A DNA stretch of 64,000 nt, from NCBI GenBank assembly GCA_963664405.1, contig OY761158.1, positions 1,504,001-1,568,000 of the forward strand, read 5' to 3'. The stretch comes from Thermoanaerobaculia bacterium. Its GTDB lineage: Bacteria > Acidobacteriota > Thermoanaerobaculia > Multivoradales > Multivoraceae. How positions within the stretch are numbered: position 1 is the stretch's first letter; each line of letters begins with the position of its first letter. The position numbers and the translations under genes were made by a program. Of the stretch, positions 1-64,000 are shown one piece after another. The notes below the pieces were generated by a model. It had not been told where the DNA came from, ran no database searches, and saw nothing but the letters and a program-made list of their open reading frames with translations.

Positions 1-1022
1 AGCACTCTCGACTTCTCGGCACTGAAAGTCGAGAAGGCGATGGGGATGCCCGCCTCATGAAGCTCACCGGCCAGGGTGTAGGAGCGGTCGTAGGGATCGT
101 CCTCGTGAAGTGGCAAGGCTTGGCTTGCGCCCAGGATGACCGGAATCTTCATCTCGGCAAGAAGCTCCTTCTCTTTCCACGCCTCCCGCCCCCCGGCGAG
201 GATCATCCGCAGCGACAAGGAGGTCGCCAGATCGACGGCGTCACGAATCTGCCGGGCACGGTCGGCTCGCACGATCACCGGCAGGCGGCCCTCGACAACC
301 CTACCAAGACTTTCGAGCCGTAGATCGCGGTCGGGCACGACGGAGCCCTCGGCTCCTCGAGCATGGGCATAGCGGCCGCCGGCCACCAGCCATTGGCGAA
401 TCTCCTCGACCTTCTTGTCGTACTCCTTCTTCGCTTCTTTGAAGGGGCGGTCGACCCTGCGTCCAGCATCGCGATCGAAGCTGCGCAACTGCATCGACGG
501 CCAGACCAGAACCAGACCCACCGAGTCTTCGATCCTCATTTCCTCGGCCGTCCAACCGTCGAGCTGAATCGCCGAGACCTGTCCTGGAAAGCCGTAGCCA
601 CTACGGCTCTGGGGCACGACTCCCGCGTGAGTCACACCGTTGGCTCGGGTGACGGGAATCATTTCGCTCGGCGGGTGAACCGCTGTCAGCCCGAGAAGAT
701 GGGGCTGGATGGCGCCCAACTCGGCACTATCGACCGTCGCCCGAACGCTCGCAATCTCGCTGATCCCGAGGGTGCTCATGGAGTCGAAAAAGCCCGGGAA
801 GACATGATGGTCGCCGGCCTCCAGGCGCGTCACACCGGCAGCGCCCTCCACCTCGGTCCCTACCGCGGCAATGCGGCCATCGACGATCAGTACCCTACCC
901 CCCTCGATGGGCGGACCGACCAGGGTGTGTACTCGCCCGCCGACGATGAGGAGCTCATCGGCAGCCGGAACGGCCCCCGGGCTCAAAACGGTCGCGATGA
1001 CAAGAGCCGGGGAGATCTTCAT
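1..1022 (-). CDS. Amidohydrolase family protein, secreted; runs off the left edge of the window
   Basis: Not in the ORF track because it has no stop in the window. ATG at 1022 overlaps the upstream stop (ATGA). Translates MKISPALVIATVLSPGAVPAADELLIVGGRVHTLVGPPIEGGRVLIVDGRIAAVG..HVFPGFFDS, a typical amidohydrolase N-terminus. Confidence 0.8.
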   Translation of the reverse strand, partial: MKISPALVIATVLSPGAVPAADELLIVGGRVHTLVGPPIEGGRVLIVDGRIAAVGTEVEGAAGVTRLEAGDHHVFPGFFDSMSTLGISEIASVRATVDSAELGAIQPHLLGLTAVHPPSEMIPVTRANGVTHAGVVPQSRSGYGFPGQVSAIQLDGWTAEEMRIEDSVGLVLVWPSMQLRSFDRDAGRRVDRPFKEAKKEYDKKVEEIRQWLVAGGRYAHARGAEGSVVPDRDLRLESLGRVVEGRLPVIVRADRARQIRDAVDLATSLSLRMILAGGREAWKEKELLAEMKIPVILGASQALPLHEDDPYDRSYTLAGELHEAGIPIAFSTFSAEKSRV

Positions 1023-3706
1023 CGCGATCCATCCTCGAGCTCCGGCGAGCTCTTGCCCTCGACCGGTGCGCGTCGTGCCAGACGACCTTCGAGAGCCTCT
1101 CGCTCCCGCGCCTTCGACTCGCGCTCGGCCAGATCCTTCACACGATCGAAGTAGATCTGGCCATCGATGAGCGTTTTTTGGGCAACCGCGTACACGCTCA
1201 GCGGGTGGCGATCCCAGATCACCAGATCGGCATCCTTGCCGACCTCGATGGAGCCGACACGGTCGGCTATGCCAAGCTGCTTCGCCGGGTTCAAAGTGAC
1301 GAGTTTCAGCGCCTCCACCTCGGAGAGCCCCCCCCACTTCATCGCCTTGGCCGCCTCCTGGTTGAGGTGACGTATCTCCTCGGCGCTGTCGGAGTTGATC
1401 GATACGACGACGCCTCGCTCAGCCATCAGCGCCGCGTTGTGAGGGATGGCTTCGTAGGCCTCGACCTTGTAGGCCCAGTGGTCGGAAAAGGTCGAGGCGC
1501 CGGCCCCGTGGGCCGCGATCTCGTCCGCCACCCGGTAGCCCTCGAGAACGTGCTGAAGGGTGGCGATACGAAAACCGAGCTCCTCGGCGAGGCGTAGCAG
1601 CTGCACGATCTCGTCGCTGCGATAGGAGTGAGCGTGGACGAGCCGTGTTCCTGATAGAACTTCGGCCAAGGGCTCCAGCTTGAGGTCGCGACGCGGAGGC
1701 AGGGCCTCCGCCCCCTGGCCGCTCTCCACCTTGGCTTCGAACTCCTGCCAGGCGTCGCGATAGTCCTTTGCTTCGAGGAAGGACTGACGCACCACGTCAA
1801 TGACACCCATCCGCGTCACCGGGTAGCGCTGTGGACGGGTGGCGGACGGGGCTGAGTTCGACCGCTTCGGGTTCTCGCCCAGAGCGAACTTGATCCCTGG
1901 CGGCGCACCTTCGAAAAGCAACCCCGCGGCCGTTTGGCCCCAGCGCAGCTTGATCACCGCATTGAGGCCGCCGATCGGGTTGGCGCTTCCGTGAAGGATG
2001 TTGATGGCGGTCACGCCGCCCGCAAGCGCGCGATAGAGGCCGATGTCTTCCGGGTCGACAACGTCCTGGATGCGCGCCATCGACGACACCGCAACCGTCG
2101 ACTCGTTGGTGCCGCCGCTGGTCGCAAGGTGGGAGTGGCAATCGATGATGCCTGGCGTCAGATAACCCCCTTTGCCATTGATGATTCTCGCTCCGGTGGG
2201 GACTGAGAGGTTACGGCCTACCGCCTCGATCTTGCCGTTGCGCACGAGGACCTCACCGCCCTCCAGTGCCTCGGCGCTGACCGGGAGCACGGTGACGTTG
2301 CGGATCAAGGTGATCGACACCGGATCCTCTCGATCACTCTCAGCCGCCGCGGCGACCGCTTCGCCCTCGACCGGAGGAGCGGCTGACACCGCCTTCTCGG
2401 CAGAGCTCGAGGGCTCCTCGTCCTCGAGATCGAAGACCCTGCCGTCGACGACAACCATCCGCAGCTTCACGCCAGGGCGCCAGAGCTCGCCTTGGGTGAT
2501 CAGCAGATTGGCGATCTTCCCCTCCTCGAGACTGCCCAGCCGATCGGAGACGCCGAAAATTTCCGCCGCGGAGAGGGTCAGAGCCCGCAGCGCTGCTTCC
2601 GGCGGCAGACCGGCGGCCACTGCCTCGCCGACTCTCTCCAGCGCCTCGTCCGGCGCCTCCATTCCGTCGGTCGTAAAGGCGAAGGAAACACCGGCCTGCT
2701 CCAAAACGGACGGCGTCGAAGGCGCCAGGTCCCAAAGCCGCAGCTCGCGGAGGGAAGGGGGCTGTTCGGGATCCGCATCCTTGTCCGGCAGCGGCCAGGC
2801 GAGCGAGACCAGCACCGCCGCTCCGGTTCCGGCGAGGTCCGAAGCGACGGCGTAAGCTCCGTGGCCTCCATAGAGGAGAGGTCTCATGCCGATCGATGCC
2901 GCCATCGCGCGGGCGCGGCGCATCTCGGTAGCGGTTCGTGCCGGCAGAAGTAGAGGGGTAGCGCTATCGATCATGTCGGCGATCGGGACGAGCGCGTTGT
3001 CGTAGTCGGGGCGCCGTCGGCCTCTCGGCTCCGCCTGATACTGGCGACGGGCCTCCGCGAAGTGCGCCGCGTCGAGGAAGAGCTGCCGCAGATAGGCATG
3101 GACGCCCATCAGCGCGGCCGGGAATCCTCCCGAAGCGTCGCGCGGTGCCAGAGCGAGCCGTAGCGCGACTCTCTCCTCAACCACCATCTCGCCGGGTCTT
3201 AAACCAGCCAAGTTGATCAGCGAGGCCTGGCCCGGAACCAGCCCGTCGGCCGGAGCGACGACGCTTGCCGCGAAGCCCGCCTCACGCCACTTCGCGATGG
3301 CCTCGTCCGAAGGGCGCAAGAGATCGGCCGCCTTGACCCAGGGCGTCGTGGCCGGGCGGTCCTCGGGCCCCTGGCTATAGGCCGCCGGCTGCGCGGCTTC
3401 GAGGTCGTCGGCGCCGAGTCCGACCCTGGAGAGGGCATCGATGAGGCCAGGATAGACCGTCAGTCCCTCGCCATCGATAACCCAGGCTCCTGGTGGAGCT
3501 TCCACCCCCGCACCAAGGGCCTCGATCAGCCCAGCTCGAACCACCAAGGTCCCCCGCTCGACCACGGGCGCCGACACCGGGACCAGGCGCGCGTTCTCGA
3601 TGGCAAAGACCGGAGGTGCCGGCGGTGCCTCCTCCGCCAGGCTCGCCCCCTGCAGGATCGCGGACGCGACAGCAACGCCTGGCGCGAGGGCGGCAATCAA
3701 CCTCAC
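1019..3706 (-). CDS. Tandem two-domain amidohydrolase family protein, secreted
   Basis: Signal peptide; two amidohydrolase repeats (VYPGLIDA..GSLEEGKIANL; TPGIIDCHSH..HAHSY..LQH..SINSD..GSIEVGKDADLV). The first repeat lacks the HxH metal motif. Confidence 0.9.
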   Translation of the reverse strand: MRLIAALAPGVAVASAILQGASLAEEAPPAPPVFAIENARLVPVSAPVVERGTLVVRAGLIEALGAGVEAPPGAWVIDGEGLTVYPGLIDALSRVGLGADDLEAAQPAAYSQGPEDRPATTPWVKAADLLRPSDEAIAKWREAGFAASVVAPADGLVPGQASLINLAGLRPGEMVVEERVALRLALAPRDASGGFPAALMGVHAYLRQLFLDAAHFAEARRQYQAEPRGRRRPDYDNALVPIADMIDSATPLLLPARTATEMRRARAMAASIGMRPLLYGGHGAYAVASDLAGTGAAVLVSLAWPLPDKDADPEQPPSLRELRLWDLAPSTPSVLEQAGVSFAFTTDGMEAPDEALERVGEAVAAGLPPEAALRALTLSAAEIFGVSDRLGSLEEGKIANLLITQGELWRPGVKLRMVVVDGRVFDLEDEEPSSSAEKAVSAAPPVEGEAVAAAAESDREDPVSITLIRNVTVLPVSAEALEGGEVLVRNGKIEAVGRNLSVPTGARIINGKGGYLTPGIIDCHSHLATSGGTNESTVAVSSMARIQDVVDPEDIGLYRALAGGVTAINILHGSANPIGGLNAVIKLRWGQTAAGLLFEGAPPGIKFALGENPKRSNSAPSATRPQRYPVTRMGVIDVVRQSFLEAKDYRDAWQEFEAKVESGQGAEALPPRRDLKLEPLAEVLSGTRLVHAHSYRSDEIVQLLRLAEELGFRIATLQHVLEGYRVADEIAAHGAGASTFSDHWAYKVEAYEAIPHNAALMAERGVVVSINSDSAEEIRHLNQEAAKAMKWGGLSEVEALKLVTLNPAKQLGIADRVGSIEVGKDADLVIWDRHPLSVYAVAQKTLIDGQIYFDRVKDLAERESKAREREALEGRLARRAPVEGKSSPELEDGSR

Positions 3707-3729
3707 TCAGGCATTCTATACATCCTCGC

Positions 3730-4464
3730 TCAGCTGAAAACCTTCTCCGGGTCCGCCAGAGCCGAAGTCTGGCTCACAAAGAGATTGGTCAGGCTGAGAA
3801 ACCTCTCCGCCGTCGCACGGGCGAAGGCGTCGCGACAGAACACGACAAGCACAACGATCTGTCCGCCCGGGTAGGCGCCACCGGTGCCGAACACACTCCT
3901 CACACCATACTGGGAGACGAAGTCCTGAGCCGCGATGATCTTTCGCCCCTCGTTGTCTTCCGCGTCCCCGGCCTCGTCGACGAAGAAGAGGCCCGCCGAG
4001 TGACCCATGGTACGAATGATCATCTCCGAGTCATGCTTGTCGACCCATTCCAGAGGCACGCCGAGCTCCTTGAGGAGTCGCGAGATCATGGGGATGGCGC
4101 CGACGAAGGCCGACGAAAGCAAAGGGATGCCGACATGGCCCTGCGATTGACGACGATCCTTCCAGGAGTCTTCCTCACCGTGGCTTCCGATCAGCGACAG
4201 CACCGGAACCGTGTCCTTCAAGTCCTCGGCGGCTCCCGCTGATTCCGCAAGGGCTCGCACGAAGCGCTGGTTTTCTTCCGGCAACGACCCGAAGGGAACT
4301 GTGACGAATACCCTGGCGATCGTCACCGACTCCTCGAAGGTGTTGTGGATGGCCGCCGCCAGCTCTTGGGCAGCCTCTTCCAGCCGGCCTGCACCTTGCA
4401 CTTTGTCCTCGATCCCACCCCAAACATCACTGACTGTAGACGAGCTCGCCTGCTCTATTCTCAC
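3730..4464 (-). CDS. Conserved hypothetical protein, possible GAF-like fold
   Basis: 244-aa ORF coupled to larE by an ATGA overlap. Motifs LSLIGSHG..W.DRR.S.GH.GIPL and FVSQYGVRSVFGTGG; the C-terminal half looks GAF-like. Confidence 0.6.
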   Translation of the reverse strand: MRIEQASSSTVSDVWGGIEDKVQGAGRLEEAAQELAAAIHNTFEESVTIARVFVTVPFGSLPEENQRFVRALAESAGAAEDLKDTVPVLSLIGSHGEEDSWKDRRQSQGHVGIPLLSSAFVGAIPMISRLLKELGVPLEWVDKHDSEMIIRTMGHSAGLFFVDEAGDAEDNEGRKIIAAQDFVSQYGVRSVFGTGGAYPGGQIVVLVVFCRDAFARATAERFLSLTNLFVSQTSALADPEKVFS

Positions 4465-5315
4465 GCTTCACCTCCTTGGCCATGGGCAGCCACGACCGTT
4501 GTATTGCGCCTCCCCAAGACCTCGTTCATCGAGCCACTGCGAAAGCCCTGGAGGTCGAGAGTTACGTACGAAAAGCCTTGCTGCTTGAAGCGAAGTACGA
4601 CCTCGCTCCGAATCGGATCTTCCATCAGACGCCCGAGCTCCTCGACCCCGATCTCGATCCGTGCCACCGCGTCGTGGTAGCGCACGCGGCAGCTGCGAAA
4701 GCCAAGCTCGTGCAGAGCCCGCTCACATGCCGCCACCTGGGTCAGGCGCTGCGGAGTGATCTCGGTGCCATAGGGGAAGCGGCTCGACAGACACGCCAGC
4801 GCCGGCTTGTTCCATACCGGGAGATCGATGCGGCGAGCCGCTTCTCGAATGTCGTCCTTGGTGAAACCGGCCTCCTCCAGAGGCGACCGGACGCCGAGCT
4901 CTCGAGCTGCCTTTCGGCCGGGCCGAAGGTCGGCGCGGTCATCGACGTTGAAACCGTCGAGCACCCAGCGGAAGCCCAAAGTGGTCGCCTCCCGTACCGC
5001 GACTCCGTACATCTCGGCCTTGCAGAAGTAGCAGCGATTGACCGGGTTGGCAGCGTAGCGCGGGTCGTCGAGCTCGTTGGTCTCGATGAGGAGGTGGCGG
5101 GCGCCGAGATCCTCCGCCAACTTCCTGGCATGGTCACCCTCCTCGGCAGCGAGGCTGGGCGACACTGCGGTAAGAGCGACAGCGTTCTCTCCCAACACCG
5201 ACACCGACTCTGCCAGGAGGTAAGCCGAATCGACCCCGCCCGAAAAGCAGACAACCACCTGCTCCAGCTCTAGGAGCGAATTGCGAAGCGCGTCGATCCT
5301 GGCGTCGAGACTCAC
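4461..5315 (-). CDS. larE: ATP-dependent sulfur transferase LarE family (PP-loop)
   Basis: FSGGVDS PP-loop, NRCYFCK, RPGRKAA, ACLSSRFPYG, RVRYH, DLQGFRSGSMN. Confidence 0.92.
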   Translation of the reverse strand: MSLDARIDALRNSLLELEQVVVCFSGGVDSAYLLAESVSVLGENAVALTAVSPSLAAEEGDHARKLAEDLGARHLLIETNELDDPRYAANPVNRCYFCKAEMYGVAVREATTLGFRWVLDGFNVDDRADLRPGRKAARELGVRSPLEEAGFTKDDIREAARRIDLPVWNKPALACLSSRFPYGTEITPQRLTQVAACERALHELGFRSCRVRYHDAVARIEIGVEELGRLMEDPIRSEVVLRFKQQGFSYVTLDLQGFRSGSMNEVLGRRNTTVVAAHGQGGEA

Positions 5316-5360
5316 CCGGCAAGGCTACCCACGATCAGCGGCTAGGCGGTATCGCAGGTG

Positions 5361-7244
5361 TCACGGAAGTTGTCCGCTCTCTGACATTTCCGACTCAGGA
5401 GCGCTTGCCATGTAGTCGGAGGGCGTCGCGCCGTACTCGTCCTTGAAGCATTTCGAGAAGTGCGCCAGGCTCTTGAAGCCCGTGCCATAGGCCACCTCGC
5501 TGACCAGGCCGGCCTTGCCGGCGAGGAGCTTCGCCGCCGTCTGGAGCCGAAGAGCGCGAATGAGGGCGGCCGGCGTCTTGCCTGAGAGCTCTCGCAGACG
5601 GCGGTGCAGGTGACCGCGGCTCATCGCCAGAATCGCAGCTAGCGCCTCGACTCCGAAGTCTTCGTCCGCCATATGAGCTTCGATCGCGTCCTTCACTCTC
5701 AGCAGGAAACGATCGTCGGCCGAAACGACGTCGATGGAGCTGGCTTCGATCGAGCGTGGCGCCGAAACGCGGTCACGTAGGCGCTTTCGGGAGTCGATCA
5801 AGTTCTTGATCTGGGCCTCGAGCTCTCGGACCTCAAAGGGCTTGACGAGATAGGCGTCCGCCCCCGACTCGATCCCCTCGATTCGATCTTCATTGGCGGC
5901 CCTCCCGGTCAGAAGAATGATCGGGACGCAGCTGAGCTCGCGATCCTCGGTTAGCGCGCGACATAGCTCGTGGCCGCCCAGCCGAGGCATGACGACGTCG
6001 CAGACTATGAGGTCGGGAAGGTGTCGGCGAGCGATCTCCAGGCCCTCCTCGCCGTCGCCGGCTTCGAGAGTCCTGAAGGCCGGCTCCAGCCGGCCCCGGA
6101 CATAGGAGCGTAGGTCGACATCGTCATCGACAATCAGGACCGTGGTCCGATCGGCCGCTTCCTCCTCGTCCGGCACCTCGGCCAGCGGGGCCGTCTCGGG
6201 CCGCGACTCATCAAGCTGCTCATACTCCAGCTGACTCGCTGAAGTCACCAGACGTGTGGGAGAGACCGTAGCGCGCTGGCTCGAGGCTCCTCCTCGATCT
6301 CGTTTGCGCGGCAGCGAGACGATGAACTCCGCCCCGAAGCCCTCCAGACTCTTGACTTCAATGTGCCCCTGATGGAGCGCGACGATCTCCCTGACCAACG
6401 ACAGGCCGATGCCTACACCAGGGGTCGTCTGATGCTGGCTCTCGACCCGATAGAAACGCTCGAAGATGAGAGGGAGCTCATGCTCCGGGATACCTGGACC
6501 GCTGTCGCGAACCCTCAGAACCACTCGACCCCCGCTCTCCTCGTCATTGGGAGGCGGTTCCTCCACCTCGACGGTCAGCCGGATGGTTCCGCCTTTCGGC
6601 GTGAACTTCAGCGCATTGGAGAGAAGATTCACCAGAATTTTGTCGACGAGATCCCGATCGAAGAAAAAGAAAAGCGGCTCTCGCGGCAGCTCCATCTGCA
6701 GATCAATCTGCCTATTCTGCGCCGCCGACGCAAACGACGCAGCAAGCTCTCGGGTCTGGGCGAGAAAGTCGGAACGGTGCAGCCGAAGCTGCACACGACC
6801 TGCCTCCACACGAGTCAGAGCGAGAATCTGGTTGACCAGATGAATGAGCCTGCGAGCGTTGCGGACGGCGAGAACGAGTTGTGCGTGAGCCGACTTCGTG
6901 AGCGCACCGTGGAGGCCGTCGCGAAGGTCCTCCAAGGGAGAGATGACCAGGGTCAGGGGCGTGCGCAGCTCATGCGATGCGTTTTCGAAGAAGCGCGTTT
7001 TGGTCTCGGCAAGCTTCTGAAGGTTCTCGACCTTCGCCTCGAGCTCTTTGCGGAGCCGGTCTACTTGCTGATGCTCCTCCGCTTGCTGACGCTCCTCTGC
7101 CTGCTCGCGCTCTCGGGCCAGTTCGGCCACAGCGGCGTCGAGGCGCTTGTGCAGCTCCGCTTCTCTGCCACGAGATCTCCTCCACAAGACCAGCAAGAGC
7201 GCCAGGCCGAGTCCAAGGAGGACCTCGGCGAGAAGAGGGCTCAT
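5361..7244 (-). CDS. Hybrid sensor histidine kinase / receiver / AraC-type HTH regulator
   Basis: One N-terminal TM, SHELRTPL H-box, NLLSNALKFT, DSGPGI, GxGIGL, receiver (VDDD, CDVVMP, KPF), AraC HTH (EVAYGTGFKSLAHFSKCFK). Confidence 0.93.
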   Translation of the reverse strand: MSPLLAEVLLGLGLALLLVLWRRSRGREAELHKRLDAAVAELAREREQAEERQQAEEHQQVDRLRKELEAKVENLQKLAETKTRFFENASHELRTPLTLVISPLEDLRDGLHGALTKSAHAQLVLAVRNARRLIHLVNQILALTRVEAGRVQLRLHRSDFLAQTRELAASFASAAQNRQIDLQMELPREPLFFFFDRDLVDKILVNLLSNALKFTPKGGTIRLTVEVEEPPPNDEESGGRVVLRVRDSGPGIPEHELPLIFERFYRVESQHQTTPGVGIGLSLVREIVALHQGHIEVKSLEGFGAEFIVSLPRKRDRGGASSQRATVSPTRLVTSASQLEYEQLDESRPETAPLAEVPDEEEAADRTTVLIVDDDVDLRSYVRGRLEPAFRTLEAGDGEEGLEIARRHLPDLIVCDVVMPRLGGHELCRALTEDRELSCVPIILLTGRAANEDRIEGIESGADAYLVKPFEVRELEAQIKNLIDSRKRLRDRVSAPRSIEASSIDVVSADDRFLLRVKDAIEAHMADEDFGVEALAAILAMSRGHLHRRLRELSGKTPAALIRALRLQTAAKLLAGKAGLVSEVAYGTGFKSLAHFSKCFKDEYGATPSDYMASAPESEMSESGQLP

Positions 7245-7439
7245 GATCCCTCCTCGAAAGCAGTGCAGAAGCAGTCAAACATGCCGATCACGAAGGCTAG
7301 CAGAAGCGATAACGCCACCCAGCCACGATGCTGGGCGGCGCCGACGGCCAGATTTCCGCGGGGATTGCGCGATGACACCGAGTCAACACCTTGCCACCAG
7401 GAACGAAGCTCTCCTAACATGCGGCGAAAGGAGGCCTCA

Positions 7440-7808
7440 ATGCACTCAATACTCGGAATTCTGCTCGCCGCAGTGGCCGGCGCGAGCACCGCCGGTGCGC
7501 AGGCCGAGCCGGCTCCCAAGGCCGTCTACGGTGTCGCCCTTATCCAGATCGACGACCGGGAGGGCTATAGCAACTATTCGCGGGGATTCGGACCGATCTT
7601 CTCTCGCTATCGCGGAGAGATGCTCGCAATGAGTGAAAGCCCGACCGTCATAGAGGGTGAGTGGCCGTGGACCCGCACGGTGATGATTCGCTTCCCTTCG
7701 ATGGCCGAGTTCGAGGCCTGGTACTACTCCCCTGAGTATCAGGAGTTGGCCAAGCTACGGCACGCCAGCTCGAAGGGCAACCTCATTTTGATCGAGGCGC
7801 CGAAATAG
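7440..7808 (+). CDS. DUF1330 domain protein with signal peptide
   Basis: ATG 7440 after GGAGG; VIEGEWPWTRTVMIRFPS..AWYYSPEYQ..R. This is the real 3' part of track ORF 6363..7808. Confidence 0.85.
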   Translation: MHSILGILLAAVAGASTAGAQAEPAPKAVYGVALIQIDDREGYSNYSRGFGPIFSRYRGEMLAMSESPTVIEGEWPWTRTVMIRFPSMAEFEAWYYSPEYQELAKLRHASSKGNLILIEAPK

Positions 7809-8367
7809 GCGGGAGATCGCTGACCATGGCGCCAAAGAGAAGCTCGGTGTGGCGAGTCGTCTCCTTGAGGCGATAGCCCGGTCGAGCGCCTTCTTGACGG
7901 AGCCCCTGAGCCTCGAGAATGCGCCGTGAGCCGAGGTTGCCCTCGAGGCAGGAAGCCTCGATTCGATAGGCGCCGCACAGATGAATGGCATGGGCGCAGA
8001 GGAATCGGGCCAGCCGGGTGCCAACACCTCGGCCCCAGGCATGCTTACAGAGCTGGTAGCCGATCTCGAAGCCACCGGGGCTACCGTCGACTTCGATCGC
8101 GGCCCCCTGTCCCAGAAAATGGCCCCAAGCACCCTCGACGATCACGGTCGCCTTGGCTGGAGCCCGACCCGCTTCGAGATCGAGAGCCTGGGCCTCGAGA
8201 AAAGGGGTGAAGAACTCACTCACACCCTCCGCGGAGATCGGACAGAACCAGAGCCACCGTCCCACTTCGGGATCCCGAAGCATCTCACTGATCGCGGGCA
8301 GGTCGCCGAGGCGAGCGTAGCGGTAGGTCTCGGTCTCGCTGGTCCAAACCATGGTCGGAAGATACAC
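7783..8367 (-). CDS. GNAT N-acetyltransferase (RimJ/RimL-like)
   Basis: EIGYQL..AWGRGVGT, N.GSRRILEAQG..EG. Confidence 0.88.
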   Translation of the reverse strand: MYLPTMVWTSETETYRYARLGDLPAISEMLRDPEVGRWLWFCPISAEGVSEFFTPFLEAQALDLEAGRAPAKATVIVEGAWGHFLGQGAAIEVDGSPGGFEIGYQLCKHAWGRGVGTRLARFLCAHAIHLCGAYRIEASCLEGNLGSRRILEAQGLRQEGARPGYRLKETTRHTELLFGAMVSDLPPISAPRSK

Positions 8368-8421
8368 CGCCCAGGATCACTTATGCGACTGACGATACTC
8401 TGGGAGACGACGGATGTGTCG

Positions 8422-8850
8422 ATGCCCAAAAGAGAGCTCCATCCGGATCTGAGCGACGACGAGAAGCGTGCCCTCCTCGAGACCGGGGTCGAAGTGTTCA
8501 ACGCGGGTCGCTTCTTCGACTCACACGAGTTCTTCGAGGAGATCTGGCGATCCACCAACCCGGAGCCGCGCGATCTCTACCAGGGCCTGGTCCAGGTCGC
8601 AGCAGGCATGTACCACTGGACCGTGCGAGGCAAGGCGGCACCCGCGGCCAGGATGCTCGAACGAGCCGTGAGCCGACTGGAGCCGTTTCGGTCGGTCGCC
8701 ACCGGAGTGGATGTGGCGGGGCTGCTGGTGGTTCTCGAGCCCTGGCAGATCTGGCTGAACGAGCCCGAGGGGGCCGCTCCGGAGATGCCGACGATTACGG
8801 CACGACCGGCGATCTCCCGAAGCGTCAGCCGCGAAAGAGATGGCTCTTGA
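8422..8850 (+). CDS. DUF309 domain protein
   Basis: GVEVFNAGRFFDSHEFFEEIW..YQGLVQVAAGMYH; start reassigned to ATG 8422. Confidence 0.88.
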   Translation: MPKRELHPDLSDDEKRALLETGVEVFNAGRFFDSHEFFEEIWRSTNPEPRDLYQGLVQVAAGMYHWTVRGKAAPAARMLERAVSRLEPFRSVATGVDVAGLLVVLEPWQIWLNEPEGAAPEMPTITARPAISRSVSRERDGS

Positions 8851-10090
8851 TCAGATCCTCGGTGATCTCGGTACCGAAGCCTGGCCCGGAAGGCGGCAGG
8901 TAGTGCCCGCGCTCGAAGGGAGACGTCATCGCCAGCATCAGATCCGTTGCGGCGGCGTCATTGGTGCCGAAACTCTCGGCGAGCGGCGCGTTCGAGGACG
9001 TCAGCACCAGAGGTAGGCCGAAGAGACTGCCACCACGGTGAGGTATGAACGCAATCCCGCGTTCTTCGGCCATCGCCGAGATCCGCCGCAGCGAGGTAAT
9101 GCCGCCACACCAGCTCACGTCCGGTTGTACGACCTCGATCGCCTTGTGGTGGAAGAGCATCTCGAAGGCGAAGTGCGTGTACTGATGCTCACCATGGGCC
9201 ACCAGTGGGCCGTCCACGCGCCGCACCAGCTCGCCGTAGCCGAGAATGTCGTCGGCGGACAGCGGCTCCTCGATGAAGTAGAGGCCGATGTCCGAGAGTC
9301 GATCGAACATCTCCAAGGTGAACTCGAGGTCGTTCCACTGCTGGCTGCAATCGATCATCAGCTTGCGCTCGTCGCCGATCTGGCTCCTCACCTCTCTGAG
9401 CAGGGCCTCGGTGCGCGCCATCCCTTCCCTCCCCTGCGCCACGCCGTTGGATGCGACACCGAGCTTGAAGTTCTCGAAGCCCATGTCCAAGCCTTCTTCG
9501 ACCCGGCTTCCGGTGTAATACGACGGCACTCGCTCTCTGGTGACTCCGCCAAGTAGCTGCCACACCGGCAGATCGGCGACCTTGCCGGCGATATCCCAGA
9601 GTGCGTTGTCGATGCCGCTCAGGGCCATCACGAAGACACCACGACGACCGTAGGCCAGCCCGGCCGCGTAGAGCTGTTCCCAGAGCAGCTCAATGTTCCG
9701 CGCGTCGGCGCCGATCAGCAGATCCTGGAGGTGGCCCTGGATGATCGTGGCCGCGGCGGCGCCGCCACATCCGAGGCCGTAACCGGTTACGCCCTGATCG
9801 GTGCGGATCACCACTACGGTAGCCCCCCCCAACTGCCCGAAGGGCCCGGAAGGGCGCCAGCGGCGGGGATCGAAGTCGGAGGTGAAGTCGGGGATCTCGG
9901 GTCGGCGCCCGGCCCACACGTTGACTGGATAGCAGTCCACGGAATGGATGCGCACTCTGTCGCCGGGGACCGCGGCGGCCGTCACTGATGGGGAAAGCCC
10001 GGCGCCACCGGCGGCGAGCGTGGCCGCGCCGGCTCCGAGACCCGAGAGAAAGCGGCGACGGCTCAGGCCATCGGTGAACGTTTCATTCAT
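8825..10090 (-). CDS. Mandelate racemase/muconate lactonizing enzyme (enolase superfamily) with Tat signal; sugar-acid dehydratase-like
   Basis: SRRRFL Tat motif; ALSGIDNALWDIAGK, LMIDC, FIEEPL, HGEH, QPDVSWCGG. Confidence 0.9.
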   Translation of the reverse strand: MNETFTDGLSRRRFLSGLGAGAATLAAGGAGLSPSVTAAAVPGDRVRIHSVDCYPVNVWAGRRPEIPDFTSDFDPRRWRPSGPFGQLGGATVVVIRTDQGVTGYGLGCGGAAAATIIQGHLQDLLIGADARNIELLWEQLYAAGLAYGRRGVFVMALSGIDNALWDIAGKVADLPVWQLLGGVTRERVPSYYTGSRVEEGLDMGFENFKLGVASNGVAQGREGMARTEALLREVRSQIGDERKLMIDCSQQWNDLEFTLEMFDRLSDIGLYFIEEPLSADDILGYGELVRRVDGPLVAHGEHQYTHFAFEMLFHHKAIEVVQPDVSWCGGITSLRRISAMAEERGIAFIPHRGGSLFGLPLVLTSSNAPLAESFGTNDAAATDLMLAMTSPFERGHYLPPSGPGFGTEITEDLIKSHLFRG

Positions 10091-10155
10091 CTGAAACCTC
10101 GTTTCTGCATTGCAACGACTCTCTCGAAAACTTTAGCGTGACTTGCTCGAGGCAG

Positions 10156-11735
10156 CTACCGTGATGCCTCTTCAATCTCAACGCGGCGATCGAAGACCGG
10201 GGTCGCCTGCACGAAGGACGCCTGCAGATCTCGCGCGGCCGCGATCACTTTGGCCAGGACCTCGGGCCTCTCCGCGGCCAGATCGAAGTTTTCGGAAGGA
10301 TCCTCGACCAGGTCGTAGAGCAGAGGGGGGTCGTGCTCCTCGCGTTGTGGCGGTAGGCCGAAGGCGCCGAAGGTCACGAAGTGGACCTTGTGACGGCCCA
10401 GGCGGAAAGCCATCAACTCTCCGGGCGGTAGTAGGGCAGACTCTGTCGCGGGCCCGGGCGGTCACCGCGAAGCACCGAGGTGAGATCAAATCCGTCGATC
10501 GGACGGTCGTCGGGCAGCTTTGCCCCAGCCGCAGCTAGCGCCGTGGCAAAGAAGTCCATCGTAGTCCCGATCTCGCTCACCACGCCCGGGCTCACTCCGG
10601 CTCCCCAGAAGATGGCCGGCACTCTCATCCCGCCCTCGAAGGTCGTACCCTTGCCGTCTCTGAGGAGCCCTGCGGAGCCACCGTGCTGCCTCATGGTCCT
10701 CCACGGGCCATTGTCGCTGGTGAAGAAGAAGAGCGTGTTGTCGGCGACGCCGCTCTCTTCGAGGGCGCGGCGCACCTCGCCGGCACTCCAATCGATCTCC
10801 TCGATGACATCGCCGTAGCGGCCGGCAAGACTCCGCCCCTCGAACTCCGGACTGCGAAAGATCGGAGTGTGGGGCATCGAGAAGGGCATGTAGAGCAGGA
10901 AGGGTCGTTCTCCACCTTCATGGGCACGAATGAAGTTCACCGCGGCTTCGGTAGCCTTGCGAGTCAGAAAACGCTGGTCCACCGGAAGCTCCACCGTCTC
11001 GTCCTCGAAGCCCTCGGCACTTCGCCGGCTGCGGATCAGCGGTACGTTCCAGGAGCCCAGATCCGGCGTCAGGTAGAACTTTCGACGACCGCCATAGAGC
11101 TCAGCCACCTCACGATCGCGGCCGCCGGCACGCATCTCGACCACCTGGTCATAGGAGACGCCATCACCCCAATTCATGTCGTTGGAGTAAGGAAGCCCCA
11201 GCCATTCGTCGAAGCCATGGCGAGTCGGATAGGCCTCCGGGCGGTCGCCCAGATGCCATTTTCCGTAGATGGCCGTGTCGTAACCGACCTCGCCCACCAG
11301 CTGGGCGAGAGTGATCTCGCGGTCGGGAATGCCGCCGGGGTCGTTGGGAAAGAAGACGGGGATGCGTCGGCCGTAGAGGCCGGTTCGCACCGGAAGTCGC
11401 CCGGTCAGAAGTGCACCCCGGCTCGGCGAACAGACCGGCGCAAGCACATAAAAGTCGGTCCAGCGCTGGCCCTCGCGCGCCAGGCGGTCGAGCTCCGGAG
11501 TGCGGATCGAAGGATGCCCATAGGAGCCGAGGTCGCCATAGCCGAGATCGTCGGCGAAGAGAATGACGATGTTGGGCCGCCGCTCGTCGCCGGGGTCGGC
11601 GGCGGTGGAGGTGGAGGTGGAGGTGGAGGTGGAGGTGGAGGTGGCGGTGGAGGTGGAGGTGGCGGTGGATAGTCCGGCGACGCTCAGGCACGCAAGCGTC
11701 AAAGCGCCGAAAAGAGAAAGGGGTCGGGCCGCCAT
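10156..11735 (-). pseudogene. Arylsulfatase (FGly type), split by a 1-nt frameshift near 10424 (possible sequencing error)
   Basis: ADDLGYGD, CSPSR, GKWHLG, SDNG in ORF 10413..11735. The C-terminus (ELMAFR..LLYDLVEDPSE) is in the next frame, 10156..10416. Confidence 0.85.
11604..11669. repeat. Tandem hexamer repeat (GGTGGA/GGTGGC) x11 encoding a Ser/Thr linker of the sulfatase
   Basis: Read directly; encodes STATSTSTATSTSTSTSTSTST after the signal peptide. Confidence 0.95.
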
Positions 11736-11821
11736 CGAACGGCGGTCAAACTATCACAGCGCCTCGAGCGAATCACCGAGGGTAGAATCGGCGTTCATGC
11801 CACTCGTGACCCCAGGGGTGA

Positions 11822-12267
11822 GCGGGCGCCGCCCTCGACGTCGGGATCCCAATCCTCTTCTTCGCCACCCCGGACAGCCCACTCCTGGGCCTGGAGGAGA
11901 GTCCGGCCGGCCATAACTACTGGCAGGGAGGCGATAAGCCGATCGCCATGATCGACAATGTGGGCCACACCTGGGCGTCCACCAAGCAACTGGCAGTCTG
12001 GCGTATGACCCTCGCTCACTGCTTCAGCGGTAGACCCTTCTCCGAGGTCATGCTGACCTCGGAGAAGGGTCTACCGCCCGCTGGACCGACGCCACATGGC
12101 AGAGCCGTGAGCTCGAAAAATCGAAGGGCTCCTACCAGGCCACTCTGACCCGGCGTCCTGCCCACAGGCTCGCCTACTATGTAGAAGTGGAGGATTTCGA
12201 CGACGTGGGAGGGGTCGGGTACGTGACGACCCCGGTGGAGATCGTCGATCACTATGTCGTTCCTTGA
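11822..12267 (+). pseudogene. Probable gene remnant resembling the C-terminal part of a PqaA-like alpha/beta hydrolase
   Basis: A start-less frame reads GDKPIAMIDNVGH..GRPF. After the hairpin another frame reads RWTDATWQSREL..LAYYVEVED..YVTTPVEIV*. Confidence 0.4.
12027..12077. repeat. Perfect 24-bp inverted repeat with a 3-nt loop
   Basis: GCGGTAGACCCTTCTCCGAGGTCA-TGC-TGACCTCGGAGAAGGGTCTACCGC. Confidence 0.95.
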
Positions 12268-12280
12268 ATCAACACCTTCT

Positions 12281-13861
12281 TTAGCCTGAGAGGCTGACCA
12301 GCTCAGCGGCGGCGGAGGCCGGCGCGGCGACCCGCTGCGGGCCGAGGATCTCCGGCTCCCAGAAGCCGCCGGCGTCGTACAGGCAGCGCACTTGCGCATA
12401 GCTGAAGAGGGCCATCATGACCATCGGCCCGGCTTCTGGCTTTTCAGCCAATGCCCGGCAGATCATCTTGTACATCTGTCGCTCTTCGGGGCCGCTCGAG
12501 ATCAGCTTGCGGACCACGCCGATGGCCTCGATATCCACCTGGCGCGGTCGGTGGGGCTTGTAGCCGGCCTGAAAAGGACCGAGCTGCGGCCCGAGCCGCT
12601 CGATCATGGCGATCGTTCGGCTAGCGAAGCTCGCCGGGCTGTAGAGCCTGTTACCAAGGCGCTTCAGCCCCGAGAGCAGCTCTTCACGGCTCATCAACAT
12701 GGGCTGGATATTGGTATTCCAGACGCCCTGGGATTCAGAACCGTCGGTGACCAACCGGCCACTCTCTTTCATGCGGTCGTAGAGCGGCGTCGCGGCTGGG
12801 GCGACAAGAGCTCCAAGGGTGAAGATAGGGATCGGTGTCGACATGGCGAATTCGTATTGGAGGTCAAAGATGCCAGGGCCGTCGTGATCGAAGCCGACGA
12901 TCATGCCGCCGATCACCGAAATCCCGTGATCGAGAAAGACCTGCACCTCTCGGGCCAGGTCGACTCCCACATTCTGCCGTTTCTTGGTCTCGCGCAGACT
13001 TTCCTCGTTGGGAGTCTCGATGCCGACGAAAACCCTGGTGAGGCCCGCCTCGCCACACAAGCGCATGATCTCCGGGTCGCGAGCCGCGTCGATCGACACC
13101 TGGGTGTGGAAAGCGACGGGGGCGTCGCTTCGGCGCATGTTCCAGTCGCGAAGGGCGGCGAGGACTGCCTTGGCCCGCTTCCGATAGACAGTGAAGTTGT
13201 CGTCCGCCAGAAAGATCGACCGGTAACCGAGGCCGTAGAGCACGTCGAGCTCGGCGAGGATCTGCTCGACGGACTTATGGCGTTGCTTGCGCCCCAGATA
13301 CTGGATCACGTCGCAGAACTCGCACTCGAAGGGGCAGCCTCGTGAAGTCTGGACACAGCCGGAGAGGGCGCGATCGTTCGGGTAGAGCTCGAAACGTGGC
13401 AATGGCGAACCCTCAAGATCCGGCTTATCGCCTACGTACTCGCTCTGCCAGCTACCGCCCTCGAGATCCTCGAAGAGCTTCTCGGCGATCACCTCCATTT
13501 CGCCGATCACCAGAATGTCGCAATGGTCGCGCACAGCCCCCGGCGACAGCGAAGCATGGGGGCCGCCGATTATCACTGTCTTCCCACGCTTGCGGAAGGC
13601 GTCGGCGACCTCAATCATGCGCTCGACCTGGATCACTTTGCCGGTGAGCCCGATGAAGTCGGCGTCGACGTCGAAGTCGATTGGCTCGACGTACTCCTCG
13701 CAGATCGTGACCGTCCAGTGCGCAGGCGCCATGGCGGCCACCGTCGTAGTTGCAAGGTCGGCGATAGCGTGAGCCGCGGGATAGCCGTGATGGCCGAACG
13801 CCTCGGCACCAAAATAGCTCGGCAGCTCAGGGCGCGGATTGATCAGGTAAAGCTTCGGCAC
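12281..13861 (-). CDS. B12-binding radical SAM protein (class B methylase-like)
   Basis: IIGGPHAS cobalamin domain, SRGCPFECEFC, DDNF, VGIET, IVGFDHD; likely GTG start at 13861. Confidence 0.9.
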   Translation of the reverse strand: MPKLYLINPRPELPSYFGAEAFGHHGYPAAHAIADLATTTVAAMAPAHWTVTICEEYVEPIDFDVDADFIGLTGKVIQVERMIEVADAFRKRGKTVIIGGPHASLSPGAVRDHCDILVIGEMEVIAEKLFEDLEGGSWQSEYVGDKPDLEGSPLPRFELYPNDRALSGCVQTSRGCPFECEFCDVIQYLGRKQRHKSVEQILAELDVLYGLGYRSIFLADDNFTVYRKRAKAVLAALRDWNMRRSDAPVAFHTQVSIDAARDPEIMRLCGEAGLTRVFVGIETPNEESLRETKKRQNVGVDLAREVQVFLDHGISVIGGMIVGFDHDGPGIFDLQYEFAMSTPIPIFTLGALVAPAATPLYDRMKESGRLVTDGSESQGVWNTNIQPMLMSREELLSGLKRLGNRLYSPASFASRTIAMIERLGPQLGPFQAGYKPHRPRQVDIEAIGVVRKLISSGPEERQMYKMICRALAEKPEAGPMVMMALFSYAQVRCLYDAGGFWEPEILGPQRVAAPASAAAELVSLSG

Positions 13862-14007
13862 AGAACACTCACGCTTGGGAAACCTCTGAGGTTCCCAGAA
13901 TCTCACCCATACCCCCCACGGGCGATTTTCGAGACCTTCGGCGCATTCTATACCCACGCCCCTTCGGTATGCTCGGTCTGAACTCGGAGGATCCCTAGGA
14001 GGACACA

Positions 14008-15030
14008 ATGACATTACGCATCGGCATCGTTGGGGCTGGGGCCAACACCAAGCTCCGACACATTCCTGGCTTCCAAGAGATCGACGACGTCGAGGTGCTC
14101 GCGGTCTGCAACCGCTCGCGCGAGTCAAGCGAGAGGGCAGCGGCTGAGCTCGATATCGATAGAGTCTTCGACTCGTGGGAGCAGCTGGTCGAATGTGATG
14201 AGGTCGATGCAGTCTGTGTCGGCACCTGGCCGTATATGCACTGCCCTATCACTCTCGCCTGCCTCGACGCCGGCAAACACATTCTCACCGAGGCCCGCAT
14301 GGCGATGGATCTCGAAGAAGCGGGTCGTATGCTCGCGGCGTCCCGCGACAGCGACCGCGTCGCAATGATCGTACCCGCACCCTTCTACCTGCGGGAGGAG
14401 CGGATGCTCCTCGAAATGATCGAGGCTGGCGACTTCGGCGACCTCGTCGAGGCCCAGATAAGCGCGATGACCGGTGGCTGGAAGCCCGACGCGCCGATTA
14501 GCTGGCGCCAACGACGCGACCTCTCTGGGAACAACATCATGAGCATGGGCATTTACAACGAGACAGTCCGCCGCTATCTCGGACATGAGCAATCCGTCGT
14601 GGCGCACGGAAAGATCTTCATCGGCGAGCGCACCGACACCGAGACAGGAGCCACCACCGGGGTCGACGTACCCGACAGCCTGGGCATCGTCGCCGAACAT
14701 CTGAACGGCGCCGTCGTCGTCTACCACTTCTCGAGCGTCGCTCACCTCGGGCGCAACTCGACGCTCGAGTGCTATGGAACGAAAGGGAGCTTCAAGCTCG
14801 AGGGCGGTAAGGCCTGGATTGCACTCGCAGCAGACACCGCCTTCCGCGAGCTCGAAGTTCCAAAGGAGAAGCAAGGCGGTTGGCGCGTGGAGCAGGATTT
14901 CGTTGAGGCCATTCGCGAGGGCAAACCCGTTACCCACACCAGCTTCGAAAGTGGAGTGAAGTACATGGAATTCACTGAAGCGGTACAGCTGAGTCTCCGC
15001 CAAGGCAGACGCATCGATCTGCCTCTTTGA
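14008..15030 (+). CDS. Gfo/Idh/MocA family oxidoreductase
   Basis: IGIVGAG Rossmann motif, AGKHILTEARMA; AGGAGG RBS. Confidence 0.9.
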   Translation: MTLRIGIVGAGANTKLRHIPGFQEIDDVEVLAVCNRSRESSERAAAELDIDRVFDSWEQLVECDEVDAVCVGTWPYMHCPITLACLDAGKHILTEARMAMDLEEAGRMLAASRDSDRVAMIVPAPFYLREERMLLEMIEAGDFGDLVEAQISAMTGGWKPDAPISWRQRRDLSGNNIMSMGIYNETVRRYLGHEQSVVAHGKIFIGERTDTETGATTGVDVPDSLGIVAEHLNGAVVVYHFSSVAHLGRNSTLECYGTKGSFKLEGGKAWIALAADTAFRELEVPKEKQGGWRVEQDFVEAIREGKPVTHTSFESGVKYMEFTEAVQLSLRQGRRIDLPL

Positions 15031-15046
15031 GACATCGCGGCGTCTT

Positions 15047-15961
15047 TCAGGCCTGAGGGCGGAAAGGGTTGCGCCGGAGTTTGCGGCGACTCCATATCGC
15101 GCGATACGGGGTGGGCTCTCCAGGCGGAGCGGTAAAGAAGCGCTTGTAGCTCCACTGATACTGCTCGGGACAGAGGCGAACACAGGCCTCTACCCCAGCG
15201 TTGAGCCTGGCCGCGGCACGTTCAGGATCAGCATCCTCGAGACCGCTTGGCGCCTCTACGAAGTGGGTGCAGAAACCGCCAGGAAGGCGCTCTGCGAATA
15301 CGAAGAGGGCCTCAGCGCCAGTCTTGCGCAGGAGTCCGGAGACCAGGGTCATGGTGAAGGCCGGCTGGCCGAAAAATGCGGCATGTACGCCGTGACCGGG
15401 AAACGGCTCCTGGTCTGGAAGGACCATCACCATGTGATTGCTGCGAATGGATCTCAGCAGTGGTCTCATTCCCGCGGGAGTGGCCTCGACCAACAAGCTG
15501 CCACTGCGCTCGCGACCCGCGCGCACTAGCTCATGCAGCTCGGCGATCCGAGGCGGGCGATAGAGAGCCACCAACTGGCCGCGGGCCATCAGGAACGGTC
15601 CCAGGATCTCCCAATTTCCGATATGTGGCGCCAGCAGGATCGTCCCTCGTCCTCGCGCGAGCGCTCGCGCCAAGAGGTCCAGCCCCTCGACCCTCAGCTC
15701 CAGCTTCCGGTGCCCCTCCTGCGACCCACTCCACACCCTTGGTATTTCGAGAGCCAGCCGTGCCGTGTGCTGGAGGCTTCGCTTCAATAGACGCCGCCGC
15801 TCTGAAGATGACAGCTCAGGGAAGCACAGCTTCAGATTGAGCTCTGTCACTTTCGAAGCCGGCAACGGCAACATGGAGAGGATCGCTCCTACGACACCTC
15901 CGAAATACCGGATCCAAGAAAAGGGGATCCGGCCCGCGAGGCGAACGAAAGAGCCAACCAC
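15047..15961 (-). CDS. Lipid A lauroyl/lysophospholipid acyltransferase family (HtrB/LpxL-like)
   Basis: PHIGNWE, LPDQEP, FFGQPA, PEQYQWSYKRF. Confidence 0.88.
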   Translation of the reverse strand: MVGSFVRLAGRIPFSWIRYFGGVVGAILSMLPLPASKVTELNLKLCFPELSSSERRRLLKRSLQHTARLALEIPRVWSGSQEGHRKLELRVEGLDLLARALARGRGTILLAPHIGNWEILGPFLMARGQLVALYRPPRIAELHELVRAGRERSGSLLVEATPAGMRPLLRSIRSNHMVMVLPDQEPFPGHGVHAAFFGQPAFTMTLVSGLLRKTGAEALFVFAERLPGGFCTHFVEAPSGLEDADPERAAARLNAGVEACVRLCPEQYQWSYKRFFTAPPGEPTPYRAIWSRRKLRRNPFRPQA

Positions 15962-16041
15962 GAAGGCCAGCCCCGGAGAGGAGCGGACAGCCTTACGCGC
16001 CTCTCGACCGGGTGGCTCGACTCGTAGTGCTGACGTAACGG

Positions 16042-17069
16042 CTAGGGCCTCACTCGAACGTACTTCTGCAATCTCTCTGGACGCGGCTCGCCCCCATAGA
16101 CGTTGCCTTCGCGGTCCACCGCCACGAACTCGGCGCCGTGGCCTCGGGTCTCACGCGGATCCCCCCAGGGGAAAAGAATGAGCTCCGTCACCCAGCCACT
16201 GTAAGCATCGCCGATGCGGATGCCCATCTCATAGCCTGGGTTCTGGACATCGTCAGATTCCGAGTCGGCGACAAAGATCCGATCATGGTCGTCGAAGAAG
16301 ATCCCGCTCGGCCGCCCGAACTGCGTCCAGCTGGCGAGGTGGGTCCCATCCTGGTCGAAGATCTGGACCCGGTTGTTGCCGCGGTCTGCCACGAAGACCC
16401 GGCCTCGAGCATCGAGGGCGATCGCGTGCAGGGTGTGGAACTCGCCAGGTGCATAACCCGTCCGTCCCCAGGCCTTGACGAACTTGCCATCACTCGAGAA
16501 CCGCACCACCCGGTTGTTTGTGTCGGCGCCATGACCGTCTGCGACGAAGATATCCCCGCTCTCCGAGATAACGACATCGCTCGGAGCGTTGAAGTGTCGT
16601 GGCCCCTCGCCGGCAACCCCGGCGTTCCCAAAGTCATCAACACCTCTCCGGTGGGGCTGAACTTGACCACCTGATGCCCACGCTTCCCCGGCGGAGTCCT
16701 CTCGGCAGGGAAGGCGTCTGTCACCCACACGTTGCCCAGCGCATCGACATCGATCCCGTGCGGCCAGATGAACATCCCGCCGCCGAAACTGAGGACCGCA
16801 TTGCCCTCCGGATCGAACTTGAAGACAGAGTCGAGATCCGAGTCCAGACACTCGCTACCGAACTCCGCGGCCGCATCGCATCTCAGTACCGCCCAGATGT
16901 GGCGCCCGTCGCGATCGACCGTCACATCCCCATATCTTCCGCTCGGCCTCCCCTCCGGGAGCTTCGCCCAGCCCTCGACGATGCGATAGGGGTTCGGCAC
17001 ACTCTGGGCGCGAGCCTCACCGACGGCATTGGCAGAGACAATCGCGGCCAGTGCGATCAAAAACCTCAT
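16042..17069 (-). pseudogene. NHL-repeat beta-propeller (PAL-like) protein, frameshifted in a G-run near 16618 (possible sequencing error)
   Basis: N-terminal half in ORF 16188..17165 (WPHGIDVD, VVKFSPTG), C-terminal half in 16042..16851 (FVADG, VADRGNNRVQIFD). Adding one G restores TLGTPGVAGEG. Confidence 0.82.
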
Positions 17070-17237
17070 CCGACCAACAACCGATAGAGACATCATGGAG
17101 CACCTCCCACAGTAGCCCGACAGGAGCAGACCCGGCGAGCTCGCCGTCCACTTGCTGAACAGCAATTAGCAACCGCTAGCGTGACCGCGAGCAGAGTCTT
17201 CGATTCTCTCATCAGGTCGCCCTTACTCTCCCCTAGG

Positions 17238-19166
17238 CTACCTCGGGCTGTACCAGATCGGCGACGTGTAGACCCTCTCCTGTGAGACCATTCGAACTTC
17301 TTCCGGGATGTTCTCGATGCCGTAAAACTTGGCGTCAAAGGCGGTCCATCGTGGGGTCGGAATCTGAAGGACACGAAGGTAGTAGAAAGCAAGCTCGTCG
17401 GCGTCGAAGTCTGGATCGCGCCAAGTGACGGCAAGCTCGGCGTCGCCGATGGTGTTGGTGTACGAAGCGGCGGCAACGTCGACGGTCGAGCCGACCGGCT
17501 CGACCTCGCCGCTGGCGCCAACCTTCCGCCCGTCGGCGAGCGCGACATCGTAGACCTTCTCGTGAAGCTCACCCGTCTCGTCTCGCCAGCCCTTGACCAC
17601 CTGTGCCCGGTCCAGGTTCGCACCGTCAGGGTCTTTCAGCGCTCGGATCAGGAAAGTGGGAGCTCCGCCCGCGGGCCCAAGGCTGAGATCACCGCCCATC
17701 GGGACACCTTTGGCGTACCCGATGTCGGCGAAGTCCGAGCGACGCGCTTCGTCTTTCTTGTAGTCCCAACCGCCAAAGAAACGCACCGTGATCCTAGGGC
17801 CCGAGCTCGCGTAGACCTCCTTTCGCTTCATCGCCGCGAAGATCGAGTCCCGGGTGTTTTCCTGCGCCCACACGGCGGCGTACCCAGCGGCTCCGGTCTC
17901 CCAATTCAGCGGGGTCGCCCAAACGCCCACCATCGGCTCGAGCATGCGAGTCGCGGAGGGCCAAGTCGAAGAGTACTTTCCCCAGAAGTTGTCGTTGTCC
18001 GCTGTCGCAAAGGAGGTATGGGCATCGGTCGAGCCGATCATTCCGAACTTGAACGGGTTGACGCCGAGCTCGGCCTGCAGCCGCAGCCCTCGTTTGAGAG
18101 CAGCGCGCGCATACTCTGCCTTCTTGATCTCGGCCTGCTCGGCCGCGTTCCAGTTTCCGCAGCAGGAATGCTCGACCGGATTCTCCAATCGGCCGGCCCA
18201 ACTGCTCCAAGTTTCGAAGTCGGCAAACTCGTCGGTCGGTGAAAGCACCGGGTGGGTCTCCGAATCACCCTTGATCTGGGTAACCTCGTAGAGAGGCTCC
18301 CAGCGGCCGCGTGTTTCGGCATAGGCAGAGCTCAGAGGACCGCCATCGAAAGTACCGAGTGCAAACATCTCGCCATTCGAAACGTTGGCGTTGTGGGGAA
18401 TCGCGAGCACCTCGCCCCCGGTCGCCTCCGAGTAGCGGGCGAGAAACCGCCACAGATCTTCGGGATTGCGACTGTCGTAGGCGCTGAAGGGAATGATGGT
18501 TCCGGTCTTCGACGCATCGTCTTTGAAGACAACTACGCGGTGCAGGTTGCCGAAGGTCTGAGCCGGCGTCCCCCTGGAGGTCCATTCGTAGCCGGCTAAG
18601 GCGGTAAAGGTTCCGGGATCGTTGTAGACATCAGCGAGCTCGACGACTCGGTGCCAGACCGTTCGCCGGTAACCCTCGTCTAACGGCTCGCCGCCTTCTC
18701 CCCACATCGCGCTCGACTCGCCGCTGAACGCGCGGCGGTTGGCGTAGGTGGGCTCCTTGGCGCTGAACTTCCGGAACGCCTCGTCGAGCCTCCTCCCCAT
18801 GCTCGTTTCGAGCAGGGCCGGATCCGCCGACTGAAGGCTCACGCTCACTCCCAAACCTTCGGCGTGGTCGGCAATGACCAGGAAGTCCAGCGGCCTTCGC
18901 AGCCGCACCGGCATCCCGTTTCTTGCTGCCACCGTCTCTCCCCTCGCGAAGCGGTAGGCGAGCTCGGGCTTGCCTGTATTCAGCCCACTCAGATTCGCAT
19001 CACTCGACGACAAGCTGGTGTGGACATGAGTGTCTCCCCAGTACACGCGAGTGGGTGTCGAGCGATCGACAGGGCTCGAATAGGAGCCACCTGTCTGCGC
19101 CGACACCACCGCCGGCGGAAACAACAAGAGCGCGACCGCTGCGCTCAGCCTTGTTGCGAGCCTCAT
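17238..19166 (-). CDS. DUF3604 domain protein (PHP-like metal-binding, secreted)
   Basis: YWGDTHVHT, DFLVIADHAE, GYEWT, NLHRVV, IPHN, GSTDAH, QERVYTSPIWY. Confidence 0.9.
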   Translation of the reverse strand: MRLATRLSAAVALLLFPPAVVSAQTGGSYSSPVDRSTPTRVYWGDTHVHTSLSSSDANLSGLNTGKPELAYRFARGETVAARNGMPVRLRRPLDFLVIADHAEGLGVSVSLQSADPALLETSMGRRLDEAFRKFSAKEPTYANRRAFSGESSAMWGEGGEPLDEGYRRTVWHRVVELADVYNDPGTFTALAGYEWTSRGTPAQTFGNLHRVVVFKDDASKTGTIIPFSAYDSRNPEDLWRFLARYSEATGGEVLAIPHNANVSNGEMFALGTFDGGPLSSAYAETRGRWEPLYEVTQIKGDSETHPVLSPTDEFADFETWSSWAGRLENPVEHSCCGNWNAAEQAEIKKAEYARAALKRGLRLQAELGVNPFKFGMIGSTDAHTSFATADNDNFWGKYSSTWPSATRMLEPMVGVWATPLNWETGAAGYAAVWAQENTRDSIFAAMKRKEVYASSGPRITVRFFGGWDYKKDEARRSDFADIGYAKGVPMGGDLSLGPAGGAPTFLIRALKDPDGANLDRAQVVKGWRDETGELHEKVYDVALADGRKVGASGEVEPVGSTVDVAAASYTNTIGDAELAVTWRDPDFDADELAFYYLRVLQIPTPRWTAFDAKFYGIENIPEEVRMVSQERVYTSPIWYSPR

Positions 19167-19279
19167 TTACCTCCTTCGCCCTTTGAACAAGATTGAATCA
19201 TAAATCACGACTCCTGGCTCGGTCCAGCCAGTGCCCTCGCTCCGGGCCGGATTTGGCAGATCCTGCGTGGGCGCGGCCA

Positions 19280-19506
19280 CCTCGTCGCCGGGTCGGGCGC
19301 ACGGGTGGGCTCGGTCTGGGAGGGATTCTCCTCCTTTTCGGGCTGAGTTACGTGCTCGGAATCGATCCAACCACCTTCCTGCCGCTGTTGACGGGTGGAG
19401 AGTCCCCGAATCCTTCACTCACGGATCTTCGGAGGAGCGGGTACGTTGGTTCTCGCGAGGTTTCGACTCGGGAAGCATGCGGGCTTGCGACACTTTTTCG
19501 GAATGA
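19280..19506 (+). pseudogene. Internally deleted neutral zinc metallopeptidase (YpfJ-like) remnant
   Basis: The N-terminal GGLGLGGILLLFGLSYVLGIDP is joined out of frame to the C-terminal VPESFTHGSSEERVRWFSRGFDSG..CDTF; the HExxH core is absent. Confidence 0.75.
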
Positions 19507-19607
19507 GCCCCAACCGCCGCGTCTCTTCTTGGGTGACGCGTCATCTTCCTGCGATAAGTTAGCGGCTGAACCACCGGCTCAGCGAGTCGGCTACTGAGGA
19601 GGAAACC

Positions 19608-20048
19608 ATGGCGGAGCTGAGCTTGGATACGGCGTTGGAGATCGTGCGCCAGACATTGATCACCGGGCGCGCGACTGAATGTGCGCCGTTGACGGTGGCG
19701 GTACTGGACGCGGGAGGTCACCTCAAAGCTTTTTCGCGCGAGGACGGTTCGGGCATCCTGCGCCCGCAGATCTGCTTCGGCAAGGCTTGGGGAGCGCTAG
19801 GAGTCGGCGCAGGCAGCCGCGTGATGGCCCAGCGGGCAGCCAAAGGAGCCGGCGACCAGGCATTCGTCGAGTCCCTCGGCGCATTATCCGGCGGCCACTT
19901 CGTTCCAGCTCCCGGAGGAGTACTGGTTCGCGACAGTGGGGGCGCCGTCATCGGCGCCGTCGGAGTAACGGGCGACGTTTCCGAGAAGGACGAGGCGTGT
20001 GCCATCGCCGGCATCGAGGCTGTCGGCCTCGTTGCGGACCCAGGATAG
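19608..20048 (+). CDS. GlcG/HbpS family heme-binding protein
   Basis: VAVLDAGG, REDG, GKAWGA, GGVLV..IGAVGVTG..DE. Confidence 0.9.
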   Translation: MAELSLDTALEIVRQTLITGRATECAPLTVAVLDAGGHLKAFSREDGSGILRPQICFGKAWGALGVGAGSRVMAQRAAKGAGDQAFVESLGALSGGHFVPAPGGVLVRDSGGAVIGAVGVTGDVSEKDEACAIAGIEAVGLVADPG

Positions 20049-20227
20049 TCTGAGAGACGAGTGGATAGTCAGGCGGAGCGACCTTGGACGAGGCCGAGAT
20101 CGAGTGTGTGCGGGAGATCTCGAGCTCCCAAGTCCACGCCTGAGAAGGGTCGGCCGGAGGTCTCACCTTCAACGGTTGTAAGCTTCTCTCAGCAACTCCA
20201 GCAGAGACGAGAAAGGATGGTAACGAC

Positions 20228-21076
20228 GTGATCACCGGCATGCCTCGTATCGCTATCGCTGTCCACGACTTTCCAAAGACCGTTTCCACCTTCCGGGAAA
20301 AGTTGGGAATGCCAGTCATCGACTTCTCGGAGAGTAGCGTCGAGAGCCTGGGCGCGCAGCTGGGAATGTGCGTGCCACCCGGGGGAAGCAACATCGAGCT
20401 CATGTCGCCATCCAACCCCGAGGCACCTCTCAGTCAGAGTCTGCAAAAGTTTCTGGATCGCCGCGGCGAGGGCCCATTCGCGCTCATGCTGGAAGCCCCG
20501 GATCCGGACGCCGAGGCGGAGGACCTCCGCGGGCGCGGTCTCGATGTGCTCCCGCTGATGGGCGGCGCCGGCGGGCGCGACGTGCATCCGAGATCGACCC
20601 ACGGCGTCCTCATCCGTGTCTACCCGGTCAGCTCGTTCGAGGGAGAGGCAAAGCCGGAAGACGAGGGCGATTCGCTGGGGCTCTCGGGAATCGCTCGAGT
20701 CATCGTCGCGGTCAATGACCTGGAGCATGCCGCCGCCGTCTATGGAGCCAAGTTCGCAATGGGCATCGGGGACTCCGCTATCGACAACAATCGAGGTGTG
20801 AGGTCCGCGATCTGCACTCCACCGACCGGGGGCGTGATCGAGCTCGTATCGGTGGAGAACCCAGAGCGTCCATTCGCAAGGTCTATCGCAGATTTCTTGG
20901 AAAGCAATCGAGAGGGTATGTTCGCACTGGTCTTGAATTCCCCCGATCCGCGACATTCTGCGGAGGCTCTTGCAGACCGAGGACTGGACGTCGGCGTGTC
21001 CGCGGACTCAGATGCAGCTGTCGAGATCGCACGAAGCTCTACCTTCGGCGCACTCATTCGGATTGAGGCGATCTAG
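20228..21076 (+). CDS. Two-domain VOC (glyoxalase/methylmalonyl-CoA epimerase-like) protein
   Basis: Repeated IAIAVHD..IELM..FLDRRGEG and VIVAVND..IELV..FLESNREG. Confidence 0.85.
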   Translation: MITGMPRIAIAVHDFPKTVSTFREKLGMPVIDFSESSVESLGAQLGMCVPPGGSNIELMSPSNPEAPLSQSLQKFLDRRGEGPFALMLEAPDPDAEAEDLRGRGLDVLPLMGGAGGRDVHPRSTHGVLIRVYPVSSFEGEAKPEDEGDSLGLSGIARVIVAVNDLEHAAAVYGAKFAMGIGDSAIDNNRGVRSAICTPPTGGVIELVSVENPERPFARSIADFLESNREGMFALVLNSPDPRHSAEALADRGLDVGVSADSDAAVEIARSSTFGALIRIEAI

Positions 21077-21097
21077 CAGAAATACCCCTTCGTCTCG

Positions 21098-21264
21098 CTA
21101 GTGTCCCGTGTGGGAAGTTCGTTGACCACCGAGAGCGTCGAGGCGCCCGCTGGGCAAGGCGCTCCGAGGCAGGCATAGCTGGGACTCTGTCGACGAGGAG
21201 CAACGCCGCCCAGCGGGATGCATCGGCGCTCGAATGGCAACGAACTTCCCGCACGGGACACTAG
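21098..21264. mobile_element. MITE-like element, 167 bp, with 27-bp terminal inverted repeats beginning and ending in CTAG
   Basis: The left end CTAGTGTCCCGTGTGGGAAGTTCGTTG matches the reverse complement of the right end with 1 mismatch. Internal complementary arms (CCCGCTGGGC/GCCCAGCGGG). Lies between convergent genes. Confidence 0.8.
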
Positions 21265-21280
21265 GGCGCCTACGCCGTGG

Positions 21281-22126
21281 TTAGCGCTTCTCTTCGGCCA
21301 GCTGGGCCAGATACAGCTTCTCGTAGTGCTCGATGGCCGCGAGATACCCCTCCGGATCGACGAAGGTGTCGGGGCTGTAGGCCTGTCCCGCCTTGTACTT
21401 CTCATGCATCGCGTACATTCCTGCGTGCGCCGAGACCCAGACGTCCACCTTTAGCGCCTTCTGCTTGCGAAAGGTCTCGGCGAAATCCTCCGCCACCCCG
21501 GGGTAGGTCGGGTCGACCCACAGCTTCTTTCCCTTGTTGATCGTGCCCATGTTCGCGATCGCCACATCGTAGTCGCGTCGGCCCTCGCGCACCTTCATGG
21601 TGTAGCTCGAGCTGCCCTCAGTATGACCGGGAGTCTCGACCACGGTGAGGCGCGTCTTGCCGAGCTTGATGACCTCGCCGTCTTTGATGATCCGGTCAAC
21701 CCCGATCGGCTTGAAGGTCTCCTTGCCGCCGAAGTGCGGATCGCTGAAGCCACCGTCCGCCAGCACCCGCGCGTCGGCGGCGGTCGCCCACATCTCGGCG
21801 CCGGTGATCTCCTTGATCTCCGCCAGGGCGGCGGTGTGATCCCAGTGCGACTGCATGGTCAGGAGGATCTCGATGTCCTCCATCCGGAAGCCCACCGATT
21901 CGATGTTCTCGCGGATCATCGCCGTCGACTCCTCGACGCCGGTATTGATCAGGATGTGACCCTTGCCGGTAGTGATCAGAAAGACGCCAAGATCGTAAGA
22001 ACCGACCGCATAGAGGTTGCCGATCACACGATGGCCGGGGAAGGGCTTCGTCCACCCTTCTCGCTGAGCGCTCAGAGGCACGGTCAGGGCAAGCGCCAGC
22101 CAAAAAGTCACGAGGTGTTGTCGCAT
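21281..22126 (-). CDS. Subclass B3 metallo-beta-lactamase-like protein (Q-x-H-x-D-H variant)
   Basis: Signal peptide; PFPGHRVIGNLYAVG, GHILINTG, MQSHWDH, TPGHTEG, WVSAH. Confidence 0.88.
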   Translation of the reverse strand: MRQHLVTFWLALALTVPLSAQREGWTKPFPGHRVIGNLYAVGSYDLGVFLITTGKGHILINTGVEESTAMIRENIESVGFRMEDIEILLTMQSHWDHTAALAEIKEITGAEMWATAADARVLADGGFSDPHFGGKETFKPIGVDRIIKDGEVIKLGKTRLTVVETPGHTEGSSSYTMKVREGRRDYDVAIANMGTINKGKKLWVDPTYPGVAEDFAETFRKQKALKVDVWVSAHAGMYAMHEKYKAGQAYSPDTFVDPEGYLAAIEHYEKLYLAQLAEEKR

Positions 22127-22171
22127 ACCGCAAGTATTGCGCTTCAACCTCGGCATCTCAACCAGGCCGCC

Positions 22172-23164
22172 TCACTCCTTCTCGATCAGGTGCGCGTCGA
22201 TTCCGTAGTGGTCGACCTCGTCCAGGACCGCCTTCATCGGAGCGAGCCTTCTGCGACCGGCCGCGACTCGAGGATCCTCAACCGGATCGGAGAGTGTCCG
22301 ACCCAGAAACTCGAAGGCGACGCGCATCCGTGGGCCCAACGACGGGCCGATGTGGTCTGCGCCCAGATAGAGGTGATACTCGTGGCGAACCTTGTTGTCC
22401 CACAGCACCTCGTGGAGGAACTGCGTCGCTTCGTGGAGCCAGTACATGTCCTCGTCGCCGGCGTCGAGCATGATCTTGAGACCGGAGGAGCGGATCTTCT
22501 CCGCGTCGTTGGCGACGATCCAGGCCGGGTTGTTGGCGGCGTAGTACTCCTTGTCGATAGGCTTTCCGAAGGCTTGCTCCATTAGGGCATCGGAGCGCCA
22601 GAAGCGGTGCTTGGGCCGGATCTCGTCCCACTCCATGACCGGGTCTGTGCCCGGCTCCATGCCCGCCACCGCCCCGAACTTCTCCGGATACTTGAACGCC
22701 AGACGCAACGACCCCATGCCCCCCATCGAAGCCCCGGTCAGCATGGTGCCGCGAGCGTCGCTACGCAGATTGAAGCGCTGGCGCAGGTTATCGAGGAAGG
22801 GCCCGATCAAGAAGGTCTCCCACTGCTGCGAGCCGTCTTTGAGATCGAGGTAAAAACCTCGCTTCAGGGCCGACGGCATGATCACGACCAACGGCGGGAT
22901 GCGCTCTTCGTCCCAGAGCTCGTCCCAGATCGACTGTTGATCTCTTAGCCTTTCGCAGTCGCCCCCGCCGCCATGAAGGTTGATCACCAGAGGATAGGGA
23001 GCCGCGTCGGTCGAATAGCCCGGCGGGAGCAGTGCGTAGTACTCGACAGGGCTCCGCACCAGATCGGTTTCGATCTGCCCCGAGACCAGCTCGCTCGCAG
23101 TCCCTGTTCCAGCCAGCAAGAAGAGAGCACCCGAGACCAAGGTTCTTCGCGACAAGAGCTTCAT
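22172..23164 (-). CDS. Secreted alpha/beta-hydrolase (esterase family)
   Basis: LLPPGY, LHGGGG, GASMGG nucleophile elbow, DAGDED, GADH. Confidence 0.88.
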   Translation of the reverse strand: MKLLSRRTLVSGALFLLAGTGTASELVSGQIETDLVRSPVEYYALLPPGYSTDAAPYPLVINLHGGGGDCERLRDQQSIWDELWDEERIPPLVVIMPSALKRGFYLDLKDGSQQWETFLIGPFLDNLRQRFNLRSDARGTMLTGASMGGMGSLRLAFKYPEKFGAVAGMEPGTDPVMEWDEIRPKHRFWRSDALMEQAFGKPIDKEYYAANNPAWIVANDAEKIRSSGLKIMLDAGDEDMYWLHEATQFLHEVLWDNKVRHEYHLYLGADHIGPSLGPRMRVAFEFLGRTLSDPVEDPRVAAGRRRLAPMKAVLDEVDHYGIDAHLIEKE

Positions 23165-23262
23165 ACCTCCCCCTTTCGAGCTTTGCCGAAGGTTCCGGAT
23201 GCGCCGTCCTCGGCGCCAAACAACAACTAGCCGGGGGAAATGATATTGATCATTTTCTCCGG

Positions 23263-24516
23263 CTAGGCAAACGCGCCGAGAGTCGGAAAGTCACCTTTGA
23301 GAACGGCGTCGGCGCCGTCGAAGCCCATCCACTCCTCGATCATCGTGGCGTAGACCGACCGGAAGTCGGTGGTGACCTTCAGATTGCCATTCTGATCCAG
23401 ATCCTCGAGGCTGGGGAAACCGCCATACCAGCCACCCTTCACCTGCTTGCCGAGAATGTACATGGGTCCCGCGGTGCCGTGATCGGTACCCCCGCTGGCG
23501 TTCTCGTTGACCCGCCGACCGAACTCGGAGAAGACCATGATGGCGATGTCGTCCGCCCGTCCGATCCGCTCCATGTCGTCGAGGAAGGCACGTAGCGCGT
23601 CGGTGGCGTAGAGCACGTAGGAGCGCAGCGTCAGCGCCTGGTTGGCATGGGTATCCCAACCGCCCATGCTGGCGTAGTAGATCCGGGTGGGAAAGCCACT
23701 GTCGATGAGCGCCGCCACGTGCTCGAGGTCGTTCTGCAGCGCGCCCACTCCCCCATAGTCGATGACAGTCTTGTACTCGGCGCACGCATCCTTGACCAGG
23801 GAGGAGCTGTCGGTGGCGACGGCATCGATGTTGTTGAGGAAGGAGAGGGTCGGGTTCGCCACCTCGACATCCTCGGTCATTCGTACGAGAGCGGCTCGCT
23901 GGGCGCTGCTCACCTCGCGCTGGAACTTCTCGGGATCGCTGAAGGTGATCGGCGCGTGGAGCCCGCTGCGCACCGCCAAGCTCTCCTTGGTGCCGACGTT
24001 GACGATGAACTGCTTCGGCGCATCGGGCCTCGCGTCGTCGGCGAAGCGCCCCAGCCAACCGCGGGAATCAGAGCCGTTGGGAACCGCGGTGTGCCAGTAC
24101 TCCATCGAGGAGAAGTGCGAAAGGCTCGAGTTGTCATAGCCGCAACCGTTGACCACCGCCATCTTGCCGTCCTTGAAGAGGCGCTCGAAACCGGGGGCGC
24201 GGGGGTGGAAGCCGAAGTCGTCGCTCACTCGAAGCGCCTCGCTCTTGGGGATCGCAAGTGTGGGGCGCGACCGGTAGTAATGATCGTTCTCGATCGGTAC
24301 CAGCACGCTCAAGCCATCGATCCCCCCTGCGAGCTCGACGACGATGAGAATCCGCTCGTTCTCCTGCTTGCCGGATCGAGCCTGCGCGGCGAGAGCAGCG
24401 CCGGCCTGCTGCAGGAAGCCCGGCAGCGTCGCCGAGACACCGAGACCGACGAGGCCGCTGCGCAGAAGCTCCCGACGGGTGCAGGAGCAATTATGGGGTC
24501 TCAAGATGTTTGCCAT
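23263..24516 (-). CDS. DUF1501 domain protein (Tat signal)
   Basis: TRRELL, LAGGIDGL, SHF, GGWDTH, SEFGRR, GTDHG, TTDFRSVY. Confidence 0.92.
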   Translation of the reverse strand: MANILRPHNCSCTRRELLRSGLVGLGVSATLPGFLQQAGAALAAQARSGKQENERILIVVELAGGIDGLSVLVPIENDHYYRSRPTLAIPKSEALRVSDDFGFHPRAPGFERLFKDGKMAVVNGCGYDNSSLSHFSSMEYWHTAVPNGSDSRGWLGRFADDARPDAPKQFIVNVGTKESLAVRSGLHAPITFSDPEKFQREVSSAQRAALVRMTEDVEVANPTLSFLNNIDAVATDSSSLVKDACAEYKTVIDYGGVGALQNDLEHVAALIDSGFPTRIYYASMGGWDTHANQALTLRSYVLYATDALRAFLDDMERIGRADDIAIMVFSEFGRRVNENASGGTDHGTAGPMYILGKQVKGGWYGGFPSLEDLDQNGNLKVTTDFRSVYATMIEEWMGFDGADAVLKGDFPTLGAFA

Positions 24517-24559
24517 TCTCGGTTCACCTCCCTGCCGAGGCCGATCGCACGCTGGCGCT

Positions 24560-26344
24560 TCAACTGAGCTGGTACTCCGGGACACTGATAATCAAGTGAA
24601 GCAGGCTGCGCAGAGTCTCCTCCGTACTCTCCGCCTGGTAGTCGATCGTCGCCTCGCCGAGCTCTGTCGCAACAAAGTCGAGCATTGCACCCCGCCTTTG
24701 CGCTGAAAGCGGCACACGTAGGAAGCGGCCGGCAAGGTAGTCGACCGCCTCTTCTCCGGTCTGTACCTCCGCACTGCGTAGGAGACTGGAGAGATCAAAC
24801 ACGGCCGCTTGCCGGTCGAGCCTGACGGTGCGGCTGGCACGTCGCCGGCCCGCCCGGGAAGCCTGGGGAGAGTTGTACTCCTCGCTCTCGTTGAAGCGGG
24901 TCGACTTGCCCGAAGAGATCTCCGCCATCGTACTCATAGCGGCGCCCCCCCCGCCGCCCCCTGGAGGCGACACTCGCTCAGGAAAGAGCGCCTGGCCCAG
25001 ATAGTTGGCCCTGCCGATCAGAGTCGCCGGGTTGATCCAGGTGCGACCGCCGGACCAGCCGGCGACGTTGGGCGGAAAGAAAAGCTCCTGGCCCTGGATC
25101 TGGCAGAAGGAGCGAAAGTCGGGAGTCCCGGGGATCGCGTCGAGGCCGAGCTTGCGGAAGGAGGACACGGCCAGCACCACCGGGCTCTTGACCTGGGTTG
25201 CAAAGGAGGCGGGGCTGTAGAAGTCGCGCGACAGGAAGAGTGTGGTCAAGAAGGGCTTGAGCTCGTAGTCGTTGTCTCGAAGCACCCGCGCCAAGGCCGA
25301 GTGCAGCTCAGGAGTGAGCTCCTCTCGCGAGAAGTAGCGATAGAGCTTGCCGGCGATGAATCGGGCGGCGGCCTCCTGCCCGAGGATGAGATCGATCACA
25401 TCGTAGCCGTCGAAATTACCCCTGTGACCGAAGATCGTCTTTTCAGCGGCGTCGTGGTTCTCCTTGCGGTCGACGAAACTCAGGTGCTCGCTGGTCCATC
25501 CGGTGAACGCCCGAGCGGCCTCGCGGATGTCCTCTTCGGTGTAGTTGCCGACGCCGAGGGCGAAGAGCTCCATGATCTCCCTGGCGAAGTTCTCGTTGGG
25601 GTGCTCCTTGACGTTGAGCCGATTGTCGAGCCACCACACCATTGCCGGGTCCTGGGACATGGCGACCAGGAGGTCCCGAAAGCCGGAGGTGGCGAGACGG
25701 CGCGAGGTCTCGTTCTGTCGCACCATGCGCTTGTAGTAGCGCAGCTTCTGGTTCGAGGTAGCGAAGTGGTCGTGCCAGAAGAGGGTCATGCGCTCTTCGA
25801 GCGGGCGCGGTGTCACCACCATTCGGCTGGCCCACCAGTGGGCGTAGCGCACCATCTCCAACTGGTCGGCCCAGAGCAGAAAGTAGCTGCGCTCGGCCAC
25901 CGGCTGCAGCCGCATCGGCCCCGACGCAGCGACCTTGACTCCTAGCGCCTCGCCGCTGCGCCGGGCTTCCGGTAGAGCCTCTCGCACGCCAAGCATGTAG
26001 GGCTCGACGCCGTCGGGATAGATGCCGGTCTCTTGGAAGGCGGGTAGGTCGCTGGCATCGATCTTCTCGTAGTGGACGAGATACCGAACGGCCTCGGCGG
26101 GCGTCATCGCCGTCAGATGCTCGATCTCGGCCGGAGCTCCACCGAATCCAGCGCGCTCGAGAAGATGACCGGCGCGGGCGTACGACCAGTCGGCGGCAGT
26201 GATCGGCGCAAGATCGCCGACCCACGATGACGGCCCGGCTCCTCGCTCGAAAAACTGCGGCCCGGCGGCGCCGGCGGGGGCGATCAAGGCCAGGCCGAGA
26301 CCGAAGACAGGCAATCGCAGCATGAGGATGGCTCCCAGAGACAA
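24560..26344 (-). CDS. DUF1800 domain protein
   Basis: HLLERAGFG, ERMTLFWHDHFATS, PNENFAREIMELF, PPNVAGW, PEYQL. Confidence 0.92.
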   Translation of the reverse strand: MSLGAILMLRLPVFGLGLALIAPAGAAGPQFFERGAGPSSWVGDLAPITAADWSYARAGHLLERAGFGGAPAEIEHLTAMTPAEAVRYLVHYEKIDASDLPAFQETGIYPDGVEPYMLGVREALPEARRSGEALGVKVAASGPMRLQPVAERSYFLLWADQLEMVRYAHWWASRMVVTPRPLEERMTLFWHDHFATSNQKLRYYKRMVRQNETSRRLATSGFRDLLVAMSQDPAMVWWLDNRLNVKEHPNENFAREIMELFALGVGNYTEEDIREAARAFTGWTSEHLSFVDRKENHDAAEKTIFGHRGNFDGYDVIDLILGQEAAARFIAGKLYRYFSREELTPELHSALARVLRDNDYELKPFLTTLFLSRDFYSPASFATQVKSPVVLAVSSFRKLGLDAIPGTPDFRSFCQIQGQELFFPPNVAGWSGGRTWINPATLIGRANYLGQALFPERVSPPGGGGGGAAMSTMAEISSGKSTRFNESEEYNSPQASRAGRRRASRTVRLDRQAAVFDLSSLLRSAEVQTGEEAVDYLAGRFLRVPLSAQRRGAMLDFVATELGEATIDYQAESTEETLRSLLHLIISVPEYQLS

Positions 26345-26430
26345 GCGGAAACGGTGTTTCCGATGGAGGACGGTGCCTAGAATCTACGCCCGATGGCGCG
26401 CGCCCGTCAACTTCGGGTCCCAGCGGCCCT

Positions 26431-27750
26431 TCAATCAGCGATGGCCTGATACGTCAAGTTGCGGAACTCGGTTCCGTAGTCGAGCCCGGCATGGGGAATG
26501 ATCTGGATCATGAAGATGCCGATCAACTCCTCGACGGGGTCGATCCAGAAGCGAGTTCCCGCAGCGCCTCCCCAATTGTAGGTGCCCACGCTCCCCAGAG
26601 CTCCATACTCGCCGAGATCGGTGAGCACGGAAAAGCCGAGACCGAAACCATGCCCCGCTCGGCCGTGGCCCGGAATGTCGCCCAGATGGTCGGTGGTCAT
26701 CAGCTCCACCGACTTGCGCGACAGAATCCGTTTGCCGTCGAGGGTGCCGCCGTTGAGCATCATCTGCGCGAAGCGTAGGTAGTCGTGGGCGGTGGAAGCG
26801 AGCCCTCCACCCCCGGAAAAGAAGGTGGCGCCTTCGCGATATCCGTCGTCGGCACGCTCCGCCGGCGCCGGCACCAGCGGCTTCTTGCCGGAGCGAGCGC
26901 GCAGGAAGACGTCGCTTGAATCGGTCGTACCCTCGGGCGAGTAGAGAACGGCGAAGCGATCCTGCTTCGCATCGGGCACCACGAAGCCGGTATCGCGCAT
27001 CCCCAGGGGGCCGAGGATCCTCTCTTCGAGAAACCGATCGAAGCTCTGCCCGGAGATCACCTCGATGAGCCGGCCCTGCACGTCTACTGCAACGCTGTAA
27101 TGCCAACGAGTGCCCGGCTCGAAGCGTAGCGGCAATTGGCCAAGCTTCTCCACCGTCTCGGCGATGTTCTTGTCCTCCCGCAACACCCCCTGTTCTCGGT
27201 ACATGCGGTCGACCTTGGTGTCGCCGAAGAAGCCGTAGGTCATTCCCGCGGTGTGGCGCAGCAGGTCGCGAATGGTGATCGGCCGGCGCGCGGGGTGAGT
27301 GCGCACCGTGGTCTCCTCGCTACCGCGGCGCCTCTCTTCTTCCATCACCTGGAGCTTCGCCAGTTCCGGCAGGTACTCGGACACCGGATCGCTGAGCTGG
27401 AAGTGACCCTCTTCGTGAAGAATCATCACCCCGACACTGGTGATCGGCTTGGACATCGAATAGATGCGAAAGATGTCGTCATCGCGCATCTTGACCTTGC
27501 CCTCGCGGTCGGCCCAGCCCCAGCTTTGGAGGTAGGCGACCTTGCCTCGACGCGCGATCAGCGCCATCGCGCCGGGGATCTCTCCAGAGGCGACATAGGC
27601 CTGCATGTGCTCGCCGATGCGGGCGAGGCGCTCCGAAGAGAGGCCGACCGCCTCGGGCTCGACGGTCTCCAGGCCGTTGCCCAGAGCCGGGGCTGCGAGG
27701 AAGAGCACAAAAGAGAGGGGTGCGAAAACGGTGATCAGTGTTCGCTTCAT
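26431..27750 (-). CDS. Serine hydrolase (beta-lactamase/PBP-like esterase family)
   Basis: FRIYSMSK (SxxK), DLLRHTAG, WHYS, PLGM, WGGAAGT; start at MKRTLIT. Confidence 0.92.
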   Translation of the reverse strand: MKRTLITVFAPLSFVLFLAAPALGNGLETVEPEAVGLSSERLARIGEHMQAYVASGEIPGAMALIARRGKVAYLQSWGWADREGKVKMRDDDIFRIYSMSKPITSVGVMILHEEGHFQLSDPVSEYLPELAKLQVMEEERRRGSEETTVRTHPARRPITIRDLLRHTAGMTYGFFGDTKVDRMYREQGVLREDKNIAETVEKLGQLPLRFEPGTRWHYSVAVDVQGRLIEVISGQSFDRFLEERILGPLGMRDTGFVVPDAKQDRFAVLYSPEGTTDSSDVFLRARSGKKPLVPAPAERADDGYREGATFFSGGGGLASTAHDYLRFAQMMLNGGTLDGKRILSRKSVELMTTDHLGDIPGHGRAGHGFGLGFSVLTDLGEYGALGSVGTYNWGGAAGTRFWIDPVEELIGIFMIQIIPHAGLDYGTEFRNLTYQAIAD

Positions 27751-27936
27751 GGCGTTCTCCAAAAGTAGAGAGAGGTGATCTTGGAGGATCGAATCTACGC
27801 CCCTTCGCCCCGCCGGGCAACTCACTAAGGCCGCTTCCCCCATCCGCCTATCCGCGCCGTTCGGCGATCTTCGCTAGACTCCCATAGGAGGCAGCGTTCC
27901 AAGGTTGGTCTCAGCCTCCCAAATCGGAGCCCTGTC

Positions 27937-29313
27937 CTGAGCGAAGTCAAAATCTGCGACGTTTCTCTGCGCGACGGCATGCAGGTGATGAACCGGCACG
28001 CGATCATCCCGCTCGAAGCGCGCCTGCAGCTGGTCGACGCTCTGATCCGCGCCAATGTTCCCTACATCGAGGTCGGCTCGTTCGTGAATCCTCGAGTGGT
28101 ACCTGCGATGGCCGACACGCCCGAGATGCTGCGCCAGATGCCTCCCTACGACGGCCAGATCGCCTGTCTGGTGCCCAGCCTCAAGTACTACGAAGAGTTG
28201 AAGCAGGCAGAGCGTGTCAACACTGTTGCGCTCTTCGTCTCCGCCTCCGAAGACTACGCCCGTAAGAACACGCGCATGACCGTCGACGAGGCGGTCGACG
28301 CGGCGGCCAAGGTCGCCGAGGCGGCTCGCGCCGACGGCTACCGTATCCGCGGCTACGTTTCGTTCGCTTTTCGCGACCCCTCGCTGCCCGAGAGTCGAAT
28401 GCCCGAAGAGCAGGTCGAGCGCATCACTCGACGCCTCATCGACATGGGCTGTGAGGCGGTCGCTCTCTCCGACACCGACGGCCTGGCCTCACCGCGAGAA
28501 ATGCAGCGTGTCATCGGCCACATTCGCAACGAGATCGGCCTCGAGCACATCGCCGTTCACCTCCACGACCGCAGAGGGCTCGGCATCACCAACGCATACT
28601 CCGCCTATCAGCAGGGCGTGCGAATCTTCGACGCCTCGATCGGCGGTATCGGCGGTGCGATCACGGTGCGTCACTCGATCGGCAACATCTCGACCGAAGA
28701 GCTGGTATGCATGTTCGACAGTATCGGCGTCGAAACCGGAATCGACGTCGAGCCTCTGATCGAGGCGGGATGTCGTGTCTCGCAGATGGCCGACTTCGTT
28801 GGCGACCCGCCGCCACCCAGTCGCATCATCCTCGACGAGCTCGCCAAGCGGCGGGCCGAGGCCGAAGAGACCGAGGGCATCGAGGCGGATCTCAGTCTGA
28901 AAGATCTCGTCAGCTCTCTCTTGCGTACCCTCGGCAAGCGCCCCCAGACCTTGTCTGTCGAGGCAGTCAGCCACACTCTGACCGACGCGGGCAAGCAGGT
29001 GCATCGCTTCCTCCACGCCCCCACCAACCGCGCCGCGGTGCTGTTCAGCCTCGCCTTGATGGTCGGGGTATCCGGGATCGGGGCGCTCTTCGTCAGAATC
29101 CTCCCTACTGACTGGGTCGCCCGAAGCGAAGTCATTGCCATCACACTCTTCAGCCTGGTCATGGTGCTCTTAGTCGGGGGCGCCTTGACCATGCTCCTCG
29201 TCGAAGGCCTACGTCTGCCGCAGAAGATGACGGCGGACGAGCGTGAGATCGTGCGCAGTGCGGTCACCGGTATTCTCGACGAGCTCGACGGAGCGAGCGA
29301 GCCAGGCAGCTAG
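27937..29313 (+). CDS. HMG-CoA lyase family (DRE-TIM metallolyase) with a C-terminal two-TM extension
   Basis: VKICDVSLRDG lies upstream of the track ATG (probable CTG start at 27937 after GGAG); IEVGSFV, LSDTDG, HLHD, GGIGG, GNISTEELV; then about 140 aa with two hydrophobic helices. Confidence 0.85.
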   Translation: MSEVKICDVSLRDGMQVMNRHAIIPLEARLQLVDALIRANVPYIEVGSFVNPRVVPAMADTPEMLRQMPPYDGQIACLVPSLKYYEELKQAERVNTVALFVSASEDYARKNTRMTVDEAVDAAAKVAEAARADGYRIRGYVSFAFRDPSLPESRMPEEQVERITRRLIDMGCEAVALSDTDGLASPREMQRVIGHIRNEIGLEHIAVHLHDRRGLGITNAYSAYQQGVRIFDASIGGIGGAITVRHSIGNISTEELVCMFDSIGVETGIDVEPLIEAGCRVSQMADFVGDPPPPSRIILDELAKRRAEAEETEGIEADLSLKDLVSSLLRTLGKRPQTLSVEAVSHTLTDAGKQVHRFLHAPTNRAAVLFSLALMVGVSGIGALFVRILPTDWVARSEVIAITLFSLVMVLLVGGALTMLLVEGLRLPQKMTADEREIVRSAVTGILDELDGASEPGS

Positions 29314-29319
29314 AGGTTA

Positions 29320-29706
29320 ATGATGGCCGAAGAGAACTCGCCGACGACCGAACGGGACCGCTCGAAAGAGCTCGCATTCCACGAGCACGCCAAAGACCAG
29401 TTGACGCAGCAGATCCGCACTTACGGCCAGGAGCTGATCCGTGAATCGGTATCGACAGCCCGCGCCCAGAAACACCCTCTCGTCCAGCAGAAGGATGTTC
29501 AGCAGGCGGCGCACCGACTTCACACCGAGTTCCGCAATCGAACCGCCGTGCTGCTGCAGTTCATGGGCGCCGGCCTCATCGGCGTCTTCCTGCAAGGCTT
29601 CGCTATCGAAATGCTCGCCGAGAACCCCAATCTGTGGGCGGTCGTGGTCTACGTCGTGGTCGGCTTCGCCGGCCTCTTCGGCGTCTTCTGGTCCCTGATT
29701 CGCTAG
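29320..29706 (+). CDS. Small membrane protein with a histone-fold-like N-terminal segment and two TM helices
   Basis: Residues ~19-67 align by eye without gaps to archaeal HMf L1-alpha2-L2-alpha3; two C-terminal hydrophobic helices; starts 6 nt after the lyase stop. Confidence 0.7.
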   Translation: MMAEENSPTTERDRSKELAFHEHAKDQLTQQIRTYGQELIRESVSTARAQKHPLVQQKDVQQAAHRLHTEFRNRTAVLLQFMGAGLIGVFLQGFAIEMLAENPNLWAVVVYVVVGFAGLFGVFWSLIR

Positions 29707-29845
29707 CTGGCTGCGGGAATGGTGAATACCATTCCCTCCACCAGCTGAATATGGCGCCGAGGACGGCGCGCGTCGGCCGTCCGCGGACGGACGGCCTCCA
29801 TGGCTACCCCAGAGTTTCCGGCCCGGCTACCGCGGATCTTCCGTT

Positions 29846-32395
29846 CTAACGGGGCGGCTCTCCGCCGACCCACCACGGGCTCGACCAGGCCAGATGGCCG
29901 TCGAGCTGTTCGACACGCACGTAGTACCAGTCCCCAGGGTCACCGCCGCGATCGGTGAAGCTGAACTCGACGTCATCGCGTAGCCCAACCGCACGCTCGA
30001 CGCTGACTCGGTCGCGGTATCGACCCTCCTCGAGCACCTCCTCGCTCTGAGGTTGACCGAGTTCCGGCACTACCAGAGCGAAGCGAGCTTCGGCAAATTC
30101 CTGCGGCGTGCGCACCTGGGTGGGCGCGGTGCCCATCTCTCGAGCCGCCTCTAGATCGAAGGCTACCAGTGTCGAGGCCGAAGTGCCTTCGATCGTGAGA
30201 GCGATCGCGCGCCGCGATCCGCGAGTGGCGAAGTGGAAGCCCACAGTGGCCTCCTCGACCTCGATACGATCGGCATCGAGGTGAGGAGTGCCGAGGAATC
30301 GAGCGCCTGTAAGTCGCCCGTTCTCGACACTCAGGCTACCGGTCCAGGTGCGCTGACCGCGCGGGTTGTCGCGGATGGTTACGTACGACTCGGAGTAGAA
30401 GCGCACTACGACCTCATTGTCGGCTACCCCTTCCAACGCCGCCCCGCTGGTATCGAAGCTCCCGGCAACCTCACCGTTCTTGATCAGCTCGACACTGCGG
30501 ATCGGGCCGGTGCCGATCGCCCTGCCCTCGACCTGCCTGGTCTCAGAAAGGGGTAGCGCACTCCCCATCGCGCCGCCGTTGAGACGTGCATCGAGGATGA
30601 TGCGCTGAGCGCCTGTGGTGGCGTAGGCACGCCGGGCCTTGAGTGCGTCGAAGACGTCGTCGGTGGTCTTCGAAGGTGCCCAGGCAGCGGCCAGGCCGCC
30701 GAACTGGAAGATATTCGAGCGAACTCCGGCGGTCGTCGGGTGCCCGGGCGAATACCCGGGATGACCGCGATGATCGTCCGAGGCGCCGACGAAGCCGACT
30801 CTGAAGCCGCTCTCCAGATAGCGCTGCCCGAACCACTCGAAGGTGCCATGCCCGGACATGATCTCGATCAGGGTCTCCATGTCGAGGTCGCTGAGCCGAA
30901 AGTCGCCATTCTGATGGGCGTGCGGGATGATCAGTACATCTTTGGGGTCGTGCTTCTGACGCAGACCGCGATACAGCATGCTCAGATCCGGCGCCTCCTG
31001 AACGGGCACCCGATCGAAGCCAGGGCCGCGAAAGAAGACATTGTGGTGGCCGCCCCGCTGCCGCGCCACCGTCCACTCGTATCCCGGAAAGACCAGGAGC
31101 TCGTTCTCGCGATGAAACTGCTTGGCCGCGTCGTTGAGATACTTCCAATTGGCGTCTGTCAACCACAGATCGTGCTCGGTAAGCGTGACGAAGTCGAGCC
31201 GGGCATCGTCCCGCGCGAAGCGGAAGTAGCCCTCGGGCGTGCCCTGGCCCTCGGCGAAACCACAGTGGCCGTGGGTCTCCCCCCAGTAGACGTGCTCAGT
31301 GGGACTCTCACGCACCCAGATCGGGTTGGCGACGCCGCGAATCTCGCCGTCGTCGCTGCGGAAAGTGATGCGCACGACACCGGGCTGCGACAAGCGAAGC
31401 GGAAGCTCATAGATCGCCTTCCCCGCAGGGATCTGGGCGAATTTCTGCTCACCACGGAACACTCCATAGCCTGGGATGTCTCCCGTCGCCCGGTTGTAGA
31501 AACGATCCTCGGTGCGTACCGATACCTTGACCGCATCGCCGACGGCGACGATCGAGGGCGCGAAACCGTGGACCCCATAGGCCTCCGCGCCTACGACCTT
31601 GAAGGTCGGGAGCGGCAGCTCGTAGAACCTCCCGTCACCGGGATCGACGTGCAGGGGCAGTGCGATCGCGTCGTTCGAGAAAACACCGATCTCGAGGCCC
31701 CGCCCCCCGCCCGCGCGGTCGCCGTACACCACGGTAACGGTGTCGCCGGCGGCCAGAGAACCGCCCTGCACTCGAAACACCGGATACCCCTGCGCCGCAC
31801 GGAAGCCTCCGTACGGGCCCCACACCGGAGCCCGGTCGAGTTCGAGGCGAAGCGAAGGGTTGCTGGTTGTAGCCGAGACGTAGTTGTCTCCACCAGGATC
31901 ATCGATCTGGAGCTGACCGTAGCCGCCGGCATAGTGCTGACTGGCAAGCACCCCGCCACCCTCGGCGACCCCCAAGCTGCCGACCGTCCACTCGACACGG
32001 ATCGTCCGCCATGAGCGGGCCTGTACCGCGTTGCGAAGATCGACTGAAACCACTCCGAGGGCCTGTGGATCCTGTTCGAGGAACGAGAGATGACGAACAT
32101 AGGTATCGATCGCCTCGACATGATTCGGGTTCGGCTCGGTACCGGGAATCGGATAGGGCACATAGAGCCCGACATAAGGAAGGTTCTTGGGCACGACGGC
32201 GCCCTGGAGGGAGACGGCGTTGGCCCACTCCCACAGCACCGCCACCCTTTCCTGGGACGTCTCGACAGTCGTCGGTTCGGCCTCGACTGCGGCAACCAGG
32301 CGGTCGACGCGCTGGCGCAGCTCTGCGGGAAGGTCGTAGCCGAGCGCCGGCGGGGAGAGAACCAGGAGGACGAGGAGCGGAGTCGGGAGCTTCAT
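29846..32395 (-). CDS. DUF3604/PHP-like secreted metalloprotein, paralogue 1 (849 aa)
   Basis: YWGETHGH, TLTEHD, GYEW, GGHHNV, IPHAH, GASDDH, YYVRVEQ..AWSSP. Confidence 0.85.
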   Translation of the reverse strand: MKLPTPLLVLLVLSPPALGYDLPAELRQRVDRLVAAVEAEPTTVETSQERVAVLWEWANAVSLQGAVVPKNLPYVGLYVPYPIPGTEPNPNHVEAIDTYVRHLSFLEQDPQALGVVSVDLRNAVQARSWRTIRVEWTVGSLGVAEGGGVLASQHYAGGYGQLQIDDPGGDNYVSATTSNPSLRLELDRAPVWGPYGGFRAAQGYPVFRVQGGSLAAGDTVTVVYGDRAGGGRGLEIGVFSNDAIALPLHVDPGDGRFYELPLPTFKVVGAEAYGVHGFAPSIVAVGDAVKVSVRTEDRFYNRATGDIPGYGVFRGEQKFAQIPAGKAIYELPLRLSQPGVVRITFRSDDGEIRGVANPIWVRESPTEHVYWGETHGHCGFAEGQGTPEGYFRFARDDARLDFVTLTEHDLWLTDANWKYLNDAAKQFHRENELLVFPGYEWTVARQRGGHHNVFFRGPGFDRVPVQEAPDLSMLYRGLRQKHDPKDVLIIPHAHQNGDFRLSDLDMETLIEIMSGHGTFEWFGQRYLESGFRVGFVGASDDHRGHPGYSPGHPTTAGVRSNIFQFGGLAAAWAPSKTTDDVFDALKARRAYATTGAQRIILDARLNGGAMGSALPLSETRQVEGRAIGTGPIRSVELIKNGEVAGSFDTSGAALEGVADNEVVVRFYSESYVTIRDNPRGQRTWTGSLSVENGRLTGARFLGTPHLDADRIEVEEATVGFHFATRGSRRAIALTIEGTSASTLVAFDLEAAREMGTAPTQVRTPQEFAEARFALVVPELGQPQSEEVLEEGRYRDRVSVERAVGLRDDVEFSFTDRGGDPGDWYYVRVEQLDGHLAWSSPWWVGGEPPR

Positions 32396-33501
32396 TACTT
32401 CTCCGTTTTCGAATAGTGGTCGAGAAAATCGAGGACGAGCCGAGTCGAGGGGTCGCCGGGGCGGCCCAGATCGCGGTTCAGGCCACTGTGATCCTTGCCC
32501 TCCGCCTCGAACACTTTGGCTTCGACGCCGGCGTCGACCAGGCGCTCGACGAAGGGGATCGGTTGGCGAGGCGCGGCTTCACGCCCGTCCGAGTAGAAGA
32601 CGAGAAAAGGGGGGATCGACTTGCCTGCCGCAACGTGGTGCCAAGGCGATGCCGCCTCGATCTGCTCTTCGTTGCCCGAGAACGCAAGCTTGAAAATCGG
32701 CGTGCCCTCGCTCTCTCGCGACATCTCGAGAGGGACGTTGTACAGCGCGGTGTCGAGCGGGATGACACCCCGAACCTTGGGGAGACCGAGCCCAGCCTCC
32801 TCGAGAAAGCGCTCGTTGGTGCCGACAAGCGCCACCATGTGAGCGCCCGCCGAGTGGCCCATCAAAAAGAGGCGACCGGGATCGCCACCGTACTCCGAAG
32901 CATGGGCCACCAGCCAGGCGGCGGCCTGGGCGACATCTGTGGCCATCTCCGTGAGGCTGGCCTCGGGGCGGAAGCGGTAGTTCGACGAGGCGACCAGATA
33001 GCCAGCCGGCACCAGCGCGGCGGGCTTCCACAGCACCGCCTCCTTGTCCCCCGCCATCCACCCGCCACCGTGGACGAAGAGAACCATGGGCGCCTTCTTC
33101 AAGCCCTGCCGGAGATAGATGTCGAGACTGAGGCGCGCCGGATCGACTCCAGGCAGCTTGGCATAGCGGATATCCGCGATGCGCTCCACCCCCGCCTCGG
33201 CGACCGCCCGAGCTGCTTCCTCATAGACAGGCTCTTGGCCGACTCGCGCCTCGTCCATGAAGTCGCGAAAATCGCCAACCGTGCGGATCGTCGGAGCCTC
33301 ACTCTGAAAGAGAGAGCTATTGGTCGGTGCGTCTTCGGGCTTCTGCGCCTGCACTCCAACACTCATCAATAGGGAACAGAGAGCAGCTGCCGCCGACCAG
33401 CGGAGCTCACGAGCGCTCTTCTTCACGACTCGCCTCCTTCCATGATTGAGTTCTATGAGCCGGCCCGTCATCCTAACGCGTTCCCGGATGCCGACCGCCA
33501 T
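32395..33501 (-). CDS. Alpha/beta hydrolase (HSL-like carboxylesterase); start uncertain
   Basis: LDIY, FVHGGGW, GHSAG, terminal H (KDH). Confidence 0.88.
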   Translation of the reverse strand: MAVGIRERVRMTGRLIELNHGRRRVVKKSARELRWSAAAALCSLLMSVGVQAQKPEDAPTNSSLFQSEAPTIRTVGDFRDFMDEARVGQEPVYEEAARAVAEAGVERIADIRYAKLPGVDPARLSLDIYLRQGLKKAPMVLFVHGGGWMAGDKEAVLWKPAALVPAGYLVASSNYRFRPEASLTEMATDVAQAAAWLVAHASEYGGDPGRLFLMGHSAGAHMVALVGTNERFLEEAGLGLPKVRGVIPLDTALYNVPLEMSRESEGTPIFKLAFSGNEEQIEAASPWHHVAAGKSIPPFLVFYSDGREAAPRQPIPFVERLVDAGVEAKVFEAEGKDHSGLNRDLGRPGDPSTRLVLDFLDHYSKTEK

Positions 33502-33562
33502 ACTGTCGACCTCGACGACATGCCTGTAGATCCAGCGCCGTTCGGAGGCGGCGAAGCCGTGT

Positions 33563-35866
33563 TCAGAAACGGAAGGTGTACTGCAGCTTCGTGGCCAAGC
33601 GCGTGTCCTGCTGGCGAAAGTCGAAGCCGCCTCGGTCCATCTCTTGTATCCAGCTCTGGCCGAAGATGAAGAAGAGGTCGTTCCCCGGCTTGAGGGTCCA
33701 GCGCACTCGGCTCTGAAGACCGAGATTGTCGGAGCGATTGTCGTACTGGATCAGATTGGAGAAAGACAGCGAGGGCGAGACCGCGTAGTTGATCTGTGCG
33801 CTGTAGATGCGCGCGATGAAATCACCCTGCGGCAAACGCGCGAAGGTCTGGTTGGCATTGAGGCTGATCGTGAGGTGCGGAGGAGCGTTGTAGCGGATAC
33901 CGGTCGTGATCGTCTCGGCATCCCCGGACCAGAAGCTGCCGAAGGTCATCCCGAGGTTGCCCTGCCATCTGCGCTTCGCCGCCGAGGAGAAGAACACTCG
34001 CAACGGGGTGAAGTCATAGTCGCCCGGAGGTAGCACCACTCCGGCCGAGATCTCGAAAGGCTCGAAGAGTCGCTCGAAGGTGGGGTTCATATCGAAGAGG
34101 CTGTGCACTGAGTCGCCCGACTGGAAGTGCCAGTCGACGAGGGTGACGAAGAGGTTCCGACTTTCCACCAAACCGTTGTCGAGCCGGGTGAACTGGGTGT
34201 AGAAGATGTCGTGGAACATCTGCTGAATCCCCAGCCATTGATTCTTCGGCCGCGGGTTGAAACTGGCGCCGACCCGCAGCATCTCCACGTTGCTCCGCTG
34301 TACGAAGCCGAGCGCCGGGGAGAAGTTCTCCTGAATCTCGCGCCACTGCAGCTGAGCCCCCCACCTGTCGTTGGGGTAGGACACCCCGAAGCCGAAGGCC
34401 TCATCGTTGTCGGAGACCCTTTCGTTGTCGCTCTGGAGACCCCAGGCGTTGAAAACCATGTTCTTGTCGCTACCCAGAAAGGCGGAAGTCGCCAGGCGCA
34501 GATCCACCCCGAGTGTGGTGCTGTCGATGTCCAAAGCCTGATTGCCGCTGGTGACGAGGGCTCCGACGTAGGACTGCTTCAGGAAGTTCTGCCGCACGCG
34601 TCCAACGAAGAGGTCTTGGTCGTCGACGAAGGAGGTGTCGCGGGTCCGCACGCTGAGTACTCCAACCTCGCTTCGGCCCGCCCGGCCCGTGAGCTTGAGA
34701 CCGAAGTCGATGGGCACCTCCCGGCCGCCGAGCAGGCCGATTCGACGGCTGAAGAAGGGAAAGATCTCGGCGCCCGGAGGAGGAATCCCTCCCGGCTGGC
34801 CGATCCCGGTGGTGGCGAAGTTGAAGACCCCAGCGTCCTGCAGGAAGAACGACCGCTTTTCCGGAAAGAAGATCGAGAAGCGCGTCAGGTTGATCTGGCG
34901 CGAGTCGACTTCGGTCTCGGCAAAATCGGTGTTGACGGTGGCGGTCAGCTTCATGTTGGGGGTCAGGTTGTAGAACAGATCCAGCCCCGGTTTTCCCTTG
35001 AGGCTGTCCTCTCCCGTCTCGGCGCTGTCGAACCAACGTGCCGACACGAACGGCCGGACATCCAGGCCGAGGCCCTGCTCGAGGCCTTCTAGACCGACGA
35101 TCTCGCCGGCCTCAGAAACCTGAAAGAAGTCGGTTTGGAAGCGGGCCCCCGCCCAACGGGCCTCCTCGAGCTTGCGCTGGATGTGGCGGCTGATGTTGAA
35201 CCCCCAGGTTCCGTCGGAGGGGAAGTTCAGGCTCTTCCAAGGAATGGCGAATTCCGCGCTCCAGCCGCGATCCGATTGCTCGGTCGCGACAGTCCAGATC
35301 GCGTCCCACTCTTGATTGGTCTCACCATTGGCAAAAACCAGACCGTCCACCAGAACGCCATTCGGATTGGTGGAAAAGTAAAAGGCGTTGCTTTGATCGC
35401 GGAAGGTATCGAGGAGCAGAAGAATGCGGTCATCCCCGTTCAAGCCGGCGTCTCGAGCCATCTGCGCCGCGAGGACTCTGTTCGGCTCGGAGTCGTGGCA
35501 CATCACCCCGATATAGAGGTTGTCCTGGTCGCGAAGGAGCGTGACTTCGGTCCGCTCGCTCGGCCTCGCGCCGGCGGTCGGGATTCTCTGTACCAATTCG
35601 CCAATCTTCGGCGACTGCTCCCAGACCGGCTCATTCAGCACTCCGTCGATCAGAATCCGTGAGCTAACGGGGGTAACAACAGCCGCCCGCGTCGGTTCGA
35701 ACGAGTCGTCCTGCTGGGATGCAGCTTCGCACCGGACCGGGGCGATCAAGTGCCAGCCCAAAAGCGCTGCCAACGAGAGTAACGTCCGGAACGAAGGGCG
35801 CAGCGGGACCAGGCTGGACGAGCCGAGCGGAAATCTCAACGAGGAGGCTCGCCTCCGACCCACCAC
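33563..35866 (-). CDS. CBM9-like / DUF5916 outer-membrane protein; start uncertain
   Basis: IDGVLNEPVW, WSAEFAIPWKSL, NTDFAETEVD, FFPEKRSFF, FFSRRIG, C-terminal YTFRF. Confidence 0.88.
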   Translation of the reverse strand: MVGRRRASSLRFPLGSSSLVPLRPSFRTLLSLAALLGWHLIAPVRCEAASQQDDSFEPTRAAVVTPVSSRILIDGVLNEPVWEQSPKIGELVQRIPTAGARPSERTEVTLLRDQDNLYIGVMCHDSEPNRVLAAQMARDAGLNGDDRILLLLDTFRDQSNAFYFSTNPNGVLVDGLVFANGETNQEWDAIWTVATEQSDRGWSAEFAIPWKSLNFPSDGTWGFNISRHIQRKLEEARWAGARFQTDFFQVSEAGEIVGLEGLEQGLGLDVRPFVSARWFDSAETGEDSLKGKPGLDLFYNLTPNMKLTATVNTDFAETEVDSRQINLTRFSIFFPEKRSFFLQDAGVFNFATTGIGQPGGIPPPGAEIFPFFSRRIGLLGGREVPIDFGLKLTGRAGRSEVGVLSVRTRDTSFVDDQDLFVGRVRQNFLKQSYVGALVTSGNQALDIDSTTLGVDLRLATSAFLGSDKNMVFNAWGLQSDNERVSDNDEAFGFGVSYPNDRWGAQLQWREIQENFSPALGFVQRSNVEMLRVGASFNPRPKNQWLGIQQMFHDIFYTQFTRLDNGLVESRNLFVTLVDWHFQSGDSVHSLFDMNPTFERLFEPFEISAGVVLPPGDYDFTPLRVFFSSAAKRRWQGNLGMTFGSFWSGDAETITTGIRYNAPPHLTISLNANQTFARLPQGDFIARIYSAQINYAVSPSLSFSNLIQYDNRSDNLGLQSRVRWTLKPGNDLFFIFGQSWIQEMDRGGFDFRQQDTRLATKLQYTFRF

Positions 35867-38385
35867 GGGCTCGACCAGGCCAAATGGCCGTCGACCTGCT
35901 CGACCCGGACGTAGTACCAGTCGCCCGGCTGACCTCCCCGATCGGAAAAGCTGAACTCGACATCGTCGCGCTGACTCGCTGCCCGCTCCACACTGACTCG
36001 GTCGCGATAGCGCCCGGCCTCGAGAACCTTCTCGCTGGGCACTCGGCCGGCGGTCGGAACGACCAGGGCGAACTCGGTAGCGGGAAACTCTTGCGGCGTC
36101 CGCACCTGCGTCGGCGCCGTCCCGCGCTCACGCTCCGCCTCGAGATCGAAACTGATTCTGGTCGAGGCCGAAGCGCCGTCGAGGGTGAGAGCAATGGCAC
36201 GGCTGGATCCCCGGGTAGCGAGGTGGAAGCGCACCCGGTCACCGTCGATCTCGAGCTGGTCGGCGTCGCGATGGGGCGTGCCGAGGTAGCGAGCACCGGT
36301 GAGCCGGCCGTTGTGGACCCGAAGCCGGCCGCGCCATGTGTGCTGGCCGCGCGGATTGTCGCGAATGGTCACGTACGACTCGGAATAGAAACGAACGATC
36401 ACCTCGCCACTGTCCGCCCCGGCCCCGGCCACTCCCGCGGTGTCGAAGCTGCCAACCACCTCACCGTTTCTGAGCAGCTCGATCGTGCGGATGGGTCCGG
36501 TGCCGATCGCCCGCCCTTCGATCTCTCGAGTCTCGGACTCCGGCAGCTCGCTCCCGATCGCCTCGCCGTTGAGCCGAGCGTCCAGGATGATCCGCTGTGC
36601 ACCGGTGGTCGCGACCGCGCGCCGCGCCTTCAGGGCGTCGAAGACCGCGTCGGAGCTCTTCGCGGGCGCCCAGGCACCGGCAAGGCCACCGAACTGGAAG
36701 ATGTTGGAGCGAACGCCCGCAGTCGACGGGTGACCCGGCGAGTATCCAGGGTGCCCGCGGTGATCGTCCGAAGCCCCGACGAAACCGACCCGGTAACCGT
36801 GCTCGAGGTAACGCTGCCCGAACCACTCGAAGGTGCCGTGCCCCGACATGATCTCGATCAAGCGCTCCATGCCGAGGTCCGAAAGCCGGAAGTCCCCGTT
36901 CTGGTGGGCGTGAGGGATGATGAGGACATCGTCAGGGTCGTGCTTCTCGCGCAACCCCCGATAGAGCATGGTCAGGTCTGGCGCTTCTTGCCCCGCGACA
37001 CGCTCGAATCCCGGACCACGAAAGAAGACGTTGTGGTGCCCACCACGCTGGCGATTGACCGACCACTCGTAACCGGGGAAGACGATGAGCTCACCCTCGC
37101 GGTGGAATTGCTCAGCGACGTCATTGAGATACTTCCAATTACCATCCGTGATGGCGAGGTCGTGCTCGCTCAAGGTGACGAAGTCGAGGCGAGCGTCGTC
37201 GCGGGCGAAGGCGAAGTAGCCCTCGGGAGTCCCCTGGCCCTCGGCGAAGCCACAGTGGCCGTGGGTCTCGCCCCAATAAATACGCTCCGCGGGGCGATCA
37301 CGCACCCAGATCGGGTTCGCGAGACCCTCGATCTTGCCATCGGGACTGCGAAACGAAAGGCGGACAACGCCGGGCTCGGCGAAGCGCAGCGGCAGCTCGT
37401 GAAGCGCCCGACCGGCGGGGAGATCGGCGATCTTCTCACCGTCGCGCAGGACCTCATAGCCCGGGATCGTCCCCGTTGCCCGATTGTAGAAAGAGTCCTC
37501 GGTGCGTACCGAGATCGTGAGCTCCTCACCGCTAGCGACGATCGACGGCGCGAACCCATGCACGCCGTAGGCCTCGCCGCCGACGACCTCGAAGGTCGGA
37601 AGCGGCAGCTCGTGGAGATCACCGTTACCCGCATCCACCAGCAAGGGCAGGGCGATCGCGTCGTTGGAGAAGATCCCGACCTCGAGTCCCCGTCCGCCTC
37701 CAGATCGGTCGCCATAAACCACTGTAACGGTGTCTCCAGCCCCCAGCGCGGCACCGCGCACGCGAAACATCGGGAAGCCCTCGGCCCCGCGAAAACCACC
37801 GTAAGGACCCCACACCGCAGCCCGATCGAGCTCGAAGCGGACTGCCGGGTTGGTGGTCGTTGCCGAGACATAGTTGTCGCCGCCAGGGTTGTCGACCTGA
37901 AGCCGCCCGTAACCGCCGGCATAGTGCTGACTGGCCACCACGCCCCCGCCCTCGGGTACTCCAAAACTGCCGACCTTCCACTCGACACGGACGGTCTGCC
38001 AGGAACCGGCACGGACGGCGGACGCCGGATCGACCGAGATCTCCCCGAACGCCTCGGGGTCCCGATCGAGAAGGGCGAAAAAGCGGGCATAGGTATCGAC
38101 CGCCTTGATCTGTTGGAGAGAAGTCTGGAAGCCCGGAATGGGGTACGGGATGCCGAAGGCGATCGACGGAAGGTTCTTCGGCACCACTGCCCCCTGCAGT
38201 GACACGGCGTTGGCCCAGTCCCACAGGATGGCTACCCGATCAACTGCGTTGTCGGCCGTCGTCGGGTTGGCTTCGATGTCAGAGATCAGTCGATCGACCC
38301 GCTGACGCAGCTCCGGCGAGAGGTCGTAACCCGACACGGGAATAGCGAGAACAACGGCAAAAAGGCCGGCGGCGGCTCGTCTCAT
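35836..38385 (-). CDS. DUF3604/PHP-like secreted metalloprotein, paralogue 2 (849 aa)
   Basis: Colinear with 29846..32395 and the same length; true start MRRAAAGLF at 38385. Confidence 0.85.
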   Translation of the reverse strand: MRRAAAGLFAVVLAIPVSGYDLSPELRQRVDRLISDIEANPTTADNAVDRVAILWDWANAVSLQGAVVPKNLPSIAFGIPYPIPGFQTSLQQIKAVDTYARFFALLDRDPEAFGEISVDPASAVRAGSWQTVRVEWKVGSFGVPEGGGVVASQHYAGGYGRLQVDNPGGDNYVSATTTNPAVRFELDRAAVWGPYGGFRGAEGFPMFRVRGAALGAGDTVTVVYGDRSGGGRGLEVGIFSNDAIALPLLVDAGNGDLHELPLPTFEVVGGEAYGVHGFAPSIVASGEELTISVRTEDSFYNRATGTIPGYEVLRDGEKIADLPAGRALHELPLRFAEPGVVRLSFRSPDGKIEGLANPIWVRDRPAERIYWGETHGHCGFAEGQGTPEGYFAFARDDARLDFVTLSEHDLAITDGNWKYLNDVAEQFHREGELIVFPGYEWSVNRQRGGHHNVFFRGPGFERVAGQEAPDLTMLYRGLREKHDPDDVLIIPHAHQNGDFRLSDLGMERLIEIMSGHGTFEWFGQRYLEHGYRVGFVGASDDHRGHPGYSPGHPSTAGVRSNIFQFGGLAGAWAPAKSSDAVFDALKARRAVATTGAQRIILDARLNGEAIGSELPESETREIEGRAIGTGPIRTIELLRNGEVVGSFDTAGVAGAGADSGEVIVRFYSESYVTIRDNPRGQHTWRGRLRVHNGRLTGARYLGTPHRDADQLEIDGDRVRFHLATRGSSRAIALTLDGASASTRISFDLEAERERGTAPTQVRTPQEFPATEFALVVPTAGRVPSEKVLEAGRYRDRVSVERAASQRDDVEFSFSDRGGQPGDWYYVRVEQVDGHLAWSSPWWVGGEPPR

Positions 38386-38396
38386 CGTGGTGTCCT

Positions 38397-39278
38397 TCAA
38401 TTTCTTGCCTCCTTCCCTTCGGTCTGCACGACCTCGAGTTGATCCTTCGGGGCGTAGAAGTAAGAACCGGGGCGAAACTCGTAGCCCAGGTCGCCGAGCA
38501 GCCGTCGTTGGCGTGGCGTGCAGCGATCCTTGACCTCGGAAACCGTCTCGAAGTCGTAGGCGCGCACGAACATCTGAGCGTAGTTGTAGAGGATGGTCTT
38601 TCTCGCCCTGCCCGAGAGATTGGGCGAAGGCCCGTGCCAGAGCGAGTGAGGAAACACAATGCAGTCGCCGGCCTTTCCTCTGAGCTGCACCGCCCCTGGC
38701 GGCCGCGCGCTCTGCCCCGGCTTCACGCTCTCCGGGAACGGCCTCAGGTGGCTGCCTGGCGAGACGGTGAAGTTCCCCATGTTGGGCTCGGGGGTGTCCG
38801 ACAGAAGGTAGAGGGCCTTCAACGCCAGCGGCCTGCTTGTCTCGGTGACCCGGACGCGACGCAGCGCTTCGCCGCCATCGGTGTGGGTATAACCCCTGAA
38901 CTCGGGATCCGAAGGGCGCACGATCGCCTGGGTCATGCTGAGGAGCAGGTAGGGGCCCATGATGTCGACGATCAGGTCGAAGACCTCCGGCCGATCCATC
39001 AGATCGATGAAAGCGGGATGAAAGGGAAGAAGGTCGCGGCGATCCATGAACCCCTCCGGATCCAGATCGAGGGCATGATCGAGCCGCGCATAGTGCCCCA
39101 GCGGGCCGTCGGGACTGGGCTCCCAACCGGGTATCTGTCGAATGCGGTCCAGCTCGGCATTGAAGAAATCGACTTCGTCGCTGGAGAGCACTCCTTCGAG
39201 GTGCAGGTAGCCGTCGATGGCCCACTTCTCGCGCTGTTCTTCACTGAGACACTTCATGCAACTCTCCTTCGCTGACAC
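38397..39278 (-). CDS. Phytanoyl-CoA dioxygenase (PhyH) family Fe/2OG oxygenase
   Basis: DGYLHLEGVLS, HTD, PGSH, AGDCIVF..LWHG..N..R. Confidence 0.88.
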   Translation of the reverse strand: MSAKESCMKCLSEEQREKWAIDGYLHLEGVLSSDEVDFFNAELDRIRQIPGWEPSPDGPLGHYARLDHALDLDPEGFMDRRDLLPFHPAFIDLMDRPEVFDLIVDIMGPYLLLSMTQAIVRPSDPEFRGYTHTDGGEALRRVRVTETSRPLALKALYLLSDTPEPNMGNFTVSPGSHLRPFPESVKPGQSARPPGAVQLRGKAGDCIVFPHSLWHGPSPNLSGRARKTILYNYAQMFVRAYDFETVSEVKDRCTPRQRRLLGDLGYEFRPGSYFYAPKDQLEVVQTEGKEARN

Positions 39279-39332
39279 GGTGGCTAGGCCGCGGGACTAA
39301 TCCTGCGCCCGTCAATATATCGCGAGCAAATC

Positions 39333-40382
39333 TCAGATCTGCGGCATCACCTTCTCGGCAAAGAGGCGCATCGACTCCTGTGCCGGCTCCAGGGCGAGGT
39401 CGTTGAAGTTGACCTGGAGCGACGCGATCTCGAAACCACCGACGAGATCCTGATAGGCGGCGATCTGATCGACAATGCGCTCAGGGGAGCCGACCCAGGC
39501 ACCGCCCTTCTCCACCTGGCTCTCGAAAGTCTCAGCGCTCAGCCCGGCGATGATCTTGTCGTAGCCGGGGTAGTCGGAAGAGCTGACACCGGCAGTCCAG
39601 TCGGAAGCCGCTGCAACCAGCGAGCTCAGATAGCCATTCAGTGGTTCGCGCGCGATCTCGGCGGCCTCGCGATCGGTCGCGGCGCAGAACATATGGAAGG
39701 CGAGCATCACCCGACCGTCTCCCGGGTGTCCGGCGGCTCGCCAGGCTTCGCGATAGAACCCAAGCAGTTCCCTCATCCTGCCGCCGGCAAGGGGAATGGC
39801 CATCACCGAGTGGCCCGCGCGACCCGCGTTGACGAAAGACTCGGGCGTCGCCAGAGCAGCCACCCAGAACGGCGGCCGCGGCCGTTGGGTGGGGCGCGGC
39901 AGAGAGGTCACATTCTCGAAGCTGTGGAAGCGCCCCTCCATCGATAGGTCTTCTTCTTCGAGCAGTCGACGCACCTGCTCCAGACCCTCGTCGAAGCGCG
40001 CCCGGCTCTCGTCGACACTGACCCCGAAGCGGGCGAACTCGTGGGGCAGAAAGGCGCGAGCGAAGCCGACTTCGAGCCGGCCGCCGGAGATGGCGTCGAG
40101 CATGCCGATCTCCCCCGCCAACTTGAGCGGGTGGTTGAAGACAGGCAGCACGGCGCCGGTGATCAGGCGGGCTTGGGCGGTGCGCATCGCCGCCGCGGTG
40201 AGAAAAACGATCGGGCTCGGGCTGTAGCCGCCATAGTCACGGAAGTAGTGCTCGACCGTACGAACCGAAGTGAAGCCGAGCTCGTCGACCAGATCGACGA
40301 GTTGGAGACACTCGGCGAAATAGGCCTCGCCACTCTTCCGCTCGGGGCCGACGTCGGGGAAGAACTGGATGCCGAATTCCAC
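39333..40382 (-). CDS. LLM-class flavin-dependent oxidoreductase (luciferase-like)
   Basis: EHYF..YGGYSPSP, HPLKLA, LDAISGGRLEVG, PRPTQRPRPPFW. Confidence 0.92.
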   Translation of the reverse strand: MEFGIQFFPDVGPERKSGEAYFAECLQLVDLVDELGFTSVRTVEHYFRDYGGYSPSPIVFLTAAAMRTAQARLITGAVLPVFNHPLKLAGEIGMLDAISGGRLEVGFARAFLPHEFARFGVSVDESRARFDEGLEQVRRLLEEEDLSMEGRFHSFENVTSLPRPTQRPRPPFWVAALATPESFVNAGRAGHSVMAIPLAGGRMRELLGFYREAWRAAGHPGDGRVMLAFHMFCAATDREAAEIAREPLNGYLSSLVAAASDWTAGVSSSDYPGYDKIIAGLSAETFESQVEKGGAWVGSPERIVDQIAAYQDLVGGFEIASLQVNFNDLALEPAQESMRLFAEKVMPQI

Positions 40383-40448
40383 AGGAGGAGTGTAGCCCGA
40401 GGGGCCTATTCTCCGGGCACCGACCGCTTCAACCTTTTCCGGGCACCA

Positions 40449-40862
40449 TCAGAGGGCCAACACTCGACAGCGCAGTCCTTCGACGCGGCGAAAGTGCTCC
40501 TCTCCCTCCGGGCCGACCAGGACCCCGAAGTCGAGGCTGAGAGCCGTCGCTGCAACGGCCAGGTCGTTGGCAGGAATCAGCTGGCCGCGGCGACTGAGCT
40601 CCGCAAAGAGATCCGCCCAGCGGTCGGCAACAGAGCGGTCGAAGTCGACGATTGGACAGCGCGCCACGATGGCCTCAACGCGAGCTCGGCGCTCGGTGGC
40701 GCGGCTCTCCGTATCGGCCAGGTGTACTCCGACCATGAGCTCAGCGTACACGACCGCAGGGACTACCGCCCCCTCAGATCCCATCGTACCGAGGCCGTCC
40801 TCAAAGGAGCCCTCCGATCGCTCCAGAGCGATCAGGGCGCTGGTGTCGAGCGCGAGGCCCAC
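40449..40862 (-). CDS. vapC: PIN-domain toxin (VapC family)
   Basis: [24 protein letters not shown]. Confidence 0.88.
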
Positions 40863-41116
40863 GGGTTCTCCGGCGGACGATCCGCCCGATTGACTCGCTC
40901 GAGATCGTCTGCCAGCTCGGGGTCAGGCGGCGCTGCCTCGCGCCAGGCGCGCAGCCCCTCTGCCAGGGTAGCCGAGCTGCGGGTAGGGAGTGGGGAAAGC
41001 CGGGCGATCGGTTCCCCGTTTCGCTCCACCACGAACGAATCGCCCCGGTAGCGGATGCGACCGAGAACGTCTCCGAGCTTGCGCGCAAGCTCGGTAGCGC
41101 TGATCGAAGACTCCAT
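40832..41116 (-). CDS. Phd/YefM-family antitoxin
   Basis: [30 protein letters not shown]; directly upstream of and overlapping the toxin. Confidence 0.85.
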
Positions 41117-41126
41117 CTTGATGTGT

Positions 41127-41154
41127 ATTATACCTAATTACGTAAATTCAACAA
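41127..41154 (-). promoter_or_regulatory. Sigma70-type promoter of the TA operon with a palindromic operator candidate
   Basis: Minus strand TTGTTG-16 nt-TATAAT, 10 nt upstream of the ATG; TTACGTAA palindrome at 41138-41145 in the spacer. Confidence 0.65.
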
Positions 41155-41383
41155 CGACCAGACGGCCTCAGCGAGAGGTGCCCGCGCCGGAGAGAAGCAA
41201 GTCGGCTCGATGATAGCTGCGTGTTTTACAGGCCACGGGGGGCACTGCTACTCTTCCCGACTTGCGCACCCAATTCCCCTGCGAACACCGCATGAGGACG
41301 TCGCCCTCGGAGCTCCCACCTACCGTTCCGGTACTACGACCAGGGAGCTGTGGACTTTAATGGGCTCGTGTCCTGCCAGGCCT

Positions 41384-42253
41384 ATGAGTGCAGGCTCGCG
41401 GCGGATCAGCTTCGCCGGAGCGAGTGTGGAAATCGAGTACGAAGGGGACAGCGCAAGAGAGCTCGTTGACTTCGTCTGCGCCGAGGTCGACACCGACACT
41501 TCGGATTCTCCTGGCACAACGCTGCGCCTGACCACGACTTCTCCCGGCCAGGTTTGTCTTTCTTCTGACGGCAAGAGCATGGCGACAGGGGCTGCCGATG
41601 GACACATGGCGGCCCTCCTTATGGACCAGGTCATTGAGCGTCTCGCGCGCTCCGCGGGCAGCGGGCTCATGTTCCATGCCGCAGCTGTGGCGAGAAGAGG
41701 TAGGGGCGTAATGTTGCCTGGGCAGTCCGGCTGCGGCAAGACCACGCTCGCTGCGTGGTTGGCTGGCGGCTGTTTTGACTGTCTGACCGACGAGTTGGTC
41801 TTGTTGCCACCCGGTGAGCCGTTGGTCGCCGGACTGCCGCGCCCCCTTAAGGTCCGACGCGGCTCGTGGACGTTGTTGGGCCCCCGCACTCGCGGTTGGC
41901 CCCAGCAAAACGAGGGCCTAGTGACGCGCGATGCGCGTCTGATCCACGCGACCGCTCTGAGACCCAGCAACGCGACCGGCACGGTGCCATTGGATCTGAT
42001 CCTTTTCGCGCGCTACGACACTTCGGGAGACAACCGGTTCAGAGAGCTGACGAGTGCACAGGTGGGGTTTCGACTGATGGAGTGCCTCGTCAACGCGCGC
42101 AACCTTGCGGGTCATGGCTTCGGAGAGATCGCCCGTATCGCGCGCTCAGTGCCGGCCTACGAGGTAGGCTACAGCGAGTGCGGGCGCGTAGAAGGTGGAA
42201 TCAAGAAGCGCTTGGCTCGTCTCAGCGCTAGCAGCCCGACAACAACGGAGTAG
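41384..42253 (+). CDS. HprK-related P-loop kinase
   Basis: FHAAAV..GVMLPGQSGCGKTTL..LTDELV..PRPL..VNARN; likely start 41384. Confidence 0.82.
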   Translation: MSAGSRRISFAGASVEIEYEGDSARELVDFVCAEVDTDTSDSPGTTLRLTTTSPGQVCLSSDGKSMATGAADGHMAALLMDQVIERLARSAGSGLMFHAAAVARRGRGVMLPGQSGCGKTTLAAWLAGGCFDCLTDELVLLPPGEPLVAGLPRPLKVRRGSWTLLGPRTRGWPQQNEGLVTRDARLIHATALRPSNATGTVPLDLILFARYDTSGDNRFRELTSAQVGFRLMECLVNARNLAGHGFGEIARIARSVPAYEVGYSECGRVEGGIKKRLARLSASSPTTTE

Positions 42254-42259
42254 TAGACC

Positions 42260-43441
42260 GTGTTTGGACTCGATTACCTGCTCTCCCCCTGTGACGGAGA
42301 AGACTTCCTGAACGACTATTGGGGTCTGAAGGCCCTATACGTGCCCGGAGAGAAGGGCAAGTTCGGGGATCTCTTCGGTTGGGAGGACATCAACCACATC
42401 ATGACCTACGGGCGGATGCGGTACCCGGACGTCAGACTGGTTCAGGAAAAGAATCATCTGCCGCAGGAGGCCCTATCGAAACTCGATCACTGGCTGACCA
42501 AGGGGGCCACGCTGGTCGTCAACTCCATTCAGAGGCTCGATCCTGTCGTCGATCGCTTTGCCTCGGCGCTGGCCAACGAGATGAACTCCCCGATCAACAT
42601 CAACTCCTATACCTCGTGGCCGGCGAAGCAGGGTTTCGACACCCACTACGATCGTCACGATGTTTTCGTGGTTCAGGTCGCCGGTTGCAAAACCTGGACG
42701 GTGGCCGCGCCAACGCATCCTTTCCCCGTCGAACAGGAGGCAGGCCGCCTCGAGCCGCCGCAGGAGCTGGACACCTACTTGGAGTGCGAGCTGAGCGAGG
42801 GAGACGTCCTATACATCCCCAGGGGTCATTGGCACTTCGCGGTGGCCAACACTCCCAGTATCCACCTCACCGTCGGCACATCGCCAAGGACGGGGGTAGA
42901 CTTCCTGACCTGGCTGGCCGAACGGCAGATGGCCCGAGACGACTTCTTTCGCCGGGATCTCCCCCTGCCACGAACCGAGGCCCTGGCGGGGAACCGCCAA
43001 GCGTCGAACCTCGAAGAGCACTGGGACGAGCTGGTGCGGCGTCTACAGAGCCTCTTTGCGGAAGCCGGACTCCGAGAGGAGTTTCTCCAATACTGCATGA
43101 CCCAGAACCGGCCTATCCACTCGCTGCAACTCCCCGAACTGGTGACTCTTCGCGAGGATCTCACCATGGAGACACCCTTCGTCATGGCTCCGGACCAGAA
43201 GGCTCTGGTCGCCTACAAGGGTGATGCGGGCTCGGCGACAGTGACAGTGCGCGGTAAGATAATCAAGTTCGAGAACCTCCCCGAAGGCCTCCTTGATGCG
43301 TTCCTCGAAATAGGGGGCAGAGTGAGCGGAGCCGATCTGCTGGCGGTCTGCCCCGACCTCGAGGTGGAACAAGTAAAGCGGTTCCTCCTCGAAATGTTCG
43401 AAAACGGTATCCTGCGTCTGGCCGAGCCTGCAGTGGGCTGA
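42260..43441 (+). CDS. JmjC/cupin-4 Fe/2OG hydroxylase (ROX-like) with C-terminal winged helix
   Basis: FL..YW, GATLVVN, GFDTHYDRHDVFVVQVAGCKTW, GDVLYIPRGHWH, SIHLT. Confidence 0.9.
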   Translation: MFGLDYLLSPCDGEDFLNDYWGLKALYVPGEKGKFGDLFGWEDINHIMTYGRMRYPDVRLVQEKNHLPQEALSKLDHWLTKGATLVVNSIQRLDPVVDRFASALANEMNSPININSYTSWPAKQGFDTHYDRHDVFVVQVAGCKTWTVAAPTHPFPVEQEAGRLEPPQELDTYLECELSEGDVLYIPRGHWHFAVANTPSIHLTVGTSPRTGVDFLTWLAERQMARDDFFRRDLPLPRTEALAGNRQASNLEEHWDELVRRLQSLFAEAGLREEFLQYCMTQNRPIHSLQLPELVTLREDLTMETPFVMAPDQKALVAYKGDAGSATVTVRGKIIKFENLPEGLLDAFLEIGGRVSGADLLAVCPDLEVEQVKRFLLEMFENGILRLAEPAVG

Positions 43442-43493
43442 GATCCGCGCTGTTCAGATCGTTCGGCGCGCCACCGCCTCCGCGTAGGGCGGC

Positions 43494-44072
43494 TTATGTG
43501 TTGGGTAGAAAGTTGACGGTGACGACGCAGTCGAGGTAACCGGGTGCACTGAAAGTTCCGCTGACACCGGCTTGATCCGCGCCGGCGTCAGTGCCGGGCT
43601 GATATTCGACGTCCTCGAAGACGGCAAGTCCGCCGTCGTTGGTGATCGCATCCTGATCCGAGCCCCCGGGGGGGCCGAAGCCCACGTCGCTCGCGCCGAC
43701 GGCCTTGAAGTCGAGATTGACGGTCACGCCAGCGACAGGCGGGCTGACCGATGCTCGAACTACGTCGATGTCGTGATCTTCACTGAAGACGCCTACGGGC
43801 TCGTTGTGAACTCCTTCATCGAAGGGCGTCGCTTCTCGAATGAAGTCCAGCGTGTACTCACAAGACAGTGAGCCTTCCGGGCTGAATTGAGCGTGAGCCG
43901 GCAGAGAGCCGAGACCGGCCAAGGGCTCTGCCCACCTTTCGGGAACTATCTTCGAGGTTGCCACCGCGCCGCCCGAGATCGCAAGAGCCTTCAGCAGCTT
44001 GCGGCGCGCGCGGGAATGCTTCTCTTCTAACGGGGCTGGTTGGCTCTTCGGATCTCCGGTACGCGTCATCAA
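43494..44072 (-). CDS. Tat-signal protein with a W-x-x-P...LPAHAQ leader and an acidic beta-rich mature domain
   Basis: RRKLLKALAISGGAVATSKIVPERWAEPLAGLGSLPAHAQFS; two Cys near the ends of the mature region; divergent from pqqD. Confidence 0.75.
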   Translation of the reverse strand: MMTRTGDPKSQPAPLEEKHSRARRKLLKALAISGGAVATSKIVPERWAEPLAGLGSLPAHAQFSPEGSLSCEYTLDFIREATPFDEGVHNEPVGVFSEDHDIDVVRASVSPPVAGVTVNLDFKAVGASDVGFGPPGGSDQDAITNDGGLAVFEDVEYQPGTDAGADQAGVSGTFSAPGYLDCVVTVNFLPNT

Positions 44073-44201
44073 CGCTCCTCCATCGACCTAAGTTTTCTCA
44101 AGTGACGAATGGATTGTAGCACGAGGTCTCGGCTCATGCCCGGTACGCGGCACTCACACGATTGTCCGGGCTGGGACGCTCCGCGATAGCATGCCATCAC
44201 C

Positions 44202-44495
44202 ATGGACGGTGCGAGTGTTCCTAAACGGAACGAGGCCCTCAAGGGTGAGCTCCTCGACGACGAGCTACTGCTCTACTACGAGAGTGAGACCCAGATCATT
44301 GCGCTGAATCCGACGGCATCCCTGGTGTGGACGCTGTGCGATGGCGAGCGAAGCTTGGCGACAATCAAAGACCTTCTCGTGGAGGCCTATCCCGATGAAG
44401 CGACTCGAATACCGATAGAGGTGACTTCGATTGTCGAGAAAATGGTGCACATCGGGGCGCTCCAACTGGAGGCCATTTCCGGCAGCGTGCCGTGA
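44202..44495 (+). CDS. Stand-alone PqqD family protein (RiPP recognition element)
   Basis: ELLDDELLLY..IIALNPTASLVWTLCDGERSL..I..L..AYP..V...L. Confidence 0.9.
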   Translation: MDGASVPKRNEALKGELLDDELLLYYESETQIIALNPTASLVWTLCDGERSLATIKDLLVEAYPDEATRIPIEVTSIVEKMVHIGALQLEAISGSVP

Positions 44496-45046
44496 GTCGC
44501 TAAACCGAATAGACCCTGAGCCGCCAAGGCAGAGAAGCTGCCCACCACGCCCAGCTAGCGAGGGTGCTCCTACCGTGCAGAGGGAAGAGAATCTGCTTGT
44601 TGCCGGGCGCCGGCGGCACGAGGCCAAAGACTGCCAACCCGAGAGTCGGGCTTGACCTGTCGATTCCCGGAAGTGTTATTTCATCGAGGACTTCGGCCAA
44701 TCCGAGGTGTCGCTCGCGAACCTCCATCAGACGTAAAGTGAGCTCGAGTGCCACTGCACCGAGGAGCCGCAGGCCCTGCCTGTCCAGCTCATCAAAGTGC
44801 CTACGCCAACGGTGCGCCTCGCCGAAGGCCTCGATCACACGAAGCAGGTCGACGACGGATCGAAGCCGAAGCCGACCTAGCTCGAGATCTTTGATCACGG
44901 TAAGAACCTGAATCAAGAGACTGACTCTGGGCGAAGGCACCGGATAGGTCCAGTGTCTGAGATCCACGTGCTGGTGATCCCTCCAGATGGGATCCACATC
45001 GATCCGCACGCCGTACTCGCGCACGAGCCGCCAATGCTGTTACCGG

Positions 45047-45403
45047 CTACGAGAAAGCGCACTTAGTTGGCTGCGAGTCGGTTTTTTGTCCCCGCGAGGC
45101 GTGACTCAGGGTGTGGCGCAGATAGTCGAGGTACCCCTCGGGGGGTGGCGTCGTGGGGAGTTCTCGGAGGATGGGGAGAAAGTAGGCGAGGGATCGGATG
45201 GGCTGGAGCTTTGGTAGGCGCGGATCTCGGCATGCGCGTCGGGCGGAGCCGAGGAGGAGGGCGGCCTGGAGGACGGTGAGAGGCAGGTCTTGGTCGAAGA
45301 GCTGGTCGACGATGACGCGGTCGCCGTGGTGGAAGCGGTGCGGGGTGTCGGGAAGGAGTCGATAGAGGCGGAGGAGCTGGCGCCGATAGTGGCTTCGGGT
45401 CAT
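45047..45403 (-). CDS. IS-borne hypothetical protein downstream of istB
   Basis: ATGA overlap with istB; helical; motif PIRSLAYFLPIL; stop lies inside the IR. Confidence 0.7.
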   Translation of the reverse strand: MTRSHYRRQLLRLYRLLPDTPHRFHHGDRVIVDQLFDQDLPLTVLQAALLLGSARRACRDPRLPKLQPIRSLAYFLPILRELPTTPPPEGYLDYLRHTLSHASRGQKTDSQPTKCAFS

Positions 45404-46194
45404 GAGCGTCGTCGTGCTGCGCTCCGCCTTTTGGCGCGGTCCTTGGCCTTTTTTTCAGCAGCCTCCTTGGCCTCCTTGCGGCGATAGGAGTTAGCCTCGA
45501 TCTTGACGATCTCGGCGTGGTGGGTGAGTCGATCGACGAGAGTGACGACGCAGGAGGCGTTGGGAAAGACCTCGGCCCATTCGGCGAAGGGCTTGTTGGT
45601 GGTGAGAAGAATGGGCTTGTTGCCGTATCTCCTGGAGACGACCTCGAAGAGGAGATCCGCGTGGCGGTGGTCGTAGGAGAGATAGCCGAGCTCATCGATT
45701 GCCAAAAGCGAGGGTCGGGTGTATTTGGAGAGCCTTCTCTGGAGCGCCGAGGGGGTTTCCTGGACGGCGAGATCGTTGAGCATGTCGGAGGCGGTGACGA
45801 AGCTGGCGGTGGCCCCTCGTTGCAGCGCCTGGTAGAGGAGGTTCTTGGCAATCATGGTCTTGCCGACACCGTTGGGTCCGAGGAGGATGACGTTGGTGAT
45901 GTCGTCGAGGAATTGGAGGGTGAGCAGATCCTGGATCTGCTCGCGGTCGATGCGCTGGGGCCAGGAGAAGTCGAAGTCGGCGATGCTCTTGAAGAGCCCG
46001 ACGCGGCTGGTGCGGATGCGCCGTTCGAGGCTGCGCCGTTTGCGCTCGGCCTCTTCTTTGCGCAGCAGCTGTTCGAGCCAGGGCTGTTCTCGGTAGGTGC
46101 CCCAGTCGTCGACGAGGGCGTAGAAGCCGAGGGATCGGGCGAGCTCTCGTAGTGGTTCGTCAGGGATCGTTGGACTCTTCCTGGGTCGGGCCAT
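45400..46194 (-). CDS. istB: IS21 helper AAA+ ATPase IstB
   Basis: DFDFSW, GPNGVGKT, LAIDELGY, LTTNKPF, DRLTHH, SYR. Confidence 0.95.
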   Translation of the reverse strand: MARPRKSPTIPDEPLRELARSLGFYALVDDWGTYREQPWLEQLLRKEEAERKRRSLERRIRTSRVGLFKSIADFDFSWPQRIDREQIQDLLTLQFLDDITNVILLGPNGVGKTMIAKNLLYQALQRGATASFVTASDMLNDLAVQETPSALQRRLSKYTRPSLLAIDELGYLSYDHRHADLLFEVVSRRYGNKPILLTTNKPFAEWAEVFPNASCVVTLVDRLTHHAEIVKIEANSYRRKEAKEAAEKKAKDRAKRRSAARRRS

Positions 46195-47668
46195 CGTCGT
46201 TGCCTCCAAGTTGGTCGTAGTCCTCGAGGTTGTGCGGTCTCACGGAGAGATCTCGCTGTTGGAGCTCCTGGCTGAGCGGCACCGGTAAAGCCGGGGGCTG
46301 ACCGAGGCCGCGCTGGTGCCGTTCGAGTAGGAGCCGGACGGACTGGAATCGCGGTGCGTGGTTCAGGAGCGCTTCGCGCACGGCTTTGTCGAGTCGCTGG
46401 GGGCCGTACTGGCGCAGGAGTCGGAGCAGGCCGGCGGTCTGCGTTCCGAGGTTCTCGCCTCGCTCGGCGAGCTGCTGCATCAGCTCTTCGCATCGAGGCA
46501 CAGCGGAAAACAGCCGATGGAAGCCCCGGTGTCGTCGGGCCCTGCGTTTGTGAGCGAGGAGCTCCTCGAGGTGTTGAGGATCGAGGATCTGCTCGCCCCG
46601 GGAGTACGAGCGAGGGTGCTCGGCGAGGAGCTCCTGGCCATCGAGGATCCGCACCCGATGCTCGCTGGCGAGGAGCGTGACGGTCCTCTGCACATGACTG
46701 TGCGGCACCGAGTAGTCGTTGAGGTCGAAGCGCACGATCGGCGTCTTTCTGACCTTGATCTCCAGTCGCAGGTCGGTTTCAAAGTCGTCTCCGGGAAGCT
46801 CAAGCAGTCGAGGTCGTTCCTGGGCCAGGGCGCTTTTCACGGTTCGCTGTCGGTCCTGCGGCCAGGGTCTGCGCTGCGACCTCTGGCACCATTCCAGGAC
46901 CTGCCGATTCAGACGATCCAAATCGCTCACCGTTCGGGCGCCGAAGAACGAGCTTCGCAGGAAGCGGATTGCGCGCTCGACGCGGCCTTTCTCATTTCCC
47001 CGAGCCACCGCGGCGACGGTGGGAAGGAAGCCGTAGTGGCTGGCGAAATCGAGCAGCACGGGATGGAAGCGCACCGCGGTTCCCTGCCGCTCGATCACCG
47101 CGGTTCGCAGGTTGTCGTACAGAACGGTCCTGACGACGCCGTCGACGTAGTGGAAGGCCAGCTGGTGAGCGTGCAAGAAGGTTTCGAGACGAGTGTCGAG
47201 GGTGAAGTGCACGAAGACCGTGCGCGAGAACGACAGCACGAAGACGAAGGCATAGAGCCGACGATGTGCCCGGCCGACGCGGAGCCGACCGAAGTGGCCC
47301 CAGTCGACCTGCGCCTGCTCTCCTGGCAGCATGCGCAGCGAGAGAAACGCCTCGCGCTGGGGCTTCGGTCGCATCGAGGCCACCAGGTGGCGAAACTGAT
47401 CCGGGCCTCCTGGATAGCCGCGCTCCACCACCATGGTGTAGAGACGGCTCGCCGGCAGTCGTGGGTAGGTCCCGAGCACCTGCTCGATGAACGGCAGGTA
47501 AGGATCGATCATCCTCCCTCGTCGCTGCTGGGGTAGCACGCCGGACTTCTCCAGCGCCCGGCGCACGGTTGAGGGGTGCAGCTGTAGCTGTCGAGCGATC
47601 GTGCCGACTTTCCACTTCTCGACCAGGAACAGACGACGGATCTCCCCGCGCAGCTGTGCGTCGATCAC
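46160..47668 (-). CDS. istA: IS21 DDE transposase IstA
   Basis: N-terminal HTH, PGEQAQVDWG, YDNL, KGRVERAI, NDYSVP. Confidence 0.95.
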   Translation of the reverse strand: MIDAQLRGEIRRLFLVEKWKVGTIARQLQLHPSTVRRALEKSGVLPQQRRGRMIDPYLPFIEQVLGTYPRLPASRLYTMVVERGYPGGPDQFRHLVASMRPKPQREAFLSLRMLPGEQAQVDWGHFGRLRVGRAHRRLYAFVFVLSFSRTVFVHFTLDTRLETFLHAHQLAFHYVDGVVRTVLYDNLRTAVIERQGTAVRFHPVLLDFASHYGFLPTVAAVARGNEKGRVERAIRFLRSSFFGARTVSDLDRLNRQVLEWCQRSQRRPWPQDRQRTVKSALAQERPRLLELPGDDFETDLRLEIKVRKTPIVRFDLNDYSVPHSHVQRTVTLLASEHRVRILDGQELLAEHPRSYSRGEQILDPQHLEELLAHKRRARRHRGFHRLFSAVPRCEELMQQLAERGENLGTQTAGLLRLLRQYGPQRLDKAVREALLNHAPRFQSVRLLLERHQRGLGQPPALPVPLSQELQQRDLSVRPHNLEDYDQLGGNDDGPTQEESNDP

Positions 47669-47672
47669 GCCC

Positions 47673-48068
47673 CTATCTCCGTCGGCAACGACGAAAGCTC
47701 GTTCGCACAAACTCTCGGCAGGCCTCTCCACACTGCATGCATCGCGGATTCCTCGGGTCGTAGCGCACTTCGCGCCTCGGAGTCTCGATCCGACACAGTG
47801 TCCTCCCCGAAGTACCGCCTGGGGTACCCTGATGCGTCACTTTCTCTGCCCGCTCGCGCTGGCGCCGACGGTAGCGGGCCTGACGGGCGGCATGACAATG
47901 CCGACCTCGGAGGCTTCGCTGGTACCGATGGCCGGCCGCCCGAGTCGATTCCCGACGAGCCACCAGAGCACAAGCCCGGCAGTAACGCTGGCCACGGTCA
48001 CAGTGCGAGCACAGCGAGATACGCCGACGGCATCGAGCACAGTCGAAGAGTCGGTAGTCCGGTCGCAT
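47673..48068 (-). CDS. IS-borne Cys-rich (Zn-ribbon-like), basic hypothetical protein upstream of istA
   Basis: CARC..CSHCDRGQRYC..C..HAARQARYR..CMQC; inside the IRs. Confidence 0.72.
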   Translation of the reverse strand: MRPDYRLFDCARCRRRISLCSHCDRGQRYCRACALVARRESTRAAGHRYQRSLRGRHCHAARQARYRRRQRERAEKVTHQGTPGGTSGRTLCRIETPRREVRYDPRNPRCMQCGEACREFVRTSFRRCRRR

Positions 48069-49041
48069 CGTCGCCTCCCATTCGACGACGACCCCGACTC
48101 TCTGCCATACTGCAAGCGCAGCTAATGCTGCGGTTTGGGGCAGAGCCCGGGGCGTTTTCTACTTCGCTTTCCCGGGCTCTCGCCGTCTCTGGTCGGCCTG
48201 CTCTATCAGAGCAGAGCCCGCACTGCAAAGCCCTACACCGACTCACGCATCTCTTCCGACCGCAAACACGCCGCCGGGACCACGCACCCGGACCGCCGTT
48301 CCGGCGGGATGATGCCGCCCTTCCTGAAGAAGGCCTAGCTTTCCCGCGGTCGCGAAGCCCTCAGCTCACTCCATCCCGGAAACTGCGCTCGCAGCCAACG
48401 GGATGCGCTTTCTCGCAGCCATCAACAAATGCAGCTCGACAGCCCATCGACCCCTGAGATACGTGAAGTGATGGGTAAAGAAACGGCTTAGCGCGCGGCC
48501 CCCAAGAGTCCGAGAGTTACTCTCGAAGCCCCCGACGCGAAGCACCTCTTCGGCGGCAGCAAATGCCTCAGAGTGGACGAGGATGTCGATATCTCCGACA
48601 GTCCTCAGGTCGAGCTCGCCGTAGAACCTGTGAGAGAAGAGAGGTCCCTTGAGGAAGAGATGATCTACCCCGCCGTCGGACAGCGCCTCGGAGATCTCTC
48701 TCATCCGAAGGAGTGCCTGAAGGGCTAGGACTCTCTGATTCCGTCGCGCCCCTTGCAGGGTCGCGCGAACGCCAGGCGGGACGTGTCTCCGGAGCCCATA
48801 CTTGCTGAGCGCCTCTCTTGCAAGCACTGCCAGACCGTGCCTGGAAAAAAAGGAGTTGAGAGCGCCCGACGAGAGACTGCTCTCCTCCAGCCGCGCCACG
48901 AAGGTTTCACGCTCACCTGCAAGTAATGGTGGGATCACCCGCCAGATCTCGCTCTCACTTGCTCCGCGAGGGCTCAGCGCGCCCCTACCGGGTGACGGAC
49001 TTTGAGCCTTTGCTAGCATCCAAGGTGCCCGCTTTCACGAC

Positions 49042-50343
49042 GTGCATAGTTCTTTTGTGTCCTCTCCGGCTTTCAGGCTGCGCTGGCTGGTGCTAGCGAT
49101 TCTACTCGTTCGCCTCGGTCCCTGGGTCTGGTTCGGCCGCGTCCAGCCCTTCACATACGACGAGAAGGAATACGACAAAATCGCGGTTCAGCTCGCCCAA
49201 AGAGGTGAGTTCGCCGTCACCCCGGGGGTTCTGACCTCGATTCGCCCTCCTCTCTACCCGGCGATGGTGGCGGGCGTCTATCGTTTGTTCGGTGTTCGCA
49301 ACTACCAGGCCGTGCGCCTGCTGCAGGTGGTATTGAACGCAGGTATCGCGGTTGTCGTCTACCTACTTGGCTACGCTCTCTACGACGCTCGCACCGGATG
49401 GTGGGCTGCAGCGCTCATAGGTTTCTACCCCTCGCTATGGGGGCACGACTACCTCCTCCTCACCGAGGTTCTTTTCACCTTTCTGCTCTGCCTAGGTACG
49501 CTGCTTCTTCTGCACTTCTTCGCACGGGAGAACTGGCCGCTACTGATCATCGGTGGCGGTCTGCTCGGCCTCGCCACTCTCACGCGAAGCGCGCTTCAGC
49601 TCTATCCGCCTCTGTTCGTCCTCATCGTCCTCGCAATGATGAAGGTCCCTGTGCCGCGCCGTTTCGTGGTGGCTGCCGTGTTCACGCTGTCCTTCGCTGT
49701 TGTCGTTGGCCCGTGGATCGCCCGCAACTCCCGCCTCCATGGCTCGCTCGCATCCGTAGATTCCACCGCCACCCGACTCTTCAAGCTCTATGGCAAGCCG
49801 CGGCTCAAAGCGATCGTGGGCAGCCCGGTGTCGACGCAAGGCTCTCGTCTGCCCGGCGGGGGATCCGCGACAACAATCCGCTGGGCGGTGAAACGGAGCT
49901 TCCTCTTCTGGCAAGTGGATAGAGAGCTGACCGGCGCGGCGGCGAGCGGCCGACTGGGTCCGATCCCACGGCAAATAGTTGTACTGCTGGCCCTTGCTAT
50001 CGGCGGCTACTATGCTGCTCTGGCCGCCCTGGGGCTCGTCGGCGCGGTTCTTCGACCCCCGCCTGACCGAATACAGCTGGTACTGATCCTTTCCTTCTTT
50101 GTGTTACTAGTGGGAGTTCACTCAATGATCCTCGGCCACTCCCGCTACCACATCCCTCTCATGCCCTTTGTCTGCCTCTTCGCGGCTCGGCTCATTGTCG
50201 TTCCGCCCCATAGAGAAGAGCGCAGACGTTTGGCGTGGGCTCTCTTGGCACTTCTCATACTCGCGGTCAGCTGGGTTATCGGCCTCGTAAGCGTAGACCT
50301 CCCCGAGCTCCTAGAGGGTCTGGGCGTCGGCCGTGAAGTCTGA
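49042..50343 (+). CDS. GT-C membrane glycosyltransferase (ArnT/PMT, GT39/GT83-like)
   Basis: DEKEY, RPPLYP, LLTEVLF, LATLTR, PWIARN, RYHIP; many TM segments. Confidence 0.85.
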   Translation: MHSSFVSSPAFRLRWLVLAILLVRLGPWVWFGRVQPFTYDEKEYDKIAVQLAQRGEFAVTPGVLTSIRPPLYPAMVAGVYRLFGVRNYQAVRLLQVVLNAGIAVVVYLLGYALYDARTGWWAAALIGFYPSLWGHDYLLLTEVLFTFLLCLGTLLLLHFFARENWPLLIIGGGLLGLATLTRSALQLYPPLFVLIVLAMMKVPVPRRFVVAAVFTLSFAVVVGPWIARNSRLHGSLASVDSTATRLFKLYGKPRLKAIVGSPVSTQGSRLPGGGSATTIRWAVKRSFLFWQVDRELTGAAASGRLGPIPRQIVVLLALAIGGYYAALAALGLVGAVLRPPPDRIQLVLILSFFVLLVGVHSMILGHSRYHIPLMPFVCLFAARLIVVPPHREERRRLAWALLALLILAVSWVIGLVSVDLPELLEGLGVGREV

Positions 50344-50480
50344 CCTTCGAGTGTGATGGTGAGCGACTGACCGAGCTCAGACAGCGTCGGAGTGGGCAGA
50401 CAAGGAGTGCCGGAGCTGCTACCTTCCCTACACAAGAAGCAACCCGAGTATGCGCATCCAGAACTAAAAAGGAAGCCGTC

Positions 50481-51149
50481 ATGGACAACATCGAGCCCTC
50501 GGGCGCCTTGCTCGAGTTCGACATCGCCTCCCCCGATGAAAAGTGGGAGTTTGCGGCCGTGGAATGGTGCGTTTACGCGGCAAAGTTGGGCTGCAAGATG
50601 CTCGAAGCCGCCAACCTGGACCTCTCCAAATACAACTGGGCCTTCAGCGAGGAATACACCTACACGCCTGAGCGCCTGATGGCAGGTCGTGACCTGGCCG
50701 GCTATTACTTCATGATCAAAGACGGCAAGATCAGTGGCGGTGGCGGGGTGCCGCTGGAGTGCCTCGATCTACCCGGGTTTCACGTCAAAGTCGCCTGGGG
50801 ACTCATCGCCCACCCTTCGGGCCTCTTCTACGGCCGCGAGGGGAGCCGACTGCGCGGCGAGGGTGCGAACCAGCTCAGAGCAGACTTGGCAGCCGCAGGT
50901 AGAACCGAGGAAGCAAACCCCGCACCCGCGAGGCCGACGAACACCGACGGCCCCGCCTGGCCCCCCGGAATCGGTGAGTCGCTCTCGGTGGAAAATGAAA
51001 ATGGGGGCGGGCTCCACAACTTCACCGCCTTCCACCTCAAGCCCTCGCCCGAGGTCATGGACCTGCCACAGACCGCCTGGGGCGTACCGGTGCTCACGGA
51101 AATGACGGACCAGCAGAAAGAAGACTTTTACAAGCTGATCGGCAGATAG
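50481..51149 (+). CDS. Hypothetical protein
   Basis: 222-aa ORF with AAGGA RBS and normal amino-acid composition; no family recognised. Confidence 0.7.
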   Translation: MDNIEPSGALLEFDIASPDEKWEFAAVEWCVYAAKLGCKMLEAANLDLSKYNWAFSEEYTYTPERLMAGRDLAGYYFMIKDGKISGGGGVPLECLDLPGFHVKVAWGLIAHPSGLFYGREGSRLRGEGANQLRADLAAAGRTEEANPAPARPTNTDGPAWPPGIGESLSVENENGGGLHNFTAFHLKPSPEVMDLPQTAWGVPVLTEMTDQQKEDFYKLIGR

Positions 51150-51153
51150 AAAC

Positions 51154-52176
51154 ATGGCATCAACGCCTTCAAGTTTCAGACGATCCGGCTTCGGAGCGCT
51201 GGCGCTCCTTAGCGCGGTCGTGGCTCTCGGTCTCGTCAGCCCCTCCGAGGTCGCGGCCCAGAGCTTGGAATGGCAGGACCTGCCCGACATGCCGGTGGAA
51301 AAGTGGGAAGCGGCAACGGTCGTCATCGACGACAGGCTCTACCTCTTCGGCGGTTACACGGCGGGCGTTCGATCGAGCAAGCGGTCGGACATCTTCGACC
51401 CGAAGGATGGGAGTTGGACCCGGATTCAAGATCTACCAAGCGCGATCACCCACATCAACGCCGTGCTTGATGACCGGAAAGTTTGGTTCGCCGGCGGTTT
51501 CAAAGACGGCTACAAAGGGCACGCGATCGCCGAAGTGTGGAGCTACGACATCGACCTAGATCGCTACACCGCAGCGCCCCTGCTCCCAGAAACTCGAGGC
51601 GGAGGCGGCCTTGCCATCCTTGGCAGCAAGCTCCACTACATGGGCGGAGTCAAAGCAGACCGCGACACCAACGCAGCCGAACACTGGGTGCTCGATGTGG
51701 AGGAGTGGGCCGACGGCTCAGCGCAATGGAAAACGGCAGCTCCTCTACCGGGCCCCCGTAATCAGTTCTCGACCGTGACCCTCGACGGTGAGATCTACGC
51801 GATTGGCGGCCAGCTCCACCACGACTCGAAGCAGCTCGATCAGCCTCGGGTCGACATCTACGATCCTCGAAGCGACTCTTGGCGGAGTGGACCGCCGTTA
51901 CCCAAAGGGCATTCCCACGCCGAAGGCTCCACTTTCGTCCACGCCGGTCGTATCTACCTCGTCGGAGGCCACACCACCCCCGCAGGAGGAAAAAAGTCGA
52001 TCGATCCAGACATCCTCGCGCTGACTCCCGGTGAGTCTTGGGAGCTCGTAGGCAAGCTGCCGGTGGCGCTCTCCTCCCCCGCCGCGACCATCATCGGAGG
52101 CAAGCTCTACGTCGCCGGCGGTTCGCTCACCGGGTCCAGCGTCCAGGCGAAGATGTGGGTGACCGACGCTCCCTGA
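51154..52176 (+). CDS. Secreted Kelch-repeat beta-propeller protein
   Basis: Repeated LY.xGG..YDP..W motifs; signal peptide. Confidence 0.9.
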   Translation: MASTPSSFRRSGFGALALLSAVVALGLVSPSEVAAQSLEWQDLPDMPVEKWEAATVVIDDRLYLFGGYTAGVRSSKRSDIFDPKDGSWTRIQDLPSAITHINAVLDDRKVWFAGGFKDGYKGHAIAEVWSYDIDLDRYTAAPLLPETRGGGGLAILGSKLHYMGGVKADRDTNAAEHWVLDVEEWADGSAQWKTAAPLPGPRNQFSTVTLDGEIYAIGGQLHHDSKQLDQPRVDIYDPRSDSWRSGPPLPKGHSHAEGSTFVHAGRIYLVGGHTTPAGGKKSIDPDILALTPGESWELVGKLPVALSSPAATIIGGKLYVAGGSLTGSSVQAKMWVTDAP

Positions 52177-52198
52177 CAGATGGGAGCCGTGCCTGGCT

Positions 52199-53143
52199 CT
52201 AGCCGCGGCCGAGGAAATCGAGCAGGAACTTCATCTCCTCACCGACGTTCTCAGGCACGACGTAGCCCTCCTCGTCGCTGACTTCATCGATGCGTGCTGC
52301 TACTTTCTCGACGGTGAGCTCCTTGTCGTAGATGCCGCGGGTCAAGCCCATGAAGGCCCGTCCGACCCGGCCGCCCGATGCCGATAGCGTCTCACCGTTG
52401 AGCTGACATGACTCGTGGGCGAGGTAGACAACCGCTGGAGCGACTTGTCGAGGCCCCATCTGCGCCTCGAGCTCGGCGCCCGTCATCCCGAGTCCCTCCG
52501 CCGCACCGCTTTCGTCACCGAACACATCGGTCGTCATCCGAGTGAGCGCACCGGGCGCGATCGCGTTGACAAGGACTCCGTAGCGAGCCCCTTCGATAGC
52601 GAGAGTCCGAGTGAATCCGTAGATCGCCGCTTTGGCGGCCGAGTAGGCGCTCTGACCGAACGACCCGAAGAGCCCGGAGCCCGAGCTGGTGTTGACGACG
52701 CGGCCGTAGCCCTTGCTCTTCATGTGCAGATAGGCGGGTTTGGTGACGAAAAAGCATCCCTTGACGTGGACATCGAGCACCGGCTCGAGCTCGTACTCGC
52801 CGATGTTCGGAAAGGTGCGGTTACGAATGATGCCGGCGTTGTTGATAAGGATGTCGAGTCGGTCGTACTCGGCGAGGGCCTGGGCGACCATCGCTTCGCC
52901 GCCCTCGCGAGTGGTCACCGAATCGCTGTTGGCGATCGCCTTGCCGCCCGCGCCACGGATCTCGCTGACAACGGCTTCAGCCGGTCCGGGGTCGTGATCC
53001 TGACCGCCCATGCTGGGCGAGCCGAGGTCGTTCACCACCACCGCCGCCCCTCGTGCGGCGAGGAGCAGGGCGTACTCGCGCCCCAGTCCCCCGCCCGCGC
53101 CGGTGACCAGGGCGACCCGTCCGTCGAATCGAAGCTCGTTCAT
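52199..53143 (-). CDS. SDR family oxidoreductase (hydroxyacyl-CoA dehydrogenase/MFE-2-like)
   Basis: TGAGGGLG, VVNDLG, NNAG, YSAAK, NAIAPGA.TRMT. Confidence 0.92.
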   Translation of the reverse strand: MNELRFDGRVALVTGAGGGLGREYALLLAARGAAVVVNDLGSPSMGGQDHDPGPAEAVVSEIRGAGGKAIANSDSVTTREGGEAMVAQALAEYDRLDILINNAGIIRNRTFPNIGEYELEPVLDVHVKGCFFVTKPAYLHMKSKGYGRVVNTSSGSGLFGSFGQSAYSAAKAAIYGFTRTLAIEGARYGVLVNAIAPGALTRMTTDVFGDESGAAEGLGMTGAELEAQMGPRQVAPAVVYLAHESCQLNGETLSASGGRVGRAFMGLTRGIYDKELTVEKVAARIDEVSDEEGYVVPENVGEEMKFLLDFLGRG

Positions 53144-53218
53144 CGTTTGGCGGGTGTCCCCAGTAGCTCCCTCACCGAGGCATTGTACGTGCCACAAGCG
53201 AAGTACGCGATTTGCCTA

Positions 53219-53401
53219 CGCGGCAATCGATTTTCATTCCTCTACGGCCATGCTCGCGAATTCACGGCGGAGGAGCTGGCCGAGCTCTATCCGGACCCGG
53301 AGACCTTCGTCGAGAAGTACGACGAAGCGCTCGAGGAGGTGATGGATGCGGGAGTGGTCCTCGCAGAAGACGGGCCGGCGTACGCCGGTCGTCGAGGCTC
53401 T
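53219..53401 (+). pseudogene. C-terminal fragment of an alpha/beta-hydrolase-domain protein
   Basis: FLYG..EFTAEELAELYPD..FVEKY..A....AGVVLAEDG, with no start or N-terminal part. Confidence 0.55.
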
Positions 53402-53404
53402 GAG

Positions 53405-55558
53405 CTACAACGCGAACACCCAGATGGCGGCCCCACCTTTGGGTGAGCCTAGCCGCGGCGCGTCCGCGCCCGAGCCGAACCCTCCTAGAGCTCCGGTCAG
53501 TCCAGCGATATGAAAGTTGCCCATCCCCACCACCACCGCGACGTATTGTCTGCCCCCAACTCTGTAGGTGACGAGACTCGAGCTGGGAAAGGCGTCGAGC
53601 TTCGTCTGCCACAATAGCTCGCCGCTAGTGTCATCGAAGGCCTTCAAGGACGGCTCCATGTCGCCGGAGAAGAGCAGCCCACCAACCGTCGCAAGTAGCC
53701 CGGTCGAGGGCGGAGTGACTTGATTGTGAGTCCACGCCAACTTCCGGTTGGCGACGTCGATGGCCTGCACACGACCTACCATGCCGTCGGCGGTCTCCGG
53801 GTGCGCTCCGATCGATATCCCCACGCCGGAGGTTAGAAGCCGCAGCCCCGCCCGACCCATAGTCATACACGACTCGGTCAGCGGCACGTACGCCATCTTC
53901 GTCTGCGGACTGTAGGACGTCGGCGGCCAGCTTCTAGCCCCGAACGCGCTCGGGCATACCTCGGTGGATCTCTCAACATCTGGCATCTTGTCGGGGTCGA
54001 TAGTCTTGGCGCCGGTCACCGGATCGATGGCCGTAATGACGTTCTGTATTCCGGTATCCACCGAAAACAGATATTCGCCGGTCGCGGCATCCAACGCTTC
54101 GAGAATCGCCATCTTCCCTACATTCATCACCGCCTTGCGAGCAGTGCCGTTCACCGACACGTTCACTATCTGGCGCTCGAAGACCCAATCCAGGTCCCAT
54201 TGATCGTTCGCCATGTGCTGGTAATGCCAGACCAATGCGCCGGTCTCGGCATTGAGCGCCACGGTGCAGTTGGTATAGAGCGCGTTGTTGTTTACGCCCT
54301 CCTTCTCCGAAGGATGCAAGAGCGGACCGGTGTCGTAGGTCGGCGCCACGCCAAAATAGATCAGGTTCAACTCGGCGTCATAGGTGCCCTGATGCCAAAT
54401 GGAGCCCCCACTCCTCTTCTCCAACGCCACGTCATTCCAGCTGTTCCCATAGGGATCGCCGGGCCGAGCGATGGTGTTGAAGCGCCAGGCTTCTTCGCCT
54501 GAGTCGATATCGATCGCGACGACAAAGCCACCCCTCGGTGCAAAGCTCGCCGTCACTCCCTGGATCACCTTGTCGCCTACAGCCAACGGAGCGCTTCTGA
54601 GGTTGTATGCCCCGCGCATCAAGGGCGTCTCGGTCGTGATCTCGTGATCCCAGACCAACTCCCCCGTTTTGGCGCGCAGAGCCAGCACGTGCAGATCGGA
54701 AGTGGGAACAAGAACCTTGTCTCCATGCAGCGCCAGCCCCATCTTTTGGCTGGAGGATGATTTCGGGTGGTATTGGTAGCGCCACAGAACCTGCCCATTC
54801 GAGGCATCCAGCGCAAGCACCGTATCGGGGAAGGTGTGCAGAAACATGACCCCCTGGTGTACCAACGGCATGGCCATATTGGCACCATCGCGAAGGGGCG
54901 CACGCCAGGCGAGCGCCAGGTAACCCACGTTCTCGCGGTCGATCTGCTTCAGGGGGCTGAAGGTCTGGCCGTCGTAGGTACGGCCGCTGTGCAGCCAGTC
55001 ATCGGGGGAGGGATCGAGCCGCATCTCGGCGGTCACAGGAGGGAGCTTGTTCAACAGCTCCGAAGTGCCTGCCGCCACCACGGGCGCGTCAGGCTCGTAT
55101 TCCGCGCCCTCCAGCTTCGGAATCGTCAGCTCGCTGAGGCCCTCCAGATCCGACGGCAGGACCTCGTCGCCGGCCTCGAGACCGTTGGACTCGAAAATGA
55201 ACGCCAGGATGTTGACGTAGACCTCATCGCCCAACCCACCAGGCGCGTCGATCGGCTCCGGCGGCATGCGACTAAGATGGAAGGCGAGCACTCCGGCGGA
55301 CTTCCCCCGCCACGACGTGTCGAAACGCGAACCCACGAGAGAAGGCGACACCTGCTCCCCCTGCAAGCGCGGCCCGTGACACGAGGCGCAATGCTCCCGA
55401 TAGCTCGCTCTGCCCTCGGCGACCTGGTCCGCCGTAAAGCTCGGCGTCTTCGCCAAGCTTGCTGACTGCCACGGACTCACCGCTATAAACAGCAGCCACG
55501 GGCATCCGGCTCGCCGTAGAAATGCCATCACTGAATTCCTCGCTTTTCGCCGATTCAT
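53405..55558 (-). CDS. PQQ-dependent dehydrogenase-like beta-propeller with N-terminal cytochrome c
   Basis: CASCH heme motif; FSPLKQI, ALDASNG..W, TGALVWHYQ..NDQWDLD, GRQYVAV. Confidence 0.9.
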   Translation of the reverse strand: MNRRKARNSVMAFLRRAGCPWLLFIAVSPWQSASLAKTPSFTADQVAEGRASYREHCASCHGPRLQGEQVSPSLVGSRFDTSWRGKSAGVLAFHLSRMPPEPIDAPGGLGDEVYVNILAFIFESNGLEAGDEVLPSDLEGLSELTIPKLEGAEYEPDAPVVAAGTSELLNKLPPVTAEMRLDPSPDDWLHSGRTYDGQTFSPLKQIDRENVGYLALAWRAPLRDGANMAMPLVHQGVMFLHTFPDTVLALDASNGQVLWRYQYHPKSSSSQKMGLALHGDKVLVPTSDLHVLALRAKTGELVWDHEITTETPLMRGAYNLRSAPLAVGDKVIQGVTASFAPRGGFVVAIDIDSGEEAWRFNTIARPGDPYGNSWNDVALEKRSGGSIWHQGTYDAELNLIYFGVAPTYDTGPLLHPSEKEGVNNNALYTNCTVALNAETGALVWHYQHMANDQWDLDWVFERQIVNVSVNGTARKAVMNVGKMAILEALDAATGEYLFSVDTGIQNVITAIDPVTGAKTIDPDKMPDVERSTEVCPSAFGARSWPPTSYSPQTKMAYVPLTESCMTMGRAGLRLLTSGVGISIGAHPETADGMVGRVQAIDVANRKLAWTHNQVTPPSTGLLATVGGLLFSGDMEPSLKAFDDTSGELLWQTKLDAFPSSSLVTYRVGGRQYVAVVVGMGNFHIAGLTGALGGFGSGADAPRLGSPKGGAAIWVFAL

Positions 55559-56472
55559 CGCCGGTCGGGTAGCGCTGGAACGTGCTGCGGAACGAATCCG
55601 GACGCATCCTGGCCGAGCTGCAGCAGAACCGAGACCCCCTTGGGAAGGATATCGACTCTGGCACCCGAGGCCAGCAGCTTTTCTGTCTCCATCACGTCGA
55701 TCACCGCATCGAGGATCTCCGGATCCTGAAGTCGAATCTCGTTCAGGGTCTCGCCCACCACTGCAGGACGGGCCGCCGAAGCCTGGGCCAACTTCTGCGA
55801 CACCCTTTTCGCCGTCTCGCTCTGGATCAGACCGACGCGATTCTCACCGTCTTGGCGCATGGCGCTGGTCACCTGTACCAACCGTTTGACGACCTTCTCG
55901 GTGATGTTCTCGACCATCGAATGGTCGGTGAACGCCACCTTGCGGATATAGACCGAGCCAAGCTTGTAGCCCCATTTCTCGCTAAGTGGGGAGACGGCGC
56001 TGCGCACTGTACGACTCAGCGAGTGACGATTCTCGAGCATGTCCTCCATCTGGAGATTCGACAGCGTCGAAATAGTCGAGCTGGCGACGTTGGCCTGCAG
56101 CGAACCCTCGGGGTTGGCGTTGATGAACAGATAGGACACCGGGTCACCGACCCTCATTTCATACCAGATGCCGACGCCCATCGGCGTACCCTCTTCGGAG
56201 TTCACCATCTGGCTGCGCAGGTAATGTTCGCGTAGCTCAGTCGAGACCACGTGCTTCTTGCCGAAGACGGGGACGAGAAAAGCGCGCAGGCCGAAACGAG
56301 CCATCGGGAAGCGTAGCCCTGGCTCGTCGAGCACTCCGAGAACCTTACCGAAAAGCGTGAAGACCTGAGCCTCACACTCATTGACGACGCTGTAGAGGCC
56401 GAAGACCGTGGCCAGCTTGAGCACGATGGGCAGGAAGACCAGGCCGAACAGGAAGGTGAAGATAGAAAACAT
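55555..56472 (-). CDS. SPFH/band-7 domain membrane protein
   Basis: N-terminal TM, LFGKV..EPGL, WGYKLGSVYI, coiled tail. Confidence 0.82.
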   Translation of the reverse strand: MFSIFTFLFGLVFLPIVLKLATVFGLYSVVNECEAQVFTLFGKVLGVLDEPGLRFPMARFGLRAFLVPVFGKKHVVSTELREHYLRSQMVNSEEGTPMGVGIWYEMRVGDPVSYLFINANPEGSLQANVASSTISTLSNLQMEDMLENRHSLSRTVRSAVSPLSEKWGYKLGSVYIRKVAFTDHSMVENITEKVVKRLVQVTSAMRQDGENRVGLIQSETAKRVSQKLAQASAARPAVVGETLNEIRLQDPEILDAVIDVMETEKLLASGARVDILPKGVSVLLQLGQDASGFVPQHVPALPDRR

Positions 56473-56482
56473 TTCTTTTCTC

Positions 56483-57460
56483 CTACTCAGCCGTGATCAC
56501 GACGCGTCCAGCGCGCTCGTAGAGAGGGACACGAAGGTTTCTTCGGTAGGCGGTGAGGGCTTCCGAGCCGCCTTTAGCCTTGACCTTGATCAGTATCGCC
56601 GACAGCTCACGCAGCGGCGCCACCTCGGCCTCGGCGTTGTTCTGGGCGATCTCGACGGCACGCTCGCTCATCGTGATCTGCTGTTCGGCGTCGGCACGCG
56701 CGGTGGAGATGTCGGCCGCCATCTGGTTGCGCGTCGAGTTGATCGCCGATAGGGCGCGATCGACCTCCGGCGGTGGATCGATCTCGGTCACCAGCGCCGC
56801 GTCTAGCTCGATTCCGTAGCGTCCGCCCGTCGACTGACACTGCTCCTCCATATACTGGTTCAGCAGCGGCAGATTCTTGCGCAGATCGTTGATCGACACA
56901 CCCTCGGAGAGCTCGAGAGATGTCGCGCTGCCCTCCTCGAGGTCGGCGCTTACCACCAGGCTCGCGCCCTTCGGATCGACGAAGGTGGCGATGCGCTCGC
57001 GGAGCACCGAAACGAAGTACCCCATCACGTGCTGGAGCGGACGCGTGACTCCGAAGAGGTAGGGGTAGAGGTTGCTTTCGCTGACCCTGTAGCGAAGCTG
57101 GCCAGTCACCCCGGTGGTGAGATTGTCCTTCGTCACGGCCTCGATCGTGTCCTGTTGCTTGGTCGGATCCCATACGATGTCGACCGACTGCGTCGCCACC
57201 GAGACCCTGTGGACTTTCTGCCATGGCATCTTGAGGTAGGGGCCACCGGGAGGGATGACTCGCACTTGCGGATAGTTGTAGCGCTGCCGCTCGTCCTCGT
57301 TGAGCGTCGGGTCGTCGGTCGGCGGACCACCGAGACGCTCGGCTCGGCCGAAGCTCGTCTTGACGGCGCGCTGGTCGGGACGGACGGTGAAAAAGCCGCC
57401 TATGCCCACCCGGATAGCGAAGTAGATCGTCAGGCCTAACAGGAATGCAATGAAGCTCAT
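56483..57460 (-). CDS. SPFH/band-7 domain membrane protein
   Basis: GFFTVRPDQRAV..FG, KMPWQ, TKDN, YGIEL..IDPP, ARADAE; start MSFIAFLL. Confidence 0.88.
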   Translation of the reverse strand: MSFIAFLLGLTIYFAIRVGIGGFFTVRPDQRAVKTSFGRAERLGGPPTDDPTLNEDERQRYNYPQVRVIPPGGPYLKMPWQKVHRVSVATQSVDIVWDPTKQQDTIEAVTKDNLTTGVTGQLRYRVSESNLYPYLFGVTRPLQHVMGYFVSVLRERIATFVDPKGASLVVSADLEEGSATSLELSEGVSINDLRKNLPLLNQYMEEQCQSTGGRYGIELDAALVTEIDPPPEVDRALSAINSTRNQMAADISTARADAEQQITMSERAVEIAQNNAEAEVAPLRELSAILIKVKAKGGSEALTAYRRNLRVPLYERAGRVVITAE

Positions 57461-57662
57461 GGAAGGGTTCCCTTTCTTGTTCGCATCATTGGATCTTACC
57501 CGGCGTCCGCATCCGGAGGGCGGCTGCCGCTCGCGGCAGCGGGGTGTATGCTGTTCGCACAAGCGACAGCTACGAGCCTACGCGGTAGGCGAGTAGTTCT
57601 TAGGTAGGGCTGGGCCGGAGAAGGGGCCAAGGGCCCGTTCTCTGGGGCGAGGAGGGATTTCT

Positions 57663-59198
57663 GTGGGCGCGACTTCGAAGCTCAATCTCTGGGCCGGCTG
57701 TACGGCGGCTCTCCTGGCGGTCTCGGGGCCCACTTCGGCACTCGATCCGACGCGAGCTTGTAGTGATCTCGCGGCCTACGATGCCGGCGACGTGCGGATC
57801 ACCTTGGCAGAGGCCATGACCGCCGGCACGCAGCCGGGCCATTGCAAGGTCGAGGGCGTGATCGAGACCGAGATCCGCTTCGAGCTCCTGCTGCCCGACG
57901 AATGGAACGGCCGTTTTTTCATGGGAGGTGGCGGGGGCTACGCCGGCAGCATCGAGAACACTGCCCAGAGCCCCCTCTTCGGAGTTACCGCCCTCGAGCG
58001 CGGCTACGCGACTGTCGGCACCGATACCGGCCACCAAGATGTGGGGGTGGAAGCCGACTGGGCTCTCGACAACGACGAGCGTGAGCTGAACTTCGGCTAC
58101 AGGGCTGTCCATCTCACGGCAGAGACGGCGAAGGACATGATCCGCCACTACTACGGTCGCGAGTCGGAGTACTCCTACTTCATCGGCTGCTCGCGAGGGG
58201 GTGGGCAGGCGATGGTGGAGTCGCAGCGCTTCCCCGACGACTTCGACGGCATCGTTGCCGGGGCACCGGCCTACGATTGGCCCGGCCTCGGCGCCGTGTT
58301 CTTGCAGACGCAGCAGGCGATCTATCCCGATCCGGCGAACCTCGCCGAGCCGGTCATCACCAACGACAACCAAGCACTGCTCCAAAAGAAGCTCCTATCG
58401 AGCTGCGATGCACAGGACGGTGTCGAAGACGGATTGATCGACGACCCGCGACGCTGCGACTTCGACCCGGCGAGCCTGCTCTGCCAAGGCGACGCCGGGG
58501 CCGAATGCCTCAGCGAACCCCAGTTGGCGGCGGTGCAGACGATCTACCGCGGTGCGCTCAGCAACGGCGAGCCTGTCTACCCCGGATTCCCGTATGGCGG
58601 AGAGAACGAGCTCACCGGGTGGAAAACGTGGGTCGTCGGGCGCGAGAACGGCATCGGTATCGGCAGGCCGAGCTTGCACTACGCCTTCGGCACCGAGATG
58701 TTCAAGTACCTGATCTTCGACGATCCCGACTTCGACTATTCGACCTACGACTTCTCCACCTTCCCCGCCGATACCGCACGAGCACGGAAGATCCTCGACG
58801 CGACCGACACCGATATGTCGGCTTTCGAGGAGTCCGGCGGAAAGTTCATCTGGTGGCAAGGGTGGTCGGACTCGGCGATCACTGCGCTCGGCACCATCGA
58901 CTACTACGAGAAGTTGGAGAAGCGCGATCCCGACGCCCGCGACTTCGCCCGCCTCTTTCTCATGCCTGGTGTGCTCCACTGCTCCGGTGGCCCTGGCCCC
59001 GATCGCGCCGACTGGATGGACGCGATCGCCAATTGGGTCGAGAAGGGAGAGGCGCCCGCGCGGGTGATCGCATCGAAGCGTTCCGTCGGCGGCGAGGTCC
59101 AGATGACTCGCCCGCTGTGTCCCTACCCCGAGGTCGCGATCTACGACGGCACCGGCAGCACCGACGACGCCTCCAACTTCCGCTGTGGCAGGCGCTAG
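57663..59198 (+). CDS. Tannase/feruloyl esterase family hydrolase
   Basis: LPDEWNGRF, TDTGH, GCSRGG, FDGIVAGAPA, WSD, PGVLHC, TRPLCPYP. Confidence 0.93.
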   Translation: MGATSKLNLWAGCTAALLAVSGPTSALDPTRACSDLAAYDAGDVRITLAEAMTAGTQPGHCKVEGVIETEIRFELLLPDEWNGRFFMGGGGGYAGSIENTAQSPLFGVTALERGYATVGTDTGHQDVGVEADWALDNDERELNFGYRAVHLTAETAKDMIRHYYGRESEYSYFIGCSRGGGQAMVESQRFPDDFDGIVAGAPAYDWPGLGAVFLQTQQAIYPDPANLAEPVITNDNQALLQKKLLSSCDAQDGVEDGLIDDPRRCDFDPASLLCQGDAGAECLSEPQLAAVQTIYRGALSNGEPVYPGFPYGGENELTGWKTWVVGRENGIGIGRPSLHYAFGTEMFKYLIFDDPDFDYSTYDFSTFPADTARARKILDATDTDMSAFEESGGKFIWWQGWSDSAITALGTIDYYEKLEKRDPDARDFARLFLMPGVLHCSGGPGPDRADWMDAIANWVEKGEAPARVIASKRSVGGEVQMTRPLCPYPEVAIYDGTGSTDDASNFRCGRR

Positions 59199-59241
59199 TC
59201 CCGCGCCGTAGCCCGCCGATCACGACCAGGAGAGAGCCGCC

Positions 59242-60294
59242 ATGTCACCAGCCGAGCCTGCGCCTTTGACCGATCGAGAAGGCTACTACCGTCGTCTGGG
59301 TCAGAAAAACATGGCCCCGCTGTGGGAAGTGATGAAGGGTCTGGTGCCGAACGAGCCGGTGCCCAGTCCCGCGCCGGCGATCTGGCGCTGGAACGACGTC
59401 CAAGATCTGGTGATGGAGGCGGGCGACATCATCACCGCCAAGGAGGCCGAGCGCCGTGTGCTGGTGCTCGAAAACCCGGCCCTGGCCGGGACATCCTGCA
59501 TCACCCAGTCGCTCTACGCCGGGCTGCAGATCATCCTTCCCGGCGAAGTGGCCGCCAGCCACCGCCACAGCCAGTCGGCTCTGCGCTTCGTCCTCTCCGG
59601 CGATGGGGCCTATACGGCAGTGGACGGCGAGCGCACCACCATGAGCCCGGGCGACTTCGTCATCACCCCGCCCTGGACCTGGCACGACCACGGCAACGAG
59701 AGCGACCATCCGATGGTCTGGCTCGACGGCCTCGACGTGCCCCTGGTCGGTTTTCTCGATGCCGGTTTCAAAGAGGACTACCCCGACGACAAGCAGCCGA
59801 TCACCCGGCCCGAAGGAGACTCACTGGCCCGCTTCGGCGAGGGGCTCCTTCCCGCCGGTCACGACGGCAGCTCCAACTGCTCTCCGGTCTTCAACTACCC
59901 CTACGAGCGCTCGAGAGAGGCGCTTGCCACTCTCGATCGCGACCAGGAGCGAGACCCGTGCTTCGGAGTTCGCCTCAAGTACGTGAACCCGGTCAACGGC
60001 GACTACGCCATGCCCACCATCGGCACCTTTTTGCAACTACTTCCTCAGGGCTTCACAACCGCGCCCTACCGCGCAACCGACGCCACCGTCTTCTCCCTGA
60101 TCGAAGGGAGAGGACGGACGGTGATCGGTGATGAGCTCCTCGAGTGGGGGGCTCGCGACGTATTCGTGGTGCCGGCGTGGTCTTGGTACCGGCACGAGGT
60201 CGAAGAAGAGTCCGTGCTCTTCAGCTTTTCAAACCGGCCGGTGCAGGAAAAGCTCGGCCTCTTCCGCGAAGAGCGGGGCGAGAAGACATCGTGA
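59242..60294 (+). CDS. gtdA: Gentisate 1,2-dioxygenase (bicupin)
   Basis: PLW, AERRVLVLENP, HRHSQSALRF, WHDHGN, WLDGLDVP, YVNP.NG..MPT. Confidence 0.9.
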   Translation: MSPAEPAPLTDREGYYRRLGQKNMAPLWEVMKGLVPNEPVPSPAPAIWRWNDVQDLVMEAGDIITAKEAERRVLVLENPALAGTSCITQSLYAGLQIILPGEVAASHRHSQSALRFVLSGDGAYTAVDGERTTMSPGDFVITPPWTWHDHGNESDHPMVWLDGLDVPLVGFLDAGFKEDYPDDKQPITRPEGDSLARFGEGLLPAGHDGSSNCSPVFNYPYERSREALATLDRDQERDPCFGVRLKYVNPVNGDYAMPTIGTFLQLLPQGFTTAPYRATDATVFSLIEGRGRTVIGDELLEWGARDVFVVPAWSWYRHEVEEESVLFSFSNRPVQEKLGLFREERGEKTS

Positions 60295-61385
60295 AGCTTC
60301 GCACAGGCTTCTTGCTCGTAGCTGTGCTGAGCGCCTCGGCGCCCTCGTTTGCGGAGGAGCCGATGGTCGAGGCCCGCCGGCGTTGGGTGGAAGAGTGGCT
60401 GGCCAGAGACAGCGACGGCGACGGTCGGCTCCGGCGTTCCGATGTGAAAGGCGCGACCGCCGAAGTGGGTTTCGCGGTGATCGATGAGAACACAGACGGT
60501 CTCGTTGACGCCTCCGAGCTGCGCCAATTCGCGAGAACGACGCTGTTCGTAAAGCACTCCTGGGTCAATCCCATCGCGGACGGAAGAGAGCTCCCGCCGG
60601 GCGTCAAGCATGCGACTTTCCTCAGCCCGTCGATGCAGCGAGAGGTGGGCTACGTCGTCTATCTTCCGCCTGGGTACACCGATTCCGCCAATGCTTCGCG
60701 TCGTTACCCTGTCGTCTACTACCTCCACGGCGGTCGGCCCGGCATCGAGACTCGCTCGATTGGGCTCACCCGTCACGTCCACGCCGCGATGACCCGTGGC
60801 GAGGTGCCGGCGGCGATCTACGTTTACGTCAATGGGGGCAAGGTCAGCCACTACAACTGGCCCGCAGGAGAATCGATGGGCGAAGACGTCTTCGTACACG
60901 AGCTCATACCCCATGTCGATGCCACCTACAGAACCATCGCCGACCGACGTGGCCGCGCCGTCGAGGGCTTCTCGCAAGGCGGTCGCGGGACCGCACGGAT
61001 CATGTTCAAGTACCACGGGCTCTTCGTCTCGGCGGCGCCCGGTGGCCCGGCGTTCTCGATGGAAAAGCAGATCTTCGAGAACGAAGGAGTCGAATACGAC
61101 ACTCGCCGGCCAGTCCCTCAGCGCTACGACTTCGGCAAAGGTAACGATGCCTATACCCTGGCCAAGGCCTACGCCGCCGATCCCGACCCACCACTCGCGA
61201 TCGCATTGTGGGTGGGGACGAAGGGGTTCAACTACGAGTCGGTGTTGGAATACATGGGATTCCTCTACGCGTTGGAGATCCCCCACCAGCGATTCGTCGT
61301 TCCCGAGGCAGAGCACTCCTCGTCGCAGCTGTACGAGCGCATTGGCGTTGAGCTCATGAACTTTCACGCGAGCAATTTCGAGTAG
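60291..61385 (+). CDS. Secreted esterase with an N-terminal EF-hand pair
   Basis: GTGA overlap with gtdA; DSDGDGRLRRSD and DENTDGLVDASE; YLPPGY, YYLHG, GFSQGG. Confidence 0.85.
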   Translation: MKLRTGFLLVAVLSASAPSFAEEPMVEARRRWVEEWLARDSDGDGRLRRSDVKGATAEVGFAVIDENTDGLVDASELRQFARTTLFVKHSWVNPIADGRELPPGVKHATFLSPSMQREVGYVVYLPPGYTDSANASRRYPVVYYLHGGRPGIETRSIGLTRHVHAAMTRGEVPAAIYVYVNGGKVSHYNWPAGESMGEDVFVHELIPHVDATYRTIADRRGRAVEGFSQGGRGTARIMFKYHGLFVSAAPGGPAFSMEKQIFENEGVEYDTRRPVPQRYDFGKGNDAYTLAKAYAADPDPPLAIALWVGTKGFNYESVLEYMGFLYALEIPHQRFVVPEAEHSSSQLYERIGVELMNFHASNFE

Positions 61386-61421
61386 GGCAGCGCCGCAGAA
61401 TCGGGCCGCGCCGAAGCCCGG

Positions 61422-61862
61422 TCAGGCCGACCCGGTAAGCGGGTTGACCGTCATAAGATCGGGGAAACGGCTGAAATCGCGGTCGGCCGTCCACAGCGCC
61501 TTCACACCGTGATCGAGGCAGAGAGTGGCGACCCGAGCTTCGTGGACCAGTGGTCCACGAATCCGGCCGGCATCCAGCAGCGCTCGCAATTGCCGCCAGT
61601 GCCGCGGCCCCTCCGACAGAAGCGTCACCGTTGGCGAGGCGAGCCAGGCGTCGATCTGCTCGATCGCCGCCTCCCTCGGAGTTGGAGGCGCCCAGATCCT
61701 GGGATGGGTCGCGATGGCATAGAACTCATGCAAACAGGGCCAGGGCAAGCCCCATGCGGAGCGACCCTCGGCCAAATCGGCAATACAGGCTTCGGCGGCC
61801 TCATGCCACTCACTGTCCTCACGATGGGCATAGACGAGGATGTTGGTGTCGACCGCGATCAA
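61422..61862 (-). CDS. vapC: PIN-domain toxin (VapC family)
   Basis: IAVDTNILVYA, HEF, TADRDFSRFP. Confidence 0.92.
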   Translation of the reverse strand: MIAVDTNILVYAHREDSEWHEAAEACIADLAEGRSAWGLPWPCLHEFYAIATHPRIWAPPTPREAAIEQIDAWLASPTVTLLSEGPRHWRQLRALLDAGRIRGPLVHEARVATLCLDHGVKALWTADRDFSRFPDLMTVNPLTGSA

Positions 61863-62104
61863 CCGCCGCGTCCCTCGTAGGCGGCTTCACGCGTCCGGCT
61901 CCAGGACCCGTCTTGAAACTCCATCTGCAGCCCCTCGCCTCGAAACGACCTCTTGCCCAGCTTGAAGGCGGCGGGAGACCGGCGGCGCTCGAGCTCATGT
62001 CGCAGCCCTGCCTCGATCAGCTCTCGCAGCGTAGTGCCCTCCTCTACCGCCACACTCTTTGCCTCCTCGCAGAGAGCGTCACCGATCTCTACAGTAGTCT
62101 TCAT
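61859..62104 (-). CDS. vapB: VapB-type (RHH) antitoxin
   Basis: MKTTVEIGDAL..AK..A...TTLRELIEAGLR; coupled to vapC. Confidence 0.88.
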   Translation of the reverse strand: MKTTVEIGDALCEEAKSVAVEEGTTLRELIEAGLRHELERRRSPAAFKLGKRSFRGEGLQMEFQDGSWSRTREAAYEGRGG

Positions 62105-62118
62105 ATGGGTAACCATAT
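62103..62118. promoter_or_regulatory. Palindromic operator candidate overlapping the vapB start
   Basis: ATATGG-GTAA-CCATAT inverted repeat. Confidence 0.55.
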
Positions 62119-62192
62119 CATCTTATATGTGGACCCTTACTCACTAGAATGGACGTTGTTGCAATCAGCTACCATGACGAAGAGGCTGAACA

Positions 62193-63653
62193 CTGACGGA
62201 CTTCATCACACCTCTCGACACGAGAGACAATTCTCTAGAAAGAGTCGGTGGCAAAGGCAGGTCCCTTTCCCGCCTAGCCAACGCCGGATTCGAAACGCCG
62301 GGAGGATTTCAGTTGCCCACCTCGGCATACAGGAGCTTTGTCGCCGACAACGACCTTCAAGAGAAAATACTGGCCCTCGCCAAACCCGTCATCGTCGACG
62401 GAGCCCTTTCTTTCGAGCAGGCCTCGGCGAGTATTCGGCAGCTCTTCGACCCGCGGGAGCTCTCCCCCACTCTGGCGCGAGAGATCACTGCCGCCTACCA
62501 GGCTCTCGACGGAAGCCCGGCCGTCGGCTTCCAGGCCTTTCTCGAAGAGCACGCGCCGGACGAAGGGCTCATCAGCGGTAGTTTCCTGAGCGGCTTCGCG
62601 TCGAGGACGCTCGACGCCGAGGCCGTCATGCGAGCCATCGCCGATCGCATCCGCACGAGCTCGTCGCTCTACGAGCTCATCATCATGACCCCGGAGACGC
62701 GCTTCCTCGCCGCGCTCGAGGAGCACCCGGAAGGCAAGGCGGTCCTGGAAGCCATCGACAAGTACCTCGATGACTATGGTCGACAAGTCTTCAATCTCGA
62801 CTTCGTCGAGCCCGCCCTGGCGGAAGAGCCCTTGCCTTTTGTCATGAGCTTGAAAGCACTGGTTCGCGACGCCGGGTACGACCTCGTGGCTCGGCAGCGT
62901 GACGTTGCCAAGATGCGCAGGTCGAAGTTCGTGGCGGCCCTCAAGTTCTTCAAAGGGAAACAGCGTTTCGCCTTCCTGAACCGTTACTTCACCGCGCGCG
63001 TCAACTATCCCAGCCGCGAAGAAGCCTTGTTCTTCATGGGCGCCGCCTGGGCCGTCTTGCGCCCCTTGGCCTTGGAGCTGGGCCGTCGACTGGCGAGCAT
63101 CGGCACCCTCGAGCAGCCGGATGACGTTTTCTATCTGACCCATGACGAGCTACGAGCGGCGATCGCAGCTCGGACCGAGAATCGAGCCATGCCGGAGCTG
63201 AAGAGCAAGGCCTCGGATCAACGCGCCCTGCGCGATCGACGCTTGCGGATGAATCAGCCGGCGGCGATTCCTGATCTTCCCGACAAACAAGGCCCCTGGT
63301 CGACACTGCGAAACAACGAGGCCGGCGAGGGCGTACTGCGAGGCTTCGCGGTGAGCCCGGGCAGCGTGACCGGGGTCGCCAGCGTCATCATGTCTCCTCA
63401 GGAGTTCGGCAAGATGAAGCCGGGCTCGATCCTGGTCTGCCCCCTCACTACGCCGGCCTGGACCCAGCTCTTTCCCCATGCCACCGGGCTGGTGACCGAC
63501 ATCGGCAGTATCCTGGCCCACGGCTCCATAGTCGCGCGCGAGTACGGCATTCCCGCGGTGCTCGGTATCGGCGACGTCACCCAGCGGGTCAAGAGCGGGC
63601 AGACGATCGCCGTCGACGGTGATCGAGGAACCGTGACGATTCTGGAAGGCTGA
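62193..63653 (+). pseudogene. PEP-utilising / rifampin-phosphotransferase-like protein with an in-frame internal deletion
   Basis: N-terminal VGGKG.SL..L..G..PGGF lies upstream of the track start. AVRSS/EDxxxxSFAG and the rest of the ATP-grasp domain are missing after SPAV. The His-swivel domain (GSILAHGSIVAREYGIPAV) is intact. Confidence 0.72.
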
Positions 63654-63698
63654 TCGTTCGCGACGCTGGCCGAGGTGGGGTGCCCTGGACGGCCGGCG

Positions 63699-64000
63699 CT
63701 AGTCGTGGCGCAGCGCGACCGTCGGCTCGGTACGAGACGCGCGTAGTGCCGGCAAGAGCGACGCCAAAAAGGCGATTGGCGCCAGAGCGGCGGCAACGGT
63801 AAGGAAGGTGAGCGGATCGAAGGGGCCGATCTCGAACAGAATCGAGCCAAGTAGGCGACTCAAGGCGAGCGCTACCGCCAACCCGATCCCGAGCCCGGCA
63901 GAACACAGTCGTATTGACTGGCCTAGAACCAGACGAAGCACCGAGCCGCGGTCGGCGCCCATCGCCATGCGGATGCCCATCTCGCCGGTGCGCTCGCGGG
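63699..64000 (-). CDS. ABC transporter permease (FtsX/ADOP-like), C-terminal part only
   Basis: EMGIRMAMGA..VLRLVL..DPLTF..PALRASRTEP.VALRHD. Confidence 0.9.
   Translation of the reverse strand, partial: RERTGEMGIRMAMGADRGSVLRLVLGQSIRLCSAGLGIGLAVALALSRLLGSILFEIGPFDPLTFLTVAAALAPIAFLASLLPALRASRTEPTVALRHD

Follow-up and report, generated by a model that had tools for sequence, protein, structure and literature searches.

Two adjacent genes in the window, the whole 64,000-nucleotide stretch of DNA that was analysed, pair an enzyme of the HMG-CoA lyase family that carries a two-helix membrane tail (gene A) with a small membrane protein that carries two-thirds of a putative histone fold (gene B). 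Judged from its sequence, A is a divergent HMG-CoA-lyase-like subfamily that retains the metal site and the catalytic Arg, Glu, and Tyr but is without the Cys of the canonical enzymes. Gene B is one of a wider, unstudied family whose members nearly always have a gene for a membrane-hairpin partner upstream, and in this Acidobacteriota/Thermoanaerobaculia clade that upstream protein carries the lyase at its N-terminus. The gene order, the tight spacing, and the pattern in the wider family are best read as pointing to a heteromeric membrane complex. We put the chances at about even that A and B form a two-subunit complex of the cytoplasmic membrane through which the lyase stays at the membrane surface, with the hairpins bundled and the half histone fold of B used for assembly. 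The features of the pair are collected in Table 1.

Table 1. Features of the A-B gene pair, in window coordinates
Feature	Position	Strand	Basis
Shine-Dalgarno-like GGAG, 7 nt before CTG	27926..27929	+	sequence
Probable CTG start codon of A	27937..27939	+	sequence, aligned relatives
Gene A, HMGL-like lyase with membrane tail	27937..29313 (incl. stop)	+	ORF, domain and homologue searches
Catalytic DRE-TIM barrel of A, residues 1-295	27937..28821	+	Pfam/NCBIfam, alignment, AlphaFold2, Foldseek
Cytoplasmic linker of A, residues 296-364, acidic then helical (predicted)	28822..29028	+	AlphaFold2, family searches
TM helix 1 of A, residues 365-388, conserved APTNR motif just before	29029..29100	+	alignment, AlphaFold2, Kyte-Doolittle
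TM helix 2 of A, residues 397-422	29125..29202	+	AlphaFold2, Kyte-Doolittle
Cytoplasmic C-terminal helix of A, residues 433-453, within the 41-aa tail after TM helix 2 (predicted)	29233..29295	+	AlphaFold2, Kyte-Doolittle
6-nt spacer, A stop to B ATG	29314..29319	+	sequence
Gene B, putative partial histone fold and TM hairpin, 128 aa	29320..29706 (incl. stop)	+	ORF, homologue searches
Cytoplasmic helix-loop-helix of B, residues 17-74, aligning to histone-fold alpha2-L2-alpha3 (predicted)	29368..29541	+	profiles, AlphaFold2
TM helix 1 of B, residues 75-98, modelled as an unbroken extension of the helix before it	29542..29613	+	alignment, AlphaFold2, Kyte-Doolittle
TM helix 2 of B, residues 105-127	29632..29700	+	alignment, AlphaFold2, Kyte-Doolittle

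The lyase-family enzyme and its membrane tail

Gene A encodes 458 residues in a plus-strand frame that runs from 27937 to a TAG at 29311-29313. The Pfam family HMGL-like (PF00682) spans residues 4-277 with an E-value of 6.3e-38, and the ten best Foldseek matches of the structural model are all HMG-CoA lyases (E 7e-25 to 3e-23, target TM-score 0.84-0.91). The DRE-TIM barrel is shared with HMGCL and its bacterial counterparts (PDB 2cw6, 2ftp, 1ydo, 1ydn, and 6nds) at 30-33% identity. An alignment of relatives shows conservation of R12, D13, E45, Y140, D179, H208, H210, and N250. When the residue roles given in the accessible part of PMC6941031 are mapped onto A, the metal-ligand positions D13, H208, H210, and N250 correspond to human Asp42, His233, His235, and Asn275 and are invariant or nearly so, and the catalytic Arg41, Glu72, and Tyr167 of the human enzyme are present as R12, E45, and Y140.

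The catalytic loop differs from that of HMG-CoA lyase. The position of Cys266, which lies in the GLGGCP loop of HMG-CoA lyases, is A241 in gene A (loop GGIGGAITV), and this Ala is invariant in all 58 aligned relatives. Further differences surround the active site, where A has a two-residue insertion between RDGMQ and NRH and reads HLHDRRG, with RRG following HxHD in place of the T(Y/R)G of HMG-CoA lyases. Canonical HMG-CoA lyases of the same class keep the GLGGCP loop and are at most 41% identical to A. Against the NCBIfam model for HMG-CoA lyase (PRK05692 / NF004283), A scores 235.5-237.5 bits, below the curated cut-off of 246. The sequence-only reading had noted the replaced GGCP Cys, and this is borne out: A falls in a separate subfamily that is without the catalytic Cys. 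A most likely still performs a metal-dependent C-C cleavage or condensation, with a substrate that differs from HMG-CoA or with another proton-transfer residue.

Another explanation is that A is a plain HMG-CoA lyase, used to break down leucine or to make acetoacetate, that happens to be tethered, with B as an accessory anchor of no chemical effect. This we consider unlikely. In its favor, A is the top HMG-CoA-lyase-like gene of its genome (237.5 bits vs 185.1 and 176.9 for the next two) and a canonical HMG-CoA lyase is absent there. Among carriers in the class sample, G119 and G475 have no other match at E <= 1e-20 and G131 has only one, at 32% identity, and eight of the nine functional residues are kept in A. 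Against it stand the invariant Ala, the score under the NCBIfam cut-off, the active-site motifs that differ from those of canonical enzymes in the same class, and the distribution of the gene. Neither an A-type nor a canonical lyase was found in 20 of the 21 same-family genomes of genus g2, which argues that no core pathway depends on the enzyme. The genes next to the pair in the window encode a beta-lactamase-fold protein, DUF3604, DUF1800/DUF1501, and an esterase, with no leucine-catabolism gene adjacent, as had been claimed at the outset. No leucine-pathway genes were found in the region around a canonical lyase in G416.

The start codon of A raises the separate question of whether the gene is intact. 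The codon aligned to its CTG was compared in nine relatives and is ATG in seven and TTG in one, the ninth having a longer N-terminus. The first in-frame ATG lies at 27979, and a start at that codon would drop the conserved R12-D13. It is conceivable, though unlikely, that an ancestral ATG became CTG and that the gene is crippled in this genome, starting at 27979 and yielding a product without the catalytic Arg-Asp. Beyond the codons seen in relatives, this account draws on the lack of an in-frame ATG, GTG, or TTG upstream of the CTG at 27937 and on the database protein for the gene, which is a 444-residue form (P0001). It is countered by the GGAG 7 nt ahead of the CTG (Table 1), by the 14 codons between CTG and ATG, which keep coding the conserved SEVKICDVSLRDG unchanged, and by retention of the CTG in a strain variant that is ~1% divergent and was seen in two further runs. 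Initiation at CTG is rare in bacteria but known.

Relative to soluble HMG-CoA lyases, A is longer by ~161 residues beyond the barrel, which comprise the linker, two TM helices, and the 41-residue C-terminal tail. Kyte-Doolittle analysis finds hydrophobic segments at 368-386 and 399-417, and AlphaFold2 models helices at 365-388 and 397-422. The tail is kept in 78 of 78 homologues found by the homologue search, at 46-100% identity and each with PF00682, and its TM and juxtamembrane residues are invariant in the alignment of relatives. The two-TM tail first noticed from the letters is thus real and is more than a chance read-through. The same cannot be said for the suggestion that the linker resembles histone alpha1-L1, which was rejected after searches of Pfam and of PDB profiles returned no histone match for the linker at E <= 10. 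The linker has no family match of any kind in these searches, and its AlphaFold2 pLDDT is below 50.

Membrane placement of a DRE-TIM enzyme has an analogue in the oxaloacetate decarboxylase Na+ pump (OadA with OadB and the small membrane subunit OadG), where the PF00682 catalytic domain is kept at the membrane by small membrane subunits. The anchor of A, unlike that of the pump, is within the enzyme chain itself. A scores weakly against OadA-family profiles (E 1e-9 to 1e-10) and is without biotin or carboxyltransferase features, and no OadB-like pump gene was found in a scan of the ORFs within and near the pair.

The putative partial histone fold of gene B

Scoring of candidate homologues of B placed 60 of 66 at E <= 0.001. 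In the close family, represented by an alignment of 43 sequences, mean column identity is 74% and the polar and Gly residues of the TM helices are invariant. The invariant positions are Q80, G83, G85, G88, Q92, G93, and E97 in the first helix and W106, Y111, G115, G118, G121, and W124 in the second, with Kyte-Doolittle hydrophobic segments at 78-96 and 105-123. The hairpin resembles that of the two-TM DUF378 (YuzA) proteins, though the matches are weak, being found in 12 of the 43 members with a best E-value of 4.2e-4 and falling under the Pfam cut-off, and DUF378 has no histone-like N-terminal domain. Two JGI records label relatives of B as DUF378.

The cytoplasmic part of B shows a weak resemblance to a single fold. 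All five PDB matches of the close-family profile are histones, at E-values of 0.7-3.2, and the wide-family profile matches histone-fold proteins in 58 of the 60 matches listed, over alpha2-L2-alpha3 and with a best E-value of 2.2e-4. The profile alignments cover residues ~17-66 of B. Taken as single stretches, the histone matches of B have E-values of ~1-3, and its match to the NCBIfam archaea_histone model (NF043032), with an E-value of 0.008, scores 16.5 bits where the cut-off is 50. All of the histone-fold matches fall short of curated cut-offs. The archaea_histone match starts at model position 19 of 60, and alpha1 is missing in B, where the stretch ahead of residue ~12 is variable and is modelled with a pLDDT of less than 50. 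The AlphaFold2 monomer has a pTM of 0.30; Foldseek with this model gave no match at E <= 1e-3, and a search of the ESM Atlas gave only unnamed clusters. The original description of B as histone-fold-like is tentatively sustained over alpha2-L2-alpha3, without alpha1 and at weak E-values. The proteins to which it aligns in this way are archaeal and eukaryotic histone-fold proteins (HMfB-type, H2B, H3, NF-YB, CENP-W, and TAFs), from which B differs in being without alpha1 and in having a last helix that runs on into a TM helix.

This architecture fits the description of the transmembrane histones of Schwab et al. 2024 (PMC11390915). The accessible text of that paper describes TM helices joined to a histone-fold-like domain that is without the usual DNA-binding residues and assigns these proteins a role outside genome organisation; within that text, no function, partner gene, or link to an enzyme is given for them. 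The accessible supplement lists the transmembrane category 152 times, by UniProt accession only and with no mention of Acidobacteria.

Could B nonetheless be a DNA-binding histone that, being anchored in the membrane, links the nucleoid to it, with the adjacent lyase incidental? We regard this as very improbable. The histone fold is the sole fold that B resembles, and its loop aligned with L2 retains an Arg-Lys pair. However, B has no alpha1 and hence none of the DNA contacts made by alpha1 and L1, its cytoplasmic part is near-balanced in charge (12 Lys/Arg vs 11 Asp/Glu, counted from the translation), and the published category that it fits is described, in the accessible text, without the usual DNA-binding residues. 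The strict synteny of B with a hairpin partner points instead to a protein partner.

Pairing of A with B and the upstream partners of the wider family

The two genes are closely spaced, with the stop codon of A ending at 29313 and B starting at 29320, so the 6-nt gap reported between the lyase and the histone-fold gene is confirmed. A GAGG at 29313-29316 shares the final G of that stop codon. A scan of 27600-30000 for promoters and terminators turned up nothing resembling a promoter; its single terminator-like site lies inside B on the minus strand and is at chance level. Synteny of the pair elsewhere, which had been put forward as a check, was also found. A lies directly 5' of B in 11 of 11 related loci (L015, L016, L018, which is partial, L019-L025, and L056), while the genes that flank the pair are not conserved among these loci. 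A prediction of the complex between A(298-458) and B, run without controls, scored 0.00 in both runs and is neutral on binding.

The sequence-only reading had further claimed that A and B share a similar juxtamembrane segment. Within this pair the claim stands, as BLASTP gives 32% identity over 65 residues (E 7e-4 as a single comparison). At the level of the families it does not, as the profile-profile comparison of the two tails by hhalign gives an E-value of 0.41 and a probability of 0.1%, and homology between the A tail and B was dropped.

Beyond the close relatives, the wider B family comprises 133 cluster representatives at E <= 1e-3, nearly all of 115-140 residues and matching end to end. 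Its members, typically ~120 residues long, consist of the alpha2-L2-alpha3-like part without an alpha1, which passes directly into a glycine-rich TM hairpin. An HMM built from the distant members, with the clade of the window left out, recovers B at E 2e-22 among 64,270 ORFs of the genome, with the next match at E 12. No fused or longer B-family protein was found among 7,999 candidates, which is weak evidence. Of 21 metagenome loci that hold a B relative, 20 have an upstream ORF on the same strand that lies 32 nt or less away or overlaps the B relative; these 20 loci represent ~13 distinct sequences. The upstream partners combine an N-terminus that varies with a TM hairpin and a C-terminal tail, the last two laid out as in the tail of A. 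Among the 18 partners scored, 39-49 residues follow the last TM segment, compared with 41 in A, and one to three TM segments are predicted per partner, with two in 15 of the 18. A helix in this kind of C-terminal tail was modelled by AlphaFold2 in A only. The N-termini are absent in some partners, form a zinc ribbon in others (L048/L049), and are long and helical or coiled-coil-looking in still others (L039, L044, and L050).

Homology in sequence between the A tail and these partners was sought and dropped. The comparison by hhalign gave an E-value of 0.11, and partner HMMs of 95 and 48 residues, built from 13 partner sequences, missed the ORF of A at E <= 1000. With no homology detectable between them, the equivalence of the A tail and the upstream partners is positional and architectural only.

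A proposed membrane-held lyase and competing accounts

The arrangement that we favor, at roughly even chances, begins with topology. A and B would each form a two-helix hairpin with both termini inside the cell, which would place the barrel, the linker, and the C-terminal helix of A together with the N-terminal domain of B in the cytoplasm. The two hairpins would pack as a bundle, and the half histone fold of B may act as a device for protein-protein assembly and not as a DNA binder. The lyase would thereby be kept at the membrane surface. Such a complex could have arisen when a lyase came to occupy the N-terminus of the upstream hairpin protein that is typical of the family.

A more specific version of this arrangement can be drawn, although we think it improbable. 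Here the histone fold would be split between the two proteins, with alpha2-L2-alpha3 supplied by B and alpha1 supplied in trans by the C-terminal helix of the lyase, forming a handshake-type (A-B)2 bundle. The pair would then be one case of a widespread and so far undescribed two-gene platform in the membrane, onto which various cytoplasmic domains, an enzyme among them, have been grafted.

The variety of partner N-termini also suits a different account, in which the hairpin module of two genes would signal or form a pore, and the upstream N-terminal domain, whether zinc ribbon, coiled coil, or lyase barrel, would serve as the sensor by which the TM bundle is gated or regulated. The invariant polar residues in the first TM helix of B (Q80, Q92, and E97) would fit such a role, and some distant loci adjoin a TIR-domain gene, an integrase, or a transposase (L037/L038, L041, and L052). 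When eight partners were searched with PADLOC, one had a weak match to LeoBC (E 3.7e-5) and another a weak match to PDC-M67B (E 0.0059). We nevertheless hold this account to be quite unlikely. The other six partners had no PADLOC match, and neither PADLOC nor PHROGs matched A, B, or three B relatives. No B relatives were found in viral contigs or plasmids, and most loci with B relatives have ordinary neighbour genes. In addition, the full metal site and most of the catalytic residues of A are strongly conserved, as expected of an enzyme and not of a pure sensor.

The two-subunit complex would carry several consequences if it is correct. Among bacterial DRE-TIM lyases, A would be one that is itself an integral membrane protein, and no report of a membrane-anchored HMG-CoA-lyase-like enzyme was found in the literature searched. 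The pair is small, tightly defined, and easily expressed, which makes direct testing feasible. An invariant change of Cys to Ala, with the other catalytic residues kept, would mark an enzyme subfamily with a substrate worth finding. For the transmembrane histones, the pair would offer a first functional handle in the form of an obligate membrane partner, together with an enzyme cargo in one clade, and it would point to a role for the histone fold in bacteria that lies outside chromatin.

Synteny and membrane tail of the gene pair

Gene A, which encodes an HMGL-like lyase with a membrane tail, and gene B, which encodes a putative partial histone fold with a transmembrane (TM) hairpin, are two closely spaced plus-strand genes flanked by minus-strand genes. 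The pairing noted in a sequence-only reading of the window is real, and its 6-nt spacing was borne out. That reading had also described extra residues with two TM helices on the lyase. Beyond the barrel, A does carry 161 residues composed of a linker, two hydrophobic helices found by both Kyte-Doolittle analysis and AlphaFold2, and a 41-aa tail. In the AlphaFold2 model, the barrel is confident and the linker (residues 291-365) has pLDDT below 50. The tail is present in homologues: residues 295-458 used as a query matched 78 proteins at E <= 0.001 (3,344 candidates), with 46-100% tail identity and PF00682 in all. These matches are mostly 449-481 aa long, with a few fragments of 293-309 aa and one protein of 514 aa, and they come from MAGs named as Acidobacteriota and Thermoanaerobaculia.

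Features of the gene pair and its neighbours in the window
Feature	Position	Strand	Remark
Gene A	27937 to TAG 29311-29313	+	458 aa
Gene B	29320-29706	+	128 aa; starts 6 nt past the stop of A
A, hydrophobic segments	residues 368-386, 399-417		Kyte-Doolittle
A, TM helices	residues 365-388, 397-422		AlphaFold2
A, helix within the 41-aa C-terminal tail	residues 433-453		
DUF1501/DUF1800 gene pair	23263-26344	-	neighbours; no relation to the A-B finding
Beta-lactamase-fold gene	26431-27843	-	neighbour of the pair
DUF3604 gene	29846-32395	-	849 aa; neighbour of the pair
Esterase gene		-	neighbour of the pair

The A-B pair is a genuine conserved unit. A lies directly ahead of B in ten full loci (L015, L016, L019-L025 and L056), and another, L018, starts within A's tail, of which the final 51 residues precede B, so the order holds in 11 of 11 related loci, whose flanking genes vary. 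Relatives of B made up 60 of 66 candidates, nearly all of about 127 aa. No conserved metabolic neighbour hinting at the substrate of A was found among the related loci examined. A DUF3604 neighbour is common only to the window and L024 (L024:6485-9148, 52% identity), on the strand opposite to the pair in the window and on the same strand in L024. A gene for an Nramp-family divalent-metal transporter lies downstream of the pair on the same strand in three loci (L020:4231-5505, L022:6437-7711 and L023:6400-7698) and is absent beside the pair in the window and the other five loci with flanks examined. Distribution of the pair is patchy: a search of 401 genomes sampled across the phylum found B in 3, none of them among the nine same-family genomes of the sample; two further weak matches in the 401 lie within long frames and look spurious. 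Of 151 genomes sampled from the class, 4 carry an A-type barrel at 72-75% identity, and the closest match after these is 41% identical. The class table takes in three unpublished genomes (G497, G024 and G466), which contribute canonical-type matches only.

Active site and start codon of the lyase

Residues 4-277 of A match Pfam HMGL-like (E 6.3e-38), and A scores 235.5 bits against the NCBIfam HMG-CoA lyase model PRK05692, slightly below the cut-off of 246. When a profile of 58 A relatives was searched against the PDB, HMG-CoA lyases came out on top (E 6.7e-56 to 5.7e-46), and Foldseek on the model of A agrees (E 7e-25 to 3e-23, target TM-score 0.84-0.91, 30-33% identity). Residue roles stated in the available text of PMC6941031 were mapped through the A-profile/PDB alignment to invariant columns of the 58 relatives. 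Arg41, Asp42, Glu72, Tyr167, Asp204, His233, His235 and Asn275 of human HMGCL are kept as R12, D13, E45, Y140, D179, H208, H210 and N250. Cys266 is not kept; at its counterpart, A241, within the invariant loop GGIGGAITV(R)H, all 58 relatives have Ala, confirming the earlier remark that the GGCP Cys of HMG-CoA lyases is replaced. Other invariants of the A family are a 2-residue insertion after RDGMQ followed by NRH, as well as HLHDRRG. Canonical enzymes of the class, which are 36-41% identical to A, are in contrast ordinary soluble proteins of about 311-330 aa, and both that were inspected (L057 and L058) have EVGPRDGLQNE, HFHDTRG and GLGGCP motifs. The window's own genome, G000, has six HMGL-like genes, none at the HMG-CoA lyase cut-off; the two other lyase-like copies lie at G000:C1 5203824-5204750 (185 bits) and 3921553-3922479 (177 bits). 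We conclude that A is an active-looking putative metallolyase belonging to a separate subfamily, rather than an established HMG-CoA lyase. It is a new variant within the HMG-CoA lyase family, with a predicted membrane anchor, and a literature search for membrane-anchored HMG-CoA-lyase-like enzymes returned no relevant report.

The N-terminus of A allows two readings. An ORF finder places the start at ATG 27979, giving a 444-aa product, the same length as the database protein P0001. This start would drop the conserved SEVKICDVSLRDG, catalytic Arg-Asp included. CTG 27937, with GGAG 7 nt ahead, is the codon aligned with the relatives' start, which in nine related loci is ATG (seven) or TTG (one), the last having a longer N-terminus. 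A strain variant in contigs from two further sequencing runs (X7 and X11) has 21 differences over 1,865 bases, and 8 of the 16 substitutions listed within A and B are synonymous. Because no in-frame ATG, GTG or TTG lies upstream in A, the CTG aligns with the relatives' start and the variant keeps it, this genome's A either uses a rare CTG start or has a crippled N-terminus; the CTG start is favoured. The same variant, about 1% divergent, is missing the 143-bp stretch 29703-29845, from B's stop to the end of the DUF3604 gene, and joins 29702 to 29846.

Gene B and its wider family

B is well conserved, with a mean column identity of 74% in a 43-sequence alignment, where invariant residues include Q80, G83, G85, G88, Q92, G93 and E97 in TM1 and W106, Y111, G115, G118, G121 and W124 in TM2. 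AlphaFold2 models residues 12-49, 53-98 and 105-127 as helices, with the middle one running unbroken into TM1; confidence is modest (pLDDT 70, pTM 0.30). B matches NCBIfam archaea_histone at E 0.008 (residues 22-63 on model positions 19-60 of 60), and all five PDB matches of the close-family profile are histones (E 0.7-3.2). The wider-family profile matched 335 PDB sequences at E <= 10; among the matches listed, 58 of 60 are histone-fold proteins aligned over alpha2-L2-alpha3 (best E 2.2e-4), including H2B, H3, HPhA, NF-YB/HapC, CENP-W, NC2-beta and TAF. AAA+ lid domains, with the same helix-strand-helix motif, are likewise among B's matches. Alpha1 of the histone fold is absent from B, and in 12 of the 43 members the hairpin weakly matches DUF378. 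At sequence level, the case for a partial histone fold in B is consistent but weak. The available text of Schwab et al. 2024 (PMC11390915) lists a "Transmembrane histone" category without the usual DNA-binding residues and gives no function or partner for it. By architecture and description, B fits this listed yet unexplained class and may belong to it. A literature search on the term, judged by titles and abstract openings, found no further work on prokaryotic histones.

The family extends well beyond the window's clade. Searching 1.84 billion representatives with a profile yielded 133 matches at E <= 1e-3; almost all measure 115-140 aa and match end to end, and they share the layout of B. 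An HMM of 13 distant members, which leaves out the window's clade, found B alone among 64,270 ORFs of G000 (E 2e-22; next E 12). Scanning metagenomes with this profile gave 21 loci. A partner ORF on the same strand ends within 32 nt upstream of the B-type gene or overlaps it in 20 of them, the exception being L041; there are about 13 distinct partners because several loci are near-identical. The partner's N-terminus is variable, being none, a zinc ribbon (L048/L049) or long and helical (L039, L044, L050 and L051). Two TM segments are predicted in 15 of 18 scored partners; L035 has three, and L048/L049 a single one at threshold. After the last segment come 39-49 aa with the loose motif L..E..LF..I......L. 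This wider family with its constant upstream hairpin gene is new in this analysis. Genes beyond the distant pairs vary by locus (FtsK, TIR-domain protein, integrase, transposase, UvrC and MraW). A protein with TIR and peptidoglycan-binding domains is encoded at L037:584-1579 (same in L038), about 300 nt upstream of the pair, and the partner in these two loci has a weak PADLOC LeoBC match (E 3.7e-5). The zinc-ribbon partners (L048:3-494 and L049:2068-2556) adjoin a penicillin-amidase gene.

Possible assembly of A and B

Two resemblances cited in favour of a shared complex do not hold up. The likeness between A's tail and B appears in pairwise comparison (E 7e-4) but falls to E 0.41 between family profiles, so homology is not shown, and the linker proposed to resemble histone alpha1-L1 has no histone match in Pfam or the PDB at E <= 10. 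A's tail is partner-like in its position, predicted N-in/C-in topology and 41-aa length, but sequence homology to the upstream partners is not demonstrable by profile comparison or partner HMMs. The partner's C-terminal helix might complete B's fold in trans, which would fit the topology and the missing alpha1; we consider this improbable. The most likely reading, to which we give roughly even chances, is a joint one: the hairpins of A and B would assemble together within the membrane, the partial histone fold of B would mediate protein-protein contacts on the cytoplasmic side, and a lyase grafted onto the partner position would bring its chemistry to the membrane.
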